Of a stretch of DNA of 64,000 nucleotides, positions 1 through 64,000 are shown piece after piece. Where the stretch lies: contig JAHJQN010000003.1 of the NCBI GenBank assembly GCA_018819225.1, positions 64,001-128,000 of the forward strand. The letters are read 5' to 3'. Below the pieces are notes generated by a model. The model was given only the letters and a program-made list of their open reading frames with translations, was not told the origin of the DNA and did no database searches. This stretch comes from Candidatus Micrarchaeota archaeon. GTDB lineage: Archaea; Micrarchaeota; Micrarchaeia; Norongarragalinales; SBBD01. Both the position numbers and the translations under genes were made by a program. The stretch's first letter is position 1. Every line of letters starts with the position of its first letter.

Positions 1-1083
1 CTGAAGGCATTGGAGGCGTACCATCCCAAGAAGATGGCAATCGGCACCATTTGCTCTCATTCCGCTCTACAGATTTTCCACGGAGCCAAGCGGGAAGGCT
101 TTCGCACCGTGGGCATTTGCACGGAGGACCGAAGAGAACTCTACGAAAGCTATCCGTTAGCGCGTCCGGACGTCATCATCCCCGTCAAGAAATTTTCCGA
201 CGTGCTCAGCGACCGCGTCCAATCCGAACTGCTCGCGGAAAACGTCGTCATCATTCCGCATGGATCGTTCGTGGAATACGTGGGTGCCAAAAACCTGGAA
301 GACCAGTTCCGCGTACCAGTTTTCGGAAACCGCCGCAGTCTGCAATGGGAAAGCTCCCGTAAGCAGGTCAAGGAATGGCTGAAGAAATCCAATTGCCTCG
401 TTCCCAAGGAATTCAAGCACCCGAAAGACATTGACCGCATCTGCATCGTCAAGTTCTCGGGCGCCAAAGGCGGAAGGGGATTCTTCCTCACGACATCCGA
501 GGAGGATTACAAGAGAAAAATGCAGGAGAAGATCCAGAAACGCGTGGTCAGCGCGGAGGAAGCCCAACACGTCACCATTCAAGAATTCGTCAACGGAGTC
601 CGGTATTACCCTCATTATTTTTCGTCGCCGTTTGAGAACAACGGAAAAGGCCGCGTCGAACTCTTGAGCATGGACAAACGCCTCGAAAGCAACGTCGAGG
701 AAATCTACCGGATTCTCGCTGCGGGAACACTGCAGGAACTGAAGATCAATCCAACGTACGTGGTCACGGGCAACGCGCCCCAAACCATTCGCGAATCCCT
801 GCTTCCTGAACTGTACGGGATGGGTCGACGCGTGCACGAATCATCTAAAAAATTGTTCGGGGGCATCGTGGGGCCATACTGCATCGAATGCGTCGTCACG
901 CCGGAATTGGATATTTACTCCTTCGAGATTTCCGCGCGCATCGTTGCGGGAACGAATTTGTATCCCGAGGGATCATTCCTTTCCGCCTACCTGTTCAAAG
1001 AACCCATGAGCACCGGAAGGAGAATCGCGCGCGAACTCAAAACCGCGATCACGAAAAAAGCGCTCGACCAAGTGGTTTACTGA
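1..1083 (+). CDS. purP: PurP-family formate:AICAR ligase (ATP-grasp), probably 5'-truncated by the window edge
   Basis: Motifs IGTICSHSALQIFHGAKREGF, IPHGSFVEY, GAKGGRG, RESLL and FEISARIVAGTN. The frame is open from position 1. Confidence 0.92.
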   Translation: MKALEAYHPKKMAIGTICSHSALQIFHGAKREGFRTVGICTEDRRELYESYPLARPDVIIPVKKFSDVLSDRVQSELLAENVVIIPHGSFVEYVGAKNLEDQFRVPVFGNRRSLQWESSRKQVKEWLKKSNCLVPKEFKHPKDIDRICIVKFSGAKGGRGFFLTTSEEDYKRKMQEKIQKRVVSAEEAQHVTIQEFVNGVRYYPHYFSSPFENNGKGRVELLSMDKRLESNVEEIYRILAAGTLQELKINPTYVVTGNAPQTIRESLLPELYGMGRRVHESSKKLFGGIVGPYCIECVVTPELDIYSFEISARIVAGTNLYPEGSFLSAYLFKEPMSTGRRIARELKTAITKKALDQVVY

Positions 1084-1088
1084 AAGGG

Positions 1089-2165
1089 ATGGACATGAAC
1101 GAAGCACGTCTGGTACACCAGCTCAATCGTGATTTCAATTTATTTATTTCCCAATGGTGGCGCGAAGCCTTTCGAGACAATTTCCAAAAAGTAATGAAAG
1201 CCCGTTATACCGATTACATCGCCGTCGGAAACGAATGGTCCGCCAATTACTATGCCATCGAACAAGATGAAGAAGACATTCGTCAGAATTCCCTTCAATG
1301 GCTTGCGGATCACCCGGATGAATACATCAACGGATGCAACGAATTCATGCGCCAAGGACAGGAAACGCGCCGTATACTAAAAAACTTCGGGCACGTCAAC
1401 GAACTCGATTACGAAAGCGTGAAACGGTTGAAAACGCGCTACCAACTCCTGTTTCCGTGGCTTCGATTCAGCATCCGTTTCCCTGCCACGTGGAAAAAAG
1501 ATATCGAAAAACAAGTTCCAAAACACGCGAAGCGTGTCATCGATACCGCGTATGAAAGTCGCAGGTCGACGGACGGCATCTTCGAAAAAATCAATGCGTT
1601 ATTCCGAACGGTATTCGCCAAGTCCTTGCGAGAAACCCATCACCCAGAACATTGGACGAAGTACTTTACGGAAGAAGACGTGTATCGATTCGCAAAAAAC
1701 GAATCCATGGATTGGCCAGCCATCGAAGCCCGCTCCAAAGGATACGTGTTGTGCAGGGGAAAAGTATACGCGTCGAGCCACTACCAGAGCATCTTCCAGG
1801 AACACGGATACGCCTTCCAAGAAACCCCAGTGAATGCTTCGGAAAACATTCGAGGAACCATTGCGTTCGCCGACGGAAAACGAACAGGAATCGTGCGTAA
1901 GCTATTTGCCATCGAACAACTGCCATCCTTTCAAGAAGGCGAAATCCTGGTTTCACCCATGACGGTACCCGATTTCCTTCCCGCCATGAAAAAAGCAGCG
2001 GCCATTGTCACGGATGAAGGCGGGGTCACGTGTCATGCGGCCATCGTCGCCAGAGAACTCGGCAAGCCCTGCATCATTGGAACGAAGATCGCTTCCAAAA
2101 TACTGGAAGATGGCGAACGAGTGGAGGTGGATTCCGCGGAAGGCATTATCCGTCGGATCGCATGA
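1089..2165 (+). CDS. PEP-utilising enzyme mobile (phospho-His swivel) domain protein
   Basis: C-terminal GEILVSPMTVPDF..AAAIVTDEGGVTCHAAIVARELGKPCIIGT. Helical N-terminus with no recognisable ATP-grasp domain. ATG 1089 directly follows the purP stop. Confidence 0.85.
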   Translation: MDMNEARLVHQLNRDFNLFISQWWREAFRDNFQKVMKARYTDYIAVGNEWSANYYAIEQDEEDIRQNSLQWLADHPDEYINGCNEFMRQGQETRRILKNFGHVNELDYESVKRLKTRYQLLFPWLRFSIRFPATWKKDIEKQVPKHAKRVIDTAYESRRSTDGIFEKINALFRTVFAKSLRETHHPEHWTKYFTEEDVYRFAKNESMDWPAIEARSKGYVLCRGKVYASSHYQSIFQEHGYAFQETPVNASENIRGTIAFADGKRTGIVRKLFAIEQLPSFQEGEILVSPMTVPDFLPAMKKAAAIVTDEGGVTCHAAIVARELGKPCIIGTKIASKILEDGERVEVDSAEGIIRRIA

Positions 2166-2270
2166 ACCCGCGCCCGAATGCGTCGACAACGTATCCCCGG
2201 AAAGGCACAAATACGTGGACGAAAGCGTTAAAAGAAAGAGATCAAGTATAAGGAATCACGGGTCGTTAAA

Positions 2271-3173
2271 TTGAAAGGAATTACGTTGAAACACGGCACG
2301 CAACGATTGAAGGAAGGCTTCGCTAAAATGCAGAAAGGCGGCGTCATCATGGACGTGGTCAACGAAAAGCAGGCGAAGATCGCGGAAGAAGCCGGCGCCG
2401 TAGCGGTCATGGCCTTGCACGCCGTTCCAGCGGACATTCGTAAGGAAGGGGGAGTGGCGCGCATGGCCGATCCCCTGGTCATCGAACAAATCATGAAGGC
2501 CGTCACGATACCGGTGATGGCCAAAGCGCGCATTGGACACGTTGCGGAAGCGCAAGTGTTGCAGGAACTGGGCGTGGACATGATTGATGAAAGCGAAGTG
2601 CTGACTCCCGCCGACGAAGAGCATCACATCGACAAGAGCCAATTCACGATTCCGTTCGTATGCGGTGCCCGCGATCTCGGAGAAGCGTTGAGACGCATTG
2701 ATGAGGGGGCGGCCATGATTCGCACCAAAGGCGAGCCCGGAACCGGAAATGTCGTTGAAGCGGTTCGCCACGCCCGAAAAGTGAACCAAGAGATTGCCGA
2801 ACTCGTCAAGAATATCAATAACGCGTCCGTCCTGGAGAAAAAAGCAAACGAATATGGCGTCCCCCTATCGCTCGTGAAAAAAATCGCCCAGGAAAAGCGG
2901 TTGACCGTCGTCAATTTTGCGGCCGGAGGCATTGCCACTCCCGCCGACGCCGCGTTGATGATGCAGCTCGGAGTCGACGGCGTTTTTGTGGGCAGCGGCA
3001 TCTTCAAGAGCCAGTTCCCGGAAAAGTTTGCGAAAGCCATCGTGGAGGCCACGCGCCATTACGATGATGCGTCGGTGGTGGCGCGCGTATCCCGCGGATT
3101 GGGAACGCCCATGAAAGGAATCGAGACGTCCATGTTGAAAAAAGAAGAGCGCATGCAGGACCGAGGAATCTGA
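2271..3173 (+). CDS. pdxS: Pyridoxal 5'-phosphate synthase, lyase subunit
   Basis: [67 protein letters not shown]. Confidence 0.97.
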
Positions 3174-3187
3174 ACGGAGGAGGGCCC

Positions 3188-3829
3188 ATGGCTGAAAAAC
3201 CAAAGAAATCCTCTCGAGAACAACGATTCGAGCACTTGATGAAACGAAGTGCCGAAACGCCGGAAGGGCGTGCGAGCGGTATATGGAAACGAAATCCGTT
3301 ATTGCATAATTACACGATTCCGCACGCGTTTCTGATGAACGATCACGAGCTCGGATTGGAATCGTTTGCAAAATCGCATCCAAGATACTCAAGGTCCCAA
3401 GTGTATTATGCGCGAAGAATTATTCGGGGGAACCAACGAGTGGTTAACCGGCTCATTGGAAGCTGGAGAAACGGAAAGCACGTACTCGCAAGTGGTCCAG
3501 CCCTCATGGAATTAATTTCAGCAGCCTCTCCTGAGGAACGGACTTTGAGAAAACGGCGCGTTCCAACGGGAGTGCAAGACGTACGTGCGCTCGTCATCCA
3601 AGCGGACCGCTGGATTGAAGGGGGGCTCTGCACTCCAGAAATCGATCGGTACGCGATGCATCTTAAAACACATTTTTTGAACCATTTGAAAAGTGCTGAA
3701 CGCGTGCCTGAATATGCTCAGGTGGCACGAGCCATGCAAAAAGTATTCCAAGACGCAGATCATCTTGCGTTAGCCCATGCTCTCGTGCGAAACGTCCATT
3801 CCTATTATTCGGACCCGAATAAAACGTAA
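3188..3829 (+). CDS. Hypothetical basic protein between pdxS and pdxT
   Basis: 213-aa ORF with a GGAGG SD before ATG 3188. It fills the pdxS-pdxT gap. No motif recognised. Confidence 0.7.
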   Translation: MAEKPKKSSREQRFEHLMKRSAETPEGRASGIWKRNPLLHNYTIPHAFLMNDHELGLESFAKSHPRYSRSQVYYARRIIRGNQRVVNRLIGSWRNGKHVLASGPALMELISAASPEERTLRKRRVPTGVQDVRALVIQADRWIEGGLCTPEIDRYAMHLKTHFLNHLKSAERVPEYAQVARAMQKVFQDADHLALAHALVRNVHSYYSDPNKT

Positions 3830-3839
3830 GGCGAATGCT

Positions 3840-4418
3840 TTGAAAATCGGCGTACTCGGTTTACAGGGAGCGGTGTCGGAACACCTCGAGGTGCTTCGCA
3901 AGCTTCCGGTGGAAGCGGTCTGGGTGAAAGAGGATAAGCACCTCGCGGCCGTGGATGCGTTAATCCTTCCCGGAGGCGAAAGCACCACCATTTCAACATT
4001 GCTGGAAAAAAACCGTTTATTTGAACCGTTGAAAGAACGCGCAAGCAACGGAATGCCGATCTTCGGAACGTGTGCAGGACTCGTATTGTTGGCGAAGGAT
4101 GCAGGACGACAACAGCAACAGACCGGCCAAAAATTATTGGAGCTCATGGATATGCGCGTGAACCGAAACGCGTTTGGCCGACAAAAAGACAGCATGGAAG
4201 CCCCGATAACCATTCAAGGCATTGCAGGAAAATTCCCGGCCGTGTTCATCCGAGCGCCCGTTATTGAAAAAGTGAATGGAACGTGTCACATCATTGCGCG
4301 TCTCGATCAACACATCGTCGCTGCGGAACAAGAACCATTCCTGGCCACGAGCTTTCATCCGGAGCTCTCCGGCGATTCGCGCGTACACGAATATTTCATT
4401 CGGAAAATCAAGCGCTAG
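3840..4418 (+). CDS. pdxT: Pyridoxal 5'-phosphate synthase, glutaminase subunit
   Basis: KIGVLGLQGAVSEH, ILPGGESTT, FGTCAG, RNAFGRQ, FIRAP, SFHPEL. TTG start at 3840 preceded by AGGCGA. Confidence 0.96.
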   Translation: MKIGVLGLQGAVSEHLEVLRKLPVEAVWVKEDKHLAAVDALILPGGESTTISTLLEKNRLFEPLKERASNGMPIFGTCAGLVLLAKDAGRQQQQTGQKLLELMDMRVNRNAFGRQKDSMEAPITIQGIAGKFPAVFIRAPVIEKVNGTCHIIARLDQHIVAAEQEPFLATSFHPELSGDSRVHEYFIRKIKR

Positions 4419-4918
4419 TAAATCGACACTTTCTTCACGCCCTTGATTTGCGGAAAGCGATTCAGCAAAGCACCCGGAATCTTGCGTTCGGTAATGATGA
4501 GGAGAGTCGGGTTCTCAAATAGCTCGGGATCCTTCGCGTACACTTGACGAATCCGAATCCGTTTTTCCGCCAACAGTTGAGTGGCCGCAGCCACGATACC
4601 GCCTCTCCGCGCATCCGCTTCAATTTCAACGACCCCGAAACCCAGCATCGGGGCCACCTCCCGCAATAACGATCCCGCCGGTTGAATATGGGAGAAAATT
4701 TTGTTTAGATACGGATCGGAACGAATCCCTGCAATGGTTCGACGGACCATCCGGCGGTCGACGCCCGCGCTTTGCGCTAACGAGGCATCCTTGACTTCCA
4801 CATCCCCGCAACAAATTTTTCCGTCCTCGCGAATCCGGAGCCCCAACTCGACGAGCTTTCGCGCCACCGATTTCTGAGCCGGCAGGCCACCAAACAATCC
4901 CGAAACCCGATTCCACAT
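4415..4918 (-). CDS. trpY: TrpY-like tryptophan-sensitive transcription regulator (N-terminal DNA-binding domain, C-terminal ACT domain)
   Basis: Starts MW at ATG 4918 and W2 is its only Trp, the known TrpY hallmark. Has GVDRR and an ACT-like C-terminus (IRQ..DP). Divergent from trpB2 across TGTACA boxes. Confidence 0.85.
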   Translation of the reverse strand: MWNRVSGLFGGLPAQKSVARKLVELGLRIREDGKICCGDVEVKDASLAQSAGVDRRMVRRTIAGIRSDPYLNKIFSHIQPAGSLLREVAPMLGFGVVEIEADARRGGIVAAATQLLAEKRIRIRQVYAKDPELFENPTLLIITERKIPGALLNRFPQIKGVKKVSIY

Positions 4919-4920
4919 AA

Positions 4921-4946
4921 TGTACAAATATGTACAGCAATGTATT
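4921..4946. promoter_or_regulatory. TRP boxes (TrpY operator): TGTACA-N4-TGTACA-N4-TGTATT
   Basis: Perfect TGTACA palindromes at 4921-4926 and 4931-4936 and a degenerate copy at 4941-4946, with a 10-bp period. This matches the known TrpY consensus TGTACA. Confidence 0.88.
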
Positions 4947-4951
4947 AAATA
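4943..4951. promoter_or_regulatory. Probable shared or overlapping TATA box for the divergent trpY and trpB2 genes
   Basis: TATTAAATA lies ~25 nt upstream of the trpY ATG (consistent with a leaderless transcript) and ~50 nt upstream of ATG 4999. It overlaps the third TRP box. Confidence 0.6.
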
Positions 4952-4998
4952 GATACGTCGAGTCGATGGAAGATACCAGTCAGCTAGAGGTGTTTCTA

Positions 4999-5028
4999 AT
5001 GAAACCAGGCGAGTTACTTTGGCGTTAA
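4999..5028 (+). other. Trp-codon-containing leader ORF (MKPGELLWR*) and candidate +1 frameshift site CTT-TGG (5017-5022)
   Basis: SD GAGGTG at 4987-4992, then ATG AAA CCA GGC GAG TTA CTT TGG CGT TAA. The +1 frame (TTT GGC GTT AAA...) is the TrpB2 frame. Confidence 0.7.
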
Positions 5029-6316
5029 AACCGTATTAACCGAGGACGAGGTCCCGAGAAACTACTACAACATATTGCCGGACCTCCCCAAACCGCTCGA
5101 TCCTCCACTGGACGGACAAACCCGCATGCCCATCACTCCCGATGCGCTCAAACCCATTTTTCCGATGGAAATAATCCGGCAAGAGGTTTCCACGCAAAAA
5201 ACGATTGCGATACCCGACGAAGTACGCGAAGCGTATTTGAAATTGGGACGGCCTACCCCCTTATACCGCGCAAAGAAATTGGAAGCGAAACTGAAAACGC
5301 CCGCAAAAATCTTCTTCAAGCGAGAGGATTTGAATCCGTGCGGCTCGCATAAGCCGAATACCGCCATCGCGCAAGCCTACTATTCCATGAAAGAAGGCGT
5401 GGACGTGCTGGCCACGGAAACCGGTGCCGGACAATGGGGAACCGCTCTCGCTTACGCGACCCAGCTTTTCGGCTTAAAATGCGACGTGTTCATGGTGCGA
5501 ACCAGCTTTGAACAAAAACCGTACCGGAAAACGCTCATGCAACTCTACGGAGCCCACGTCACCCCCTCCCCGAGCCAGCGCACAACATTCGGGCAAGAAG
5601 TGCTAAAAAAAAGTCCGGAACACCCCGGGAGTCTTGGAATCGCGATCAGCGAAGCCTTGGAAACCGTCGTCACATCTAAAAACGCGAAGTACTCGTTGGG
5701 AAGCGTGCTCAATCACGTGTTATTGCACCAAACCGTCATCGGACAAGAAACACTGATTCAACTCGCTAAAAACGATGTCGAACCGGATGTCATGATTGGC
5801 TGCGTGGGAGGCGGCAGCAACTTCGGGGGATTCGCGTTTCCGGCCATGGAACGCAAACTCAAAAAGAAAACGAATACGCGGTTTATTGCCGTAGAACCCG
5901 ATGCCGCGCCATCCATCACCAAAGGAACGTACGCTTACGACGCAGGGGACACGGCCGGCATGACGCCGTTGATGAAAATGTATACGCTGGGGAAGGAATT
6001 CATTCCATCCCCCATTCATGCCGGCGGGCTGAGATATCACGGCATGGCACCCGCCATCTCTCTGCTCGCGCAAGAAAAACTCATCGAAGCGAAAGCGTAT
6101 TCCCAGATCAAAATCTTCGATGCGGCCGCGCTGTTTGCGCAAACCGAGGGAATCGTGGCGGCACCGGAAAGCGCGCACGCGATCGCGGCGGCCATTGATG
6201 AAGCCAAAGCATGCAAACGCTCGGGAGAAAGGCAAACCATTGTCTTCAATCTCTCGGGCCACGGACTCCTTGACCTGAAAGGATACGAAGACTACTTGGA
6301 AGGAAGAATCACGTGA
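4999..6316 (+). CDS. trpB2: Tryptophan synthase beta chain type 2 (TrpB2). Needs a +1 frame change from ATG 4999; the ORF track starts it at TTG 5075.
   Basis: RPTPL, GSHKPNTA (PLP lysine), TETGAGQWG, GSLGIAISEA, GCVGGGSNF, HAGGLRYHG, FNLSGHG. The TrpB2-like N-terminal segment KTVLTEDEVPRNYYNIL lies in frame upstream of 5075 and is bounded by TGA at 5000-5002. Confidence 0.95.
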
Positions 6317-6323
6317 TGAAAAA

Positions 6324-6731
6324 ATGCCGTTAATTCCCGCTGGACAACTCAGGCCGCACGAGCGCATTGAACGAATGCGGTTAAGAAAAGTACGCGCGGA
6401 TATCGAAGCGCGAGGCGTGCTCGACTATCCGTTGCTTGTCTACGAGGAAACGCGCGTTATATTGGATGGACATCACCGCTTTCGCGCGCTTCAACTAATG
6501 GGCTGTCCGCTGATCCCCGTCCAGTTCATTAGATATGAAGGAAAGGCCGTGCAAGTCAGCAGCCAGCGCCCCGGCGTACGCGTCAGCAAAGCGCGTGTCC
6601 GTGAACGCGGTTTAACGGGCCGTTTATTCCCGCCCAAAACCACGAAACACGCATATAAGAAAAGGAGAAAACCGTTTAAATTAAATGAAAGTAGCGTCCT
6701 CGCTTTGGAGGGCGGACCCACAATATATTAA
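6324..6731 (+). CDS. ParB/Srx-fold protein, SerK/SbnI-like candidate free serine kinase
   Basis: LRPHE, ILDGHHR and C-terminal PPKTTKH motifs. Starts 7 nt after the trpB2 stop. Contains no Trp. Confidence 0.7.
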   Translation: MPLIPAGQLRPHERIERMRLRKVRADIEARGVLDYPLLVYEETRVILDGHHRFRALQLMGCPLIPVQFIRYEGKAVQVSSQRPGVRVSKARVRERGLTGRLFPPKTTKHAYKKRRKPFKLNESSVLALEGGPTIY

Positions 6732-6783
6732 ACTGTCGTCGCACTCAATTAGCCAAGGAAACCATACGGGTTAGGTGCGACTT

Positions 6784-8565
6784 ATGCTTCGACAGCCCAT
6801 CGTATGCGTATTGGGTCATGTGGACCACGGAAAAACCAGCCTATTAGATGCCTTGCGAAAAACGCGCATCACGGAAAAAGAAGCCGGAAAAATCACGCAA
6901 GGCATTTCCTCGTGGGAAATCCCCATCGGCATGATCGAATCCGCGTGCGGCGCGCTCATGAATAAAATGAAGACAAAATTCTCTATCCCGGGACTGCTTT
7001 TCATTGACACGCCGGGACACGAAGCGTTCGTCAACCTGCGAAAACGCGGAGGAAGCATTGCGGACATCGCGATTCTCGTCATCGACGTGAATCAAGGCCT
7101 GCAGCCGCAAACCAAGGAAGCCATTGAAATACTTCGGGAATACAAGACCCCGTTCGTCGTCGCGTTCACGAAAATCGATACCATGCAAGGCTGGGTCGAA
7201 AACCGGCCGAAAAACACGTGTTTTACGGACGTGCTTCAAACCCAACGCGAAGACGTGCGGGATGACCTCGACAAAAAAATTTACGAGCTCGTCGGAAATC
7301 TGTCGCAGTACGGATTCTCCTGCGAACGGTTTGACCGCGTGGACGATTTCACGCAACAAATCGCGATCATTCCCACGAGCAGCGAGACCCGCGAAGGCCT
7401 GGCGGAACTCCTTTTATTCGTGGCAGGGCTCGCGCAAAAGTTTATGGAAAAGAAGCTCGAAAAAGGACCCGGCCCGGGTAAAGCCAGCATTTTGGAGCTC
7501 AAGGAAGAACGCGGAATCGGAAAGACGCTGGACGTCATCGTTTACGAAGGAACGATTCGTGAAGGAGAAGATATCGTGTTCTCGCAAGCGGATGGCACGC
7601 CCATTCGCTCGCGCGTTAAAGCACTCTTAAAACCCAAACCATTAGACCAAAGAACCAACCCCGAAGAAAAATTCACGACCGTGAAATCCGTGGAGGCGGC
7701 GGCCGGAGTCAAAATCGCATGCGAGAACGCCGATCACGCGGTCGCTGGTTCCTCCGTATTCGTTGTAAACGACCAAACCGCTTCGCAAATGGAAGACGAG
7801 CTGCGCAAGGAAGCGAAAGAAATTGAAGTGGAAACCAACGAGAACGGGGTCATCGTCAATGCGGACGCGCTCGGTAGCTTGGAAGCGATTGTCCGGATGC
7901 TCAAGCATGAAAACATTCCGATCCGACACGCACGAGTCGGAAAAATCGTCAAGAAAGACGTATTGGAGGCGGCGAGCGTGGCGAAAGGAAACCAGTTCCT
8001 GGGAGTCGTGTTCGGGTTCAATACATCGATGGAAGATGATGCACGACAAACCGCCAAGGAAGAACACGTCAAGCTTTTTGAAGAAAAAGTGATTTACTAC
8101 TTAATCGAAAATTACAAGCAGTGGAAACAAGAGGAGAAAGAAGCGGAACGGAAAAAAGCGTTCCAGACGATTCCGTTGCCGGCCCGCATCCAAGTACTTG
8201 AAAACCATTGTTTCCGCGTCAGCAGCCCCTGCATATTCGGCGTGGAGGTATTGGTAGGACGCATACGGAAAGGCACGCGATTGATGACGGAAAGCGGCGT
8301 CAGTATCGGGGAAATCAAGTCCATTCAAAAAGAAAAGGAATCCGTGGACGAAGCCAAACGAGGGGACTCGGTAGCCATCGCCGTGCAAGGACCGTATTTT
8401 GGAAGGCAAGTAAAAGAAAAGTTCGTGTTGTACACGGAAATTGATCGAAACAACGTGAAAACGCTGGAAGAAAAATACGGGCAAGCGCTCAGCGACGAAG
8501 AAAAAGAATTGCTGCAGGTCATCAAGAAAATCCGCGGCTTCACCGTCATCCGTTCGACGAAATAG
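6784..8565 (+). CDS. infB: Translation initiation factor aIF5B (IF-2)
   Basis: LRQPIVCVLGHVDHGKTSLLD, EAGKITQ, FIDTPGHEAF, RGGSIAD, TKID. Confidence 0.97.
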   Translation: MLRQPIVCVLGHVDHGKTSLLDALRKTRITEKEAGKITQGISSWEIPIGMIESACGALMNKMKTKFSIPGLLFIDTPGHEAFVNLRKRGGSIADIAILVIDVNQGLQPQTKEAIEILREYKTPFVVAFTKIDTMQGWVENRPKNTCFTDVLQTQREDVRDDLDKKIYELVGNLSQYGFSCERFDRVDDFTQQIAIIPTSSETREGLAELLLFVAGLAQKFMEKKLEKGPGPGKASILELKEERGIGKTLDVIVYEGTIREGEDIVFSQADGTPIRSRVKALLKPKPLDQRTNPEEKFTTVKSVEAAAGVKIACENADHAVAGSSVFVVNDQTASQMEDELRKEAKEIEVETNENGVIVNADALGSLEAIVRMLKHENIPIRHARVGKIVKKDVLEAASVAKGNQFLGVVFGFNTSMEDDARQTAKEEHVKLFEEKVIYYLIENYKQWKQEEKEAERKKAFQTIPLPARIQVLENHCFRVSSPCIFGVEVLVGRIRKGTRLMTESGVSIGEIKSIQKEKESVDEAKRGDSVAIAVQGPYFGRQVKEKFVLYTEIDRNNVKTLEEKYGQALSDEEKELLQVIKKIRGFTVIRSTK

Positions 8566-8629
8566 CCAACGAGCGTTTCGAAAGCTAATACGAAAACGTA
8601 TTATAGGGTTGCTACCCTGTTCAATCCAC

Positions 8630-11600
8630 ATGCAAACCGGGCCGGTGGTAAGCGTTGGAATCCTCGCGCTTATCTTAAGCGCGCTTCCGATCTCTGCGGC
8701 AACATGGGGAGCACCCGCATGGCAGGAATACGGACTGGATGTCAGCCAAATGCAGCCATGGGATTGGGCGGCGATATCGGATGAAGCGGGAGGCGCAGTC
8801 GCTGTATGGAGCAAGTTCCTGTCGGGCACGGCCCGAGAACCCTATTTCCAACGCGTTTACCCGGATGGAACACGGTATTTCGCAAACGGAATTCTATTGG
8901 CTCCCGCTTTCAGCGACTGGAGGGCCTACGACATGGAATTAATAAAACCGGGCACGGGCGCGCGTTATTATGCGGTTTGGACGAACATCAACAGCCCAAA
9001 CGGGGGTGCAGATGATGGGCTGTGGGTACAGCGCTTCAACGGCAACACGGGCGCGTTACTTTTCGGGGACGAAGGCATCCAGGTCACCCCACTCGAACCG
9101 TACGCGATGGCGCTCGCCGGCTCGGGAACCTCGAACGCGTACATCGCATTTGTCGAAAACTCTGCAGGAAATGGTGCCTCGCCGGACCTTTATTTGGCTC
9201 AGGTAACACAAGCCGCAATCGTAGACCGATTTGAGCTCGTGAACCCCGACTTCAATTCGAATACGAACGTCTACTTGAGCATGATCAAGTCCGGAAATGG
9301 CGTCATCGTGAGCAGCGTGCAAAATAGCCAACTCATTCTCGACCGATACGAGTACAACGTGAATTTGGGAGTTTGGGAGAAGGATTGGAGTAGGTTGATC
9401 GCATCAAACGTGGTTCCAACCCAATTAACAACGGACGAAAATGGAGGTGCCGTCATCGGATTCGAGGACTTTGATGGCACCGGATGGTACATTCAAAACG
9501 TGGGCTGGGCTTGGGTCGATGCATCCGGCAACATCGCGGACTCGGAAAGCGGCACGAGCACCAACTACTTATCCGAAGCCGTGTTGAAGAACAATGCGGC
9601 CGTGGAAACCCGCGTTTCCGCTTATGCATCGCCCGCAGGATTCGGTCGTATCGAAATATTATACGATGGTCCAGGAGGGGGACAAGCGATGGACTCCTAT
9701 TCCTATCCGTGGGACAACGGCAACAATCCGGCCCCGCAAACCAAGATATCGCTGGTAACCGATGGAGTCCAACGGGGAGCGCAGAACTGGTATGGATCGT
9801 ATATGGCGTATGAGATGCGAGAGAAAAACTGCAACACCGGTTCGGGAATGAATTGGGAAACCTATATCGTCATCAAGCGAGTCGACGGCGGGGGCACGCG
9901 TTGGTCCGGACCGTTTCCAAACTACGATGAAGACCGGCTCGTGCTGTCCATTCCCAACCCCAACCAATACCGGGCAACCAATCCCCTCGCGATCAATGCG
10001 GGTCCGGAATCCGCGATCGTATTTTGGACCCAGCGAAACCCCAACCGGGTTTACGCACAAAAAGTGATTGAAGCAGCCAATGAGTACGTGTATGCCAATG
10101 CGATTCCGGGAGTGAGCGGAGGTGGGCCATACAGCGGTAACGTCGGAGAAGAAGTGGCATTGGATGGAACCGTAACAGAAGGAAATGCCGTGGCGTTTGA
10201 ATGGAGCGTTTTTTCCGGAAACGCAGCCGACTGCATCTGGAATCCAAATCCCAATGTAGAAGATCCGGGTATTACATGCAATTCCGTAGGAACGAGGGGA
10301 CTCGCGCTTCGAGCACAGAATGCGAACGGTTTGTGGAGCGGATACGCGTGCACGAGCGTCACATTTGCAGCGGGGGGCGATCCCGTTGCGGATGCCGGTC
10401 CGGATCAGGAATTACTGAGTTTGGAAACGATGGTATTGGATGGATCGGGTTCAACGGATCCGGATGGAACGATTGTTGCCTACCGATGGCGGCGAGAAAC
10501 CGGTAACCTGCCCATTGATTGTTCTTTGACGGACCCGGACGGTGAAAGCGGGTCGTTGGCGCAATTGCATTGCACGGACGATCACGATCCGGCTATCATC
10601 ATGGAATTGGAAGTCGAAGATAACGATGGAAAGCTTGCAACGGATACAATGAACGCAAAATTCTTGAATCGCCTTCCCGTAGCAGACGCTTCCGGAAATG
10701 GTCCAGGAGTCAATGACCAGGATATCAATGTTCAGGGAACCGTCATTGATGAAGATGGGATCTTAAACCCAGCAGAATGGATCAGTGATGCTGGTCAATG
10801 TTTGAAGACCGCTCCAGATACCTATTTTCCACTGCCACCATGGCAAGCAAATATGTTAGTAACGGTTTATTCTAAAATGAAGTGTTCGGCCGAAGGTTCA
10901 TTCCCCATTCGATTGACAGTAACCGATGACGATAACGGCTACGATGAAGACTCGTTTGATTTACTCATTTCGTCCAACGCGCCACCCATTGCAAACGCGT
11001 GGGGAGATTACTCGGGTGCTCCGAATACCGAGATTTCCATTTATGGAACAGCTGACGACAACTCCGCAATCAATACGATGTCATGGGCGAAAGTATTCGG
11101 ACCCGGCAACTGCGTATTCGATACCACGTTTGTGGGTCAAGGCAGTCCGACCGCGTCCCTGAACGGAACCATTACCTGCGATGCCGAAGGAAGTTACGGA
11201 ATTCAATTGAAAGTCTCGGATGGTGATGGCGCACAAGCATCGGATAATGCGTTAGTTAATATCGGATCCGCACCCTCTGCCACATTCGAAGCCGTACAAC
11301 CTGCCGTCGTATTACTGGATTGTCCGCGTCTGACCTATCAAGAAACCACTCAAATTTCCGTTCAATGTCTGGATAATGGAGTGGCGTGCGAAACGGATCA
11401 GATAGTAATAACGGGTGCGCCAGCGACGTTATCAACGCAAGATGGACACGTGTTTATTTTTGACGTGGAAACGCTGACAGATGGGGAATATCCCGTCGTG
11501 GCCGACGCGGGATTCGATGCAAGCTCCTGCACCATTCGGAAAGTCGGGAAAGAAACGGCGTCGTTCCCGGAAACGCATCCGTTCATCATCGCACTCGTTG

Positions 11601-11644
11601 TTCTTGCAAGCATGGCCGTTGTGCGCCTCAAGAAAAACAAGTGA
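8630..11644 (+). CDS. Large secreted surface protein with PKD/Ig-like repeats and a C-terminal archaeosortase-type sorting signal
   Basis: Signal peptide, a beta-rich N-terminal half (D..GGAV repeats), repeats GGPYSG / PVADAGPDQ / PVADA / PIANA, and an ending of FPETHP, a TM helix and RLKKNK. Confidence 0.8.
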   Translation: MQTGPVVSVGILALILSALPISAATWGAPAWQEYGLDVSQMQPWDWAAISDEAGGAVAVWSKFLSGTAREPYFQRVYPDGTRYFANGILLAPAFSDWRAYDMELIKPGTGARYYAVWTNINSPNGGADDGLWVQRFNGNTGALLFGDEGIQVTPLEPYAMALAGSGTSNAYIAFVENSAGNGASPDLYLAQVTQAAIVDRFELVNPDFNSNTNVYLSMIKSGNGVIVSSVQNSQLILDRYEYNVNLGVWEKDWSRLIASNVVPTQLTTDENGGAVIGFEDFDGTGWYIQNVGWAWVDASGNIADSESGTSTNYLSEAVLKNNAAVETRVSAYASPAGFGRIEILYDGPGGGQAMDSYSYPWDNGNNPAPQTKISLVTDGVQRGAQNWYGSYMAYEMREKNCNTGSGMNWETYIVIKRVDGGGTRWSGPFPNYDEDRLVLSIPNPNQYRATNPLAINAGPESAIVFWTQRNPNRVYAQKVIEAANEYVYANAIPGVSGGGPYSGNVGEEVALDGTVTEGNAVAFEWSVFSGNAADCIWNPNPNVEDPGITCNSVGTRGLALRAQNANGLWSGYACTSVTFAAGGDPVADAGPDQELLSLETMVLDGSGSTDPDGTIVAYRWRRETGNLPIDCSLTDPDGESGSLAQLHCTDDHDPAIIMELEVEDNDGKLATDTMNAKFLNRLPVADASGNGPGVNDQDINVQGTVIDEDGILNPAEWISDAGQCLKTAPDTYFPLPPWQANMLVTVYSKMKCSAEGSFPIRLTVTDDDNGYDEDSFDLLISSNAPPIANAWGDYSGAPNTEISIYGTADDNSAINTMSWAKVFGPGNCVFDTTFVGQGSPTASLNGTITCDAEGSYGIQLKVSDGDGAQASDNALVNIGSAPSATFEAVQPAVVLLDCPRLTYQETTQISVQCLDNGVACETDQIVITGAPATLSTQDGHVFIFDVETLTDGEYPVVADAGFDASSCTIRKVGKETASFPETHPFIIALVVLASMAVVRLKKNK

Positions 11645-11998
11645 TTACTTGAGTTCGGCGAGCACGCGCAACTTGTCGGGATCGCGCTTGATCTCCTTCA
11701 CGAGGTTCGACGGCCCAACAATCGTTATGCCTTGCGTTTTTCCACCCAAAATCTGGATCAACCGGGAACGCAAACCCTCGGGCTCTTCCCCGAACGAAGA
11801 AATCTCAATTCCCGGAAAACTCTTCGATATTTGCTCCATGGTGCGCTGGAACAACCGGCGCTCTTCCTGACGCGTCAAACCCTTCTCCAACACCAAGATT
11901 TTGCTTTCTTTGACGTTCTTGAGTATGAACTTGAGTTTTTCATCGTCGCCCATGCTTTCAAGCATGCGGTTGGAAACGAATTCGAGACTGATCTTCAT
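11645..11998 (-). CDS. DUF2073-family (OapB-like) protein
   Basis: EKLKFILKNVK..ILVLEKGL..EE..L, FPGIEI, GITIVGP. Close to an Era-like GTPase. Confidence 0.8.
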   Translation of the reverse strand: MKISLEFVSNRMLESMGDDEKLKFILKNVKESKILVLEKGLTRQEERRLFQRTMEQISKSFPGIEISSFGEEPEGLRSRLIQILGGKTQGITIVGPSNLVKEIKRDPDKLRVLAELK

Positions 11999-12330
11999 TT
12001 CGATTTAGCACCAAAAATACCTTCCAATAACGAAGCGGTGACGTACCAGTAAAACACCATGAGCAACACGCCGATAAACGAAGCCGGCTGTAAACACTCG
12101 GTTTCCACGCCACATTGACCCGCGACAAAAAACAATGGCCAAGCAATGATCATCAAAATGGCTTGGTAGACGTTCTCCGGAAGATCAATAATGAGTAAAA
12201 GAAACAGGATGACCATGAGCACGAGAGCCAGCGTCAGCTTTCCAACCGTGGGCTTGAAAATACCGAGGTTCGCCATGCCGTGGTGATGCGGCATTTTTTG
12301 TCTATTCTTGGAGCGCTTCTTCATATCCAT
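11995..12330 (-). CDS. Small membrane protein (about 3 TM)
   Basis: Hydrophobic segments and an FKPT..K motif. Overlaps both neighbours. Confidence 0.65.
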   Translation of the reverse strand: MDMKKRSKNRQKMPHHHGMANLGIFKPTVGKLTLALVLMVILFLLLIIDLPENVYQAILMIIAWPLFFVAGQCGVETECLQPASFIGVLLMVFYWYVTASLLEGIFGAKSK

Positions 12331-12953
12331 TACCGAGCGTGCTTTGCAATCGCTTCATACAACTTGTTGATGTTCTGGCCCGTTAACGCAGAGACTTCCA
12401 CGACCACATGTTGCGGAAACGCTTCTCTCACCTTATTCACCCTCGATTTCTTGCTGTCGATCTTATTCGCAACGATTATGACGGGAATCTTTCGCGCCTC
12501 CAGATTTCCAAGAATCGTAATATTCACTTGCGTAAACGGATCTTGCGTGGAATCCATGACCACAAGCGCCGCATCCACGTTCTCCAGCCACTTGATCGCT
12601 TCAATCACGCCTTTCGTCGCTTCTTTTGCCCGCTTCAAGGACTCGCTCTTTCGCAACCCGTACGCCGAAAAATCGCGGTAATCCACTTTCGTTGCAATGC
12701 CCGGCATGTCCAGCAAGTTCATGTCCAGCTCCTTGCCTTTCGAGCGCACCACCACATGCTCCTTCTTTTGAACCATGCGCGTCTCGTGCGGGACCTCCGA
12801 CACTTTTCCCACGGGTTCACCCAACCAATCCATGGAAATGCGGTTCGCCAGAGAGGTTTTTCCGGCATTCGGCGCGCCATAGAAGCCCAAACGAATAAGC
12901 TTCCTTCTCCAGAATAAGCGACGCAGCCAATCAATGAATCGTCGAAAAGGCAT
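12330..12953 (-). CDS. Era-like GTP-binding protein (OapA-like)
   Basis: G1 GAPNAGKT, G3 DMPG, G4 NKID, G5 SAL, plus PHETR and EATKGVIEA. Start placed at ATG 12953. Confidence 0.88.
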   Translation of the reverse strand: MPFRRFIDWLRRLFWRRKLIRLGFYGAPNAGKTSLANRISMDWLGEPVGKVSEVPHETRMVQKKEHVVVRSKGKELDMNLLDMPGIATKVDYRDFSAYGLRKSESLKRAKEATKGVIEAIKWLENVDAALVVMDSTQDPFTQVNITILGNLEARKIPVIIVANKIDSKKSRVNKVREAFPQHVVVEVSALTGQNINKLYEAIAKHAR

Positions 12954-13026
12954 ACCCAAATCCCATTCAATCGAGTGCAATACGTTAAATGCCTTTAAAA
13001 AACGTGCGTCCTTCGACACGAACGAA

Positions 13027-14400
13027 TCAAACCACTTTTCCGATCACGATGGCACGCGCCCCGTTCGAATGAATGAGGCTAGCGATTTCAAGAACCTGAT
13101 GCGGACCGCTCAAGCGACTGGATCCGTCCAATAACGTCGAGTCCCCGAAATCGAATTGATTGGAAGGTAGGAAGGAAGCGGTCTCAAAGGAAAATCGGCG
13201 CGGGGATTGAAGCCAAACGATGTGAAGGGACGCGGAATGAAGAGCGCCAGTATCGGGTTCAGCCAACAAATAACCTCGCGGCTTCAATTCGCGGCGCAAC
13301 GCGATCTCCAACTCAACGGACGAGAAGGAGGAAGGCGCTGCGTACAACGCGAACCATCCGAAACGCTCCAGTTCATCAAATCCGGATGGTACGAAGGAAG
13401 CGCCTTCCGGTAATCCATACGCTAATGCCAGGGGAGCCGCAGAGGATTCTCCAAACGCATAACGAACCACATCCCCGCCCATTAACAGGATGGAAACGAG
13501 CAGGAGAGCGGATAACGCGAGGAATGGAAGGTTGCGCGCATGCCGCACACGCCACCAAGCGTATGCGCTGCAAAGGAATAGCGGAGCCGTCAGCCATTCG
13601 CGAAACACGAGTTTCGTGTCCAGAACGTAATAGGGAAACCAACTGATTCCGATAACGATCACGAATACGATGGCGGGCCATAAATGGCGGAAGCGTCCGG
13701 GAACCGAATCTCCGAAATAAAGTAATAGCAGGGTAAATGCAGCAGCTCCGGCCAGCGAAAAGAATCCTCCATCCAGAACCGCAATACCGGAAACGAATCC
13801 GGCACCCGCCAGCCAAACCGATGACTCCATTCCACGGGAAAACGGGGCCAGCAAAAAGGTCGTGCCGAAAATGCCGGCCAACAGAAAGAGAACCAGGGGA
13901 GAAAGCGAACCGGAAAAGGGAACGGCTTCATATAACGGATACCCATCGTCGGCTGCAAGCGGAAGGCGAAAACCAAGGGTTTTTTCCGTGAAGTAAATGG
14001 CGGGTTTCAGCACGTGAATGTGTTGAAAATAGGATCCTTCCCAACAAGAGTATTGCTCGCAATTCGCGACATAGCCTAAATAGGAATCGTACGAAGCGCC
14101 GTACGAAGACTGCCAATAAAGTTGTGCAGCAATACCGACGAAAAAACCAAAAAGAATCCATGCGAGTAAAAGAAAGCGCAAGCGCAAAAACGCGCGGGCG
14201 TTCTTGAAGAAAGGACGGTTCGCAGCCCATGCGCGAAAGGAAAAGAAAAGAACGAGCATGAAGAGTAAAAGCAAGTGTTTGGCACTCGAATTGCCTTCCG
14301 TGAACACGCGAAGGATGCTGCCGACCAGCAGGCTAAACGGCTCCACGGCAAGGGATAATATTAACGTCACCGCGAGCGCGACCGGCCATTTCGTATCCAT
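13027..14400 (-). CDS. Multi-pass membrane protein of unknown function
   Basis: About 10 hydrophobic segments, with SSAK and LDGGFFS motifs. Directly downstream of the GT2 gene. Confidence 0.7.
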   Translation of the reverse strand: MDTKWPVALAVTLILSLAVEPFSLLVGSILRVFTEGNSSAKHLLLLFMLVLFFSFRAWAANRPFFKNARAFLRLRFLLLAWILFGFFVGIAAQLYWQSSYGASYDSYLGYVANCEQYSCWEGSYFQHIHVLKPAIYFTEKTLGFRLPLAADDGYPLYEAVPFSGSLSPLVLFLLAGIFGTTFLLAPFSRGMESSVWLAGAGFVSGIAVLDGGFFSLAGAAAFTLLLLYFGDSVPGRFRHLWPAIVFVIVIGISWFPYYVLDTKLVFREWLTAPLFLCSAYAWWRVRHARNLPFLALSALLLVSILLMGGDVVRYAFGESSAAPLALAYGLPEGASFVPSGFDELERFGWFALYAAPSSFSSVELEIALRRELKPRGYLLAEPDTGALHSASLHIVWLQSPRRFSFETASFLPSNQFDFGDSTLLDGSSRLSGPHQVLEIASLIHSNGARAIVIGKVV

Positions 14401-14404
14401 AACC

Positions 14405-15913
14405 CTAACCTTGAACATACGCAAACAGGGGCGCCGAGAAGAATAAAAGCGAATAATACGAAAGCCACAACCCGCTGATCACGTCCGCGTGAATAAACGA
14501 AGAAAAGGCAAATAGGAGTAAAGCCATCGCGAAAGAGGTTTCTCGAAGCGTCAGGCGAACGGCCTTCTTCAACGAGCGCTGGAACGAATCCGTTTTCTTA
14601 ACCACCACGAACAAGGCCTTGCGATTCAACATGGCATTGAAAATCGCGCGCATTCGAACCAACGCCACGGAAAAGTTGAGGAAATACCCAATGACGCCGC
14701 GCCGGAACGAGGTGAAGAAGAACGTGGCGACCATATACATGCTGATCAGCGTCAACAGCATGGGAAGCAAATCCGAAAACTGAATTTGGGGAGCAAACTG
14801 CCAAAACGCTTCACCCGAAAAAATCAAGCGACTAATGCCCATGAGCGCAAAAAGAACCGTCAACAATGCGAAGAATACGTAAACAGCGGAAATGTATTGC
14901 AGCCCAAACACTTGCGTGAAATAGTGCATACGCTTTCGTGACGAAAAACGATTCCAGTTTTTCAGGTACGGGTTGATCAGCGACGCATTGCCATAGGAAT
15001 ACCGGTTTTGTTGCACGAGAAATTCGCTGAAGCGTTCAATGGGCTTACCGACCGCATATTGCTTCGGAACATAAATGCCGTGAAACCCCTTCAAATCCGC
15101 TTCAAACGAAAGCGCCGTGTCTTCCGTCAACGAGTGCGGGAATCCGCCGGCATCGCGTACGAGAGACGAGCGCAAGAGGCCCATCGAACCTTGGTACATG
15201 GCCATCTGGTCTCGGCTGCGAATCGGCTGAATGAAGCGGAGAAAGAATGCGTACGTTTCATCCACGGCCATGGAAAACAAGCTTCCGACACGCGTGCGCT
15301 TAACCGTTTGTACGGAGATCAGCAGGGGATCCGCTTCAAAATAGGGCAGCACGTCCTTCAAGAACGCGGGATGAGTCAGTTCTTCATCCGCATCAAACAT
15401 GCCGAAATAATCTTCGGACATTTGGTCCAGAAAGTGGTTGAGTGCGCCGGCCTTGAAATGCGTGCGGTCCGTACGGTGCATGAAAATGACTCCGAGTTCC
15501 GTGCAGGTGCGGCGCAATTCCCCAACGATCGCGGGAGTAGAGGAATCATCGAGCAAGTAGAATTTCAGCAAGGATTTCGGGTAATCCACGGTTTTCAGGG
15601 AAACCAAGGCTTTTTTCACGAGCGCCGGATCTTCATTGTACGAAGCAACTCCGAGCGCAACCGTCGGCAGTTTTTTCACGGGACGAGTCGCCGGACGGTC
15701 TTTCACGAAATACGAATCAAAGTAATAGGAAGTGCCCACGAAATTGAACACGATGGAAAGAAGCAGCAACAGAATGAACACGAACCCCAAAACGATTTCC
15801 ATGAACGAGGAGAATACGAATAACGTCAAGTACGTGAAATAAAAAACGGCAAAGAACGAGGAACCGCCCACAAACAGCAGTAAGACGTACCGCCTTAAGA
15901 TTTCAGGGTGCAT
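14405..15913 (-). CDS. Processive GT2 glycosyltransferase (cellulose-synthase-like)
   Basis: YNE, LLDDS, FKAGALN, FDAD, TED and QQNRY (a QxxRW variant). TM helices at both ends. Confidence 0.88.
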   Translation of the reverse strand: MHPEILRRYVLLLFVGGSSFFAVFYFTYLTLFVFSSFMEIVLGFVFILLLLLSIVFNFVGTSYYFDSYFVKDRPATRPVKKLPTVALGVASYNEDPALVKKALVSLKTVDYPKSLLKFYLLDDSSTPAIVGELRRTCTELGVIFMHRTDRTHFKAGALNHFLDQMSEDYFGMFDADEELTHPAFLKDVLPYFEADPLLISVQTVKRTRVGSLFSMAVDETYAFFLRFIQPIRSRDQMAMYQGSMGLLRSSLVRDAGGFPHSLTEDTALSFEADLKGFHGIYVPKQYAVGKPIERFSEFLVQQNRYSYGNASLINPYLKNWNRFSSRKRMHYFTQVFGLQYISAVYVFFALLTVLFALMGISRLIFSGEAFWQFAPQIQFSDLLPMLLTLISMYMVATFFFTSFRRGVIGYFLNFSVALVRMRAIFNAMLNRKALFVVVKKTDSFQRSLKKAVRLTLRETSFAMALLLFAFSSFIHADVISGLWLSYYSLLFFSAPLFAYVQG

Positions 15914-16016
15914 AACGCAAGTCCTCAACACGCGCTGTCGTTATTGATGCGAGTGAATCGACAGAATAGTGTTAAGCCAACCAGCATTTAAAAGCTTTAA
16001 AGGGTTAACGGGCTCC

Positions 16017-17303
16017 ATGCGACCCCTCGAACTGCTGCTCCTGTTTGCGATGGTTTCCGTCTTGTTCACGCACGCGTATTATGACCGGCCGCTCATCCGC
16101 GACCAACTCGAAAGCTTTCGCTCCGCCGAATTCCTTAAAGAACAACAGCACTTTCCCATCGAAAACGCCAATATTCAAGCGCCGGGAACGCGTTACCCGC
16201 CCATTTTTTCAGTCACATTAGCCACGCTGAGCGCATTAATGGGATTAAGCATTCCCACCATGGCCGAGCTTTTGGCGTACGCGACGACCGTCATCATGCT
16301 GCTATCCATGTTCTTGCTGGCTCGGGCGATCACGAATAGCGAGAAAAAAGCATTGATAGCCACGACCGTCTTCCTCACCATGCCGTGGCTGTTTTACCGG
16401 ATGACGTATCCGATCGCAGAAAGCATGGGATTCTCGCTACTACTCCTTGCGGTGTACACGTTTCACCAACAACGCTACTACGCCGCATCCATCGTGCTGT
16501 TCGTGCTCCCCCTCGTCCATTTTCGGAGCGCAGCCATTGCCTTGGGAACGCTATTTCTTTTTGCGTTACTCGCGCAACGAATCGGCGTATACCTTCAAAG
16601 CGCGCTTCCCTCCATTACCCTATACGTTTTTCTGGTCCCCCGACAGGCATTAGAACTCAGTAACCCTTGGGTAATACCCGCCACCGCATTCGAAATGATC
16701 GGCGTATTTGCGTTAACGCTAGGCATTCTAGGAGCCGGATATCAACTACTCGTAAAAAATTCGGGACTGGAATCCCTGACGTCGAGTTTTGTCCTCGCCT
16801 TTTTCGTGACCACACTCGTACTCCCGTTCCCGTTCCGGCAATTGTTGTTTCTTTCGCCAGCCATAGCGATTTTCGCCTCCGAAATCGTCGATGCCGCGCC
16901 ACGCGTGCTGCCTGGATTATTCATTGCGAGCGCGTTCATTCTCGCGTATAATGTGTCGTATCAATCGCTCCCGTATCGTTTGGAGGAACAAGCGGGCTTC
17001 CAAGCCCTGCAGTCCATGACCGGAGAACGGGTACTCGCTCCGTTCGAATACAATTACATTATCCCGTGGTTCTCCAAAAAACAAGTCGTGGCCGGGCCGT
17101 ACGTGGAAGAACTCGCGGATGGAATCCAACGCATTCGGGAACTCAGGGGGTATTACGAGGGATCCAACGCCGGCATTCAATCCGAAATCGAAAGCAAATA
17201 CGAACCCGATTTCATTGTGAGACGCAAACCGGTGGACGGATTCGAATCCATTCGAAGCGCTCGCGTATTGGACAGCAAGTCTTTTTCCGTTGAACGACGC
17301 TAA
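16017..17303 (+). CDS. GT-C-fold-like membrane protein
   Basis: Early loop Asp (RD), YPPIF, many TMs and a soluble C-terminal domain. Confidence 0.65.
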   Translation: MRPLELLLLFAMVSVLFTHAYYDRPLIRDQLESFRSAEFLKEQQHFPIENANIQAPGTRYPPIFSVTLATLSALMGLSIPTMAELLAYATTVIMLLSMFLLARAITNSEKKALIATTVFLTMPWLFYRMTYPIAESMGFSLLLLAVYTFHQQRYYAASIVLFVLPLVHFRSAAIALGTLFLFALLAQRIGVYLQSALPSITLYVFLVPRQALELSNPWVIPATAFEMIGVFALTLGILGAGYQLLVKNSGLESLTSSFVLAFFVTTLVLPFPFRQLLFLSPAIAIFASEIVDAAPRVLPGLFIASAFILAYNVSYQSLPYRLEEQAGFQALQSMTGERVLAPFEYNYIIPWFSKKQVVAGPYVEELADGIQRIRELRGYYEGSNAGIQSEIESKYEPDFIVRRKPVDGFESIRSARVLDSKSFSVERR

Positions 17304-17375
17304 GGCATCTCCTTAACAAAAAAACAAGCATTATATAAACGGAGCTTGAACAAAGCGGTTAGAGGTGTCGTCAGA

Positions 17376-18863
17376 ATGGAAATAAAGTACGCGGTCATCG
17401 GACTGGTGATTATCGCTCTCGGATTCGCAGGCATTACGTATCTCCAACAGCCCCAGGAACACGTCTATCGCATTCAAGCGCAATGGAATCTGCAACAGCA
17501 GGCACTAGACAGTGCATCCGAAACACCGGAATCCGTCGAAATAACGGTGTATCAAGTCGAACCTCAACAATACTATTATCCCATTCAATCCCAAACCGGC
17601 TTCAATATTGACGAAGGCATCGCCCTCATTAAAGAAAAACGATCCGCGCTCTTTCCAGCAGGACTCACCTCGTTCGCCATGAAAGGAACCGCCCAACACA
17701 TTGATTCCACGTCCCTGCACCTTAAAGATTTCACGGATCCCGCGATCGCGGTATTGGAACAAAACTATCATTACGATCTGGTGAGCCAAAGCAAGCTGCT
17801 CCAAAAATTCTTGAATAAACCCATTGAAGTCCTTACGGAAAACGGTTTGGTGGCCGGCACGCTGCTCAGCTCCCGCGACGGCCTCGTACTCAAAAACTCG
17901 AACGGAATCGTTTCGTTCAACGAGTATAAGCAAGTGAATTTTCCATCCTTGCCTGAAGGACTCGTGACCGTACCGACCATTAACTGGTTACTGGGAAGCC
18001 ATGCGGCAGGAGAACACGATCTCGAAGTGAGTTACTTGGCCTCCGGATTAAACTGGCACGCGGATTACGTAGCCGTTGTCAACGAAGCGGATACGCTGCT
18101 AGACCTGCAAGGCTGGGTATCCCTCCAGAATCGAGCAGGCGCTACATTTGAAAACGCGAAATTGAAGCTCATCGCCGGAGACATTCACTTGGTTCGCGGA
18201 CAAAAAGCGGCTGCACGTTACCCGATGGTAGAGGATATGGCGATGGGAGCCGCACCCGCGCCGCAGTTCACGGAAGAAGGCTTGTTCGAATACCACTTGT
18301 ATTCCCTGCAACGACCGACCACGCTGAAAGACAACGAGGACAAGCAAATCGCGTTATTTACAGCCGAAAACACGGGCGTACAAAAACAATACGTATTCGA
18401 TTCGAGAACCAGCGACAAAGTGCAAGTCAAACTCAACTTCGATAACTCGGAAGAAAACAATCTAGGAATGCCCATGCCCAAAGGAAAAGTGCGCGTGTAC
18501 AAGGCGGACTCGGAAGGCCAATTGCAGTTCCTCGGAGAAGATGAAATCGATCACACGCCAAAGGATGAAACCATTCGACTCTTCATCGGAAACGCATTCG
18601 ATATCACCGCGGTCGAGACGCAAACCAATTATGAAAAAATCAGCTCGTGCCAGCGGCGGGAATCGTATAAAGTCGAAATCCGCAATCACAAAGAGGAACC
18701 GATCACGGTTACGGTCCTCAAATACGTGTATAGCGACTGGGAAATCGTGCAAGAAAACTTCGGGCACGTCAAGGAAAGCAGCACGAAGGCGTCATGGCAA
18801 GTACCCGTTGCGGCAGACGGAACCGAAACGCTTACATATACCGCGAGAATCAAGTATTGTTAA
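17376..18863 (+). CDS. DUF4139-domain protein
   Basis: SYLASGLNWHADY, LQGWVSLQN, LKLIAGD, EYHLY, LGMPMPKGKVRVY, GEDEIDHTP. SD GAGGTG. Confidence 0.88.
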   Translation: MEIKYAVIGLVIIALGFAGITYLQQPQEHVYRIQAQWNLQQQALDSASETPESVEITVYQVEPQQYYYPIQSQTGFNIDEGIALIKEKRSALFPAGLTSFAMKGTAQHIDSTSLHLKDFTDPAIAVLEQNYHYDLVSQSKLLQKFLNKPIEVLTENGLVAGTLLSSRDGLVLKNSNGIVSFNEYKQVNFPSLPEGLVTVPTINWLLGSHAAGEHDLEVSYLASGLNWHADYVAVVNEADTLLDLQGWVSLQNRAGATFENAKLKLIAGDIHLVRGQKAAARYPMVEDMAMGAAPAPQFTEEGLFEYHLYSLQRPTTLKDNEDKQIALFTAENTGVQKQYVFDSRTSDKVQVKLNFDNSEENNLGMPMPKGKVRVYKADSEGQLQFLGEDEIDHTPKDETIRLFIGNAFDITAVETQTNYEKISSCQRRESYKVEIRNHKEEPITVTVLKYVYSDWEIVQENFGHVKESSTKASWQVPVAADGTETLTYTARIKYC

Positions 18864-18877
18864 CGAGGTGGTCGCGC

Positions 18878-20320
18878 ATGAATCGTTTACAAAGAATCGC
18901 TATTTGGATGTTCTTGGGACTGCTTTTCGCGCCCGCGCACGCCATGGATCAGCCATCCGAAACGGATATTATGATCCAACCGATCATGGCAACGACGATG
19001 CCGCCATTTCCTGCAGAAAACTTCGATTACTCGATTCGTCTGCGACCGGGATGGAACCTCGTATCCGTTCCGGTTGCGTTCTATCAACGCGTGGAATGCA
19101 TTACGGCCCCTTGTCCTGCGGGAATGCCTGCCAACATTAAAAGCAATACGTGTCGCGATCCCAAGGTGTATGCGTACGACGCCTTAAACAACCGGTATCG
19201 AGACCAAACACAAGCGTTATACCAAGAAATCTATCCGCAAGGCGGGTGGAGCGCCGGATACGCGTATTGGGTGAAAGTGAAGGAATCTTGCGAGCTCACG
19301 TTTGAAGGATCGCATCGCATGACTCCCGAATTGATAGCGAATGGAGACGGGTGGTCATTGAATGCGGGCTGGAATGCCGTGGGTGGACCGTACAAGAATG
19401 TGGAGTTCTCGAAAGTGAGCGAGATGTGCCGCGTCTCAAGCGGACCGTACCGATTCAACACGGCAGCCAATAAATGGGAGAAAGCGCAAGTGCTCATGGA
19501 AGGCGAAGGATACTTCATCAAAGTGAGGGATGACTGTTTCTTAACGCCAAGCGGACCCGTCACCACCAACAGGGAACAAGCGTTGTGCGAAAGCACGGGA
19601 GGAAAATGGATCCAATACAAATGCGGTACGGGAAACAAATGCGTTGGTGCGAAACCCTACTGTGAATGCCCGAGTGATTCCGTGTGGAATGATGTGAAAG
19701 GATGCGGACTCAATTACCAAGATGAAGCGTATTGCGAGAAAGACTCGGATTGCGTACGACAAGGCAGCTGCTGCGATTGCGGGCTCGGAAAATATATCAA
19801 CAAAGATCATTACGAGGAGGTAATCTGCGAGGCGCAATGTTTGTGCGCATCGTATCCCAGTCGAGGCATCTGTGAAGACCATCAATGCAAGGCCGTGCCA
19901 AAAGAATACCTTCGCCAAACAGAGAAAGTGGAAATGAAGCTCAGCGCGTTCTCGCACGCCAATAACCCCATCGAAATCGGGGTCAAGAACCTAGGAGAGG
20001 AAAGTATTTATTACACGAAAGGATGCACGTCCCCATTTACGATAGAGAAGATGAATTTGAACGGCGAGTGGGAACCCCTTAAACGATACGGACCCAACAC
20101 CGCATTCTGCATGGGATTTTCAGTAGCCGAACTCGAGCCCGGAAATACGGACACGCTGGGCACCTGGAACCTCAAAGAATATTATCACACCATGGTCAAC
20201 AATGACCTCTACCAATTCGTGGGGTTAGGCCGGTATGCCATCGTCTTCGGATACACGTTTGACCCCGACCGAGCGGGCACAGCCGACTACGCGGTTCGAG
20301 CGGAATTTTCAATACCCTAA
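18878..20320 (+). CDS. Secreted Cys-rich protein with two LxxGWN repeats
   Basis: Signal peptide, LRPGWNLVSVP and LNAGWNAVGGP repeats, CITAPCP, CEKDSDC modules. SD GAGGTG. Confidence 0.8.
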   Translation: MNRLQRIAIWMFLGLLFAPAHAMDQPSETDIMIQPIMATTMPPFPAENFDYSIRLRPGWNLVSVPVAFYQRVECITAPCPAGMPANIKSNTCRDPKVYAYDALNNRYRDQTQALYQEIYPQGGWSAGYAYWVKVKESCELTFEGSHRMTPELIANGDGWSLNAGWNAVGGPYKNVEFSKVSEMCRVSSGPYRFNTAANKWEKAQVLMEGEGYFIKVRDDCFLTPSGPVTTNREQALCESTGGKWIQYKCGTGNKCVGAKPYCECPSDSVWNDVKGCGLNYQDEAYCEKDSDCVRQGSCCDCGLGKYINKDHYEEVICEAQCLCASYPSRGICEDHQCKAVPKEYLRQTEKVEMKLSAFSHANNPIEIGVKNLGEESIYYTKGCTSPFTIEKMNLNGEWEPLKRYGPNTAFCMGFSVAELEPGNTDTLGTWNLKEYYHTMVNNDLYQFVGLGRYAIVFGYTFDPDRAGTADYAVRAEFSIP

Positions 20321-20349
20321 AATAGAAACGCGCGCAGGTGAGACACGCA

Positions 20350-21834
20350 ATGGAAAAAAGAGGCCTAATCGGTATTGCAGCGGTTCTGTTAATGATCGCG
20401 ATGCCCGCAGTAAACGGTACCACGTTTATTTCAGAGTGCGCGTCCGATAACTACCGGACCGCGCAATCGGATGCCGTGGCCACGGGCACGATCTACCACG
20501 TGGAAAGCACGGTGCGCGAAAGCGAGATGACCGTAATCCGTATCGAAGACGTCACGTTCGAGAAAGGCGGGCCGGAACCAACGGACCTGCACATCACGTC
20601 CATGGAATTCTACGTACTCGGAAATGAAAACATGCGGGTCGCGGGATTCCCTGAACTGGACGCAAACGATATCGGGAAACGCGTGCGCGTGCAATTGCAT
20701 AAAGATTTTTACGGAAGTTACAGTCTCGTATGCGGGGAATTCGGATGGGCATTCTTACAGCTACCCCAAGAACCTATCGTGAATGAACGCTTCGAACAAG
20801 CCGTTGAACTGGAAGCAGGCTGGAACCTGTTTAGCATCAATCCCTACGTATACCGCGGAATCGATTGTCAAGAAAACGAACGCTGCATTTTAATCGCAGG
20901 AACCGCGCTGGAAGTGAAGGAAAACTCGTGCGGGAACATGCGATTATGGCACTACCATCCGGAAACGAATCAGTACGAACACGCGAGGTTATCAGAACTT
21001 GAATACGCGCACGTGCAAGGCCTTGCCCATAATCCGTCGAACGGCTATTTCGCGAAAGTGCCGAATCATTGCCGCGTCGTATTTACGGGAGACGAGGAAC
21101 TTCAGAGCATGCATGGAACGCAGCTGCAGCGGGGATGGAATCAAATCGGCGCCGCGTATCATTCCGAAAACGCGGAAACCCTGCTGCGCTCGTGCTTCGT
21201 GAACGCGGGCCCGTATGATTATGACTCGAACGTGAAGCGATGGGTTCGCGCGACGGCATTCGAACCCGAAAAAGCGTATTTCGTGAAAGTGGCCGGCGAG
21301 TGTTCGCTTAAGCAAAAAGAGCCGGATACAACAAAGAAAAAGCTTTGTGAAGATTCAGAGGGAAGCTGGGAAAAAACCTGCCAGTCTTCTGATGTGAAAT
21401 GCACCATTTACGAATGGAATTGCCAGTGTCCCGAGACGCTGAGTTGGTCCGATCGTTCGGGATGCGTCACCACAGCCACCCATTCAGGAAATGATCCGTC
21501 CGTCACATTTGACGAGCTCATGGAAGCGCCATGGAAGCACGACGGGCAAGGCGTTTGTGTCGAAGCGGTTTACGGAAATGGATTTGAATTCTCTGGATTA
21601 GGTCAAGAAACGATCGATCGTTGTACGGACAGCGAACCCCCCGAATGTTATTACCAGTTATCCGAACCGGTTATCTGGACGTCCTTGAGCACCATTACAC
21701 CTCTCGAAGTAAAAATCGCGAGGGCGCAAGGATCGTATTACCAGAAAGCGGTATCGTGCGGCGTATTCTACTATGAACCGCGCGGTGGTTTTGGACATCT
21801 CGGCGCATACCAGTACACGATTATAGCGAGTTAA
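20350..21834 (+). CDS. Secreted Cys-rich paralog with two LxxGWN repeats
   Basis: Signal peptide, LEAGWNLFSINP and LQRGWNQIG, and a LCE..G.W..C.CP module shared with the upstream gene. Confidence 0.8.
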   Translation: MEKRGLIGIAAVLLMIAMPAVNGTTFISECASDNYRTAQSDAVATGTIYHVESTVRESEMTVIRIEDVTFEKGGPEPTDLHITSMEFYVLGNENMRVAGFPELDANDIGKRVRVQLHKDFYGSYSLVCGEFGWAFLQLPQEPIVNERFEQAVELEAGWNLFSINPYVYRGIDCQENERCILIAGTALEVKENSCGNMRLWHYHPETNQYEHARLSELEYAHVQGLAHNPSNGYFAKVPNHCRVVFTGDEELQSMHGTQLQRGWNQIGAAYHSENAETLLRSCFVNAGPYDYDSNVKRWVRATAFEPEKAYFVKVAGECSLKQKEPDTTKKKLCEDSEGSWEKTCQSSDVKCTIYEWNCQCPETLSWSDRSGCVTTATHSGNDPSVTFDELMEAPWKHDGQGVCVEAVYGNGFEFSGLGQETIDRCTDSEPPECYYQLSEPVIWTSLSTITPLEVKIARAQGSYYQKAVSCGVFYYEPRGGFGHLGAYQYTIIAS

Positions 21835-24251
21835 GGCTGCACGTGCACGGAAACCATTGATCCATCTCCGGAAAGGGGTTTGAAGGAAACGCTTCCGAGC
21901 TTCATCACCGCCTTCAAATCCGCTTCCAGCTCCGTCATCCGCGGCAACAGCTTCTCCGGCACGGAAACCTCGGCGGAAGAAAGGGGTTCATTTAATGCGA
22001 GATGGTTCGCGGCCTTGAACTTGCGTATCAAGGATACCGCGTCGTGCAAAATGTGCGCGAGTTCCTCCGCAGACGCATCGCGGAGAGATTCCTTCATCTC
22101 CGGCCAAGACGTGAGGTGAATGGACTTGGCTTCCCGCGCCTCTTTCGGAAACAGCCTGTGGAATAATTCTTCCGTGACGTAGCAGGCGAAAGGCGCCAAG
22201 AGCTGCAGCGTGTTCAACAAGACTTCCCGAAAAACGTATTGAACCGCTTCCCGGCTCTTCGCGTGTTCCTTCCCTTTAGCGTAAATACGGTGCTTCACTT
22301 CCTCGAGATAGAAATCACAGAAATCCTTCCAGAAAAAGTTTTGCACGGCCACAATGGAATCATAGTATTCGTATTGGTCCATGGATTGCGTCGTCGATTC
22401 GATGGTGGCGTGCAAGCGAGAAAGCATCCAGCGGTCCGAGACGTGCAAGTGCGCTTTGACTTCCCCATAAGACCGAGGTTCGGAATGCTCCAGAGTTTTA
22501 GCGACAAGGGATGAAGCGTTCCAGAGCTTGTTGAGAAAACTTTGCGCGTATTGAATATCCTTCCAGTAAAACACGTTATCTTTTCCGGTGGTGCCGGAGA
22601 GCGCTATCCATTGTCTTAACGCGTCCACGGAGCTCTTCGCAATAACGTCTTTGGCTTCCACGTAATTGCCGAGACTCTTGCTCATCTTCTTGTTGTCGCT
22701 TCCGAGCACCATGCCGTTGATCAGCAAATCCTTGAACGGAGGCGTTCCCGTGAGCTCCGTGCAGCGAAAGATCGAGTAAAACGCCCACGTGCGGATAATG
22801 TCCGTGCCTTGAGGACGCACCGCGTTCGGGTACAAGCGTTTGAACAGCTTCTCGTCCTCCATCCACTTGCTGATAATCAAGGGGGTTATGCTGGAGTCCA
22901 CCCAGCCGTCGCACACGGAGGTTTCCCCGATAATGGCCCCTCCACACGAACACGTCTTTTTCTTGAATGCGTGCGAAGCAGGGTCAACGGGAAGATCGTT
23001 CTTTGAAGGCGCATGAACCGCGCCGCATTTTTCGCAATAATAGAACGGGAGAGGAATGCCGAATACGCGCTGGCGCGAAATGCACCAATCCCATTCCAAG
23101 CCGTTCGTCCAATCAACCAGGAGTTGTTGGTGATGGGAAGGATACCAGCGCATGCGAGAAGAGGCTTTCAAAATCTTTTCTTTCTGGTCCTTGAGCTTGA
23201 TGAACCACTGCCGGCTCTGCAGTAATTCAACGGGATGCTTGCAACGGTCGTGCACCTTCACCGTCTGACGTCGTTTTTCTTGCTTGAGCAATAAACCGGC
23301 AGAACCCAAATCGTCAATTATTTTTGCGCGCGCTTTATCCGCTTTCAAACCGTTGTACGCTTCCGAAGCGTTCATCACGCGACCCGCGTGATCAAATGCC
23401 TCGACGACCGGCAACGTATATTGGTACATCCACATCACGTCCTGCCGGTCACCAAACGTGCAAATCATGACGATACCGGAACCGAATTCGGGATCAACTG
23501 CAGAATCCGCGTACACGCGCACCGGTTTCTTAAATAGCGGGGTAAACGCGATCTTTCCAATCCACTTCTTGTTTCGCGCGTCTTCCGGATGCACCGCGAT
23601 ACCCACGCACGCGTGCAAAAGCTCGGGACGCGTCGTCGCGATCACGAGATCCTGTTCCTCGCACGAGAATTTCACGTAGTGGAGCGTGCCCTCGCGATCA
23701 TGATCCTCGGTCTCCGCCTTCGCGATCGCGCTTCGGCAGCGCGTGCAGAATAAAACAGGATGCTTGGCCTGATAGACCAAGCCGTTATCGTGCATGAGAA
23801 GAAGCGATAGCTGCACCTTGCGGTGATACTCCTTGTGAAACGTGTAATACTCGTGCCGCCAATCAATACTGAAACCCATCTGCTGCATTTGCTCCTTGAT
23901 GGAAGCCACCATGTCGCGACTCCACTCCAAACACTTCTCCCGAAATTCAGCTCGCGGCAGACGTCCAAACTTCTTTTCCACTTTCGTTTCCGTTGGAAAT
24001 CCGTGGCAATCCCAGCCTTGAGGGAATAAAACGTTGTATTGGCGCATCCGCTTGTACCGGGCCGCAAAATCGATGTAACCCCAATTCAACGTCGACCCCG
24101 TATGAAATTCTCCAGTGGGAAACGGAGGAGGCGTATCGATAACGTAAATCGGTTTTTGGGCATCCGATTCATCGAATTGGTGGATGCGGTGATGGTGCCA
24201 GTACTCCCGCCAACGCCCTTCCATCTGTTTCGAGTTAAGCTTGCCGAGCAT
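21831..24251 (-). CDS. valS: Valine--tRNA ligase (archaeal type)
   Basis: IDTPPP, GWDCHG, IATTRPEL, WDWCISRQR, RPQGTDIIRTW, KMSKS. Start at ATG 24251. Confidence 0.95.
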   Translation of the reverse strand: MLGKLNSKQMEGRWREYWHHHRIHQFDESDAQKPIYVIDTPPPFPTGEFHTGSTLNWGYIDFAARYKRMRQYNVLFPQGWDCHGFPTETKVEKKFGRLPRAEFREKCLEWSRDMVASIKEQMQQMGFSIDWRHEYYTFHKEYHRKVQLSLLLMHDNGLVYQAKHPVLFCTRCRSAIAKAETEDHDREGTLHYVKFSCEEQDLVIATTRPELLHACVGIAVHPEDARNKKWIGKIAFTPLFKKPVRVYADSAVDPEFGSGIVMICTFGDRQDVMWMYQYTLPVVEAFDHAGRVMNASEAYNGLKADKARAKIIDDLGSAGLLLKQEKRRQTVKVHDRCKHPVELLQSRQWFIKLKDQKEKILKASSRMRWYPSHHQQLLVDWTNGLEWDWCISRQRVFGIPLPFYYCEKCGAVHAPSKNDLPVDPASHAFKKKTCSCGGAIIGETSVCDGWVDSSITPLIISKWMEDEKLFKRLYPNAVRPQGTDIIRTWAFYSIFRCTELTGTPPFKDLLINGMVLGSDNKKMSKSLGNYVEAKDVIAKSSVDALRQWIALSGTTGKDNVFYWKDIQYAQSFLNKLWNASSLVAKTLEHSEPRSYGEVKAHLHVSDRWMLSRLHATIESTTQSMDQYEYYDSIVAVQNFFWKDFCDFYLEEVKHRIYAKGKEHAKSREAVQYVFREVLLNTLQLLAPFACYVTEELFHRLFPKEAREAKSIHLTSWPEMKESLRDASAEELAHILHDAVSLIRKFKAANHLALNEPLSSAEVSVPEKLLPRMTELEADLKAVMKLGSVSFKPLSGDGSMVSVHVQP

Positions 24252-24289
24252 ATGATCACGTGCTGCGTAGCTCTTAGCGGTGAAAGCCT

Positions 24290-24925
24290 TTAAGGGATTG
24301 CGGTCTCCCGTTTCCGGTGCTTCCAATACTCGTAAATGGCGGGAAGGAACGACAGGAATATCACCAAACCAATAACCCAAAGCAAATTTTTCTCGAGATC
24401 GGGAATCGCGTGCCCGAGGAAGAAGCTGAGTGACGTGAGACCCGTCACCCAAATGAACCCGCCCACCACGTTGTACGTGGCAAACGACTTGTACGACATG
24501 CCGGAGGCTCCAGCTACGATGGGCGCAAACGTGCGCACCACGGGAACAAAACGCGCAAGAACAATGGTTTTCCCGCCGTGTTTATCGTAAAAGGCCTTTG
24601 CTTTCTGCAAGTGGCTTTGCTTGAAGAAACGAGAGTCCGGACGCGAATAAAGTCTCGGACCTACTTTCTTCCCGAAAAAGTAGCCGACCGCATCCCCCAT
24701 GATGGCCGCAGGAACGAGAATGACGTTGAGCAGAAAAATATCCAAGTGACCGGTCGCAGCAAACAAGCCCGCGGTAACGAGCAAGGAATCCCCGGGCAAA
24801 AAGAAACCAATCATCAGCCCGGTTTCCGCAAAAATGATGAAGGCCAGACCCGCATAACCCACCGTGCTGATGAGGAAAGGAATATCGTAGAGTTGGGTAA
24901 AGAATACGATGAGCTGATCCCACAT
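24290..24925 (-). CDS. DedA-family membrane protein
   Basis: IIFAETGL..FFLPGDSLL and ARFVPVVRTFAP. Confidence 0.93.
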   Translation of the reverse strand: MWDQLIVFFTQLYDIPFLISTVGYAGLAFIIFAETGLMIGFFLPGDSLLVTAGLFAATGHLDIFLLNVILVPAAIMGDAVGYFFGKKVGPRLYSRPDSRFFKQSHLQKAKAFYDKHGGKTIVLARFVPVVRTFAPIVAGASGMSYKSFATYNVVGGFIWVTGLTSLSFFLGHAIPDLEKNLLWVIGLVIFLSFLPAIYEYWKHRKRETAIP

Positions 24926-24948
24926 GATAACAATCCTCCGAATCGACG

Positions 24949-25353
24949 TTATAACTCCAACAGCTTTAACCCGACTTCGGAATCCATTTCCCGACGTATC
25001 TTTTTAAGCTCTGTGACGAAGAGCTCGAGCGTAGCAGAAACCCGGGCCTCCTTTACGTGGCCGCCGAAACACTGAAAGGAATGATCGGAAATCACGGCAT
25101 GCGCGTGCAAACCGGTCTCGGAAATCGTGCCCTGCAGGGAAACGACTTCGAACTCGCCCTGCCACGTCCCCCAAACGTAGCCTTTCGTCTCTAATACATA
25201 GCGGCCAAGCGTAATCTCGTCCACGGCTCCAATCCCTTGAACCCGACCGCCTTTTACACCGGTTTGCTCGAAAAACGATTGCATGGACTCGAACAGCTTT
25301 TCCCCGCGTGTTAGTCGAATGACGAAGTGATTGCTCTCCTTGCGCATTTCCAT
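24949..25353 (-). CDS. PPC/DUF296-domain protein
   Basis: IRL..GE, GIGAV, EVVSLQGTI, HAH, GGH. Confidence 0.9.
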   Translation of the reverse strand: MEMRKESNHFVIRLTRGEKLFESMQSFFEQTGVKGGRVQGIGAVDEITLGRYVLETKGYVWGTWQGEFEVVSLQGTISETGLHAHAVISDHSFQCFGGHVKEARVSATLELFVTELKKIRREMDSEVGLKLLEL

Positions 25354-25450
25354 AGCCGTCCCCTCCCTGCACTAAACCATTTTAAATTTGAGTGAATTGA
25401 AACGTACCAAGCATAAAAACATTTGCCAACCAATCCCAAGTGAAAAACTT

Positions 25451-25678
25451 ATGAGTACCTCCAAACGATTTAAACACGTGACCTGGGCGATTCTGGCCTT
25501 CATCGCGCTCATCATAGCGAGCATTGGAGCCTCTTACCACGCGGTCATCGACGTGTTCGGAGCCAAAATAGCATTGCAACCCTATTCGTACGTGTTTTGG
25601 GGACTCGCGTTCTTGATTATTGTGTTCATTGCATTCAACGTCTGGAAACCAGAGCCCACGCACGCCAAAGAGGAGTAA
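25451..25678 (+). CDS. Small 2-TM membrane protein upstream of ftsZ
   Basis: Two hydrophobic helices. Its stop lies 2 nt before the ftsZ ATG. Confidence 0.6.
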   Translation: MSTSKRFKHVTWAILAFIALIIASIGASYHAVIDVFGAKIALQPYSYVFWGLAFLIIVFIAFNVWKPEPTHAKEE

Positions 25679-25680
25679 CC

Positions 25681-26931
25681 ATGGGACTCATCGAAAAATT
25701 ATTAACCGGGGAAGAAAAAGAAGGCAGCGCTTCCGAGCTCAACGAAATCCAAGACGAGAATGTCAAGCGACTCGAAGAAGAAGAGGAAAAGCGGCGCGGA
25801 CTCGAACAATCCCCGGAGTCCCTTGAAAAAGAGGAAAACGAAGTGCCTCCCGAACGAATACCCAAACCCGCACCCGAAAAGCCGCTATCGAAAGACGATG
25901 AAGAACTCAAGAAGTTTCTCGATCAAAGCGAGCCCAAAATCTTTGTCGTGGGATCCGGAGGCTCGGGATGCAACACCCTCAACCGCATGATCGAAGAGGG
26001 GGGCGTGCACGGATCGCGCATCGTGGCATTGAACACGGACGCGCAACACTTGTTCCGCGTATCCAAAGCCGAACGCAAACTCCTCCTCGGAAAACAGAAA
26101 ACCAAAGGAAGCGGGGCGGGAAGCAACCCGCAACTCGGAAAAGCAGCCGCCGAAGAATCCTATAAAGAAATCAAGCATCTGCTAGCCGACGCGAACATGG
26201 TATTCGTCACGTGCGGAATGGGGGGCGGAACCGGAACCGGAAGTGCGTCGGTCGTTGCCCAGGCCGCCAAGGAGAACGGTGCGCTCGTCATCGGCATCGT
26301 CACCATGCCGTTCACGAGCGAAGGCCACAAACGCATGCACAACGCCATTGAAGGCCTGAAAGCGTTGCGCCAAGTCGCGGACACGACCATCGCGATTCCC
26401 AACGATAAACTGCTGTTCTTTGTACCGGACCTGCCGTTGAATCAAGCCTTCCGTGCTGCGGACGAAGTGCTGGCCAATGCCGTCAGAGGCATCGCGGAAC
26501 TCATCACCAAGCCCGGCCTCATCAATTTGGATTTTGCGGACGTGAAAACCATTATCGAAAGCTCCGGAATTGCCATGATCGGCCTCGGAGAAAACTCGAA
26601 GGATCAAGGAAAAGACCGCGTCGTGGATGCCGCTCATCGCGCACTCCAATCCCCGCTGCTCGATTTGGATTTGTCGCAAGCCAACAAGGCGTTGGTGCAC
26701 ATCACGGGAGGAGAGGATATGACGTTGGGAGAAGCGGAGGCAGCCGTCAATGCGATCAGCGCAAAAATAGCGAAGGAAGCGCACGTGATCTGGGGCGCAA
26801 CCGTTGAAAAGGAGTTGACGGGCAAAGGCGTAAAAGTACTGGCCGTGCTTTCCGGTATTCAGGACGATCAGCATCAGAAACAACCCGAAGTCGCCATTGA
26901 AGAAACGCTCAACCTCGAATTCATCACGTAG
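25681..26931 (+). CDS. ftsZ: Cell division protein FtsZ (FtsZ1-type genomic context)
   Basis: [54 protein letters not shown]. Confidence 0.97.
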
Positions 26932-27068
26932 CATACCGGTCAGTGAACGCGATAACGCAACGCTTAAAAATGTTCTATTGCCTAAGGGAATTGCTAATTT
27001 TCCGAGTGCCTAGTTTTGGATGCGTTAGAGGTGCACTGCGGAAAAGGCGATAAAAAAAGGGGATCCGA

Positions 27069-27269
27069 ATGGTCAGCTTGCAAAGCATTGGAGCCATGTT
27101 CGAGGAATTCGTCAAGCAGAGTGAACGCGTCATAAACGTGACGCACAAGCCCGGACCCGACGAATACAAACGCATTGCCATCAGTACCGGAATCGGCATG
27201 CTCATCATCGGCGTCATCGGTTACGTCATCGCCATGGCCGCCGTCTTCATGCGAAGAGGCAGCTTCTAA
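27069..27269 (+). CDS. secE: Protein translocase SecE/Sec61-gamma
   Basis: RVINVTHKPGPDEY..IA..TG.G..IIG.IGY in the conserved ftsZ-secE-spt5 order. Confidence 0.92.
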   Translation: MVSLQSIGAMFEEFVKQSERVINVTHKPGPDEYKRIAISTGIGMLIIGVIGYVIAMAAVFMRRGSF

Positions 27270-27285
27270 AAAAAAGTGAAAAACC

Positions 27286-27720
27286 ATGTTATTCGCATTT
27301 CGCGTCACGGCCGGTCAAGAAAACATTGTCGCCGATTTGTTGAACGAGAAAACGAAGAAAACCAAGGCGCCCATTCAAGGCATCGTGGTATCACCTTACC
27401 TGAAAGGCTACCTGATCGCCGAAGCGGAAAACGAAGTGGAAGCCAAGCGTTTGATCACGAACGTACCGCACGTTAAAGGCGTGTTGCAACGGCCCATGCA
27501 AATCGAAGACCTGAAAGAAATGCTGGAAAGCAAGCCGCAAGAAATCACGCTCGAAGAAAGCGACCTCGTGGAAATCACGTCCGGGCCCTTTAAAGGCGAG
27601 AAAGCGAAAGTCGTGCGCATCTTCAAGGACAAGGAAGAAGTGATCGTCGAACTCGTGGAAGTCGCGGTACCGATTCCGGTCACCATCAAAATCAATACCG
27701 TCAAAGTACTGCAACAGTGA
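27286..27720 (+). CDS. spt5: Transcription elongation factor Spt5 (NusG)
   Basis: VTAGQE, LKGYL.AE and KOW motif VEITSGPFKGEKAKV. Confidence 0.95.
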   Translation: MLFAFRVTAGQENIVADLLNEKTKKTKAPIQGIVVSPYLKGYLIAEAENEVEAKRLITNVPHVKGVLQRPMQIEDLKEMLESKPQEITLEESDLVEITSGPFKGEKAKVVRIFKDKEEVIVELVEVAVPIPVTIKINTVKVLQQ

Positions 27721-27726
27721 TTAACT

Positions 27727-28218
27727 ATGGGAAAACAAACAATACCCGCATTAGTGGAAGGCGGCAACGCAACCGCAGGCCCGCCGTTGGGACCCGCGCT
27801 CGGAGCCGCCAAAGTGAACATCGGCCAAGTGATCGCGGCCATCAACGAAAAAACCGCGGCCTTCAAAGGCATTTCCGTGCCCATTAAAGTCATTATAGAT
27901 ACGGGCACCAAACAGTTTGAAGTCGAAGTGGGCACGCCCCCCGTATCCGCGTTGATCAAGAAAGAACTCGGTATTACGGAAAACGTGAAAGAAGAATCGG
28001 GCGTGAAAGGAAAGAAAATCATCGGGAATCTCAGTATCGATCAAGTGGTACGCGTCGCGAAATCGAAACAAAGCGCGAGTTTAGCCACCACGCTCAAGAA
28101 CGGCGTCAAGGAAGTCATGGGCACGTGTAAAAGCATGGGCGTGACCGTGGAAAACAAGGATCCCAAGGAAACCATTCAAGAAACGGATTCGGGCGCGTTC
28201 GACGAAAAAATTAAATAG
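27727..28218 (+). CDS. rpl11: 50S ribosomal protein uL11
   Basis: LVEGGNATAGPPLGPALG, VGTPPVSALIKKE, GTCKSMG. Confidence 0.96.
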   Translation: MGKQTIPALVEGGNATAGPPLGPALGAAKVNIGQVIAAINEKTAAFKGISVPIKVIIDTGTKQFEVEVGTPPVSALIKKELGITENVKEESGVKGKKIIGNLSIDQVVRVAKSKQSASLATTLKNGVKEVMGTCKSMGVTVENKDPKETIQETDSGAFDEKIK

Positions 28219-28267
28219 TCCGCTGCCCCCACCTTTGTTCATACGGCATTCAAGCGAGGTGGACGAT

Positions 28268-28600
28268 ATGGAACAACCGGCAACGCAACAACCCCAGCCA
28301 AAGCCCGAAACCAAGACCAGCGAACCCAAAAAAGACCGCAATATCGTGTACGTCGGAAAAAAAGAAACGATGGCCTACGTGCTCGCCGTCGTCACCCAAT
28401 TCAATCAAGGATCGCAAGAAGTGCATCTGAAAGCACGCGGCCGCAGCATCAACAAAGCCGTTGATATCTCGCAAATCGTCAAGAACCGTTTCGTGCCAAC
28501 CCTCACGATAAAAAACGTTGATATCGCCACCGAAGAACTGACTTCGGAAGACGGCAGCGTCAACAAAGTCAGCAGCATGGACATTCTCGTGCGGAAATAA
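28268..28600 (+). CDS. albA: DNA/RNA-binding protein Alba
   Basis: VYVGKK..MAYVLAV, LKARGRSINKAVD, VSSMDI. SD GAGGTG. Confidence 0.95.
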   Translation: MEQPATQQPQPKPETKTSEPKKDRNIVYVGKKETMAYVLAVVTQFNQGSQEVHLKARGRSINKAVDISQIVKNRFVPTLTIKNVDIATEELTSEDGSVNKVSSMDILVRK

Positions 28601-28607
28601 GATAATG

Positions 28608-30350
28608 CTACATTCGCTCGGGAACCGTTATTCCCAGCACGTCGAGCGCGGATTCCAATACCGTCTCCGTACTTTTCACGAGATGCAATCGAAATGCCTT
28701 GGATTCCTCACTTTCCGCTTTCAGCACAGGGCACGCGTCATAGAATAACGAGAACTGGGTGGCTAGCGAGAACGCGTAGGTGCACACGGCATGCGGTGCC
28801 CGAGAATGCGCGGCAGCCGACAACACGTCCGGATAAGAAGAAAGCAAGGCGATCAAACGCTTTTCCTGATCGTGCATTGGAAGCGCTTTCGGAAGGGCGG
28901 GAATCTCGGAAACATTCCCTTTACGAAAAATGTTTTTTGCGCGAACGATCGTGTATTGTAAATAAGCGGCGGTGTTCCCATCAAAACGCACGGCATCCTT
29001 CAAACGGAACGTAATGTCCTTTTCCGCCGTGACTTTAAGAACGGAATATTTAACGGAGGCGATGCCCACGGAATGCGCGATCGCCTCCGCCTCCTTCGGC
29101 GTATATCGTTGGCGTTGTTGCACCTCTTTCAACGCATATTCTTTAGCGGTCTGCAGAACGTCCTCCAACAACACCACGTGACCCTTGCGAGTCGAAATGC
29201 GTCCTTCCTCCAAGAAAATCAGTCCAAAACCCAAATGCATCAAGCGGTCGGCAAACGGTTTCTTGAGCGCCAGGAGCAAAGCAAAGACCTGCTGGAAATG
29301 GAGGTTCTGTTCGCTCGCCGTCACGTATAATCGGAACGCGTACTTGTATTTGCGGTAATCGCGTGCCGCCAGGGCCAAATCCCTCGTGGAATAAAGCGTG
29401 GTGCCGTTCGAGCGAAGAATCACGAGATTCGGCAAGCCGAGCGGCTCCAAGTTTCCAACGATTTCTCCCCCCGTATCCTTGAACGCCACATTCTTTTTTA
29501 CGGCCTCGCTCACCAGCTTTTTTCCTTCCGAAACAAAATCGGAATCAAAGACCTGCTCGTCAAACGTAATGCCTAGTAATTGGTAATTGCGTTCGAACGG
29601 CAAACAACTGGTATCCCGCACGCTCTTCAAATCCTTCAGAACCAATGCATCGCCCGATTCCATGCCTTCCACCAACGCACGCGCCCGTTTCTCCAGTTCG
29701 GGATGCGTCTCCATTTCCGCGTGAATCTTCACGTAGTATTTCAACAAATCGTTTTCCGTGAGGATACCTTCCCGACCAAATTGTTTTACGGCTAACAAGA
29801 GTTTGGCGGTTTGCAAGCCCGCTTCGCACAAATAGTTCGTGGAAATCACGCGATACCCCTGCGTACGGTACAAGCGAGCGAGAGAATCTCCTAAAATGGT
29901 GGAACGAATGTGGCCGATATGCATGGGTTTGCCGATATTGGGAGACGAAAATTCAACGATCACGGTTTTCTTCTTGCCGGAATCGCCGATACCGTAAGAC
30001 GAATGACCGGCCAGTTCAATTAAAACGCGATTGTAAAATGTCGACGAAAAAAAGAAGTTGACGTAACCATTCGCTGCTTCCACCTTCTCAAACAACGCGT
30101 CATTCGAAAGGCGAATGGAAGATACGAGGGATTCCGCCAATTGAATCGGATTTCCGAGCGAGCGATCGCGACCGCACGCCTCGAAGCACACGTTGGAAGA
30201 GAGGTCACCCAAGCGCTTGTCGCGCACGTCCTGCAAACGCATCTTTTTTTCCGAGAAATCCAAATGAGGAACCGTCTTCTTCAACGCGCGGACCAAGAGG
30301 CGAGCGGCTTGCGTTCGCGCCTGCAATGAAACGTAAGGAACCATTTCCAT
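28608..30350 (-). CDS. argS: Arginine--tRNA ligase
   Basis: EFSSPNIGKPMHIGHIRSTILGD, RSNGTTLY, ISTRKG, YLQY, C-terminal ERM. Confidence 0.96.
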   Translation of the reverse strand: MEMVPYVSLQARTQAARLLVRALKKTVPHLDFSEKKMRLQDVRDKRLGDLSSNVCFEACGRDRSLGNPIQLAESLVSSIRLSNDALFEKVEAANGYVNFFFSSTFYNRVLIELAGHSSYGIGDSGKKKTVIVEFSSPNIGKPMHIGHIRSTILGDSLARLYRTQGYRVISTNYLCEAGLQTAKLLLAVKQFGREGILTENDLLKYYVKIHAEMETHPELEKRARALVEGMESGDALVLKDLKSVRDTSCLPFERNYQLLGITFDEQVFDSDFVSEGKKLVSEAVKKNVAFKDTGGEIVGNLEPLGLPNLVILRSNGTTLYSTRDLALAARDYRKYKYAFRLYVTASEQNLHFQQVFALLLALKKPFADRLMHLGFGLIFLEEGRISTRKGHVVLLEDVLQTAKEYALKEVQQRQRYTPKEAEAIAHSVGIASVKYSVLKVTAEKDITFRLKDAVRFDGNTAAYLQYTIVRAKNIFRKGNVSEIPALPKALPMHDQEKRLIALLSSYPDVLSAAAHSRAPHAVCTYAFSLATQFSLFYDACPVLKAESEESKAFRLHLVKSTETVLESALDVLGITVPERM

Positions 30351-30400
30351 TCACGGACACGTAACAGGAATAAGAGATTTAAATAACGAGAGGGGTTTGT

Positions 30401-31381
30401 TCAAATGAGATAGGGTAGGGCAACGAGTGCGATAACGGCTGCAGCGGCTTCCACCGCCAATAAAACGCGCACGACTTGGGTTTCAGTAACGGGTTGCCAC
30501 CGCATGATGACGTGAGTCAACGATCCAATATGCGGAGGCGAATGCAAAATTCCTTTCGTATCCGGAATCCCGAAACATTGCGCCTGAAAACGGGAGCGCA
30601 ACTTTAAAAGGAATTCAACGAAATACGGGGCGAATAATACCAATCCGAATAACTCCAGGTTTCCGATAATGGCCGCTGAAGCAATCGTGGCTCCAATCGT
30701 GTACGTTCCCACGTCCCCGGGAAACACTTTCGACGGAAACCGGTTGTAGTGAAAAAAAGCAAGGAGTGACGCCAGCAAACACAATGATAGAATCAAGGCT
30801 TCCCAAGCGCCCGTGGAGAATGCGGCAATGGAAAGTGCGGTGGCCATGATGATGCCCATACCGGCCTCCAATCCGTTGAGTCCGGCCAACATGTTGAATG
30901 CGTTCGACGCCCCACCCACTCCCAGAGGAATCGCGATCACCGGATAGAAGGATCCGAAGTGAATCGGTCCAATGAAAGGAAAGTCAATGATGCGACTTCC
31001 CGCCCGCACCGAACTCAACGGAATCGCGGAAAAAAATGGGAGCGGGGCCTTCACGCGTCGTTTGAGCACATACAAATCGTCGATGATACCCATCAAACCC
31101 ATGAGCAGAATCGTGCCCAGTGCGCCCAAAAGAAAAATCTTCTCGAGCGCGGGGGTATTGTAGCCCAGCGTAATCGCTGCAAGCAAACCGAGACTGAGAC
31201 CGAAAACAAGGGCAATTCCTCCCAACTCGGGAACCTTGCGCCGGTCTTTCTTGTTGAAATCGACGCCCTGCAAACCCACATGCCGAGAATTGCGGATGAC
31301 GAACGGAACCGCAAAGAATACCGCTAAGAACGACAACGTGAAAGAAAAAGCGAAAACCTCAAACAACGCGAATTGGACCAT
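30401..31381 (-). CDS. MraY/GPT-family polyprenyl-phosphate HexNAc-1-P transferase (AglH-like)
   Basis: VPELGG, GIIDD, NAFNMLAGLNGLE, VFPGDVGT. Confidence 0.9.
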   Translation of the reverse strand: MVQFALFEVFAFSFTLSFLAVFFAVPFVIRNSRHVGLQGVDFNKKDRRKVPELGGIALVFGLSLGLLAAITLGYNTPALEKIFLLGALGTILLMGLMGIIDDLYVLKRRVKAPLPFFSAIPLSSVRAGSRIIDFPFIGPIHFGSFYPVIAIPLGVGGASNAFNMLAGLNGLEAGMGIIMATALSIAAFSTGAWEALILSLCLLASLLAFFHYNRFPSKVFPGDVGTYTIGATIASAAIIGNLELFGLVLFAPYFVEFLLKLRSRFQAQCFGIPDTKGILHSPPHIGSLTHVIMRWQPVTETQVVRVLLAVEAAAAVIALVALPYLI

Positions 31382-31393
31382 CCAATAAATCGC

Positions 31394-34171
31394 CTACGCG
31401 ACGAGCTTGAAAATCTTGACTTGACCGTTCGGAGACGTGTACGCATGCTCAAAACCCTCCAGCGTTCCGAAGAAGAAGAGCTGCACGAACGCTGCCTCAA
31501 ACAAATGACTCTTAAGGCGTCCGTCCGTCAATGTTTCCAGATCCGGATTCAGATTCATGAAGGCGGCATTCGAATTATACAAGAAGCCCGTGCTGGACAG
31601 CGGCACGGCATTGATGCGCGAGTCCCCACCCAGGCTCACCAACTGAGGATTATTCAACGCTTTCTCCTCGCCGGGTTTGATCAATAAGGACAAGCCCCCG
31701 TTGTTATCCAAGCAGTAGAACGCGCCGAACCCCGAGTACATCATGGCCCGAGGAATCACTCCCGGACACTGCACGCGCTGCGGATCTCCTCCAGGAGTCG
31801 GTTGGAAAACGGAATAGATTTGCTCGAACGCGTGCTCGGTTTCATATTCGCTTTGGCCCGGACCCGCATCCCAGTTCGCAATGGAAGGCGTGAAACCGTT
31901 TTCAGGCCCGCTGTACGTGCCGGAAAGATAATTCAAGGCGCCCCATTTCGGCACCAGTTCCGCGTCCGCTAAAAGGTAAGTGGCCCCGTGCTGCTTCATG
32001 GTGTTGATGAGTTCCTGCGTGTTGCCGTTCACGAAACCGTGAGCCGTCTGTTGATCGAAATCCGGATGCACATTACCGGGATCGAGCACCGTCTTGCTCT
32101 CCCCGAAGAACACGATCCAATGCCCGTAATCCCACCAGGAAATCACGCGGTCATTATCCGAAAGATGGTCTTTCATCCAGTCCAACGATTCCATCCAATC
32201 CGGAGAAATGCGCGAGTATTGCAAGCCGTTGGAAGCGGCATTCGCGATCGGAAGCTGCATGTTGAAGAGGATAAGACCCGTGAGCAACACGATGACGGTC
32301 ATCGCGCCCCGCAAATACTTCGACTCCATGAGCTGATAGTTATCGTTCAAGGTCTCGAACGTGCGCTTGAGTTCTCCGAGAATGAACGGGATGGCAAATC
32401 CGAGCGCCACCGCCAAATGGACCAAGAACTTCACGCGGTTCAATCCAATGTACGCGACCGGGAAGAAAATGAGAATCGTCAGCAACGCCAATCGATCCCG
32501 CTTCTCGGAATAGGCGTACAATAGAATCATGGATCCCAAGCTCACGATGAGAAAGATGAATACGTCGCTCGAAGTCAGGAAACCAATCAACGTCGCCAAT
32601 GCCGGAAGCGAGGAGCCCACCGCGTTAGCAAGAACCGTAAGGAGCGAGTCCAGAAACGAGTTGAAGAAAATTAAAAACAAGGCCACAATCAAGAACGTGG
32701 CCGCATACTGCTTCTCCACGCGCCTCCATATGACGACGAAAGCGGATAACACCGCCATGAGCGTGGCCATCAACAAGACTTGCTCCGGATTGAATTCACC
32801 GAATGCGGAACGGTAAAAGCCCGGATTCGTGGCCGCTCCTTCCTGAACCGTTTTATAGAGCGCATTGGAAACCGTGGCATAACCGAGCGAGGAATTCGCG
32901 ATGCCGATGAACTTGGAGCCCAACGGACTGATAAAAAGAACGAGACTTCCGAGAATGAGAACAAGCGCCATGAGCTTGGGAGACGACAATTTCAAGCGTT
33001 CGCCCACGCGGAAATGCGCGAGAGCGTAAAGGAATAAAGCGAAAACCGCGGAAAGCACGACCAACTGGGTTCCGCTCGTGATAAACTCAATAGAGACCGG
33101 CGCTACGCGGTAAAACGCGAGAAGAATATTTCCGAACAACGCGCCTCCTCCGAACAACAAGTAGATTTCCGTATACGTTTTGTCCATTTCGTGCGACAGA
33201 AAATCGACCATAGCCTGCAATGCAATGTAAGCGGCCAAGACCGTGAACGGCCAGATGTGGTGAGCCGAACCCGTCACGGAAAGGAAAGCCACCAAGCCGG
33301 CAATCAAACCTAAGCGCACGCTCTTGCGGCCCAACGCCAGACCAAAGAAAATCAGAGCGGCAACGGAAATGAAGATTCCGAACGGCGCTTGCTCGGACAC
33401 GCCGGCCGCGAACTTGGAGACGAGTTGCGGCATCACCGTCAGAAGAGCCGCACCCGTTAAACCCACGTACGGGCCGTATTCCTCCTTTAAGTAAAGGAAC
33501 GCCAACCACACCAGGAAAACCGCTACGAGCGGCGGATAGAGCTGAATAATGAGAATCATATCCGTCTTGTCGAACAACGAACCTGAAAAATCTTGATGCA
33601 ACAAGAACCAGCCCCCCGTCAGATAATGGATGACGGGAAATTCGCGGTGGCTCTTCATTTCCGGGAAGTACGAGAGATCGGATTCCACGGGAATCTGACC
33701 CGTTTCCACGAGCATGCGCGTCAATTGATCGTAATAATACGGATCGAACTCGAAGAAGTTGGGTGCCCACGACGTGTTCACGCGGAGCCAAAATCCGTAC
33801 ACGGCAATCAAAAGAAGCACCGCGAACACGGCTTTCAAACGCCAGTCATGCTTGACGTTTGACCAGTGGTTAAACGCGTCCTTCAATTCGCCGGGAATCC
33901 GGCCGATCTGATGGTTTCGGAACATCAACGCGATGCCCGCAATGAACACCAACAGGATGTTGAAGAGCACGACCCCGGTATTGAACCGAAGCCCCAGGAA
34001 CTGGAACTCGAGAATGGCCAGGGTAGGCGGAAGCAGAATGCCGAGAACGACGCCGATCAACGTTTTTTCCAAACGGGAGAACGTAATACGGTGCAATAAC
34101 GCGAAGCCGAAAATAATGCCCGGAATAGCGAACAACAGAAAGATGAACAGCAATAGAAACGGCTCGATCAT
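31394..34171 (-). CDS. aglB: Oligosaccharyltransferase AglB (STT3)
   Basis: FEFDPYY, TVQE and the WWDYG motif. Many N-terminal TMs and a soluble C-terminal domain. Confidence 0.93.
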   Translation of the reverse strand: MIEPFLLLFIFLLFAIPGIIFGFALLHRITFSRLEKTLIGVVLGILLPPTLAILEFQFLGLRFNTGVVLFNILLVFIAGIALMFRNHQIGRIPGELKDAFNHWSNVKHDWRLKAVFAVLLLIAVYGFWLRVNTSWAPNFFEFDPYYYDQLTRMLVETGQIPVESDLSYFPEMKSHREFPVIHYLTGGWFLLHQDFSGSLFDKTDMILIIQLYPPLVAVFLVWLAFLYLKEEYGPYVGLTGAALLTVMPQLVSKFAAGVSEQAPFGIFISVAALIFFGLALGRKSVRLGLIAGLVAFLSVTGSAHHIWPFTVLAAYIALQAMVDFLSHEMDKTYTEIYLLFGGGALFGNILLAFYRVAPVSIEFITSGTQLVVLSAVFALFLYALAHFRVGERLKLSSPKLMALVLILGSLVLFISPLGSKFIGIANSSLGYATVSNALYKTVQEGAATNPGFYRSAFGEFNPEQVLLMATLMAVLSAFVVIWRRVEKQYAATFLIVALFLIFFNSFLDSLLTVLANAVGSSLPALATLIGFLTSSDVFIFLIVSLGSMILLYAYSEKRDRLALLTILIFFPVAYIGLNRVKFLVHLAVALGFAIPFILGELKRTFETLNDNYQLMESKYLRGAMTVIVLLTGLILFNMQLPIANAASNGLQYSRISPDWMESLDWMKDHLSDNDRVISWWDYGHWIVFFGESKTVLDPGNVHPDFDQQTAHGFVNGNTQELINTMKQHGATYLLADAELVPKWGALNYLSGTYSGPENGFTPSIANWDAGPGQSEYETEHAFEQIYSVFQPTPGGDPQRVQCPGVIPRAMMYSGFGAFYCLDNNGGLSLLIKPGEEKALNNPQLVSLGGDSRINAVPLSSTGFLYNSNAAFMNLNPDLETLTDGRLKSHLFEAAFVQLFFFGTLEGFEHAYTSPNGQVKIFKLVA

Positions 34172-34228
34172 ATGAATAAAGTCCCCTCTAACGCGTCAGG
34201 AAAAAATTACGCGGACTAGGTTTATAAA

Positions 34229-35497
34229 TCAAGCGCCCGCTCGACGGAAAGCTTGCGGACGCAGGCTATACCAGATGCGAATCGAAACCGCGGTCAAAAG
34301 CGTAAACGAGGAAAGCACGACAGCCAACGCGGCGCCTTGAAGATGCAGGACGGGAACCAAAAGGTTCAAGAGAAGGGCATGCAAGCCAATGCCCGCGATC
34401 AGCAAGAGGAACGGAAACCGTTCCTGACGCTGCGACCACATGATGTTCAACAAAATCGTAAAAATGGCGAAAAAGAACGTGCCGATGGCCAGCAAGGTCA
34501 ACACCGGAGCGGCCCCGGCGTATTCATCGGGATAAAAGAAGGAGATCAAGGGCCCGGAAAACAACACGAAGGCCACGAGCACCGGCAGCAAGAAAGCGGA
34601 CGACTTCCAGATCAGTTGCTTCAAAGCGGCCGGATCCTTCGCATAAGAGAGCTTCGAAGATTTCGGGAATACGACGAGCACGATGCCCGCCGCCAAGTAG
34701 AACAATACTTTCGAAGTGACTTCCGCCACATTGTAAATGCCGGCAGACACGCTCCCCAAATAGTACTTGACGAAGAAGAGCGCCAAGTACATGAACGCGG
34801 AAATCATAAAGCTCGTCAACATCAAAATGAAAAAGGATTTCTTGAGGCTAATCGTGTACGGAGTCGTACCCTTAAGACGAAAGCGAAAGAACGCCGCCAG
34901 CACGAGCACCACCACCAAATACCCTGCCGGAAACGAAGCCGCGGCTCCCAAGAGCCCGAAACCCATGAACACGAGCAAGACCGCCGACGCGAGCTTGAAG
35001 AACTCGCGCGCCACGCCAATGGCCATGAGTACCACAATGTTTTCCTTGGACTGGAAGTAGCTGGAAGCCATGTTCATGAAATACGCGGCGGGAATCCCCA
35101 GCGAGATAATCGCAGCCGCCCATTGAAGTTCACGGCTGTTGTACACGAAAAGTGCGGCCAACGAAATAACGATAATCAAGAGCGCACTGAGCAACGTGAC
35201 GTTTTTCAAGTACTTAAACAAGACGAAGTGCATTTTCTTGAACTGGCGCTTGGCCTCCAATTTCGAGAGCTCGCGCGTCAACACCGCGGAAATACTGGCC
35301 GCGGGAACACTGGCCACCGCAAACAAACCGATGAGCACGCTCAAATCCCCGTATTGGCTTTGAAGCAGCATGCGCGTCATGACGAAATGGAACAAATACG
35401 CAAGAAACAAGTTGGCCAAGGTTCCCGACGTAGCGATGAGATTGCTTCGAAACAATGGACGATCGCGCAAGATGCTGCGCACGCTCTCCAAATACAT
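34229..35497 (-). CDS. Oligosaccharide flippase (Wzx/MOP-like)
   Basis: About 12 TMs, TR.L..YG, AGIY..A, VFPK. Adjacent to aglB. Confidence 0.85.
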   Translation of the reverse strand: MYLESVRSILRDRPLFRSNLIATSGTLANLFLAYLFHFVMTRMLLQSQYGDLSVLIGLFAVASVPAASISAVLTRELSKLEAKRQFKKMHFVLFKYLKNVTLLSALLIIVISLAALFVYNSRELQWAAAIISLGIPAAYFMNMASSYFQSKENIVVLMAIGVAREFFKLASAVLLVFMGFGLLGAAASFPAGYLVVVLVLAAFFRFRLKGTTPYTISLKKSFFILMLTSFMISAFMYLALFFVKYYLGSVSAGIYNVAEVTSKVLFYLAAGIVLVVFPKSSKLSYAKDPAALKQLIWKSSAFLLPVLVAFVLFSGPLISFFYPDEYAGAAPVLTLLAIGTFFFAIFTILLNIMWSQRQERFPFLLLIAGIGLHALLLNLLVPVLHLQGAALAVVLSSFTLLTAVSIRIWYSLRPQAFRRAGA

Positions 35498-35510
35498 TCG
35501 TGCAATACCC

Positions 35511-36425
35511 CTACCGTTTCTTGCGGAGAAGATTCTCGAGTCGCTGATTGTTCTTGAGGCTCATGTCCGCCAACATGCCGATCGCCCAGATTTGAATGGC
35601 GAGCAAGAACGAGAACGCCGCCAAGATCGTGGACGGAACGTGCTGAACGCTCCCAAAAACGATCTTCTCGTAAACCACGAGAGACGCGGGCCATAACCCG
35701 AACAAGAAGAACAGGAAACCCAGGATGCCGAAAAAGTATAAGGGCTTCGTATCGCGGATCATGAGAATCAAGGTCTTGAAGATGCGCAATCCGTCGTGAA
35801 TCGGATTCAGTTTCGTCTGGCCCTTCCGCTTCTTGTAAAACAAGGGAAACTCATGAATCCGCAAGTTATTTCGAAGCGCTTCAATCGTGATCTCGGTCTC
35901 GACTTCAAACGCCTGGGAGACGAGATTCAACTCGTCCAGCTTCTTTCGGGATAACGCACGATAGCCCGTCAACATGTCCGTAATGTTCTTTCCATAAAAG
36001 AAGCGGATCAACGCATTGAACGCGATGTTGCCCAGCGTGTTGAACGGCGTGATACTGGCGGAATCGCGTTGCGCCAGGCGCGTCGCCACCGTCATATCCG
36101 TTTTCCCGTCCATCAACGGCTCGACGAGTTTCGGAAGCTCTACCGATTGATAGGTGCCATCCCCGTCAATGAACACCACGTAATCGCATGAAATCTGTTC
36201 CAACGCCTCTTGAATCGCCGCCCCCTTCCCCCTTGTTTTTTGAATGAGAACCGTAGCACCCGCTTGCTTCGCTCGCGAAACCGTCCGATCCTTCGAGCGG
36301 CCGTCTATGACGACCGGCGTCACCTTTAGGTTGCGGACGCGCTTCGGAAGCGTCTTCACGACATCGAAAATAGCGTCTTCCTCGTTAAGGGTAGGAATGA
36401 GTACGCAAATATCGGTACGGATCAT
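35511..36425 (-). CDS. Dpm1/ArnC-like GT2 (polyprenol-phosphate glycosyltransferase)
   Basis: IPTLNEE, IDGRSKD, GKGAA, IDGDGTY, DMLTGYR, FEVETE and two C-terminal TMs. Confidence 0.9.
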   Translation of the reverse strand: MIRTDICVLIPTLNEEDAIFDVVKTLPKRVRNLKVTPVVIDGRSKDRTVSRAKQAGATVLIQKTRGKGAAIQEALEQISCDYVVFIDGDGTYQSVELPKLVEPLMDGKTDMTVATRLAQRDSASITPFNTLGNIAFNALIRFFYGKNITDMLTGYRALSRKKLDELNLVSQAFEVETEITIEALRNNLRIHEFPLFYKKRKGQTKLNPIHDGLRIFKTLILMIRDTKPLYFFGILGFLFFLFGLWPASLVVYEKIVFGSVQHVPSTILAAFSFLLAIQIWAIGMLADMSLKNNQRLENLLRKKR

Positions 36426-36521
36426 GCGGGTAACCCCCTCGTCAAACAATATCCCTCGAACCCTATTAAAAGCATTGTCCTTTGAAGTATTGTTAACGAC
36501 CGAAACAAAGGAGGGGAAACC

Positions 36522-37361
36522 GTGTTCGCCTTACGAATCGACATCGACAGCCGGTACGGGCTACGCAACGGCGTACCCCCTCTACTTGACATCCTTCGAA
36601 AACACGACATCCCAGCGGCATTCTGCGTCGTCATGGGAGGCGAATCCGGCGTGATCGACGTACTGAAACACCGCGGAGGAAAAGCCGGCCTCGGAGGCGG
36701 CGTCAGCATCCCGAAAAAAGAGATCGTGCGCATGCTCCTCCGGCCGAAAAACTTCGCGGAAGAAAACGTGGAACTCCTCCAACGCATTCCAAAAGAAGGG
36801 CATACGCTGGGCGTGCATGCCTGGAAACACCGCGCCTGGACACGATCGCTGGATACGATTCCCGTGAAAGAACACATGCGAATGGCTACCGAAAAGTACC
36901 GGGGGTTGTTCGGAAAAAAACCCGCGCATTTCGTATCCCCGGGATTCCGCGTGAATCGCCAAGTACTCGAAGGACTCGACGAACTGGGCTATGCATATGC
37001 CAGCGACCTGCCTGAAGAGATCCCGTTCCGTCCCGAAGCGCACGGACACGTGTTCCAACACGTGCAAGTACCCGTTACCCTGAAAGCCGACGATACCAGC
37101 CCCTTGTTCGAATACTACTCGAAGAAAGGATGGCGGAACGAAAAAGTCGTGCACCGGATCCTCATGCAAGTACTCGAACGCGACAAGAAAAACGAGCTCG
37201 CAACCGTTTATCTTCACGACGTATTCGAGGGAACGGTTAAGCCGCAGATCGTCGACCAATTCCTGCGCGGCATCAAAAAAGAAGGGGTTCGCGTCACGAC
37301 ATTTGAAAAACTCGCTCGCGAAGGAAAAAAGCATGTGCGGCGAGTGCTCAACGATAATTGA
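36522..37361 (+). CDS. ArnD-like polysaccharide deacetylase (CE4/NodB fold)
   Basis: ALRIDID, GVHAWKH..W, SPGF, YASD, QVPVTL, YLH. Confidence 0.85.
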   Translation: MFALRIDIDSRYGLRNGVPPLLDILRKHDIPAAFCVVMGGESGVIDVLKHRGGKAGLGGGVSIPKKEIVRMLLRPKNFAEENVELLQRIPKEGHTLGVHAWKHRAWTRSLDTIPVKEHMRMATEKYRGLFGKKPAHFVSPGFRVNRQVLEGLDELGYAYASDLPEEIPFRPEAHGHVFQHVQVPVTLKADDTSPLFEYYSKKGWRNEKVVHRILMQVLERDKKNELATVYLHDVFEGTVKPQIVDQFLRGIKKEGVRVTTFEKLAREGKKHVRRVLNDN

Positions 37362-37372
37362 AGTGAAGCACG

Positions 37373-38497
37373 ATGTTCATCACCGGGATAGGAAAAACAA
37401 AATTCGGGGTTTCGGAAAGCCCCCTCCATGAAATGGCTTACGAGGCGGCCGCGCAAGCTCTTCACGATGCGGACATGACGCCGAAAGACCTTCAAGCCGT
37501 ATACGTTTCCAATTTCGTAGGGGGCCCGGATGCGCGTCAATTGCACTTGAATGCCGTACTCGTCAGTCTCCTTCAATGCGAGGGAATCCCCGCGTTCCGA
37601 ACCGAAGCCGCATGTGCCGCGGGAGGCAGCGCGGTCTTTCAAGCGATTCGCAGCCCGTACGATAATATTCTCGTCGTAGGCGCGGAGAAAATGACGACCA
37701 CGAGCGCGAAACAAAACAGCATGCATATCGGTTTTGCCGGCGACCGCTTGCTCGATCAAAAAGAAGGCCTCATTTTCCCGGCGAGTTACGCGCTCATCGC
37801 CCAACAACATATGATGACGTACGGAACGACCTTGGACGATCTGGCCGCCGTTTCCCTCAAGAATCACGTAAACTCGCAAAGGAATCCGCTCGCTCATTTT
37901 GCGCACAAGAAAGTGACGCTGGAAGACATTCGGAAATCTCCGATCGTGTGTTCGCCACTGCGTTTGTTTGACTGCTCGCCCATTTCCGATGGAGCGGCTG
38001 CCGTCGTACTCACGAAAAAGAAAAAAGGGAACAGCATTTCCATCGCGGCCTCCGCCATGGCCACCGATTCCATTTCCCTCGTTCAGCGAAAGAACTTGAC
38101 CTCTTTTCAAGCCACGAAACGGGCCAGTGAAAACGCCTATAAAGAAGCGGGGGTTCAAGCGAAAGACTTGGATGTGATGGAAGTGCACGATTGCTTCACG
38201 ATCGCGGAACTCGTGGCCATGGAGGATCTCGGGGTATGCGCTCCCGGAGAAAGCGGGAAATGGGTGCGCGAAGGAAAAACCGCGTTGAACGGCGAGCTAC
38301 CCATCAACCCGGATGGCGGATTGAAAGCGGATGGGCATCCCATCGGCGCCACGGGCATTGCCCAACTCGTCGAGTTGGCCGCCCAGTTGCGGGGGGAAGC
38401 CGGAAAACGGCAAGTGAAAAACGCGGAAACGGGTTTGGCACAAAACGTGGGCGGCGTCGGCGGAACCGCGGCGGTCCACATACTGAAAAAGGGATGA
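37373..38497 (+). CDS. Archaeal-type thiolase (acetyl-CoA acyltransferase)
   Basis: EAACAAGG, DCSPISDGAAA, EVHDCFT, GHPIGATG, QNVGG. Confidence 0.93.
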   Translation: MFITGIGKTKFGVSESPLHEMAYEAAAQALHDADMTPKDLQAVYVSNFVGGPDARQLHLNAVLVSLLQCEGIPAFRTEAACAAGGSAVFQAIRSPYDNILVVGAEKMTTTSAKQNSMHIGFAGDRLLDQKEGLIFPASYALIAQQHMMTYGTTLDDLAAVSLKNHVNSQRNPLAHFAHKKVTLEDIRKSPIVCSPLRLFDCSPISDGAAAVVLTKKKKGNSISIAASAMATDSISLVQRKNLTSFQATKRASENAYKEAGVQAKDLDVMEVHDCFTIAELVAMEDLGVCAPGESGKWVREGKTALNGELPINPDGGLKADGHPIGATGIAQLVELAAQLRGEAGKRQVKNAETGLAQNVGGVGGTAAVHILKKG

Positions 38498-39591
38498 CCA
38501 TGTGGACATGCATACCCTGCAAACGATTCTGGCACTACCCCCTCAAGAGGTGCGCGTACTGCGGAAAGGATCTCGCGGAAGAGTCCGCGAAAACACTCAC
38601 GGTCATCGGCGTTACGGAAGTGTTGGTGCCGTCCGTCGAGCACCCGGACGTCCCGTATTTTGTTTTGTTACTCGAGGACGAAAAGGGTTTCCGGCATTTG
38701 CGGAAGAGCATGGACCCGCAAAAAGTGGGGGACGTGCTCGACGTCAAGCCAGCGACCAACGCATTCGCCCGGATCGGCATTATCGGGACCGGGGCCATGG
38801 CGTCCGGCATCGCGATGTCTTGCTTGAAAGCCGGCATGCCCGTCATCGTGAAAAGCCGGAAGCAGGAAACGCTGAATCGATTCCAGGAGAACATTGCGCT
38901 GAAACTGAAAAAAAATCTTTCCGAGGAAGCGGTGAACGAAACCCTTACGCGGCTGGAACTCACCACCGATTACGCGAAACTGAAAAACTGCGACATCGTC
39001 ATCGAGAACGTGATCGAGAAATTGGATGCAAAGCAAGACGTGTTTGAGGCGTTGGAAAAACATTGCGGCCCCAACACCATTTTGGCCACGAATACCTCTT
39101 CGTTGCTCGTCTCCAGCTTGGCTCCGCTCGTGAAAAAACCGGAGCGCGTCATCGGACTGCACTTCTTCAATCCGGTCGAGAAGATGCGTCTCGCCGAAGT
39201 GATTGCCGGAGAGAATACCTCGATGGAAACCGTCCGGAAAACGCGGGAGATCGCGGAAGCCATGGGAAAAACCGCCGTGCAAGTGAAGGACGCGCCGGGA
39301 TTCATCGTCAACCGCGTGCTCTTCCCGTTCCTGAACGAGGCGGTGCTGCTCTTGGAGAACGAGACCGCGAATGCAGAAGACATTGATGCCGCCGTCAAAA
39401 TGGGCTTGAATCATCCCATGGGCCCGTTGGCGCTCATTGATCTCATCGGAGTCGACGTGTTCGTTGAAATCATGGACAACCTGAAAGAAGAGACGAAAGA
39501 ACAGAAGTTCGAGGTTGCTTCCCTCGCGAGAAAGATGGTTAAGGAAGGAAAGCTCGGCAGGAAAACCAGGCAAGGATTCTACGCGTATTGA
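38494..39591 (+). CDS. Fusion of a DUF35-like Zn-ribbon/OB domain to 3-hydroxyacyl(butyryl)-CoA dehydrogenase
   Basis: N-terminal CIPC..YP..RCAYC and VPY, followed by GIIGTGAMASGIA, ATNTSSL, GLHFFNP, PGFIVNR, HPMGPL and GKLGRKT. Confidence 0.9.
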   Translation: MTMWTCIPCKRFWHYPLKRCAYCGKDLAEESAKTLTVIGVTEVLVPSVEHPDVPYFVLLLEDEKGFRHLRKSMDPQKVGDVLDVKPATNAFARIGIIGTGAMASGIAMSCLKAGMPVIVKSRKQETLNRFQENIALKLKKNLSEEAVNETLTRLELTTDYAKLKNCDIVIENVIEKLDAKQDVFEALEKHCGPNTILATNTSSLLVSSLAPLVKKPERVIGLHFFNPVEKMRLAEVIAGENTSMETVRKTREIAEAMGKTAVQVKDAPGFIVNRVLFPFLNEAVLLLENETANAEDIDAAVKMGLNHPMGPLALIDLIGVDVFVEIMDNLKEETKEQKFEVASLARKMVKEGKLGRKTRQGFYAY

Positions 39592-39608
39592 ATAAACCGG
39601 GGAGGCAT

Positions 39609-41087
39609 ATGGATTTCGATCTCCGTCAAGTCCAGGAATTCGGAAAAAAGGGATGGTACAACAAGCACTATTCCGGTCTGCCGATTACGCTTTCATCGAT
39701 CGCTAAAGGAATTGCCACTCCCCTTGAGGATGTCGGATGGAGCATGCGCTTTTCCGCGTGGTTTTTCCGCGAGAACATGTTCAACTTCTACTGGGGGCAG
39801 GAGGACATGGAGCGCGTCCGTCAATACGTGCTCGAACACAACGACGCGAATAGTAAATTCGCTGTCGAAATCATCCAACGGTGGGAGCGGCAGGCAAAAA
39901 AAGTCCATGAAAAAGTGCAAAAACTGGAAAGAAGGCCACTGGAAACGCTTTCCGATGAGCAATTCATTCACGAAACAAGTCAGTTGAATGAAATGCATGC
40001 TGTGGCGAGTTACCTGCCGCACATCGCGGACAGCTTCCTCGAAACGGGTGAAACCTCTTGGGCCCATGCAGCGCTCGAAAAGGACCTGACCGGCGTTCCG
40101 CCAACAGAAAGGGGAACGACGATCGAGGCGTTATGCCGGCCCACGGAGCTGACGTTCGTAAGACAAGAATATGCGGAACTCGTGGACGTGGCACGGAAAC
40201 GAGAAGACGGATCGCAAGAGGAATTCGAAGCGGCGTTGGAGGCGCATGCGCACAAATGGCAGTGGATCGAAAACAATTACCGGAAGGGATCGCATTTGAA
40301 CACCGCGTATTTCCAGGACAAATTGAATCGATTGACAACAAAGGAGTTGGCGGGCGGCACGGAAGTGGAACGAAAACGCCTCCATCGAGTGAAAGAGAAA
40401 AAAGCGGAGATCCTAGAACGGAACGGGAAAAGGGCGCAAAACCTCATTTTCCTGTTGGAGCGATTCGGGGTTTGGCAGGACGCGCGAAAGAAAATGAACC
40501 TGCATGCGACGCAGGCATGGTTCCGAATCCGCGATGAACTGGTGAGACGGACTGCGCTTTCTGAAGATGAAGCCAATTATTTATGCGGGGACGAAGTGGA
40601 AAAGGCGTTGAACGGGACCATCGAAAAAGAAACGCTTGCTGGCAGGAAAACGCATGGATTGGCATTGATGGGACTTTCCGAAAAATTGCTGAAATGGACG
40701 GGAAATGAGATGCGCCGAGCGGAATCGCTGTTTGAAACCGTGGAAACTGAAACCGATGAAATCAAGGGGGTTATAGCATCGAAAGGCTTTGCGAAAGGAC
40801 GGGCGGTACTATTACTCAATCTTCATGCGATGGCCCGCGTAAAACAAGGAGACGTCATCGTTTCGAATCAAACGACTCCCGAGTACGTCCCAGCGCTTAA
40901 GAAAGCAGCGGCTATTGTGACGGATCAAGGCGGGCTGACGTGCCACGCGGCTATCATCTCCAGGGAATTGGGAATTCCTGCGGTCATCGGCACCCGGATC
41001 GCATCACGCGTGTTCCATGAAGGAGATGTGTTAGAAGTGGATGCCGTGCACGGTGTGGTGAGGCGGATTCGGAACCCGACGAATTAG
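39609..41087 (+). CDS. Second PEP-utilising enzyme mobile-domain protein
   Basis: C-terminal TTPEYVP..AAAIVTDQGGLTCHAAIISRELGIP. SD GGAGG. Confidence 0.85.
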   Translation: MDFDLRQVQEFGKKGWYNKHYSGLPITLSSIAKGIATPLEDVGWSMRFSAWFFRENMFNFYWGQEDMERVRQYVLEHNDANSKFAVEIIQRWERQAKKVHEKVQKLERRPLETLSDEQFIHETSQLNEMHAVASYLPHIADSFLETGETSWAHAALEKDLTGVPPTERGTTIEALCRPTELTFVRQEYAELVDVARKREDGSQEEFEAALEAHAHKWQWIENNYRKGSHLNTAYFQDKLNRLTTKELAGGTEVERKRLHRVKEKKAEILERNGKRAQNLIFLLERFGVWQDARKKMNLHATQAWFRIRDELVRRTALSEDEANYLCGDEVEKALNGTIEKETLAGRKTHGLALMGLSEKLLKWTGNEMRRAESLFETVETETDEIKGVIASKGFAKGRAVLLLNLHAMARVKQGDVIVSNQTTPEYVPALKKAAAIVTDQGGLTCHAAIISRELGIPAVIGTRIASRVFHEGDVLEVDAVHGVVRRIRNPTN

Positions 41088-41137
41088 GCGGGATCAAGCA
41101 AGCATACGTTTTTATTTTACGGACGAATACTACGCGC

Positions 41138-42373
41138 ATGCGCCACCTCCAACAGTATGCCGTTTTTACCGGAAAAGAGGAAATTCAAAAGATCCGGGAA
41201 CAAGGAGCGACCCTCAACGACGCGCACGTCGCGCATTTAAGCTCCACGTTTTACGGAGGGGGCGTCGCGCAACTCCTTTCGACGATGGTGCCGCTGCTCA
41301 ACGAAGCCGGCGTGCGCACCGGATGGCGTATCTTGCGCGGATACCCCGAGTTTTTCACCATAACAAAAAAAATTCATAACGGCCTATACGGAGACCACGA
41401 TATTCGCCTGACGCTATCTGAAAAGCGCACGTACCTTCGCGTCAACGAGCTCAACACCAAGTACATGCACTTGGGAGGACATGACCTGATCATCGTCCAC
41501 GATCCCCAACCGCTCCCGCTCATTCGGTTCAAGAAAGAACTCGCAGCGCCGGATTCCGTGAACAACCAGAAATGGCTTTGGCGTTACCATCTCGACTTCC
41601 GCAAGCACAACCCCCACGTATGGAAATACCTCAAACCGTTTGCCTCGAAATACGACGGCATCATCGTCACGCTCCCGGAATATCAGACGGACGTGCGCAA
41701 GCCCCATCACTTCGAAGCGCCGGCCATCGATCCATTGAACGATAAAAACCGCCCGCTCACGAAAAAACAGGCGCGCCGCATCCTCGAAGGACATGGCGTG
41801 CCCCTGGATAAGCCGTTGATCACGCAAGTCTCCCGCTTTGACCCCTGGAAAGACCCGTTGGGGGTCATCGACGCGTTTAAGCAAGTGAAAAAATACAAGG
41901 ATTGCCGATTGCTCATGCTCGGCGACATGGCGGCCGACGATCCGCAAGGAAAATTCGTTTATGATCAAGTCATCAAGAAAGCGGCGGGCGATCCGGATAT
42001 CCATGCCGTAAACATCGAAAACGATTTGCTGGTGAACGCCGCGCAGAAAATGTCGGACGTCGTCGTACAAAAATCCTTGGCTGAAGGATTCGGTTTGACC
42101 GTGGCCGAAGCGTTATGGAAAGAAACCCCGGTCGTGGCTTCGCGGGTCGGCGGCATCCCGATGCAGGTCGAGCACGGGAAAGGCGGATTGCTCGTGGACA
42201 GTATTGCCGAGTGCGCGGAAAGCATTCGGTATTTGCTGGAACACCCCAAGGAAGCCGAGCGCATGGGAAAAGAAGGAAGAGAACACATTCGAAAGAACTT
42301 CTTGATTACGCGACTCGTGCTCAATGAAATCTCCATCATTCAATCCACTTTAGGGAAAAAATCGGCGCCCTAA
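41138..42373 (+). CDS. treT: TreT-like GT4 trehalose glycosyltransferring synthase
   Basis: SSTFYGGGVA, FFTITKKIHN, VHDPQP, QVSRFDPWKDP, EGFGLTVAEALWK. Confidence 0.85.
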   Translation: MRHLQQYAVFTGKEEIQKIREQGATLNDAHVAHLSSTFYGGGVAQLLSTMVPLLNEAGVRTGWRILRGYPEFFTITKKIHNGLYGDHDIRLTLSEKRTYLRVNELNTKYMHLGGHDLIIVHDPQPLPLIRFKKELAAPDSVNNQKWLWRYHLDFRKHNPHVWKYLKPFASKYDGIIVTLPEYQTDVRKPHHFEAPAIDPLNDKNRPLTKKQARRILEGHGVPLDKPLITQVSRFDPWKDPLGVIDAFKQVKKYKDCRLLMLGDMAADDPQGKFVYDQVIKKAAGDPDIHAVNIENDLLVNAAQKMSDVVVQKSLAEGFGLTVAEALWKETPVVASRVGGIPMQVEHGKGGLLVDSIAECAESIRYLLEHPKEAERMGKEGREHIRKNFLITRLVLNEISIIQSTLGKKSAP

Positions 42374-42406
42374 ACGTTTTTTAGGGGAACCAATCATTAC
42401 GATTCC

Positions 42407-43897
42407 ATGGAATCGCTTCAGCATTTAGAAGGCGTCATCAAGAACCGGTTGAAAAATCGGCTGCTCGTCATCGCCTCCAATACGGCCCCGTACGTGCACT
42501 TTTTCCAGAAAGATAAGGTGCAGCACCGTATCGGTACCGGAGGAGTCGTGAGTGCCTTAAACGCAGTCCTGGAGGCTTCGGGAGGCACTTGGGTCGCGGC
42601 AAGTCAAGGCGATGCGGACTCCGAGGCCATGGATAAAGACGGATTTATTTCAGTACCACCTAAAAAACCCGCCTATCGATTCCGGCCCTTATTCCTATCG
42701 AAAGGGGACACCAACGGATACTTACACGGCGTATCGAATGCCGCCATCGTTCCATGGGCGCATAACGCGTACGTCCGACCGCGATTCGAGGAGGCGTGGT
42801 GGAAATCGTACGAGAAAGTCAACCGGCAGTTTGCGGATGCGATCATCAAGAGCATCGGGGACCAGGACGGATTCGTGTGGATTCAAGACTATCAATTATC
42901 GCTGTGCAGCCAATACGTGAAAGAAAAACGGCCGGATCTCGTGGTCGCCCAGTTCTGGCACGTGCCCTGGCCGAACGCCGACGTATTCAAGGTGAATCCG
43001 TGGGGGGAACACATATTGAAGGGACTCTTGCACAACGACCTCCTCGGATTTCATGTGCCCCAATACGGTTTCAATTTCGTGGACGCGGTTGATCAAACAT
43101 TGCCCGCCCGCATTGATCGCGAATCCAACACCATTCACTACCAAAAAGGCCAGACGGTCATCCGACACTTTCCGATTAGCATCCACTATCAAGGAATCCA
43201 CCAGGAAGCCAAGAGCATCCGCCCACCCGCGCTGAACCAGATTCGAAAAAATCTGGGGGGAACTTCTCAACGGTTCCTCGTCGGACTGGAGCGCTTCGAC
43301 TACACGAAAGGACTCATTGAAAAATTCCGGGGGTTTGACCGATTCCTGGAAAAAAATCCGGAATACCAAGGAAAAGTCACGCTCGTACAAGTCGCATCGC
43401 CCACGCGGGAAGCCGTAAAGGAATACAGGGATTACGCGGACGACGTGGTGCGCGTCATCGAAGAAATCAATTGGAAATATGAAATGGGTCGGTGGCAGCC
43501 CATCATTTTATTACACGAGTTTGTCAGCCGCCAAATGTTGCTCTCCCTCTATCGATTGGCGGATGCCTGCCTGGTGACCTCTCTGCACGAGGGCATGAAC
43601 CTCGTTGCAAAAGAATACGTGACCAGCAAAACGGATGGAGACGGCGTACTCATTCTCAGCAAGTTTACGGGCGCGGCCAGAGAACTCAAGTCCGCCCTTC
43701 TCATCAACCCCTTTTCCACGCACGAGATATCGGATGCGATCAAGCAAGCCATGGAAATGCCGAAAGCCGAACGCATGGAACGCATGCATCAAATGCAGAC
43801 GTATATCCGCGAACACGACGTCTTTCAATGGGCGGCGGATATGCTGGAAAGCATCAGTCGTTTGGAGAGCTCGTCGCCGATCTCCTCTCAAAAATAA
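42407..43897 (+). CDS. otsA: Trehalose-6-phosphate synthase (GT20)
   Basis: WIQDYQL, FWHVPWP, DLLGFH, RFDYTKG, GMNLVAKEY, LILSKFTGAA. Confidence 0.92.
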   Translation: MESLQHLEGVIKNRLKNRLLVIASNTAPYVHFFQKDKVQHRIGTGGVVSALNAVLEASGGTWVAASQGDADSEAMDKDGFISVPPKKPAYRFRPLFLSKGDTNGYLHGVSNAAIVPWAHNAYVRPRFEEAWWKSYEKVNRQFADAIIKSIGDQDGFVWIQDYQLSLCSQYVKEKRPDLVVAQFWHVPWPNADVFKVNPWGEHILKGLLHNDLLGFHVPQYGFNFVDAVDQTLPARIDRESNTIHYQKGQTVIRHFPISIHYQGIHQEAKSIRPPALNQIRKNLGGTSQRFLVGLERFDYTKGLIEKFRGFDRFLEKNPEYQGKVTLVQVASPTREAVKEYRDYADDVVRVIEEINWKYEMGRWQPIILLHEFVSRQMLLSLYRLADACLVTSLHEGMNLVAKEYVTSKTDGDGVLILSKFTGAARELKSALLINPFSTHEISDAIKQAMEMPKAERMERMHQMQTYIREHDVFQWAADMLESISRLESSSPISSQK

Positions 43898-44650
43898 TTA
43901 TCGGGCTAACGAATGCAATAATCGATCCACGTCCCGAATTCCGTTTACATAGTATCGAGCGTTCGTGGTTCGGAAGTTCTTCTCGGAAGAGCGGACGAGT
44001 ACCCCGATGCCGTTGCGCTTAACCGCAAGAAAAGCGGGTTCGTCCGTCGAATCGTCTCCAACGTAGATGGGAAACGCGCGTTCGGAAGCGCCGATGCGAC
44101 GCACCGTAACGCCCTTGTCAGGAAGCCCTCTCGGAATCCATTCGAACGACTTCCGTCCAGGCACCTTTTGAAGAGAGGAAGTAAAGGAAAGAGAGTGAAT
44201 GGATTGAATTAAAGCGGCTTGACGCGATAACGCCACGTTGCGGTAGTGGAACACGAGACTGGAAGGCTTTCGTTCGATGAGAGAACCCGGAAAGGAACGC
44301 GCCAACGGCTTCAATACTCGTTCGAGTTGCGATATCATTCGGCGAATGCTTGCATTTTGACGGCTAAAAATCGGATTCCAATGCGCTCCACGCTCCGGGA
44401 TGACGCGAATCCCGCGAATGTGAAACCGTTTGTTCATGAATGAGGCGTCGCGACTCGTTAGAACCCAAACGGAAGCGCCGGAATCACGGAGTTTCATGAG
44501 GGCGCGTTTCATCGATGCGGCCAACCGGGGAGCCGCGGGATTTTTGCGGATGGGCACGAGTACGCCGTCGAAATCCAAGATCACGAGGCGACGACGGCGA
44601 CGCCATTTCTTCCTCAACAACGGAAGAGCAGAAAAAAAAGACGCGGGCAT
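43898..44650 (-). CDS. otsB: Trehalose-6-phosphate phosphatase (HAD family)
   Basis: LDFDGVL, IERK....FHYR, DKG, YVGDDSTDE.AF. Confidence 0.88.
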   Translation of the reverse strand: MPASFFSALPLLRKKWRRRRRLVILDFDGVLVPIRKNPAAPRLAASMKRALMKLRDSGASVWVLTSRDASFMNKRFHIRGIRVIPERGAHWNPIFSRQNASIRRMISQLERVLKPLARSFPGSLIERKPSSLVFHYRNVALSRQAALIQSIHSLSFTSSLQKVPGRKSFEWIPRGLPDKGVTVRRIGASERAFPIYVGDDSTDEPAFLAVKRNGIGVLVRSSEKNFRTTNARYYVNGIRDVDRLLHSLAR

Positions 44651-44741
44651 AAACCGACTTACCGCAACCTTATTTATATCGCTATAGCTTCAACGTTTCT
44701 ATTCAGCAAGCCACGTGAATCGCGAGGTGGAAAATTAGAGC

Positions 44742-46037
44742 ATGCAACGCGTATTCTCGCACATTCATTTCACGAAAACAGAATGGATGGTTCTGGGAGT
44801 GCTGGCCGCGTTTATCCTCCTGTTTTTCAAGCCCGTTGTGGCCGGAGACGGATTCGGGTACTACGTGATTCTTGAAGGAGCGGTCCGGTACCAGACCCTG
44901 AACCTGAGCGAACAGCTTCATTACAATGATATTACCTTCGGACCAACGGTTTGGCTGCACCCTATGACCCAAAAGTACGTGTCCCAGTATGCGCCCGGGC
45001 TCCCGCTCTTGAGCGCACCGATCTACGCGTTCTCCCTGGTCCTGGATGATGTGAGCGTCTTTCACCTCAAGGACGCGTTCTTCCTCGAGGAACGCGGAGA
45101 CATTGTGATCCACATGGCGAGCGTACCCTTAACATCGCTAGTCCTGCTGGGACTGGGAATGATCGCGATCTTGAGAATGATGCACCATCTCGGCATGGAA
45201 AAGGAAGGCGCTTTCGCCTTGTTGCTCACATTCTTCGGCTCGCCGATCACACGGTATGCCACGTACGATTTGAGTTACACGCACGTCGCGGAAGCCGGAA
45301 TTTTAGCCTTGGCGCTCTATTACTTCTTCAAGAATGAGGCGTGGAAAACCGGCGCGTTCTTGGGACTAATGACGCTGGTGCGATACACGTCCCTCGCATT
45401 CGCCGTTCCTCTAACCGTCTATTATTTCTGGAAAGGCCGCCGGCAAGAAGCGATGACCATGATCGCATCCATGGTTCCGTTCATCGCATTTGCCATGTTG
45501 TGGTCGTGGGTTCAGTTCGGCAGCCCGCTGGCCACCGGCTATTCGCAAGCCTCGAATCTCGCGGACAACATGGATTGGCCGGTGCACATGCCGCGAGTGC
45601 TTTTTTCCCTGGAAGGGAACCCCCCGGGATTGTTGTGGTGGTCCCCGCTGTTGTTCGCAAGCTTTGCGGGATTGTGGGTATGGAAGGACGATCGCAAGTG
45701 GGTGTTAATGGGGCTCGCCGTCATGCTGCTGCTCGTCACCGGAAGCTTCTTCAAAGGAACCACCGGATTCTCGTTCTCCAACCGCTATTTCGTTTCGTTA
45801 CTACCCGTTTTCGTCGTGGGAAGCGCGGTCATGCTCAAGAATAAGCAAGGTCGATGGATGGGAATGCTAGCGCTCTATGGCCTCGTACTATTTCTGTTGA
45901 CGCTCTCCAACGACTGGGGACACTTTCCGACCATAACGGAAGTCTGGTCGCACTGGTTCACGGAAGGCCACTTGGCAGAATTTCCGCAGGCGATCATAGA
46001 TAAGCTCGGATTCGTAAGATTTTTAACGGGTAAATAG
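44742..46037 (+). CDS. GT-C-fold-like membrane protein
   Basis: GDGFGYY loop, YAPG, GLMTLVR, GLLWWSP, RYF and many TMs. Confidence 0.7.
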   Translation: MQRVFSHIHFTKTEWMVLGVLAAFILLFFKPVVAGDGFGYYVILEGAVRYQTLNLSEQLHYNDITFGPTVWLHPMTQKYVSQYAPGLPLLSAPIYAFSLVLDDVSVFHLKDAFFLEERGDIVIHMASVPLTSLVLLGLGMIAILRMMHHLGMEKEGAFALLLTFFGSPITRYATYDLSYTHVAEAGILALALYYFFKNEAWKTGAFLGLMTLVRYTSLAFAVPLTVYYFWKGRRQEAMTMIASMVPFIAFAMLWSWVQFGSPLATGYSQASNLADNMDWPVHMPRVLFSLEGNPPGLLWWSPLLFASFAGLWVWKDDRKWVLMGLAVMLLLVTGSFFKGTTGFSFSNRYFVSLLPVFVVGSAVMLKNKQGRWMGMLALYGLVLFLLTLSNDWGHFPTITEVWSHWFTEGHLAEFPQAIIDKLGFVRFLTGK

Positions 46038-46051
46038 GGTCAAGGAATTCC

Positions 46052-46273
46052 ATGAAAGTGAATCCGGGATGCGGAAACCTGAAATGCGTAGGATACGTGA
46101 ACATGAATCAGTACGAGCAGAAGGCGTGGTTCCGCGCAAGGGAAAAAAAAAGGGTTCCGTTTCGGAGGGAGGCAACGAAAACGGTATTATCCGTTCATCC
46201 TAATCGAGTCGTCATCAATCTTCTCGCGAATTTTTTCCCACGTCCTGCGACCTTTTCTGGTGTCGTACGGTAG
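46052..46273 (+). pseudogene. Degenerate class I SAM methyltransferase N-terminal remnant
   Basis: MKVNPGCG....GYVNM resembles KLNLGCG....GYINVD. The ORF is only 73 aa. Confidence 0.5.
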
Positions 46274-46319
46274 GCGGATTCGAGGAAATCGAATTCATGC
46301 CCGAGAATCCGTCAGTCAT

Positions 46320-47438
46320 TCACCGGATTTTCAAGAGGCGGCGCCACGCTTTCAGTAGTTTTAAAGCCGCCTCGTTTCCGAATACCAAATAATACCACTG
46401 TATTTCGTTCCAGTTGGAAGAACAGGCGGCCATTTTCGCGTACTCCTTCTCATGGGAAACCATGTTTTCCTTGAACTCGGAATAGAGCACGCGGTAAAAG
46501 GGCCTCGTGTCCATCAGACAGGAATCCGCATTCCCGACTTTTCCGAAATGGAGGATACCTTTTCTTTGAAGTTGTTTCTGCCGGGCCTCCAGAAACGGGG
46601 AATGGCTTTTCAGGAATCCCAGCGCTTGAATTTCGCTCTTGCGGCCCGGGTAAGGAATGACGAGGAAATCCTGGCACAACACATAGTCCCGGTTCTGCGG
46701 AGAACTGTCCTTGACGATGACCAAACGCTCTCCCATCGTATGCAGCTTGAGCGGAACGCGCTTCAGGTTCCCGTTATCATCGGTCACGTTCACCGACATG
46801 CGGCCCTCTTTGTGAGTCAACGGAAATCCAACCTGCAGCTCAATGTAATGTACGAGGCTGTTATTGTTATTTCCGATGAGCAGGATCTTTCCGCCGCTCT
46901 TCACTAACCGGTCGTACGGCGTGTTTTCTCCAAAACCCGTATCCGACTCGTCATGTCCCCGCAGGAAATCCTTTGCCTGATTTCCCCAAGCTGCAAACGA
47001 ATGCGTGGGATGAAGGCTTCGAGTAACATCCGACCGCTTGCGAAACACTTCCGCCACTGCACCCACGTTCGTCTTCGTTTTACGCACGTCAAACGAAAAA
47101 TTCGAATCCGAATAGCTTTTTGGCGGGCGGTTGAACGTGGGAATCAAGATCGTCCCATTTTTTCCGACGGACTCGATGAGCGCCTCGATGAACGTGTTCG
47201 GCCCTCCTTCCACGAATCCGATGCAGCTCAACGCGGTTTGCACGAGCAGGGTATCCCCGCTCCGCACGCCCATACTCCGGAAATCATGCACGAGCTGCTT
47301 CTTGGACACGATCGCTGGTTGGGAAGACGCTCCCTTCGATTTCTTCCTGGAAATGAATTTCTTCTTGGCAATAAACAGCCCTTTCTTCATCCAGTTCGGC
47401 GTCACCAGTTTCACGGTGCGCGAAATCTTCTTCCTCAT
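46320..47438 (-). CDS. AAC(3)/YokD-family N-acyltransferase
   Basis: GDTLLV, GTILIPTF, GAVAEVFR, RSLHPTHSFAAWG, KILLIG, VHYIE. Confidence 0.85.
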   Translation of the reverse strand: MRKKISRTVKLVTPNWMKKGLFIAKKKFISRKKSKGASSQPAIVSKKQLVHDFRSMGVRSGDTLLVQTALSCIGFVEGGPNTFIEALIESVGKNGTILIPTFNRPPKSYSDSNFSFDVRKTKTNVGAVAEVFRKRSDVTRSLHPTHSFAAWGNQAKDFLRGHDESDTGFGENTPYDRLVKSGGKILLIGNNNNSLVHYIELQVGFPLTHKEGRMSVNVTDDNGNLKRVPLKLHTMGERLVIVKDSSPQNRDYVLCQDFLVIPYPGRKSEIQALGFLKSHSPFLEARQKQLQRKGILHFGKVGNADSCLMDTRPFYRVLYSEFKENMVSHEKEYAKMAACSSNWNEIQWYYLVFGNEAALKLLKAWRRLLKIR

Positions 47439-48310
47439 CGGTTGACGACCTCCAATGGTACGTCCATATAATTCCCGGAAAAGTGTTTGGCCAGCTCTCC
47501 AGTCGAAACCACCTCCAAACCCTCCTCCTTTACTTTGACCAGAATCCGTTCTAAAACGTTTACCTGCATCGCGCCTTCGAGCAGCCCATGGCCGTACAAT
47601 ACGGCAGGTAGCCCCCGACGATGTTTCTCCATGATTCGTGAAAACACCTGATCCGCTATTTTAGAGTCCGGGATACCGCGCGCCCATGCGTCCTCGATCA
47701 GCGGAACCGTATCCGAGCACATCAAATTGACGGGCACTTGCATGTGTTTGAATCGTTTTCCGTTGATTACGGGATGGAACGGCTTATCTCCTGGAAGATC
47801 CCCGGCGGTCTCGAAACGGAACCGATCCAAACTCTCGAGAACCCTCACGCGGGTACGGAAAGCGGGAGACGCGAAATGCCGGGGCTTTTTTCCGAACAGG
47901 TTCTCAAAACGAGCGATCATGTCCGAAAACTCGAGGTCCACATCCATTTTCGGAAGTGACAACGCCCACTCCTCGTGCTCGATCGCATGGCAACCGAATT
48001 CATGCTCTTTTTCCGCAAGGCGCAGCAACTCCGTACTTTCTTCGGAAAAATTGACGGGAAGAAGCATCCTGCGCGCGAATTCTCCGTAGGAAATCTTGCG
48101 GCGGTGAGGCCTCTCGACGGGCGTGTACCAGGGATCGTAGTTTTTTCGGGAGAAGAACTTGCGGCGCAGCACGTGGGGAAGAAAAGGCTCACGACCCAGC
48201 ACCAGGAAGAAGCTGGCCGTTGAATCCGTTTTCCGGAGCGCCTCCAAAATGCGGGGCAACCCTTCCCGAACCCCGATGCGCGTATCCAAGTCAATCCGGA
48301 GGGAAAACAT
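47435..48310 (-). CDS. Second ArnD-like deacetylase (paralog of 36522-37361)
   Basis: MFSLRIDLD, GCHAIEH..W, ASPAF, DLP...PF.P, QVPV.L. Confidence 0.82.
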   Translation of the reverse strand: MFSLRIDLDTRIGVREGLPRILEALRKTDSTASFFLVLGREPFLPHVLRRKFFSRKNYDPWYTPVERPHRRKISYGEFARRMLLPVNFSEESTELLRLAEKEHEFGCHAIEHEEWALSLPKMDVDLEFSDMIARFENLFGKKPRHFASPAFRTRVRVLESLDRFRFETAGDLPGDKPFHPVINGKRFKHMQVPVNLMCSDTVPLIEDAWARGIPDSKIADQVFSRIMEKHRRGLPAVLYGHGLLEGAMQVNVLERILVKVKEEGLEVVSTGELAKHFSGNYMDVPLEVVNR

Positions 48311-48322
48311 AGGTCCATCCCT

Positions 48323-48619
48323 TCAATGAAGTATGGTCCCGCCAGTCAAGCGAAAGATTTCCTTGTCGCCGCGTTTTCTCGTCCGGTCGTCCTCCATCCG
48401 TCGTTCCAGCGCCGTGCCGAGTTTACTCCATGCGTTCACGAAACCCGTTCGGAACGGAAGACCGATGTTCATCGTTCTGACCGGAATCAGGAGGGGCAAG
48501 AGCACGGGCTCGATGGCTTCCGGAAGCGATAACAAGAACCGGGTCACGCGTCCATCCGTGATCGCATGGCCGAAATGACCGGTCACCGCAAAAGTTTGGT
48601 CCCCGAGAAAATTCTTCAT
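48323..48619 (-). other. Short ORF, possibly a gene remnant
   Basis: Fills the gap between the GT4 and deacetylase genes. No motif recognised. Confidence 0.3.
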
Positions 48620-48701
48620 GCTCCTTTTCACAAAACGAAGTGTAACGAATAGCGACGAACGATTTTAGCCTACCCGGCATTTTTAACCATTTGGATACCA
48701 G

Positions 48702-49814
48702 CTACGGAAACACGTCATCGAAGAACTCCAGCCATCTTTTCTGCCAGACCGGCAAAGCAAACCGCTTGACATGGGCTAATGCGCGGCCGCGAACGCGCTG
48801 GCGTAACGCCGAATCCTCCAGCACTGCAGCCAACGTATCCTCAAATGATTGAACAGAAGGCGCGCACAGAAAACCGGTTCGCTCGTGATCAATGAGATCA
48901 GGAATACCGCCCACGCGGCTCGCCACGACAACGCTCCCGCACGCCATGGCCTCCAACGCGCTCAGGGACGTGCCCTCTACGCCGCGACTCGGAATCACCG
49001 TGATGTCCGCCTTCTGATAAAGGCGAGGGAGATCGCGGTAGTGATCCTTGTGACCCCAGTATTTGATGCGCGGATCGCGGGACGCCGCTCTTTCAACAAG
49101 CGGTTGGAGCGGGCCGGTACCCGCAATCCATAATTCCACGTCGTCCCGGTTTAAGCGATGAAAGGCGGAAAGCATGAGATCAATGCCGCGGTTGCGCGTG
49201 AGGTTGCGAGGAAGCAAGATCGTGAGACGGCGGCCGTGCTTGCGCGGTTTAGGATAAAACGTTTTCAAGTCCACGTAATTCGGGATGACGGTCAGGCGAT
49301 CTTTATAGCGCGGCATATGGATGGAGACAAATCGAGGCAGCACCGAATCCACGCTCACCAAGCGCCGGCACGACTTCACCGCATACCGGATGAGATACTG
49401 GAAGAAGGCGTTTCGGGAACGCCATTTCATGTATTGAATGGGATCGAAACCGGAAAAAGGGACGTCCCAGGACACCCCGTGAAACGTCGCCGTGTTCCCC
49501 ATCGACCCCTTGGGATACGCGTGGTTCGCATCATGAAGATGAACGAGATCCGCGGAAGCGGAAACGCCTTTCGGCCATTCGAAATTGAACCAATACCGGC
49601 CCTTGGATGCGACCTGCGTCACGGGAATCCCATCGAATTCGAACGAATCGTTGACACGACCTCCTTGAACGACGGATACCTCGTGGCCTTGTTTCTGCAT
49701 CAGCTTGCAGAGGTCGTGAAGATAGACTTCCCCGCCGCCGATCAACTGGCGTCCCTTCACCGCGAAGGCATCCGCGGTTCCAGCAAAACTGTAGTTCACG
49801 AAGCAAATATTCAT
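48702..49814 (-). CDS. GT4 glycosyltransferase
   Basis: GGGE, VIPNYVD, AGTGPL, EGTSLSALEAMACG, SRVGGIPD. Confidence 0.92.
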   Translation of the reverse strand: MNICFVNYSFAGTADAFAVKGRQLIGGGEVYLHDLCKLMQKQGHEVSVVQGGRVNDSFEFDGIPVTQVASKGRYWFNFEWPKGVSASADLVHLHDANHAYPKGSMGNTATFHGVSWDVPFSGFDPIQYMKWRSRNAFFQYLIRYAVKSCRRLVSVDSVLPRFVSIHMPRYKDRLTVIPNYVDLKTFYPKPRKHGRRLTILLPRNLTRNRGIDLMLSAFHRLNRDDVELWIAGTGPLQPLVERAASRDPRIKYWGHKDHYRDLPRLYQKADITVIPSRGVEGTSLSALEAMACGSVVVASRVGGIPDLIDHERTGFLCAPSVQSFEDTLAAVLEDSALRQRVRGRALAHVKRFALPVWQKRWLEFFDDVFP

Positions 49815-50836
49815 GAGCGCTTCTCCAACTGTTCCAAAACGTCCACGATGCGTTTCCCCGAATCGCCCCGACCATAAATATGCTTTGCTCGCGGCTTGAA
49901 GTTACGGATAAATTCACGGAGATCGAAATCGAATCCCAGCAAGGCGTAACCGTGTTCCACGCTCTCGAAACGCTCCGTCTTCTTCCGGAATATCACGAGC
50001 GGTTTTTGAAGGTACGCGCATTCCTCGGCTAAGCCGCCCGAATCACTGACCACGGCCGTGCACCGCGCCAGCAACGGCAAGAATTTTTCGTACGGCAAGA
50101 CGGAAAGAATACGGCAGTGTTTCGTCACGTCCGAATACAGACCGTACTGAACGAGTTTTTTTTGCGTATTTTTGGAAAGAATGAAGAGGATGCGGAAATG
50201 CCTGGAGAGACTTACGACGTTTTTCACGAGTCGAGTCATGACCGAGGAGCTATTGATATTCTCTTGGCGGTGGATGGAAAAAATCAGGAACCCGTCGTCC
50301 TTCACTTTAAGCCGTCGAGAGCGAATGCTGTCAATTACCGTATTGCCGACCAGGTGCGTCGAGTGCCGCGGGGTGACCGCAGCCGCCCGCTGCGTCGGCG
50401 CGAAATGAACATGGGACAAGCGGTCGGCGATGACGCGACTGATTTCTTCAGGGTACGGTTGAAGAAAATCGTACGTGCGCAGGCCGCTTTCGATATGGCA
50501 TACCGTCGCATTCGAGGCCAGGCGGCCGGCGATCGATCCGACCGTCGTCGACATGGTATCGCCTTGCACGACTACGATGCAATTGCGTACCAGCTTGCGT
50601 ATACGGTGAATATTCTTGGCCACGAACGCCATGCCTTCGAAAGAGGAGTTGAACGTGCCGCTGATGCCCGTAGGCGGCCGTAGTTCCGTAAAATGAGGGA
50701 AACGGAATTCACGCAAATCGTGCTGACCCGTCGAAATCACGCGGCAGGAATGACCCCGTTTCCGAAGTTCGCTGATGACGGGAAGCACTTTAATGGCCTC
50801 TGCCCGAGTGCCTAAAACAAAGACGACGGAGCGCAT
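49811..50836 (-). CDS. wecB: UDP-N-acetylglucosamine 2-epimerase (non-hydrolysing)
   Basis: GTRAEAIK, TGQH, VQGDT, HIESGLR, PEE, GNTVID, HRQEN, DSGG..EE. Confidence 0.92.
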   Translation of the reverse strand: MRSVVFVLGTRAEAIKVLPVISELRKRGHSCRVISTGQHDLREFRFPHFTELRPPTGISGTFNSSFEGMAFVAKNIHRIRKLVRNCIVVVQGDTMSTTVGSIAGRLASNATVCHIESGLRTYDFLQPYPEEISRVIADRLSHVHFAPTQRAAAVTPRHSTHLVGNTVIDSIRSRRLKVKDDGFLIFSIHRQENINSSSVMTRLVKNVVSLSRHFRILFILSKNTQKKLVQYGLYSDVTKHCRILSVLPYEKFLPLLARCTAVVSDSGGLAEECAYLQKPLVIFRKKTERFESVEHGYALLGFDFDLREFIRNFKPRAKHIYGRGDSGKRIVDVLEQLEKRS

Positions 50837-50842
50837 GCCAAC

Positions 50843-52699
50843 TCAACCATTTAATGCATACAACGAAACGCGTTGATGAGAGTAGCTGAGGATCGCGTGC
50901 TTTTTAAGGAATGCGTCCATGACCGCATCCTTGCGGCGTTCCCGGTCCGTCACCAACGAAACCGTATTTTCGTTCACGAGAACGTGCGTGAATTCCCGCG
51001 AACGCAGCCAGTCCCGGAGATCATCCGCGTCCTGGAAACGATTGAAATCCTCGTAAATGCCGTATTCGTACGAGAGATCGGAATAGTAGCCGTGCGTGTC
51101 CCGAAAGAAGAACAGCTTGCTTTCCGGCGGAAGATTGCGGGAAGCCCACTGCAGCGTCCCGTAATTGGGTTGCGCGCGCATTAAGTAATCGTGCGAGGAT
51201 TCGAATCCGATGGCCACCGCAAATGCAGGCGCCTTGTATGCGAACGTAAAAACGACAGCGAAGATCATGGTCAGTAAAATGATTCCGGACAGAACCGTTG
51301 AAATCCATTTCTCGCGTCTCAGTCGATCGTAGGCCAACGCAACCGGAATGCTGAGAATCGCGAGCGCCGGGAAAATGAATCGCGATTCCTGGAACGTGAA
51401 GAACCACAAGACCACGAATCCCGCAGCGAATCCGATGAGTTTCTTGATGTCCGCATCCATTCGGTTAACCAGAAACAAGGCGGGAAGAATGGCCAAGTAA
51501 AGCGGACTGATGATTCCGTTAAACGCGGAACCGAAAAAAGTGAGTGAGAACGGAATCAACGCGAGCTCCAGCAACGGATTGCCGAGAACGATTCCGGCCC
51601 GCACCGATAGGTCTTGAAGCATGACATTGAAAAACGCCGTGCCGTCTCCGGAAATCTCGAACCGTTCCAAGAACGAGTAATATAATGGCCAGACGGGATT
51701 GCCGGTGTATGCGAATGTTTTCCAGTACCAGGGAACAAAGAACACGGCGGATACGACCCCGAAACCCGTGAGCGCCTTAAGGCGTTGGACGAACGATTTC
51801 GTGGACGGAGCGCGTGCGAGCTTGTAGAGCAAAGCGAGCCCCAACAAGATCAAGATCCATCCGCCAAGCGTCTTGATCGCCGCGGAAAAACCGGCGAACA
51901 GAGCCGAAAGGAAAAGCCAATCCCACGATTCGTGACGCCACCACTTCAGAAAACTCCAGATCGCCAGCAATTCGAAGAACGCCAACGAAAGGTCGATATA
52001 CCCCGTTCCGAAAAAGGCCTGCACCAACGGAATGCTCGCAAATACCGAGGCGCCAACGAAAGCGGAAAATGAAGAGACATGTTCACGGGCGAGCGCGTAT
52101 ATCGAGAGTAACAAGAGCATGCCGATTCCGAACGAAAACAACTTGGAAACCGAGATCGTGTACAGAATCAATCCGAGCGCGTACAACATTTCCATGCCCA
52201 TGGGCCAGTTGGCGTGAGGAAGAGAAAGAAACGTGAACCCTTTTTCCTGCACGTAGATTTTAGCGACGGCGAAATGGTAGGACAATGAATCCCAGTCCTT
52301 GGGACCCGGATCGGTGGACGAAGGCGGTGCGAAAACCGCGAGAAACTGCATAACGATTAATGCGAAGAACAATAGAGTCAATGCCATGGAAAACGGTCGC
52401 TTGAATTGCGCGCAGAAAAACGGAATACTTGAGCGGAACCCGCGCCGGAACAACGCCAGATTCGAATCAAAATCAGGAAGAAGCCAAAACAACACGAGCA
52501 GAATCAAGGCGATCACGGAACGAAACGCGAGCAAATGAACGGCGGCCAGCACGAATAACGTCATGGAAAAAAAAGCGAGTCCCACGCCAAAAGAAAAAAC
52601 GATGCGCTGGATATCCGAAAGCTTCAAGCGGTGCAGCAAGCGCTGTCCGAAAGCGAACGCGAGATAGAATATCAATAACGCGTAAAGAAACGATATCAT
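50843..52699 (-). CDS. GT-C (ArnT/PMT-like) membrane glycosyltransferase
   Basis: WDSLSYH, GYID, SAAIK, PWY......TGNPVWP, RFIFP. Confidence 0.78.
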   Translation of the reverse strand: MISFLYALLIFYLAFAFGQRLLHRLKLSDIQRIVFSFGVGLAFFSMTLFVLAAVHLLAFRSVIALILLVLFWLLPDFDSNLALFRRGFRSSIPFFCAQFKRPFSMALTLLFFALIVMQFLAVFAPPSSTDPGPKDWDSLSYHFAVAKIYVQEKGFTFLSLPHANWPMGMEMLYALGLILYTISVSKLFSFGIGMLLLLSIYALAREHVSSFSAFVGASVFASIPLVQAFFGTGYIDLSLAFFELLAIWSFLKWWRHESWDWLFLSALFAGFSAAIKTLGGWILILLGLALLYKLARAPSTKSFVQRLKALTGFGVVSAVFFVPWYWKTFAYTGNPVWPLYYSFLERFEISGDGTAFFNVMLQDLSVRAGIVLGNPLLELALIPFSLTFFGSAFNGIISPLYLAILPALFLVNRMDADIKKLIGFAAGFVVLWFFTFQESRFIFPALAILSIPVALAYDRLRREKWISTVLSGIILLTMIFAVVFTFAYKAPAFAVAIGFESSHDYLMRAQPNYGTLQWASRNLPPESKLFFFRDTHGYYSDLSYEYGIYEDFNRFQDADDLRDWLRSREFTHVLVNENTVSLVTDRERRKDAVMDAFLKKHAILSYSHQRVSLYALNG

Positions 52700-52822
52700 G
52701 GGGATCCGCCCCCCAACCAACCCAACGCCAGCGACGCATAACGCGAATTAAGAACATAATTCGAAACGAAAAATAGAAGGAAGACGAGCAGCATCCACGC
52801 AACGGAAAGCCAGCGGCGCATA

Positions 52823-54313
52823 TCAGAATCCCAAGTACATGCGGCGGTACGTGTCCCATATCCGGTACGCCGTCATCTCGTATTTCGTTTCAAAACGACC
52901 CGTGAACATGTTCACCAAACTCTTTAATGAAGTGATCGGACGCCTAAATAGCTTGCGGGTGAAGAATAACACGTACCATTTGACCCGCAAGCGCGCCAAC
53001 TTCCGGTATTCCTTTCTCCACGTCGGCGAAAAACTGAGTTGCTCATAATTCTCGTAATTCCAGTTTTCTTCCGTGGAAGCGGGCGAACCAGGAACCGGAG
53101 TCATGATGAATAACGTGACCTCGTCCGCGCCTGCATCCGCCAAACGCTCAATGTAACGCTCGGTCAACCTCAGATCCTCGTCCGTTTCCCCCGGGTAGCC
53201 CATCACGAAACAGGCTTGCGAGCGAATGCCCAGCCGAGTCATCGTGCGAATGCGCTCCAGCGCGTACGCGTGATCAAACATTTTCTGCATGATTTTCAGC
53301 ATGCGCGGGGAACCGCTCTCCGGAGAAATTGAAATGTAGTTCACGCCCGCTTGAGCCATCCATTCCAGCGTCACATCATCATACGTTTCCACCTTCGTGC
53401 CCGCGGCAAATTTGAGATGGATCTTCAAGTTCCGTTGAATGATTTCCTTGCACAATTCAACGATTCGATCCTTTCGAACCGTGGGATTGAAGTCCTCCAC
53501 ATGAAAATCGCGCACGTTGAATTTCTCGACAAAGTGTTGAAGCTCGTCCGCCACATTTTTAGCACTCCGAATTTTCCATGAACGACCCCAAATGCCGGGT
53601 ACAAAACAAAACGTGCATCCTAAAGGACAGCCGCGGGACGTCAAGAGCGGAAGATACTTGCCTTGATACGGGCCGTGCGAATACTTGAGCCTCCAATAGT
53701 TTTCAAGAGGCAACAGATCAAACGCGGGGAAGGGCAGGGAATCCAGATCTTCGAGGAAATGCTGTTTTGGACGGACGACGAGCTTTCCGTTCCTCAAAAA
53801 CGCGATGCCGTCAATGGATTCAATGGCACGCGGGTCCTGCGCGCGCAAGGCCTCCAGTAACTGGTGGCTGCTGAGCTCATACTCCGCCAACAACACGTAA
53901 TCCGCTCCGGCATTCAGGAAATCCTTGAAGTGAATGGTGGCGAAGTTGCCGGTCATGATCAACGGCGCTTTTATTGCGGCCTTAATTTGTTTGATGAGCG
54001 TCAGCAAATAATCGTACGCAATACCGTAGTTGGAGACGAAACCGGAATTGGAGGAAAGAAAAATCGCTTCCGATTTAGAATCCAAACGGGCCATGACTTC
54101 TTCCACGCGCAAACCTTTCAGGAAGTGAGTGGCGCCCGCATCCGTAAATTGATAGGGTTTTTCGCCAAACGCGTCAATGATTGTGACGTTTAATCCTTTC
54201 TCGCGCAAATACGCCGCCAGATACGGCACTTCCATGGACATGTACGGGACTCCGCTCCCGAACAAATCGCCCTTCTGGTTCATGAGCGGGGGAATAATGA
54301 GTTGAACGGACAT
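52823..54313 (-). CDS. Cobalamin-binding radical SAM protein
   Basis: N-terminal B12-binding-like domain (YLAAYL, IIDA), DLDSLPFP, TSRGCPLGCTFC, ESGS, GYPGET, TPVPGS. Confidence 0.92.
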   Translation of the reverse strand: MSVQLIIPPLMNQKGDLFGSGVPYMSMEVPYLAAYLREKGLNVTIIDAFGEKPYQFTDAGATHFLKGLRVEEVMARLDSKSEAIFLSSNSGFVSNYGIAYDYLLTLIKQIKAAIKAPLIMTGNFATIHFKDFLNAGADYVLLAEYELSSHQLLEALRAQDPRAIESIDGIAFLRNGKLVVRPKQHFLEDLDSLPFPAFDLLPLENYWRLKYSHGPYQGKYLPLLTSRGCPLGCTFCFVPGIWGRSWKIRSAKNVADELQHFVEKFNVRDFHVEDFNPTVRKDRIVELCKEIIQRNLKIHLKFAAGTKVETYDDVTLEWMAQAGVNYISISPESGSPRMLKIMQKMFDHAYALERIRTMTRLGIRSQACFVMGYPGETDEDLRLTERYIERLADAGADEVTLFIMTPVPGSPASTEENWNYENYEQLSFSPTWRKEYRKLARLRVKWYVLFFTRKLFRRPITSLKSLVNMFTGRFETKYEMTAYRIWDTYRRMYLGF

Positions 54314-54398
54314 TCAAAACGCCTCGGCTGCTTGCGCTATCCAGAAAAGGATTAGGAAGCCACGAATGTTAATAACGTTTTGTTTAATGAACGAACGT

Positions 54399-55811
54399 TC
54401 AGTCGACGATCTGGTACTGCGAGAAGCGTTTCTTCGATTCCGTCCACTCCTCCTTCGTGCGGCTTTGCACGATATGGTCTGAAGCCAGAAAACCCATGTC
54501 CAGACAATGATCCATGTTGTTGTAGTTGAACAAGCCCTGCCGGCCAATCGTCAGGAAATTGTCCAGCGAGTCCAAGTACTTGACCACTTCATTCAAATGC
54601 ACGCTGAAGCCGACATCGTACAACGGATACTTGTTGCGCAACCGCACCGTAAAGGATTCGGCCACCTCATCGCGCTTGAGAATCTCCACTTTCTCGAGAT
54701 CCGCCACCACCTGCCCATAAAGCGCGTGATCCGACGCGTTCCACTGCGCGTCCCCGTCCGAACACGTGATTTCCACGCATAAAACGGTTTTATCCTCGGG
54801 AACCATGAGCCCGCTGAACCCCTTTTGCTCGGAAATGCGGTTGAACACGATGTCCCGCTCCGGATAGAAAATCCAGTTGTCGTCAAATAAACGCGATTTC
54901 TTGACGACCAAGTAAACCAATATGAGCGCCCGGTAGCGCAGTTTCGAAGCCGCTTGCAGTACTTTCTCGGGAGGCAACGGACGGAACAACTTCACGACAT
55001 CGCCCAAATGAATCGAGCTGATCAAATAGGAAGGAGTCAAGGGTTTGCGCAAACCGCGCTCCTCGAAAATCACGGTGTCCACGCGATGGCCGTCCATGCG
55101 AATCTCAGTCGGAAGCGTCTTCAAGTGAATACGACCGCCATTATCCGTAATGCGCTGCGCCATGCGATTCGATAATTGAATGCAACCGTGCTTCGGGTAA
55201 TAGAACTCGGACGCCGTAATCTCTTTCTTGTTCTTGTTTCCCAGGAACATGCGCTTAATCAATTCGGTTAGGGACGGAATGGAAACGCGTATGCGCGCCA
55301 GCTCCGCATCCAAACCGTTCGGGTTCACTCCCCAAACCTTTTCCGCATAACCTTGAAACACCGCTTCGTAGATCTTGCGACCGAAACGGTTCGTCAAATA
55401 TTTTTCGTACGAATAATCTTCTTCCTTCGAAATCGTGCGCTTCGCCAGCATGGATGCGTAACTCATCCCAAAACCGAACGCGACCGCCGGCGAAACACCG
55501 GACATCAACGCCGTGGGCTTGAAAGGATACGAGAAATACTTTTCAAGAATGCGGATGCGGCTCTTCTTGGGAATCGTCTGCAACTCCTCCCCCAACAACC
55601 CTTGAATTTCCTTCATCACGTTGGGAAGTTGCGTGTAAATCTTGTGCGGACCCAAATCCAGCTGATACGGACCGCGTTGGAACGTCGTCGCCGTTCCTCC
55701 GATGTGATCCCGTTTTTCCAGGACGTCTACCGCTAACCCTGATTCGGCAAGCTTCCAGCCAGCGGACAAACCGGTGACGCCGGCACCCAAGACGACAACG
55801 CTTCCAGGCAT
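54399..55811 (-). CDS. FAD-dependent oxidoreductase (UDP-galactopyranose mutase/protoporphyrinogen oxidase-like)
   Basis: VLGAGVTGL, EK...IGG, DLGPH, FYYPKHG, GRQGLFNYNNMDH. Confidence 0.85.
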   Translation of the reverse strand: MPGSVVVLGAGVTGLSAGWKLAESGLAVDVLEKRDHIGGTATTFQRGPYQLDLGPHKIYTQLPNVMKEIQGLLGEELQTIPKKSRIRILEKYFSYPFKPTALMSGVSPAVAFGFGMSYASMLAKRTISKEEDYSYEKYLTNRFGRKIYEAVFQGYAEKVWGVNPNGLDAELARIRVSIPSLTELIKRMFLGNKNKKEITASEFYYPKHGCIQLSNRMAQRITDNGGRIHLKTLPTEIRMDGHRVDTVIFEERGLRKPLTPSYLISSIHLGDVVKLFRPLPPEKVLQAASKLRYRALILVYLVVKKSRLFDDNWIFYPERDIVFNRISEQKGFSGLMVPEDKTVLCVEITCSDGDAQWNASDHALYGQVVADLEKVEILKRDEVAESFTVRLRNKYPLYDVGFSVHLNEVVKYLDSLDNFLTIGRQGLFNYNNMDHCLDMGFLASDHIVQSRTKEEWTESKKRFSQYQIVD

Positions 55812-55819
55812 GAATCCGA

Positions 55820-56722
55820 TCACTTCTTTCGCGCGAGGACCAAATACTGCGAGGCATAATACGTCACTTGCTGGTCCTGCAACCTCAACGCGGAAACTAA
55901 CGCATTCAATACTCTATGAATGGCCTTATTGTAAGGTTGAACGCGATACACCAAATAACCCAAGCTCAGTTTCTGGTAATGACGTTTCGAATAGACTTGC
56001 TCGAACCCGTTGCGCTCCAACATGTCCCGCATGGTCTTCGGCGTAAAGTACCACAAGTGCACGCTCAACAAAAACCACCATTTTCTGCCCGTGATTTTCG
56101 CGAGCCTGCTGCCAAAATTCGGGTAGTTCACCACGAGCAATCCGCCGGGCTTCAGGATGCGCATGGCTTCCTTCAAGTCCGCCGCCGGATCCGGCACGTG
56201 CTCGAGAACATCCCAGAACGTAACGACATCGAAATGGGCATCCGGATATTTAGCCGTATGAATAGTGCCTTGCTTCAGGTTCAAACCGAACGTTTCTCTT
56301 CCGTAACGGGCCAACCAATGAGAGGGCTCCACGCCGTACGCATCCCAACCGTTTTCCTTGGCTGCTTTCACGAACAAGCCCGCTGCAGCTCCCACGTCCA
56401 ATACGCGACCTTTCTTCGGCATATGCTTTTCCATTAACCGGACCCCGGCACGGAAAGTGGCCATCCGACCCTCGGATTGCGAGACATACGTCTTATCCTC
56501 AGCCGCCGAATAACCCCCCACAATGAACTGGCTTTTCAAGCGTGGGTTCACGTACACGAAATGGCATTGCTTGCACTTTACGACCTGGTCCGTCAACACG
56601 TCGTTTCCGGAAGCGGAGAAATCGGCTTCCGACGTGGATTTGCCGGATAACGCCGGATACACGACGGAATAATCGTTGGCTCCGCATAAATTGCAGTTCA
56701 CGTGTTCTAAACGCGAATCCAT
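55820..56722 (-). CDS. Class I SAM methyltransferase with N-terminal Zn-binding motif
   Basis: CNLC..CKQC, VLDVGAAAG, DVLEHVPDP, LKPGG, HLWYF. Confidence 0.9.
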   Translation of the reverse strand: MDSRLEHVNCNLCGANDYSVVYPALSGKSTSEADFSASGNDVLTDQVVKCKQCHFVYVNPRLKSQFIVGGYSAAEDKTYVSQSEGRMATFRAGVRLMEKHMPKKGRVLDVGAAAGLFVKAAKENGWDAYGVEPSHWLARYGRETFGLNLKQGTIHTAKYPDAHFDVVTFWDVLEHVPDPAADLKEAMRILKPGGLLVVNYPNFGSRLAKITGRKWWFLLSVHLWYFTPKTMRDMLERNGFEQVYSKRHYQKLSLGYLVYRVQPYNKAIHRVLNALVSALRLQDQQVTYYASQYLVLARKK

Positions 56723-56889
56723 GTTCTCACCACGTTGACGATCGGATAGTATATTCTTATGAGGCGCATGGGTTCTGGCGGCCGTACGAATGCGCCTCGA
56801 AAAATAGTTAAGTATTACCAGCACGACAGGTTTTAAAACCGTTTGGAGTCCATGCGCCCGCGACGAAAACAAAGGCGGCGTCGGGAAAA

Positions 56890-58203
56890 TTACACGCGCC
56901 GAAATCCCTGAATGCCGCGCGCATCATACACTTTCTCATACGCGCTTTCGTCAAAATGCTCGTCAAAACGCCATCCGTCATACGCGCTTCGAATCACGCA
57001 CGCTTCGGAAATGGAACCGGATTCAATGGAATAGGCGATGGGGCGTTGGAGAAAATGAATGAGTACCGCCGGAATGTTCGAGAAAATGCTTCCGGGGCAT
57101 TGGGATTGGGCGAACCGGCCCGCCTCCACGTACGCGATATGCTTGTCGTATTGCGTGGCCGCGCCCGCAATCAATGCCATGGAAAGCAGGAGGTTTAGGA
57201 ACACCGCCACCGCCGCCCATTGTTCTATGCGGGATTTCTTGGCAAGGTACGTGGCAGACAACAGGCACGCGAACGGAATCAACGGAACCAAATAACGGAA
57301 CAAACGGAAATTAAAGAAGCCCCAGATCTCCATGGTAAACACGACGCCAAACACCGCTAGACCCAACAGAGCGAACGCATTGCGATGGAACTTCCGAACG
57401 TTTTGAACTAAAGAAGTCAAAAAGAGTGGGAACGCAAAAGCGAGCGTAAATGCAAACAACAAGAAATAACTCGGAATCTGATCCGGTAGAGACAAAGCGC
57501 CTTGTCGGACGTTCAACTGCGCGAAAAAGAAATCGTTGAGGAACTGAAAGGCATTCCCCGTCACCGTTTGACTGAAAACGAGATAGGGAGAGAAGAACAG
57601 CAGGAACGCCAACGCCGCCCCGATTCCGTGCGGACTGAATATCACGTGCAAGCGATGGTTCTTCCAATAATACAGAAAGGCGATGAGGAAAATGTAGAGC
57701 CCGATAAAGCGGGTGAGCGCGAGCAATGCCGCCAACGCTCCGAACCCCATCAAGTATTTGGGTTGCGAAAGAGAGCGGTGTAACGCGTAAAGGCTAGCCA
57801 CGAATAAGAGGACGAAAAGCGTTTCCGTGAGGACACGGGCTTCTAAAAACGCGAAAAACGGATTCGTGGCGAGCAGTACCGCCCCCCAAAATCCGACGTG
57901 TTCATTGAACAGCTCGCGACCCAAGCGGTACGTCAGAAAAACGGCGAGCCCCCCGAATAAAAGATTCAGGAGCTTTCCGGCGAGGGCCATGTCCCCCAAG
58001 AACGCGAACCACGAAAGGAGATAAGGAAACGCGGGAAACCGCGCGATCTCAATGGTGCGCGATAAATCGTTCGACGCGAACGCATCCGCGCCATTCATGT
58101 ACGTATACTCGTCCATCGCGAAGACTGGAAAGTAAAGGGATAATACCGCGATGATGACCCATGCCAGAACCATGGGCCAGAAACGCAACCAATTCATGGC
58201 CAT
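56890..58203 (-). CDS. GT39/ArnT-like membrane glycosyltransferase
   Basis: DE..Y, RFPAFP, VLTETLF, ALTR, RYLVP. Confidence 0.8.
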   Translation of the reverse strand: MAMNWLRFWPMVLAWVIIAVLSLYFPVFAMDEYTYMNGADAFASNDLSRTIEIARFPAFPYLLSWFAFLGDMALAGKLLNLLFGGLAVFLTYRLGRELFNEHVGFWGAVLLATNPFFAFLEARVLTETLFVLLFVASLYALHRSLSQPKYLMGFGALAALLALTRFIGLYIFLIAFLYYWKNHRLHVIFSPHGIGAALAFLLFFSPYLVFSQTVTGNAFQFLNDFFFAQLNVRQGALSLPDQIPSYFLLFAFTLAFAFPLFLTSLVQNVRKFHRNAFALLGLAVFGVVFTMEIWGFFNFRLFRYLVPLIPFACLLSATYLAKKSRIEQWAAVAVFLNLLLSMALIAGAATQYDKHIAYVEAGRFAQSQCPGSIFSNIPAVLIHFLQRPIAYSIESGSISEACVIRSAYDGWRFDEHFDESAYEKVYDARGIQGFRRV

Positions 58204-58221
58204 TCCTCCTTTAAAAAAAAA

Positions 58222-60468
58222 CTATTTCCGCATGAGCGGCTTGGCGAGATTACCGTTCACCCACTCCTTCCATTGGCTCAGCAAACGCGGATAATCCACG
58301 CCCCCTGATTCTTCGCGCTGGTTCTCCGCCATCAGCATATACGTGGAATGGGCCTTGATGCTATTTTCCGCTTCCAGAATCTTCGGTAGATTATACTTAC
58401 GTTTCACGTCCACCAGATATTGTTTGGATTCCGCTCGCGCGCGAATCTCGCCCCAGATTTGATCGTACGTCAAGCCCCGATTGCGCTGCAATTTCTTGAT
58501 CCAGTCAGAACCCTCGATATTTTTTTCAAACAACTCCAAATTATCCTTACCGGCATCGAACTGCAACCATTGCAGGAACCCATTCTCTCGCTGCGGGTCC
58601 TCATTCCAATACTTGCCGATCTCCGTGACCTCAATCAAACGACGACTGCGCTTCAATGAACCCTTGAAACGAATCGGGGCCGCCACAATCGCGAAATCCG
58701 TGGCCTTAAAGCTCGTGGTCGGCACACCCAAATCATTGACCACACGATCCCAAATGCTGTACGCGCTCTCCCCGTGAATGGTGCCCATGACCACGTTACC
58801 CACGGCGCCCACCCGCATGGCCTCGTACAAGGCCTTCGCCTCCGTCGAACGCACTTCTCCCACGATCAACACGGAATCTCCCAATCGAAGCGCCGTACGC
58901 AAGGCATCCTCCGCGCTCACCTCGGCCTCGCTCTGCGCGCCCAACGGCGGACGCGTCTTCATTCGCTGGATGTTGAAACCGAAACGCTTCAGCTGGGGAA
59001 CCGGAAGCTCCTGTGTATCCTCTTGAACAATGATACGCAAGTTCTGCGGAATTTCCTGCATCATGGCCTGCAATAAAGAGGTTTTACCAGAGCCACGACT
59101 ACCGACAATCAGCATGGAGGCCTGGGCATCCACGAAAAAGCTCAGAATGCCTGCAGACACCGAGTTGAACATGTTGTTGTCCAGAAACTGGGCGAGCGTC
59201 CAAGGCGTTTGCTTGTGCAACCGAAACGCGAACGCGGTCCCATCCAATGCAAGCGGTTTGCCGATCGCCGCAATGCGCGTCTGCAAATCCGGCAAATCAA
59301 AGTCGAGAATGGGGTGCGCCTCGTCGAACGGCCGTCCGGAAAGCGATCGAAAACGGGACACGATGCTTTTCGCTTCCTCTTCCGAGAAAATGATGTTGGT
59401 CTGGCATTGACCGTATTTTGAATGCACGACGTATATGGGTTTCTGACCCAACGGAGAATCAATGTAGACGTCGGTCAGATTGCGGTCGCTGAGAAGGATT
59501 TCCAGGATGCCGTAACCGATCGTGTACCGGGAAACAATCGTCGCCAACTGGTCGCGTTCTTCGGCCGTCAACACGATCTGGTTATGTTGCGCCAGATCCG
59601 CAATCGTCGCCGTGTAAATTTTGCCGAAATACCGCCGCGCCTGCTGCATGTCCAAAAACGAAACCGTGGTGGGCCGATGCGTCGACACCACTTCCTTCGT
59701 TTTCTCCAACAAGAAGTATTTGTCGGGAGGAAGCGTGTACTCGGGCGGATTGATGTAATACATATACTCCACTTTCTCCGGATGACGGTAAATGAAGATC
59801 GGAGTCCCCGCAATCTCGTACTCGTCGACGAGCTGGAGACTCTCAATGCCCGAGAAAAAGATGCGGGAACCAATGAAGGAAGGCTTAATGGCGGCCTCGA
59901 AAAACGCGTGGTAGATGCTGCGATCCGTAGGGATCTCGGACAGTTGCACCAAATACTTCTTCATTTTTTGAATAATGACGGTTTTCTCCATCTCCCCGCG
60001 CAAAAAGTCCAATGTTTTCAAGAATACCGATATGTCCTCCTGCTCTTCAGGAGCCAATGACGCGTTTCGAGCCGCCTCTTCCTTGATCAGCTGCAGCAAA
60101 TACAAGTAGGCCTTGAAGAAATCGCCGGGAAGCAACCCCAAAAAGTTCATGACCGCATCATGACGCTTGGCCAGAGAACGGCTGTCCGAGGTTTTTCCGA
60201 GGTTGCTCGGCGCCCAAACCGACTCGGACTCGAACTTGGAAACCAAGTCCGCGATGCTGCGCAACATGGCGGATTGCTCTTCGTTGTAAATGCGTTCGTA
60301 GTATTCCGTGAGCACGATCTCGTCCGCATCCACTTCCCGCAGCTTCGATACGACGTCGTGCATGCATGCCGCATACTGCGCCACGTCCGCGCCATACGAT
60401 GCGCCCTTGTAGTTGATGATGAGTTGGCGTTTGCCCCCCTGCGTTTTGACGACGTATTCCCCGACCAT
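58222..60468 (-). CDS. Type II/IV secretion (type IV pilus assembly) ATPase, long form
   Basis: Walker A GSRGSGKT, Asp box QEDTQEL, ALRLG....VGEVR and GTIHG. Confidence 0.92.
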   Translation of the reverse strand: MVGEYVVKTQGGKRQLIINYKGASYGADVAQYAACMHDVVSKLREVDADEIVLTEYYERIYNEEQSAMLRSIADLVSKFESESVWAPSNLGKTSDSRSLAKRHDAVMNFLGLLPGDFFKAYLYLLQLIKEEAARNASLAPEEQEDISVFLKTLDFLRGEMEKTVIIQKMKKYLVQLSEIPTDRSIYHAFFEAAIKPSFIGSRIFFSGIESLQLVDEYEIAGTPIFIYRHPEKVEYMYYINPPEYTLPPDKYFLLEKTKEVVSTHRPTTVSFLDMQQARRYFGKIYTATIADLAQHNQIVLTAEERDQLATIVSRYTIGYGILEILLSDRNLTDVYIDSPLGQKPIYVVHSKYGQCQTNIIFSEEEAKSIVSRFRSLSGRPFDEAHPILDFDLPDLQTRIAAIGKPLALDGTAFAFRLHKQTPWTLAQFLDNNMFNSVSAGILSFFVDAQASMLIVGSRGSGKTSLLQAMMQEIPQNLRIIVQEDTQELPVPQLKRFGFNIQRMKTRPPLGAQSEAEVSAEDALRTALRLGDSVLIVGEVRSTEAKALYEAMRVGAVGNVVMGTIHGESAYSIWDRVVNDLGVPTTSFKATDFAIVAAPIRFKGSLKRSRRLIEVTEIGKYWNEDPQRENGFLQWLQFDAGKDNLELFEKNIEGSDWIKKLQRNRGLTYDQIWGEIRARAESKQYLVDVKRKYNLPKILEAENSIKAHSTYMLMAENQREESGGVDYPRLLSQWKEWVNGNLAKPLMRK

Positions 60469-60500
60469 TCGAAAACCCTGTCGCGGTATTAGACCGCCGG

Positions 60501-60550
60501 TTTATAAAACGTATTCGGATACCTGAATCGCCGCGAACAATCCTTTAAAT
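60501..60550. promoter_or_regulatory. Candidate divergent TATA boxes
   Basis: TTTATAAA at 60501-60508 and TTTAAATA at 60544-60551, each about 30 nt from the divergent starts at 60468 and 60581. Confidence 0.5.
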
Positions 60551-60580
60551 AGCAGGAATTCGTACGAGGTAACGAGAATC

Positions 60581-61744
60581 ATGGAACCTATCCAGCGATC
60601 GCAACCGGCGCCCGCCCGAGCCACGCCTCGAGCAGAAGAAGAAGAGGAGGAGCTCGAGGAACCCGAAGAAGGCGATTACGTCAACGTATTCAAATACCAG
60701 TTCGCGAAATTCTGGCGGAACGCGCGCGACCCCATCAAAAAAAATGCGCCCAAATTCCTGTTGGCCATCGGCATCATCGCTCTAGCGTATTGGTTTTTCT
60801 TCATCAAACCCCAACCCGGCACGTTGAACATTGAAGCCGCGTATATTGACAATAATGAACGACAAGTCATCGGCGCCGCCGTATCCCTATCCTACGCGGA
60901 TGGAACGCCAGCCGTCGATGAAACGATCACGGATGAAAACGGGTTTGTGACGCTGGTGGGCGTGCCGGCCGAAGAACCGCTCGTGCTGCGCATTACGCCC
61001 AGCAGCTCAAAATACGATAGCTACCGCACCACCATTGAATTAAGCTCGCAGCAAACCCGACGCATTGAAGCACTCCTCGGAAAGAAAACAGGACTCGCGT
61101 TCATGCAAGACCATTATGACCTCTCGCTTCCCGCCGGATGCTCGCGCACCTTACCCATCGAAATTGAAAACCGCGGATCAAAAGAAGAAGTCGTGACCCT
61201 CGTGGCCGACGAGGACATGGTCGAATACGTGCGCCCCCTTTCCTCCATCGACTTTATCGCCCCCGGAGAAATCATTACCGTACCGGTGGTGGTACGAGCC
61301 GGAGATGGCGATTACGAAGGCAATATTCGATTCAAAGAAACCGCGCTAGGAACCCGATTAACCGTAAAGGAAAGCCAGGATATTCCAAAGCTCAGCGTGC
61401 GATTCGACAAGAGCAACGCAGCGGATTTCCAAACCGATTCCAGTGCGCTGCCAGCGGTCATGAAATCACAAGTGATCATATCCAATAACGGCCGTACCGG
61501 CACGCCCTACCTCACCGACATCAACATATCCGTATCCGGAGACCTCATTCCGTGGGTGGCACTCGATCTCGAGCTCGTGGACGAGGCGAACCGCAAAGGA
61601 GGCATTGCGCCTGAAAAAGACGTGTTGTTCGGGTATACCGTGATCGTACCCATCGGAACCCCGACCGGACCGTACACGGGTAGACTGCGCGTGCAAAGCG
61701 CGTGCGACGAAGTCCACATCCCCCTCAACATCGTCGTGAACTGA
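60581..61744 (+). CDS. Single-TM membrane-anchored protein with Ig/transthyretin-like extracellular domains
   Basis: Acidic N-terminal tail, one TM, TDENG.V, I.N.G and GT..G.YTG motifs. Confidence 0.75.
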   Translation: MEPIQRSQPAPARATPRAEEEEEELEEPEEGDYVNVFKYQFAKFWRNARDPIKKNAPKFLLAIGIIALAYWFFFIKPQPGTLNIEAAYIDNNERQVIGAAVSLSYADGTPAVDETITDENGFVTLVGVPAEEPLVLRITPSSSKYDSYRTTIELSSQQTRRIEALLGKKTGLAFMQDHYDLSLPAGCSRTLPIEIENRGSKEEVVTLVADEDMVEYVRPLSSIDFIAPGEIITVPVVVRAGDGDYEGNIRFKETALGTRLTVKESQDIPKLSVRFDKSNAADFQTDSSALPAVMKSQVIISNNGRTGTPYLTDINISVSGDLIPWVALDLELVDEANRKGGIAPEKDVLFGYTVIVPIGTPTGPYTGRLRVQSACDEVHIPLNIVVN

Positions 61745-61800
61745 CGCTCAAGCCGTTTTAATAATCTTCATACGCCCCTAATCCTCCAGGGGAATGGGAA

Positions 61801-64000
61801 GTGATTCGAAGTCTATTGCTCAAGAACTGGAAGAGCCACGCCTCCACCGAATTACGATTCAGCCAAGGGACGAACCTTTTTGTCGGGGTCATGGGCAGCG
61901 GAAAAACCTCGGTCATGGACGCCGTAAGCTTCGCCTTATTCGGAACGTTCCCAGCACTCAAGAGCCGGCGCGTCAAACTCGAAGACGTGATCATGCAGCG
62001 CCCAACTTCGCATACGAAAGCAGAAGTCGAACTTATTTTTAGTCACGAAGACCGGGAATACCGCGTGGTGCGCAGCATCGGAAGCCATAACGCCAGCGAA
62101 GCCCACGTGTTCTCCAACGGAAAACTGTTGGAAGCGCAACCCCAACGCGCCACCGAACTCCTGGAAACCGTATTGAAAATGGATTATGATTTGTTCGCGC
62201 GCGTCATCTACGCGGAACAGAATCGGATCGATGCGTTGCTGCAAACCGCTAAAGGCGAGCGCAAGCGTCAAATCGATGAATTGCTGGGCCTCAGCCGCTT
62301 CGAAAGCGTCCGCAGCGCCTCCGGAACGCTCACCAATCGGCTCCGCGGCCTGCAGAACGAGGAGACGCGCTATCTGGAAGGACTCGGAGGCGAACGCATT
62401 CAAGCGGAACTAATGGAAGCGAAGGAAAAGAACGCGAAATGGGAAATGGATTGGAAGAACGGAACCATCGAAGTTCAGAAACTCGGGGAAGAAGAGCATA
62501 CGCGCAGCCAATCCATCGCCGAATTGGAGGAGAAAGAAAAACGGCATCGGGAACTCGAACACGCCCGACAAGCGGCTGAAGCGCTTTGCACGCACCGGAA
62601 TAAAGAGCTCAATGAACTCACGAACGGAATGGATTCCATGACGCTTCAAACCCCACTGACCCGCGTAACGGAACGCATCCGTCGACAAAATGAGACTATC
62701 GCACAATGGAAAACGCAATCGAAACAGCGCGCGGTAATGGAAAGCGAACAACGACTCATCCGACAGGAAGCCAGCGGGTTGCCCGCTCCCCAACCCGTCG
62801 AAGCCATGCACCTGCAAATCAATGACTTGGAAAAACAATTGAAAAACGCGCAAGCGAAAGAACGTCATGAAACGGAACGACACGTCGCCGCGTCCGTAGC
62901 CGTTCATACGATTCAGCAGCGACTGCGGGAATGGAAGGAAAAAAACGAGCGACTGCAGCAAATCACCCAGGCGATAGACGAAGGAAAAAACGCGAAGGAA
63001 CAACGCTTGAAAATAGAACCCCGCGTCAACGAGGCCGTCCAATCAACGGCGGAACTGGAAGCGGAAACCCAAACGTTGCAAAAAGCGCTGGCCGCATTGC
63101 AGGCATCGGATTCCGCATGCCCCACGTGCGCCTCACCGCTTCCCAGCGATCGAAAACGCAGACTCATGGAAGAAAAAAATCAGCGCCTGAAAGATATCCA
63201 AGGGAAAAAACAAGAATCCGTTAAACGAAAACAAGCCCTCGAGAGGGATTGGAACGCGCTCCTAAAAAAAGAAGCGGACGGAACCGCGTTCGAATCCCAA
63301 CTGCACGAAGTGAAACAGGCGCCAGACGAAATGAAAAAAGATGCCGATGCCTTGAAAAAAGCGGAACACGTGCTTCGATCCGGCGAAGACGCATTGAAAG
63401 GCATTCGTCTGCAGTGCACGGAATCCGAAAAGCAAATACAAACGCAACGTCAGGCAACGGAAGCCAACGAGCGCGCTCATGCGCTCATGGATCGATTGAA
63501 CGCCCTCCTCAAAACCGAAGAAACGCTCAATAACAGTGAAGCGGCCTGGAAGACCGAATGGTCCGTGGCCTCACTGGAAGCCCTGGAACAGCAACGGGAA
63601 GTCCTACAAAAGGTGGAGCGCGCCCTGCAATTGCAACGAAAAATCCGGGAACACGAAAAGGAAAAAAGGGATGCTGAAAACGCGTTAAAGGAACTGGCTT
63701 ACGATTCCTCCTCACTCGAATCCATTCGGGAACACCATCAGAAGATGCACGCACGCCTCGCCCGACGCCAAGAATCACTTCGCAACCTGAACGAGCGCCT
63801 TGAAGAAGCGCGCGCGCAAGAAAAGAAGGTGGAGGAAAAACAACGGGAATACGAGGAAAGACTAAAACGCGTCAAACAACGCGAACATCAAACGGAAACC
63901 GTCATCAAATTCCAGCGCAGCGTGATTGAAACCCAGATGCGTTTGCGCGAAGAACTGATTACCGCGCTCAACCAGACGATGGAGGAAATCTGGGGCTCGC
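61801..64000 (+). CDS. rad50: Rad50/SbcC-like SMC ATPase, 3'-truncated by the window edge (absent from the ORF track)
   Basis: My translation from GTG 61801 gives MIRSLLLKNWKSH...GVMGSGKTSVMDAVSFALFG, a Q-loop YAEQ, coiled coil and an in-frame Zn hook CPTC at 63118-63129. Confidence 0.9.
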   Translation, partial: MIRSLLLKNWKSHASTELRFSQGTNLFVGVMGSGKTSVMDAVSFALFGTFPALKSRRVKLEDVIMQRPTSHTKAEVELIFSHEDREYRVVRSIGSHNASEAHVFSNGKLLEAQPQRATELLETVLKMDYDLFARVIYAEQNRIDALLQTAKGERKRQIDELLGLSRFESVRSASGTLTNRLRGLQNEETRYLEGLGGERIQAELMEAKEKNAKWEMDWKNGTIEVQKLGEEEHTRSQSIAELEEKEKRHRELEHARQAAEALCTHRNKELNELTNGMDSMTLQTPLTRVTERIRRQNETIAQWKTQSKQRAVMESEQRLIRQEASGLPAPQPVEAMHLQINDLEKQLKNAQAKERHETERHVAASVAVHTIQQRLREWKEKNERLQQITQAIDEGKNAKEQRLKIEPRVNEAVQSTAELEAETQTLQKALAALQASDSACPTCASPLPSDRKRRLMEEKNQRLKDIQGKKQESVKRKQALERDWNALLKKEADGTAFESQLHEVKQAPDEMKKDADALKKAEHVLRSGEDALKGIRLQCTESEKQIQTQRQATEANERAHALMDRLNALLKTEETLNNSEAAWKTEWSVASLEALEQQREVLQKVERALQLQRKIREHEKEKRDAENALKELAYDSSSLESIREHHQKMHARLARRQESLRNLNERLEEARAQEKKVEEKQREYEERLKRVKQREHQTETVIKFQRSVIETQMRLREELITALNQTMEEIWGS

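Follow-up and report, generated by a model that had tools for sequence, protein, structure and literature searches.

The window analysed here, meaning the whole stretch of 64,000 nucleotides under study, belongs to contig JAHJQN010000003.1 of Candidatus Micrarchaeota archaeon, and coordinates at the trpB2 locus are given relative to it. The locus comprises a divergent regulator gene, a short leader reading frame that overlaps trpB2, trpB2 itself and a small downstream gene:

4415–4918, minus strand: trpY, gene for a TrpY-family transcription regulator, divergent from trpB2
4921–4946, no strand assigned: TRP-box-like array with a 10-bp period
4987–4992, plus strand: Shine-Dalgarno (SD) sequence GAGGTG serving the leader ORF, its GGTG core 6 nt 5′ of ATG 4999
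4999–5028, plus strand: leader 0-frame ORF, MKPGELLWR*, with Trp as codon 8 and the stop at 5026–5028
5007–5012, plus strand: internal SD-like AGGCGA, with its GGCG core (5008–5011) 5 nt from CTT and 6 nt from the +1 TTT
5017–5023, plus strand: proposed shift site CTT_TGG_C, with P-site CTT (Leu) and A-site TGG (Trp)
5021–6316, plus strand: trpB2 frame after the proposed shift, 431 codons and a stop
6324–6731, plus strand: small SerK/SbnI-like (ParB-fold) gene

The trpY product matches NF053754 (TrpY_fam) with 193.7 bits against a cut-off of 180. Its start is probably ATG TGG (MW), the complement of 4913–4918, and a divergent gene of 167 aa is called at the same position in relatives. The adjacent array consists of TGTACA (4921–4926), TGTACA (4931–4936) and TGTATT (4941–4946), and overlaps an A/T-rich, TATA-like stretch at ∼4943–4951; relatives also have pairs of TGTACA 5′ of trpB2. 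Binding of TrpY to TRP boxes has been described in Methanothermobacter, but TrpY homologues are not all trp regulators, as the T. kodakarensis homologue does not regulate trp (PMC6737238). Judged, like the array itself, from sequence alone, the criteria of TrpY-family membership and of TGTACA boxes in the divergent promoter region are met; there are no DNA-binding or Trp-response data. The downstream gene, which has partial NCBIfam matches to NF033589 and NF053625, is a probable operon partner of trpB2, and a gene of 118–129 aa follows trpB2 in eight of the nine related loci with called genes that were examined (the exception is L181). No tryptophan-forming enzyme besides TrpB2 was found in this 90%-complete genome, nor were TrpA, IGPS, anthranilate synthase or any other trp genes.

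TrpB2 matches NF009057 and TIGR01415 with 696 bits (cut-off 366) and 660 bits (cut-off 519), respectively. The PLP-lysine motif GSHK, with K117, is invariant, and the protein contains a single Trp. The NF009057 profile alignment begins at residue 9 of P0001, and residue 3 of PDB 6HUL_B aligns with residue 13 of P0001 (E = 3.9e-152). Protein-level conservation in the trpB2 frame extends over the region from the shift site to TTG 5075, which can be aligned both to the family profile and to TrpB2 structures that have been solved. The peptide that follows the W in the 0 frame is not conserved, and its stop lies 2–49 codons away.

The leader ORF reads ATG AAA CCA GGC GAG TTA CTT TGG CGT TAA. Its SD is exactly complementary to CACCUC near the 3′ end of the 16S rRNA of the same genome (16S 3′ tail pairing with GAGGTG: ...GAUCACCUCA). 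The TrpB2 frame is +1 relative to that of the leader and is open to the stop at 6314–6316. Upstream it is closed by TGA 5000–5002, with a TAA immediately before, and TTG 5075 is its first canonical start, with no earlier ATG, GTG or TTG after this TGA. AGGCGA is followed by four nucleotides (GTTA), then by CTT (5017–5019) and TGG (5020–5022). A +1 slip at CTT_T would place the P-site tRNA on TTT (5018–5020) with GGC (5021–5023) as the next codon, and the predicted trans-frame product, MKPGELL joined to GVKTVL..., would contain 7 + 431 = 438 residues. The first-pass annotation had proposed a prfB-like frameshift from these elements, and its description is accurate: GAGGTG and the ATG opening MKPGELLWR* match the sequence exactly, the absence of an in-frame start between the TGA and TTG 5075 is borne out, re-pairing into GGC GTT AAA does give a 438-aa protein by frame arithmetic, and AGGCGA does lie 4 nt before CTT.

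Its further suggestion, that AGGCGA acts as the internal SD does in prfB, can be retained only in part. The register agrees: counted by 16S pairing, the GGNG core is separated by 5 nt from the P codon of the 0 frame and by 6 nt from that of the +1 frame, the latter distance being the modal SD-to-start spacing in these genes. The tightness of the prfB SD is not reproduced, as GGNG is just one base “too close”. Across the 18 related sequences described below, the element has G at −9 in every case, G at −11 in 17 and R at −12. Its duplex with the anti-SD, computed for six sites only, has an energy of −4.5 to −10 kcal/mol, compared to a mean of −2.5 for coding background; among random coding positions, 15% pair at least as strongly as the weakest of the six (−4.5 kcal/mol), and these energies are only moderately beyond background. 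For the conserved RGNGRW hexamer, located one codon before the P codon, a stimulatory function can at most be inferred.

A tRNA-Leu(GAG) gene is present among the five tRNA-Leu genes, all of which were located, and tRNA-Trp has a single gene. The tRNA census itself (13 tRNAs with aragorn without introns) remained incomplete even with introns allowed and with Rfam and motif searches added. No conserved 3′ stimulatory RNA structure was found, the consensus fold having an energy of −1.1 kcal/mol without supported helices, and the leader in the window is no more stably folded than shuffled versions of it (z = +1.3). A search of the window genome for a second such cassette gave 18 crude hits; the two that were read besides trpB2 are not credible, and none of the remainder looks credible from its flanking sequence.

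The comparison set beforehand as a test by the first-pass annotation was whether relatives conserve an SD, an ATG and, after some codons, YTT-TGG with a +1 offset. They do: the cassette was identified in 18 distinct sequences, window included, with TrpB2 identities of 61–75%. Ten are GTDB species genomes from three families of the class (f1, f11 and f16), and eight are metagenome or other assemblies. In all 18, the leader frame has a start preceded by an SD, trpB2 is open in the +1 frame, codon 7 or 8 of the leader is TGG, and T-TGG is invariant. The GGTG-to-start spacing is 6–7 nt in 16. The P-site codon is CTT in 14 cassettes, TTT in two, GTT in one and CGT in one, such that the +1 codon is UUU in 17; the CGT codon (in L183) cannot re-pair well on GUU. 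The base after TGG is C in 12, G in five and A in one. The 17 sequences other than the window share the leader form M-x(1-4)-G-x-x-L-W, and the cassette consensus is AAA RGN GRW TNW CTT TGG C. Flanking leader codons are scrambled, with seven forms of the E-site codon. All 14 Leu codons in the P site are CTT, although CTT accounts for 13.6% of Leu codons in the window genome. The nearby 0-frame stop that had also been predicted is present in relatives, at a variable distance of 2–49 codons.

The trpB2 frame is closed 4–18 codons upstream in 15 cassettes and ∼5 codons upstream in the other three, and in complete copies it is intact for ∼431–433 codons after the shift site. An in-frame ATG is found in one of the 18, and some in-frame GTG or TTG near the site in 13; five, including the window, have no ATG, GTG or TTG before the conserved N-terminus. 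A metagenome pattern scan gave 64 hits, of which 62 are chance matches and two are real TrpB2 (a new cassette, L159, and a copy of G007). The controls were 80 trpB2 loci from other, distant lineages among the matches listed in a TrpB2-alignment search of genome contigs. All 80 of these listed loci have an in-frame start (ATG in 75), and an NTT-TGG leader or cassette is present in none of them. At the level of sequence comparison, the cassette layout is thus more than chance and is not a sequencing error, since it recurs in 17 further diverged sequences and in 0/80 of the listed controls; its anatomy, conservation and lineage specificity are established to the same extent. Relatives with an uninterrupted trpB2 had been named as a finding that would refute a frameshift. 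Such relatives do exist (e.g. G010, G001 and G002), but they are interspersed among the cassette-bearing genomes, and the reading is not refuted by them. On the TrpB2 tree, at least three changes are needed to explain the distribution of the cassette; the deep nodes are weak.

We consider it likely that trpB2 is expressed via a programmed +1 frameshift that senses charged tRNA-Trp, in the absence of any expression, proteomic or read-level evidence. Ribosomes would initiate at the SD-preceded ATG 4999 and read MKPGELL, which would place peptidyl-tRNA-Leu(GAG) on CUU in the P site and UGG in the A site. With ample Trp-tRNA, UGG would be decoded and termination would follow two codons on, yielding a 9-residue throw-away peptide. 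When Trp-tRNA is scarce, the A site would remain empty and the P-site tRNA could re-pair one base on, at UUU, possibly aided by the SD-like GGNG, which lies one base nearer the P codon than in normal initiation spacing. Gly-tRNA would then read GGC and translation would continue to full-length TrpB2 (438 aa). Together with the divergent TrpY and the TGTACA boxes, two layers of control are envisaged, with free Trp sensed at transcription and charged tRNA-Trp at translation. The prfB-like reading made from the window alone is thus supported by the comparative test. That the slip occurs, which tRNA slips, and that the rate rises upon Trp shortage are inferences only, and for the Trp dependence the inference rests solely on the invariant TGG codon and the function of the gene. 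Several observations weigh against the reading. In-frame CTT-TGG pairs are not avoided in other genes of the genome (62 seen, 59.6 expected), so that the heptamer alone is either not strongly shift-prone or its cost is tolerated; 13 cassettes have an in-frame GTG or TTG near the site that might serve as a start; the P-site codon is CGT in one cassette and GTT in another; the six SD-like duplexes are only moderately beyond background; and no conserved 3′ RNA structure was found.

A conserved cassette proves selection for the site, not regulation, and a real +1 frameshift could be constitutive, either setting a fixed ratio or acting as a tolerated corrective, with UGG merely a slow codon read by a single tRNA. 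The single tRNA-Trp gene would fit such a shift, as would the fixed high rate at which Ty1-type sites shift on a slow codon (PMC5009743). We regard it as unlikely, given that the A-site codon in 18/18 cassettes is that of the very amino acid TrpB2 makes, that UGG is not rare (1.14% of codons in the window genome, with 62 other in-frame CTT-TGG pairs), and that it is hard to see what a constitutive shift would gain over the normal in-frame trpB2 start of sister genomes such as G010 and G155. Trp-codon leader peptides are classical bacterial sensors, and the mini-ORF might instead act without any frameshift, by stalling or occlusion, while TrpB2 starts independently at GTG, TTG or a non-canonical codon. 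The 13 cassettes with an in-frame GTG or TTG within a few codons of the site, and the one with ATG, would permit this; the five that lack all three codons before the conserved N-terminus tell against it, and no candidate start has its own SD. A ribosome stalled at UGG would also cover the candidate starts, so that stalling under Trp shortage would block them, which gives the stalling model the wrong regulatory sign. As it further leaves the CTT/TTT exclusivity (+1 codon UUU), the constant +1 offset and the prfB-like register unexplained, and alternative RNA structures were not found, we judge it quite unlikely.

Gene callers effectively favor another reading, in which TrpB2 is N-terminally shortened, starting at TTG 5075 or ATG 5126, and the mini-ORF is an unrelated uORF. 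The pipeline-called TrpB2 of the window is only 396 aa (P0003), with an internal ATG as its start, the proteins called in relatives are 397–414 aa, and in the cassette-bearing records with called proteins that were examined the start is always downstream of the leader ATG. In the window genome and three relatives, these internal starts remove 24–41 residues that are conserved as protein in all relatives and align, from their first residues, with the profile and with TrpB2 structures in the PDB; TTG 5075, moreover, has no SD. In the other cassette-bearing records examined, the called start is a nearby in-frame GTG or TTG, or ATG in one. This reading is very unlikely, and pathway reconstructions and N-terminal models of such DPANN genomes would therefore be slightly wrong. 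An indel introduced in sequencing or assembly, or decay of trpB2 into a pseudogene, is kept in view by the lack of read-level evidence and by the draft nature of this metagenome-assembled genome (8 contigs), but is scarcely tenable when 18 independently assembled, diverged sequences have the same frame layout with intact frames. Two other candidates were rejected: an alternative genetic code because of the TAA directly before the TGA in the trpB2 frame, and transcriptional slippage as unlikely with a T-run of only 3–4 bases. Nor does the leader fit a trpL-type attenuator, which is defined by tandem regulatory codons and by mutually exclusive hairpins that lead to a terminator: it has a single Trp codon, and neither supported hairpins nor a terminator were found.

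Regulatory +1 frameshifts are known in which prfB senses release factor and antizyme senses polyamines. A 2016 review stated that no hungry-codon frameshifting was known to yield trans-frame proteins with a starvation-specific function (PMC5009743), a gap that a conserved CUU_UGG cassette gating tryptophan synthase would fill, if the Trp-responsive shift is real. It would then also be a new way of amino-acid sensing, an addition to the very few recoding events suggested for Archaea, and a case of a DPANN archaeon reaching the logic of a bacterial repressor plus attenuator via a prfB-like recoding cassette. Our searches of the literature on trpB2, TrpY, Micrarchaeota and Trp hungry-codon frameshifting found no description of such an element, and the earlier claim of novelty holds insofar as no published account of a Trp-codon frameshift at trpB2 was found. 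We are inclined, with some reserve, to see here the first example in nature of hungry-codon +1 frameshifting as the normal, selected route to a protein, paired with TrpY in a two-input logic.

Among the closest parallels is prfB (RF2), whose site is CUU_U, or in a minority UUU_U, preceded at a distance of 3 nt by an SD, and whose A-site codon is followed by C (PMC5009743). Both systems have a short, SD-led first ORF with the protein in the +1 frame (at trpB2 the 0-frame stop is 2–49 codons past TGG), a CUU_U or UUU_U site, and a slow A-site codon followed mostly by C. RGN GRW TNW CTT TGG C and AGG GGG UAU CUU UGA C are in identical register, with the G-rich SD-like element one codon (3 nt by plain count) 5′ of the P-site codon, and in both the product would ultimately relieve the A-site pause. 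They differ in that the A-site codon at trpB2 is the sense codon UGG in 18/18 cassettes, not a UGA read by the gene's own RF2. Charged tRNA-Trp rather than a release factor would be sensed, the gene encodes a biosynthetic enzyme and the host is archaeal. The shift would occur at codon 7–8 instead of ∼26, and in the 16S register the spacing of the SD-like core falls short of initiation spacing by a single base only. With UGG in the A site and trpB2 as the gene concerned, the cassette is not a member of the prfB family, even though it would work like prfB.

At the Ty1 site, CUU_AGG_C, a P-site CUU slips +1, as proposed for trpB2, at a sense codon in the A site whose tRNA is limiting; in the +1 frame the A site then holds GGC, for which tRNA-Gly is abundant, and no 3′ structure is needed (PMC5009743). 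Ty1 depends on a constitutively rare tRNA-Arg and maintains a fixed ratio, whereas the trpB2 site is the sole Trp codon of a Trp-synthesis gene, a contrast that in our analysis suggests supply-dependent shifting. The P-site tRNA at trpB2 is also probably tRNA-Leu(GAG), not a U34 tRNA. The transcriptional side resembles Methanothermobacter, in which trpY and the gene it regulates are divergently oriented and TGTACA boxes lie in the interval (PMC6737238); control there is transcriptional only, with no translational layer described. With E. coli trpL and B. subtilis rtpA, the trpB2 leader shares a Trp-codon mini-ORF placed before a trp gene, through which tRNA-Trp charging would be read by ribosome speed, and a companion protein that senses free Trp, namely TrpR or TRAP in the bacteria and, by inference, TrpY in this archaeon. 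It has one Trp codon instead of tandem codons, and neither alternative hairpins nor a terminator; it overlaps the gene, to which the shift would fuse it, and would not act via RNA structure. The underlying event would be that of hungry-codon frameshifting in E. coli, where a shortage of aminoacyl-tRNA leaves the A site empty and the P-site tRNA slips by a single base. Hungry-codon frameshifting is reportedly known from the work of Gallant and co-workers in E. coli as an error in test constructs, whereas at trpB2 an enzyme would ordinarily be made in this way.

The long trpB2 frame of the window lies +1 relative to a nine-codon leader ORF and is open up to a stop at 6314–6316. The features of this region are:

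4415–4918, minus strand: TrpY-family regulator gene, divergent from trpB2 (193.7 bits, cut-off 180)
4921–4926 and 4931–4936: TGTACA boxes between trpY and trpB2, plus a degenerate third box
4987–4992, plus strand: Shine-Dalgarno sequence (SD) GAGGTG, 6 nt ahead of ATG 4999
From ATG 4999, plus strand: leader ORF MKPGELLWR and stop (ATG AAA CCA GGC GAG TTA CTT TGG CGT TAA)
6324–6731: small gene of ParB/SerK/SbnI type, downstream of trpB2

GAGGTG is a perfect SD, since the 16S rRNA of the same genome ends in ...GAUCACCUCA. This mature 3′ tail is shorter than the usual ...CACCUCCU, and the 16S rRNA gene (contig C3, L170:1501-3830) carries an insertion or intron of ~770 nt near its 3′ end, between AAGTCGTAA and CAAGGTAGCC, which appears to contain an ORF, possibly for a homing endonuclease. 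Most tRNA genes of this genome also contain introns (108 nt in tRNA-Trp), some at non-canonical places, and standard scans find only 13–37 tRNAs.

The trpB2 frame is closed upstream by a TAA and the directly adjacent TGA (5000–5002), and the window sequence has no ATG, GTG or TTG in this frame between that TGA and TTG 5075. The first-pass annotation, which had described the SD, the nine-codon ORF, the +1 trpB2 frame and the lack of a start before 5075, thus agrees with the window sequence. The long frame encodes a TrpB2-type tryptophan synthase beta chain, matching NCBIfam NF009057 with 696 bits (cut-off 366). The profile alignment begins at residue 9 of the translated frame, and the third residue of the solved TrpB2 structure 6HUL_B aligns with residue 13. 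Judged from these two alignments, the conserved TrpB2 protein begins at least 12 codons 5′ of TTG 5075, so that a shortened TrpB2 initiated at this TTG would lose a conserved segment. In the pipeline annotation, by contrast, the protein (P0003) begins at an internal ATG and has just 396 residues.

The same arrangement, an SD-led leader ORF with TGG at codon 7 or 8 and trpB2 open in the +1 frame, recurs among relatives. With the window included, 18 distinct sequences of this cassette were found, whose TrpB2 proteins are only 61–75% identical to that of the window; comparison of trpB2 5′ ends thus bears out the +1 offset on which the first-pass annotation had built its proposal of a Trp-sensing frameshift. 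Within the GTDB order, trpB2 is present in 17 genomes, interrupted in 7 and with an ordinary in-frame start in 10. A class-wide sample added three cassette genomes from a third family, and metagenome and protein-database look-ups yielded eight additional distinct sequences. As a control, we read 80 trpB2 loci among the matches listed for archaea and bacteria of other lineages. Each of them starts in frame, 75 with ATG, and none has a leader of at most 14 codons from start to NTT-TGG with trpB2 open in +1. On the TrpB2 tree, where deep nodes are weakly supported, the cassette requires three changes or more, and its history is unresolved.

With the layout present in 18 independent assemblies, whose complete copies keep intact frames of ~431–433 codons, an indel or pseudogene is ruled out. 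In two species (G007, L009/L022; G009, L010/L021), trpB2 is split over contig ends near the same residue (~92–101); it is intact on a metagenome contig (L117) of the G007 organism, and the split looks like a recurrent assembly break. In the sister genome G155 (L218), also from the class-wide sample, the SD-led ATG is in the trpB2 frame (MWKGIVFGEVK...) and a relic GTC TTT GGG is simply translated. Set beside loci L209 and L214, it represents a naturally “fused” cassette; its second codon encodes Trp, as does that of trpY in the window.

All 18 cassettes have a GGTG-type SD and a leader-frame start, spaced by 6–7 nt in 16 (after choosing the correct ATG among ATG repeats in L021 and L022). The start codon is ATG, but TTG in two (L174 and L175, of genomes G045 and G044); in these two, the leader frame runs 43–49 codons into trpB2 before its stop, and 5–10 extra codons separate the shift site from the conserved VKTLL. 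TGG is codon 7 or 8 throughout. The preceding, P-site codon is CTT in 14 cassettes, TTT in two, GTT in one and CGT in one (L183, where re-pairing would be poor, a weak point of the frameshift reading), and therefore the overlapping +1 codon is TTT in 17. Every Leu P-site codon is CTT (14/14), compared to 13.6% of Leu codons in the genome carrying the window, and the leader codons next to it vary without evident constraint, with seven forms of the E-site codon. TGG is followed by C (12), G (5) or A (1); upstream, G is found at −9 in 18, G at −11 in 17 and T at −6 in 17, giving the consensus AAA RGN GRW TNW CTT TGG C. Past the Trp codon, the leader peptide is unconserved and stops 2 to 49 codons further on, while the +1 frame encodes the conserved TrpB2 N-terminus (VK.LL..DE.P..YYNI) in all 18.

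Only a few codons 5′ of the shift site, a stop closes the trpB2 frame, and just one cassette has an in-frame ATG. Independent initiation of trpB2 without any shift draws support from in-frame GTG or TTG codons near the site in 13 of the 18, although it could not serve the remaining five, the window among them, which lack any canonical start. Moreover, these GTG and TTG codons have no SD of their own and would be covered by a ribosome stalling at UGG, giving regulation of the wrong sign. Nor does independent initiation account for the CTT/TTT rule or for the constant +1 offset. The main alternative, a constitutive frameshift, cannot be excluded. However, UGG is not rare in this genome and CTT-TGG occurs in frame at 62 further places, so efficient constitutive shifting at the heptamer would be costly; a shift dependent on an empty A site and helped by the 5′ element fits better.

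In such a dependent shift, the P-site tRNA-Leu(GAG) would slip at CUU_UGG_C from CUU to UUU, forming two G:U pairs, while the A site at UGG is empty, aided by the SD-like element on the 5′ side. The tRNA-Leu(GAG) gene is present (C3, minus strand, ~46566), with an intron in the T-arm. The conserved GGNG core of the element lies 5 nt before the leader-frame P codon and 6 nt before the +1 codon; since 6 nt is also the modal SD-to-start spacing in cassette genes, an anti-SD duplex would favour the +1 register. For six sites, duplexes are predicted at −4.5 to −10 kcal/mol, compared with a mean of −2.5 for the coding background; this statistically modest support is suggestive and not decisive. No conserved RNA structure was found at the shift site.

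Trp sensing is the likely purpose of the proposed shift, although both shifting and its Trp dependence are inferred without reads, RNA or protein data behind them. In every cassette, the codon awaiting its tRNA is the only one for Trp, the amino acid that the enzyme makes. TrpB2 itself contains a single Trp, its gene is under a TrpY/TRP-box promoter, and no other Trp-forming activity was found in this genome. The window trpB2 is its only TrpB-like gene, and the TrpA, IGPS and anthranilate synthase families have no match in the assembly (90% complete, 1.37 Mb, 8 contigs). TGTACA is the motif bound by Methanothermobacter TrpY (PMC6737238). The probable start of trpY is ATG TGG (MW; 4913–4918, minus strand), and the corresponding “ccacat” is at the same place in at least 10 related loci with divergent trpY; a Trp codon 2 in a Trp repressor may add another Trp-dependent control. 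Downstream of trpB2, and often overlapping its stop, a ParB/SerK/SbnI-type gene of 118–135 aa is present both in the window and at 8 of 9 related loci with called genes seen (L177–L180 and L182–L184 included; L181 is the exception). The PLP synthase genes pdxS and pdxT, upstream in the window, also stay beside trpB2, a PLP enzyme. These SerK-like and pdxS/pdxT neighbors fit a route to Trp from indole and O-phosphoserine.

The layout is shared with the bacterial release factor 2 gene prfB (AGG GGG UAU CUU UGA C), where peptidyl-tRNA-Leu slips from CUU to UUU, likewise with two G:U pairs, during the wait at the A site. Shifting in RF2 genes takes place at CUU_U, or at UUU_U in a minority of species, with a stimulatory SD 3 nt on the 5′ side of the site and usually C after the A-site codon; at the yeast Ty1 site CUU_AGG_C, shifting is due to a slow sense codon, and an abundant tRNA-Gly serves the +1 codon GGC (PMC5009743). 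CUU_UGG_C of the window combines features of both. A 2016 review knew of no hungry-codon frameshifting that yields trans-frame proteins with a starvation-specific function (PMC5009743). Our full-text literature searches turned up no account of frameshifting in trpB2 or in Micrarchaeota, nor of any trp gene with a programmed frameshift that responds to Trp; the first-pass annotation likewise knew of no Trp-responsive frameshift controlling a trp gene. The proposed logic resembles dual Trp control in bacteria, where one system responds to free Trp and another to tRNA-Trp charging. We class the element as +1 recoding of the prfB/Ty1 kind, in which the inferred input (charged tRNA), the class of gene regulated and the domain of life would be new.

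Follow-up and report, generated by a model that had tools for sequence, protein, structure and literature searches.

TrpB2 enzymes bind indole tightly and prefer O-phosphoserine (O-phospho-L-serine, OPS), a behavior that has long been a puzzle. To our knowledge, published work has left open both the source of OPS for TrpB2 and the physiological role of the enzyme. In the SbnI-SbnA system of Staphylococcus (staphyloferrin B; PDB 5ujd, 5uje and 6nr6), SbnI produces the OPS used by a neighboring PLP enzyme of the CysK family. We know of free serine kinases so far only from staphylococci (SbnI) and from Thermococcales and Desulfurococcales (SerK). SerK (TK0378) of Thermococcus kodakarensis is an ADP-dependent free L-serine kinase that feeds CysK, and its clear homologs were seen solely in Thermococcales and Desulfurococcales by Makino 2016 (PMC5120207). 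Dependence of TrpB2 enzymes on OPS is reported from Busch 2014, as cited in PMC11917138.

We examined a 64,000-nucleotide stretch (the window) from a Candidatus Micrarchaeota archaeon, in which trpB2 (5003..6316, forward strand) is followed by a small gene (6324..6731, forward strand) for a 135-aa ParB/Srx-fold protein, a predicted free L-serine kinase that we call mini-SerK. Judging from its sequence, mini-SerK is likely a minimal free L-serine kinase that supplies OPS to TrpB2 for indole salvage. This reading had been put forward in an earlier note on the same DNA, and the in-silico tests of fold, catalytic Glu, linkage and gene absences came out in its favor. Reading the sequence confirmed the note's description of the smaller gene: a 135-aa frame with RPHE (residues 10–13), DGHHR (48–52) and PKTTKH (104–109), whose ATG at 6324 is separated from the trpB2 stop (TGA 6314–6316) by a spacer of exactly 7 nt. 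An SD-like GTGAT precedes this ATG and overlaps the trpB2 stop. The neighbors of mini-SerK in the window are trpB2 and aIF5B, and a family-profile search found it in single copy in the genome.

The start of trpB2 is unusual. The note had the pair begin at 4999; the gene pair stands, and ATG 4999 was ruled out as the in-frame trpB2 start, since its frame, shifted by one base in the 5′ direction relative to TrpB2, reads MKPGELLWR-stop. The 437 trpB2 codons are open after TAA TGA at 4997–5002, and no in-frame start codon was found between these stops and TTG 5075, the first ATG, GTG or TTG thereafter, which counts against our preferred reading. The interval 5003–5074, upstream of that TTG, codes for the conserved TrpB2 N-terminus. 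The short frame (4999..5028, forward strand) holds the heptamer CTT TGG C (5017–5023), where slipping by +1 would lead into the TrpB2 frame. Four relatives (loci L086, L088, L091 and L092) show the same arrangement: a start codon offset by one base in the 5′ direction from the TrpB2 frame, followed by 4–6 codons and CTT TGG C. Because the layout is common to these four, the out-of-frame start is best regarded as a conserved feature and not as damage; an assembly indel was ruled out, since their separate assemblies agree. Upstream of the short frame we read an SD-like GAGGTG (4987..4992, forward strand, 6 nt 5′ of ATG 4999) and a putative TATA-like TTAAATA (4945..4951, forward strand, about 48 nt upstream of ATG 4999).

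The gene upstream of mini-SerK encodes a true TrpB2. Its product scores 696.4 bits with NCBIfam NF009057 (cut-off 366) and 659.9 bits with TIGR01415 (cut-off 518.85), and also matches Pfam PALP. The PLP lysine is present in a GSHK motif (G114-S115-H116-K117) that is invariant in the TrpB2 alignment. The best PDB matches are Sulfolobus TrpB2 structures (6hul, 4qys and 6hte, 420–510 bits). The enzyme scores as a full TrpB2, like the OPS-dependent TrpB2 proteins (Busch et al., 2014; S. solfataricus 4qys, 6hte and 6hul); it differs in standing without any TrpA and with a dedicated kinase-like partner.

Among NCBIfam profiles, mini-SerK matches SbnI (E 6e-12) and SerK (E 5e-10). Its family profile aligns with SerK 5x0b (E 1e-23) in two stretches, SerK residues 17–116 and 200–241. 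No counterpart was found in mini-SerK for SerK residues ~117–199, most of the SerK C-terminal domain, and this counts against the kinase reading. By this alignment mini-SerK would be SerK minus an internal insert of ~85 residues, with the last ~40 SerK residues kept. The note's minimal single-domain kinase therefore needs amending: the ParB/Srx core is there, and the protein is more than an N-terminal domain alone, as it retains the C-terminal ~40 SerK residues including PKTTxH. The note had also placed the catalytic Glu in an HE motif, and E13 of PHE is indeed invariant in 21 diverse family members and aligns with the SbnI HE and with SerK E30, which is mutated in PDB 5x0e (E30A) and 5x0j (E30Q). 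ILDGHHR (residues 46–52) is invariant in the same alignment and lies opposite IVDGHHR of SerK; DGHHR is the equivalent of the ParB GxxR and Srx GCHR nucleotide-phosphate box. The C-terminal LFPPKT(T/S)xH is invariant in the family and aligns with SPKTTRH of SerK (profile positions 91–132 on SerK 200–241).

The AF2 model of mini-SerK has a pLDDT of 90 and a pTM of 0.83. In a Foldseek search of the PDB, SbnI 6nr6 came first (E 3e-8) and the SerK structures 5x0b–5x0k gave TMq 0.78–0.80, so that the overlay on SerK and SbnI that the note had called for favors these two as best structural matches. ParB and Noc (E at least 5.6e-4, TMq ~0.45) and Srx fall well behind, and the modeled fold appears closer to SerK and SbnI than to ParB, Noc or Srx.

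Several features set mini-SerK apart from its described relatives. SerK shares the ParB/Srx core, the PHE Glu, DGHHR, a DY and the C-terminal PKTTRH, and it too works with a fold-type-II PLP enzyme that uses OPS, a role that for mini-SerK is predicted; SerK differs in its 242 aa and in its partner, which is CysK instead of TrpB2. SbnI, the best NCBIfam and Foldseek match, shares the HE Glu and DG(V/H)HR, whereas its 254 aa include a C-terminal domain and it has a heme/DNA regulatory role; it aligns with mini-SerK only over residues ~3–88. The proposed logic of SbnI-SbnA and mini-SerK/TrpB2 is the same, OPS being made for an adjacent PLP enzyme, with a siderophore precursor as the end in one case and Trp as the proposed end in the other. 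The two-domain architecture of SerK and SbnI (~240–255 aa) was not found in the 135-aa mini-SerK, and its scores lie below the NCBIfam equivalog cut-offs (SerK 38.9 vs. 380, SbnI 45.4 vs. 350), which counts against the kinase reading; for both reasons we class it as a new short variant and not as an equivalog. Two further observations weigh against that reading: in a quick tree the window protein sits on a long branch, and its closest sequence relatives (49–52% identity; Fraserbacteria and Bipolaricaulota) lie between TrmY and PCMT genes. The nearest relative found (L045) is labeled Micrarchaeota.

The pair appears to be under tryptophan control, judging from the sequences around it here and elsewhere. 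Divergent from trpB2 lies trpY (4415..4918, reverse strand), whose likely start is ATG 4916–4918, the mechanical ORF extending to TTG 4927. Its product matches NCBIfam NF053754 (TrpY_fam) over its full length with 193.7 bits (cut-off 180); a Pfam search of the product gave no match. A trpY gene stands in the same divergent position upstream of the pair in seven other loci (L086, L087, L088, L091, L045, L034 and L039). In the trpY/trpB2 intergenic region a perfect TGTACA palindrome stands twice, at a spacing of 10 bp (4921..4936), as a putative TRP-box-like operator; TGTACA is reportedly the TRP-box consensus of TrpY. The arrangement TGTACA-N4-TGTACA occurs once in the window (0.01 expected) and a single time across the 1.37-Mb genome, even allowing one mismatch, and GTACA/TGTACA repeats are found at the same position in L086, L087 and L088. 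As in Methanothermobacter thermautotrophicus, a divergent TrpY-family gene and TGTACA boxes share a common intergenic region; M. thermautotrophicus TrpY represses trp genes, whereas the candidate target here is trpB2 with mini-SerK, in a genome without a trp operon. The TRP boxes that TrpY binds lie between divergent promoters (PMC6737238). The function of the family varies, because the T. kodakarensis homolog does not regulate trp genes (PMC6737238). In bacterial loci L033, L021 and L024, T-box leaders with the specifier GAA-UGG-A were found upstream of the pair; three more T-boxes scored below the gathering cut-off.

We examined the neighborhood of mini-SerK homologs in 82 loci. TrpB2 directly adjoins the homolog in 18 of these (14 upstream, 4 downstream), from at least seven phyla (Bacillota, Caldisericota, Ignavibacteriota, Saccharimonadota, Thermoproteota, Bathyarchaeota and Micrarchaeota), and in most pairs the genes overlap at stop and start or are separated by 20 nt or less. 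Within the archaeon's own order (61 genomes), 12 genomes have both genes, two have trpB2 only, four the kinase gene only and 43 neither. The pairing is far beyond chance, and the linkage to trpB2 that the note had asked about is conserved across bacteria and archaea. CysK/CysM-type cysteine synthases are adjacent in 20 further loci, one of them a natural fusion; among them is the ~400-aa Desulfurococcales form that resembles OPS sulfhydrylase. Natural fusions of mini-SerK with CysK/M were found in L035 and P0051, and in all four kinase-only genomes of the order cysK/M lies directly downstream. The note's feeder of TrpB2 is thus borne out as to linkage and not as to specificity: with CysK/CysM as frequent a partner as TrpB2 (20 vs. 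18), mini-SerK looks like a general OPS supplier and not a TrpB2-specific factor. The PALP gene beside the Hyperthermus homolog was ruled out as a trpB2, being CysK/M-like with an N-terminal extension of ~100 aa. About 40% of the 82 loci have no PLP-enzyme neighbor, which counts against our reading, and no further recurring neighbor theme was found in the 33 loci classed as "other." The mini-SerK family is large and uncharacterized, and its presence in many bacterial and archaeal phyla stands against the narrow range seen for SerK by Makino 2016. A literature search found no paper describing the trpB2/mini-kinase pairing.

The note had seen no trpA or other trp genes in the window, and the same holds more widely: trpA (PF00290), IGPS/trpC (PF00218) and anthranilate synthase/trpE (PF00425) were not found in the 1.37-Mb genome, which is 90% complete. 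A weak PF00591 match (47.5 bits, 560-aa frame) was ruled out as TrpD, being more like a nucleoside/AMP phosphorylase. The check for pathway gaps that the note had suggested also failed to find, in this 90%-complete genome, cysE, SepRS and serC, both PF00266 matches being SufS-type. SHMT is present. So are a SerB-like phosphatase (147.8 bits) and one 2-hydroxyacid dehydrogenase; these leave room for a futile cycle or for OPS from another source, which counts against the preferred reading.

In the pathway that we propose, mini-SerK would phosphorylate L-serine to OPS, with an NTP as the putative phosphate donor, and the co-translated TrpB2 would form tryptophan by condensing OPS with indole. The indole would have to come from outside, because the genome lacks TrpA, TrpC and TrpE. 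Besides uptake, trpB2 with mini-SerK is the only evident route to Trp. Expression may be tied to Trp supply through the divergent TrpY repressor facing the two TGTACA boxes and through the Trp codon in the frameshift-type leader. Since neither CysE nor SerC was found, mini-SerK probably also feeds an unlinked CysK-like enzyme.

The same observations can be read in other ways. Mini-SerK might make no OPS and serve as a nucleotide-binding regulatory or scaffolding subunit, tuning fold-type-II PLP enzymes (TrpB2 and CysK/M) through a ParB-fold NTP switch. In favor of this, NTP-binding switches built on the ParB fold are versatile, and CTP binding has been reported for a SerK-like protein (PMC12704722); the partners always have the same enzyme fold, sometimes fused, and the internal insert of SerK is absent. 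The SerK catalytic base and all shared SerK motifs are nevertheless invariant in the 21 aligned members, which a mere binder would not need, and the precedents with the same fold and partner type, SerK-CysK and SbnI-SbnA, are kinases, so that we regard a purely regulatory subunit as unlikely. Still less probable, in our judgment, is a kinase acting on some other hydroxyl compound (threonine or homoserine, or else a sugar or alcohol that a nucleotidyltransferase activates afterwards); its tie to TrpB2 would then reflect other β-substitution chemistry. Other substrates in some lineages are suggested by recurrent fusions to GalU-like nucleotidyltransferases (L007, P0088 and P0121) and, in P0124, by fusion to an oxidoreductase domain that binds NAD. 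Members linked to TrpB2 or CysK/M, however, partner enzymes for which OPS is the activated substrate known, and the Trp-specific control of the unit, by T-box UGG specifiers and TrpY, also speaks against such a substrate.

It seems highly improbable that mini-SerK is a DNA-binding protein or nuclease of the ParB type, or a repair enzyme resembling sulfiredoxin, and that its place beside trpB2 has no metabolic meaning. Such a role could be argued from the weak Pfam ParB_N match (E 0.0048), from the Pyrococcus homolog PF0380, once reported as a nuclease (PMC5120207), and from the PCMT (protein repair) gene that neighbors the mini-SerK homolog in 11 loci. The ParB_N match, however, scores 17.3 bits against a cut-off of 26.3, and the HTH and the dimerization domain at the C-terminus that accompany ParB_N in canonical ParB were not found in this single 135-aa domain. 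The catalytic Cys of the sulfiredoxin GCHR is absent from all members, which have DGHHR, and Srx matches are marginal (E 0.08–0.3); a sulfiredoxin or PCMT-type repair role was ruled out on the lack of this Cys. TrpB2 or CysK/M adjacency in 38 of the 82 loci, together with the co-occurrence, is incompatible with chance.

Taken at its widest, the serine-kinase reading is one toward which we lean only somewhat: that a pair induced by Trp starvation, comprising the smallest known free amino-acid kinase and TrpB2, would be this archaeon's only means of Trp synthesis, using host or environmental indole, and that the family would be a widespread, unrecognized supplier of OPS for TrpB2 and CysK/M across bacteria and archaea. 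If this is true, it would settle what TrpB2 does physiologically and where its OPS originates, and the co-regulated kinase beside TrpB2 offers a concrete, testable pathway in which serine and NTP would give OPS, and OPS and indole would give Trp. Free serine kinases would then include a family that spans many phyla with thousands of clusters, and their minimal catalytic core would be defined. Biocatalysis could also benefit from coupling a 135-aa generator of OPS to TrpB-type enzymes. For small-genome archaea of this kind, indole would be a possible exchanged metabolite.

The mini-kinase, a predicted free L-serine kinase of ParB/Srx fold, is encoded by an ORF (6324-6731, +) whose 135 aa include the RPHE, DGHHR and PKTTKH motifs read from it by the earlier note, and which starts, as also claimed there, 7 nt past the TGA of the upstream gene. 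The upstream product was correctly called as TrpB2 (NF009057, 696 bits against a cut-off of 366; TIGR01415, 660 against 519), and its nearest solved structures are those of Sulfolobus TrpB2 (6hul, 4qys, 6hte). The window (G000:C1:64001-128000) belongs to an archaeal genome of 1.37 Mb in 8 contigs, 90% complete. The gene after the mini-kinase encodes aIF5B, and the closest relative found, locus L045, is syntenic with the window and labelled Micrarchaeota. TrpB2 uses PLP as cofactor; the PLP synthase genes pdxS (2271-3173) and pdxT (about 3840-4418), flanking a 213-aa ORF (3188-3829) with no Pfam match, lie just 5′ of trpY-trpB2, an adjacency that may be chance. Elsewhere in the window a 1011-aa ORF with PKD / K319L-like domains (8609-11644) probably encodes a surface protein.

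We found 43 homologues of the mini-kinase (119-168 aa), and 21 of these were aligned to build a family profile; invariant in the alignment are H12, E13, ILDGHHR (46-52), Y71 and LFPPKT..H (101-109). In NCBIfam the top-ranking families are SbnI (E 6e-12) and SerK (E 5e-10), both far under their equivalog cut-offs. The profile matches SerK (5x0b) at E 1e-23, with profile positions 7-102 corresponding to SerK 17-116 and 91-132 to SerK 200-241; since these are two separated stretches, the family is, judged by alignment, SerK without an internal insert of ~85 residues. The earlier description of a minimal serine-kinase-like protein stands for the short SerK core, but the protein is more than the N-terminal domain, a counterpart of SerK 200-241 being kept. 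The AlphaFold2 model is a single compact domain (pLDDT 90, pTM 0.83), and the comparison with SerK and SbnI proposed earlier was borne out by Foldseek, which ranks these two first, SerK reaching a TMq of 0.80 over the gap. The family is large: 4,938 clusters at 50% identity (E <= 0.001) or 1,719 (E <= 1e-10), mostly of 112-190 aa, with at least 567 loci in GTDB species genomes. Six larger proteins (P0045-P0050, 333-649 aa) have two mini-kinase-like stretches each; a Pfam scan of five of them (P0045-P0047, P0049 and P0050) gave no match.

Genes were called and neighbors classified at 80 species-genome loci plus 4 assembly loci, and the tally covers 82. The linkage to trpB2 proposed in the earlier note recurs at 18 of these, where the adjacent TrpB2 is 52-72% identical to that of the window, lies 5′ of the mini-kinase in 14 loci and 3′ in 4, and is usually joined to it by a stop/start overlap or short spacer; the lineages are Bacillota, Caldisericota, Ignavibacteriota, Saccharimonadota, Thermoproteota, Bathyarchaeota and Micrarchaeota. 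A CysK/CysM-type cysteine synthase is the neighbor at 20. It has ~295 aa in Caldisericota, CPR bacteria, Micrarchaeota and Bathyarchaeia, and ~400 aa, with an extended N-terminus, in Desulfurococcales and Pyrodictiaceae, among them Hyperthermus butylicus. Natural fusions join the mini-kinase to CysK/M (L035, P0051) or to an NAD-binding domain; another protein, P0157 (519 aa), combines a SufS-like cysteine desulfurase with a mini-kinase domain. TrmY and/or PCMT genes are neighbors at 11 loci, a context seen in Fraserbacteria and Bipolaricaulota, and 33 have no recurring neighbor. The block conserved in the former (L001, L003, L012, L016, L019, L044, L051 and others) comprises TrkA, TrkH, TrmY, mini-kinase, PCMT and an aminotransferase-like gene, and the mini-kinase there lacks an adjacent PLP beta-replacement enzyme; these mini-kinases are the nearest sequence relatives of the window protein (49-52% identity). 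A quick tree places 18 of 19 TrpB2-linked members in one 43-row subtree and Cys-linked members outside it. Partners were switched at least three times, for example in a Bathyarchaeial sister pair with one TrpB2 and one Cys partner. Unrelated to this finding are a fragment of a group II intron close to one bacterial trpB2-kinase locus and, at another, a Moco riboswitch (L050:4362-4529, L043:1177-1298).

Divergent from trpB2 is an ORF (4415-4918, -) without a Pfam match that scores as a TrpY-family regulator (NF053754, 193.7 bits; cut-off 180). Between the two genes a pair of perfect TGTACA palindromes, spaced 10 bp apart (4921-4936), is followed 3′ by a TATA-like TTAAATA; neither the window nor the rest of the genome has a second such double site, and TGTACA is the TrpY TRP-box consensus. 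TrpY binds TRP boxes between divergent promoters and represses when tryptophan is present (PMC6737238). trpY is syntenic in seven other loci, one of them in a Thermoproteota MAG (isolate Kor1) with the order trpY, mini-kinase, trpB2. Bacterial pairs lie behind T-box leaders (two above the Rfam gathering score, four below it with E <= 1e-12), whose specifier is GAA-UGG-A, for Trp, in all three alignments shown. By these predicted control elements, the pair is tied to tryptophan.

The trpB2 start had been placed at 4999, yet the SD-led ATG there is offset from the TrpB2 frame by one base in the 5′ direction, and translation from it gives MKPGELLWR-stop. Only after TAA TGA (4997-5002) is the TrpB2 frame open, and it has no canonical start codon before TTG 5075; within this region (4987-5075), CTT TGG C follows the ATG at 5017-5023. 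The arrangement of ATG or TTG, 4-6 codons, then CTT TGG C is shared by loci L086, L088, L091 and L092, from two families of the order, and in four of five genomes (that of the window and four relatives) the start overlaps the TGA closing the TrpB2 frame. Loci L091 and L092 have an in-frame GTG further 3′, where the window has GTT, and in six further relatives trpB2 has a normal start in its own frame. The layout suggests +1 slippage at a hungry Trp codon, at a site whose shape resembles Ty1 CUU-AGG-C and prfB CUU-UGA-C.

The earlier note had asked whether the trp genes and serC are missing from the genome. TrpA, IGPS (TrpC), anthranilate synthase (TrpE), CysE and SepRS were not found, which is as far as the wording goes because the genome is 90% complete; both matches to PF00266 (class V aminotransferases, SerC among them) are SufS-type, and therefore no SerC was found. 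Present are SHMT, a SerB-like phosphatase, one 2-hydroxyacid dehydrogenase nearest to glyoxylate reductase, a single mini-kinase and one unlinked CysK-like gene, which adjoins a SufS-like gene (C1:38186-41225). Of 61 genomes from the organism's own order, 12 have both trpB2 and mini-kinase, two trpB2 only (one just 70% complete), four mini-kinase only and 43 neither; these counts are descriptive, with no statistical test, because the genomes are kin. The mini-kinase is directly 3′ of trpB2 in 9 of the order's 14 trpB2 loci, and in each of the four kinase-only genomes cysK/M comes directly 3′ of it.

We consider it likely that the pair forms a pathway in which a serine kinase makes O-phospho-L-serine (OPS) for TrpB2. 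E13 aligns with SerK E30, the position mutated in structures on deposit (E30A, E30Q), and as in SerK would deprotonate the serine hydroxyl, which would attack the terminal phosphate of a nucleotide bound by the DGHHR box, with PKTTxH completing the predicted active site. One survey found a SerK-like protein that binds CTP (PMC12704722), and a non-catalytic NTP-switch partner of a PLP enzyme is an improbable alternative role. A kinase with a substrate other than serine is rather less probable again; recurrent mini-kinase domains at the C-terminus of a GalU-like nucleotidyltransferase (L007:5170-6369, P0088, P0121; 399-432 aa) suggest a nucleotide-activated phospho-product in some lineages. The sole Pfam match is a sub-threshold ParB_N, and ParB, Noc and sulfiredoxin score far lower than SerK in Foldseek; a ParB-, nuclease- or Srx-like role is very unlikely.

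Clear SerK homologues were reported from four genera only (Makino 2016, PMC5120207). The logic of serine kinase, OPS and fold-type-II PLP enzyme is already known from SerK-CysK and SbnI-SbnA, and our literature search found no paper linking TrpB2 to a serine kinase or ParB-like gene. Four features are specific to the window: its host has no evident trp pathway, the pair is under predicted TrpY/TRP-box control, trpB2 has a frameshift-type start, and a sister arrangement linked to cysK occurs within the order. On the simplest reading of the serine kinase-TrpB2 pathway, serine would come from glycine or uptake, the mini-kinase would be the only evident source of OPS, TrpB2 and possibly CysK would use it, and indole would be imported.
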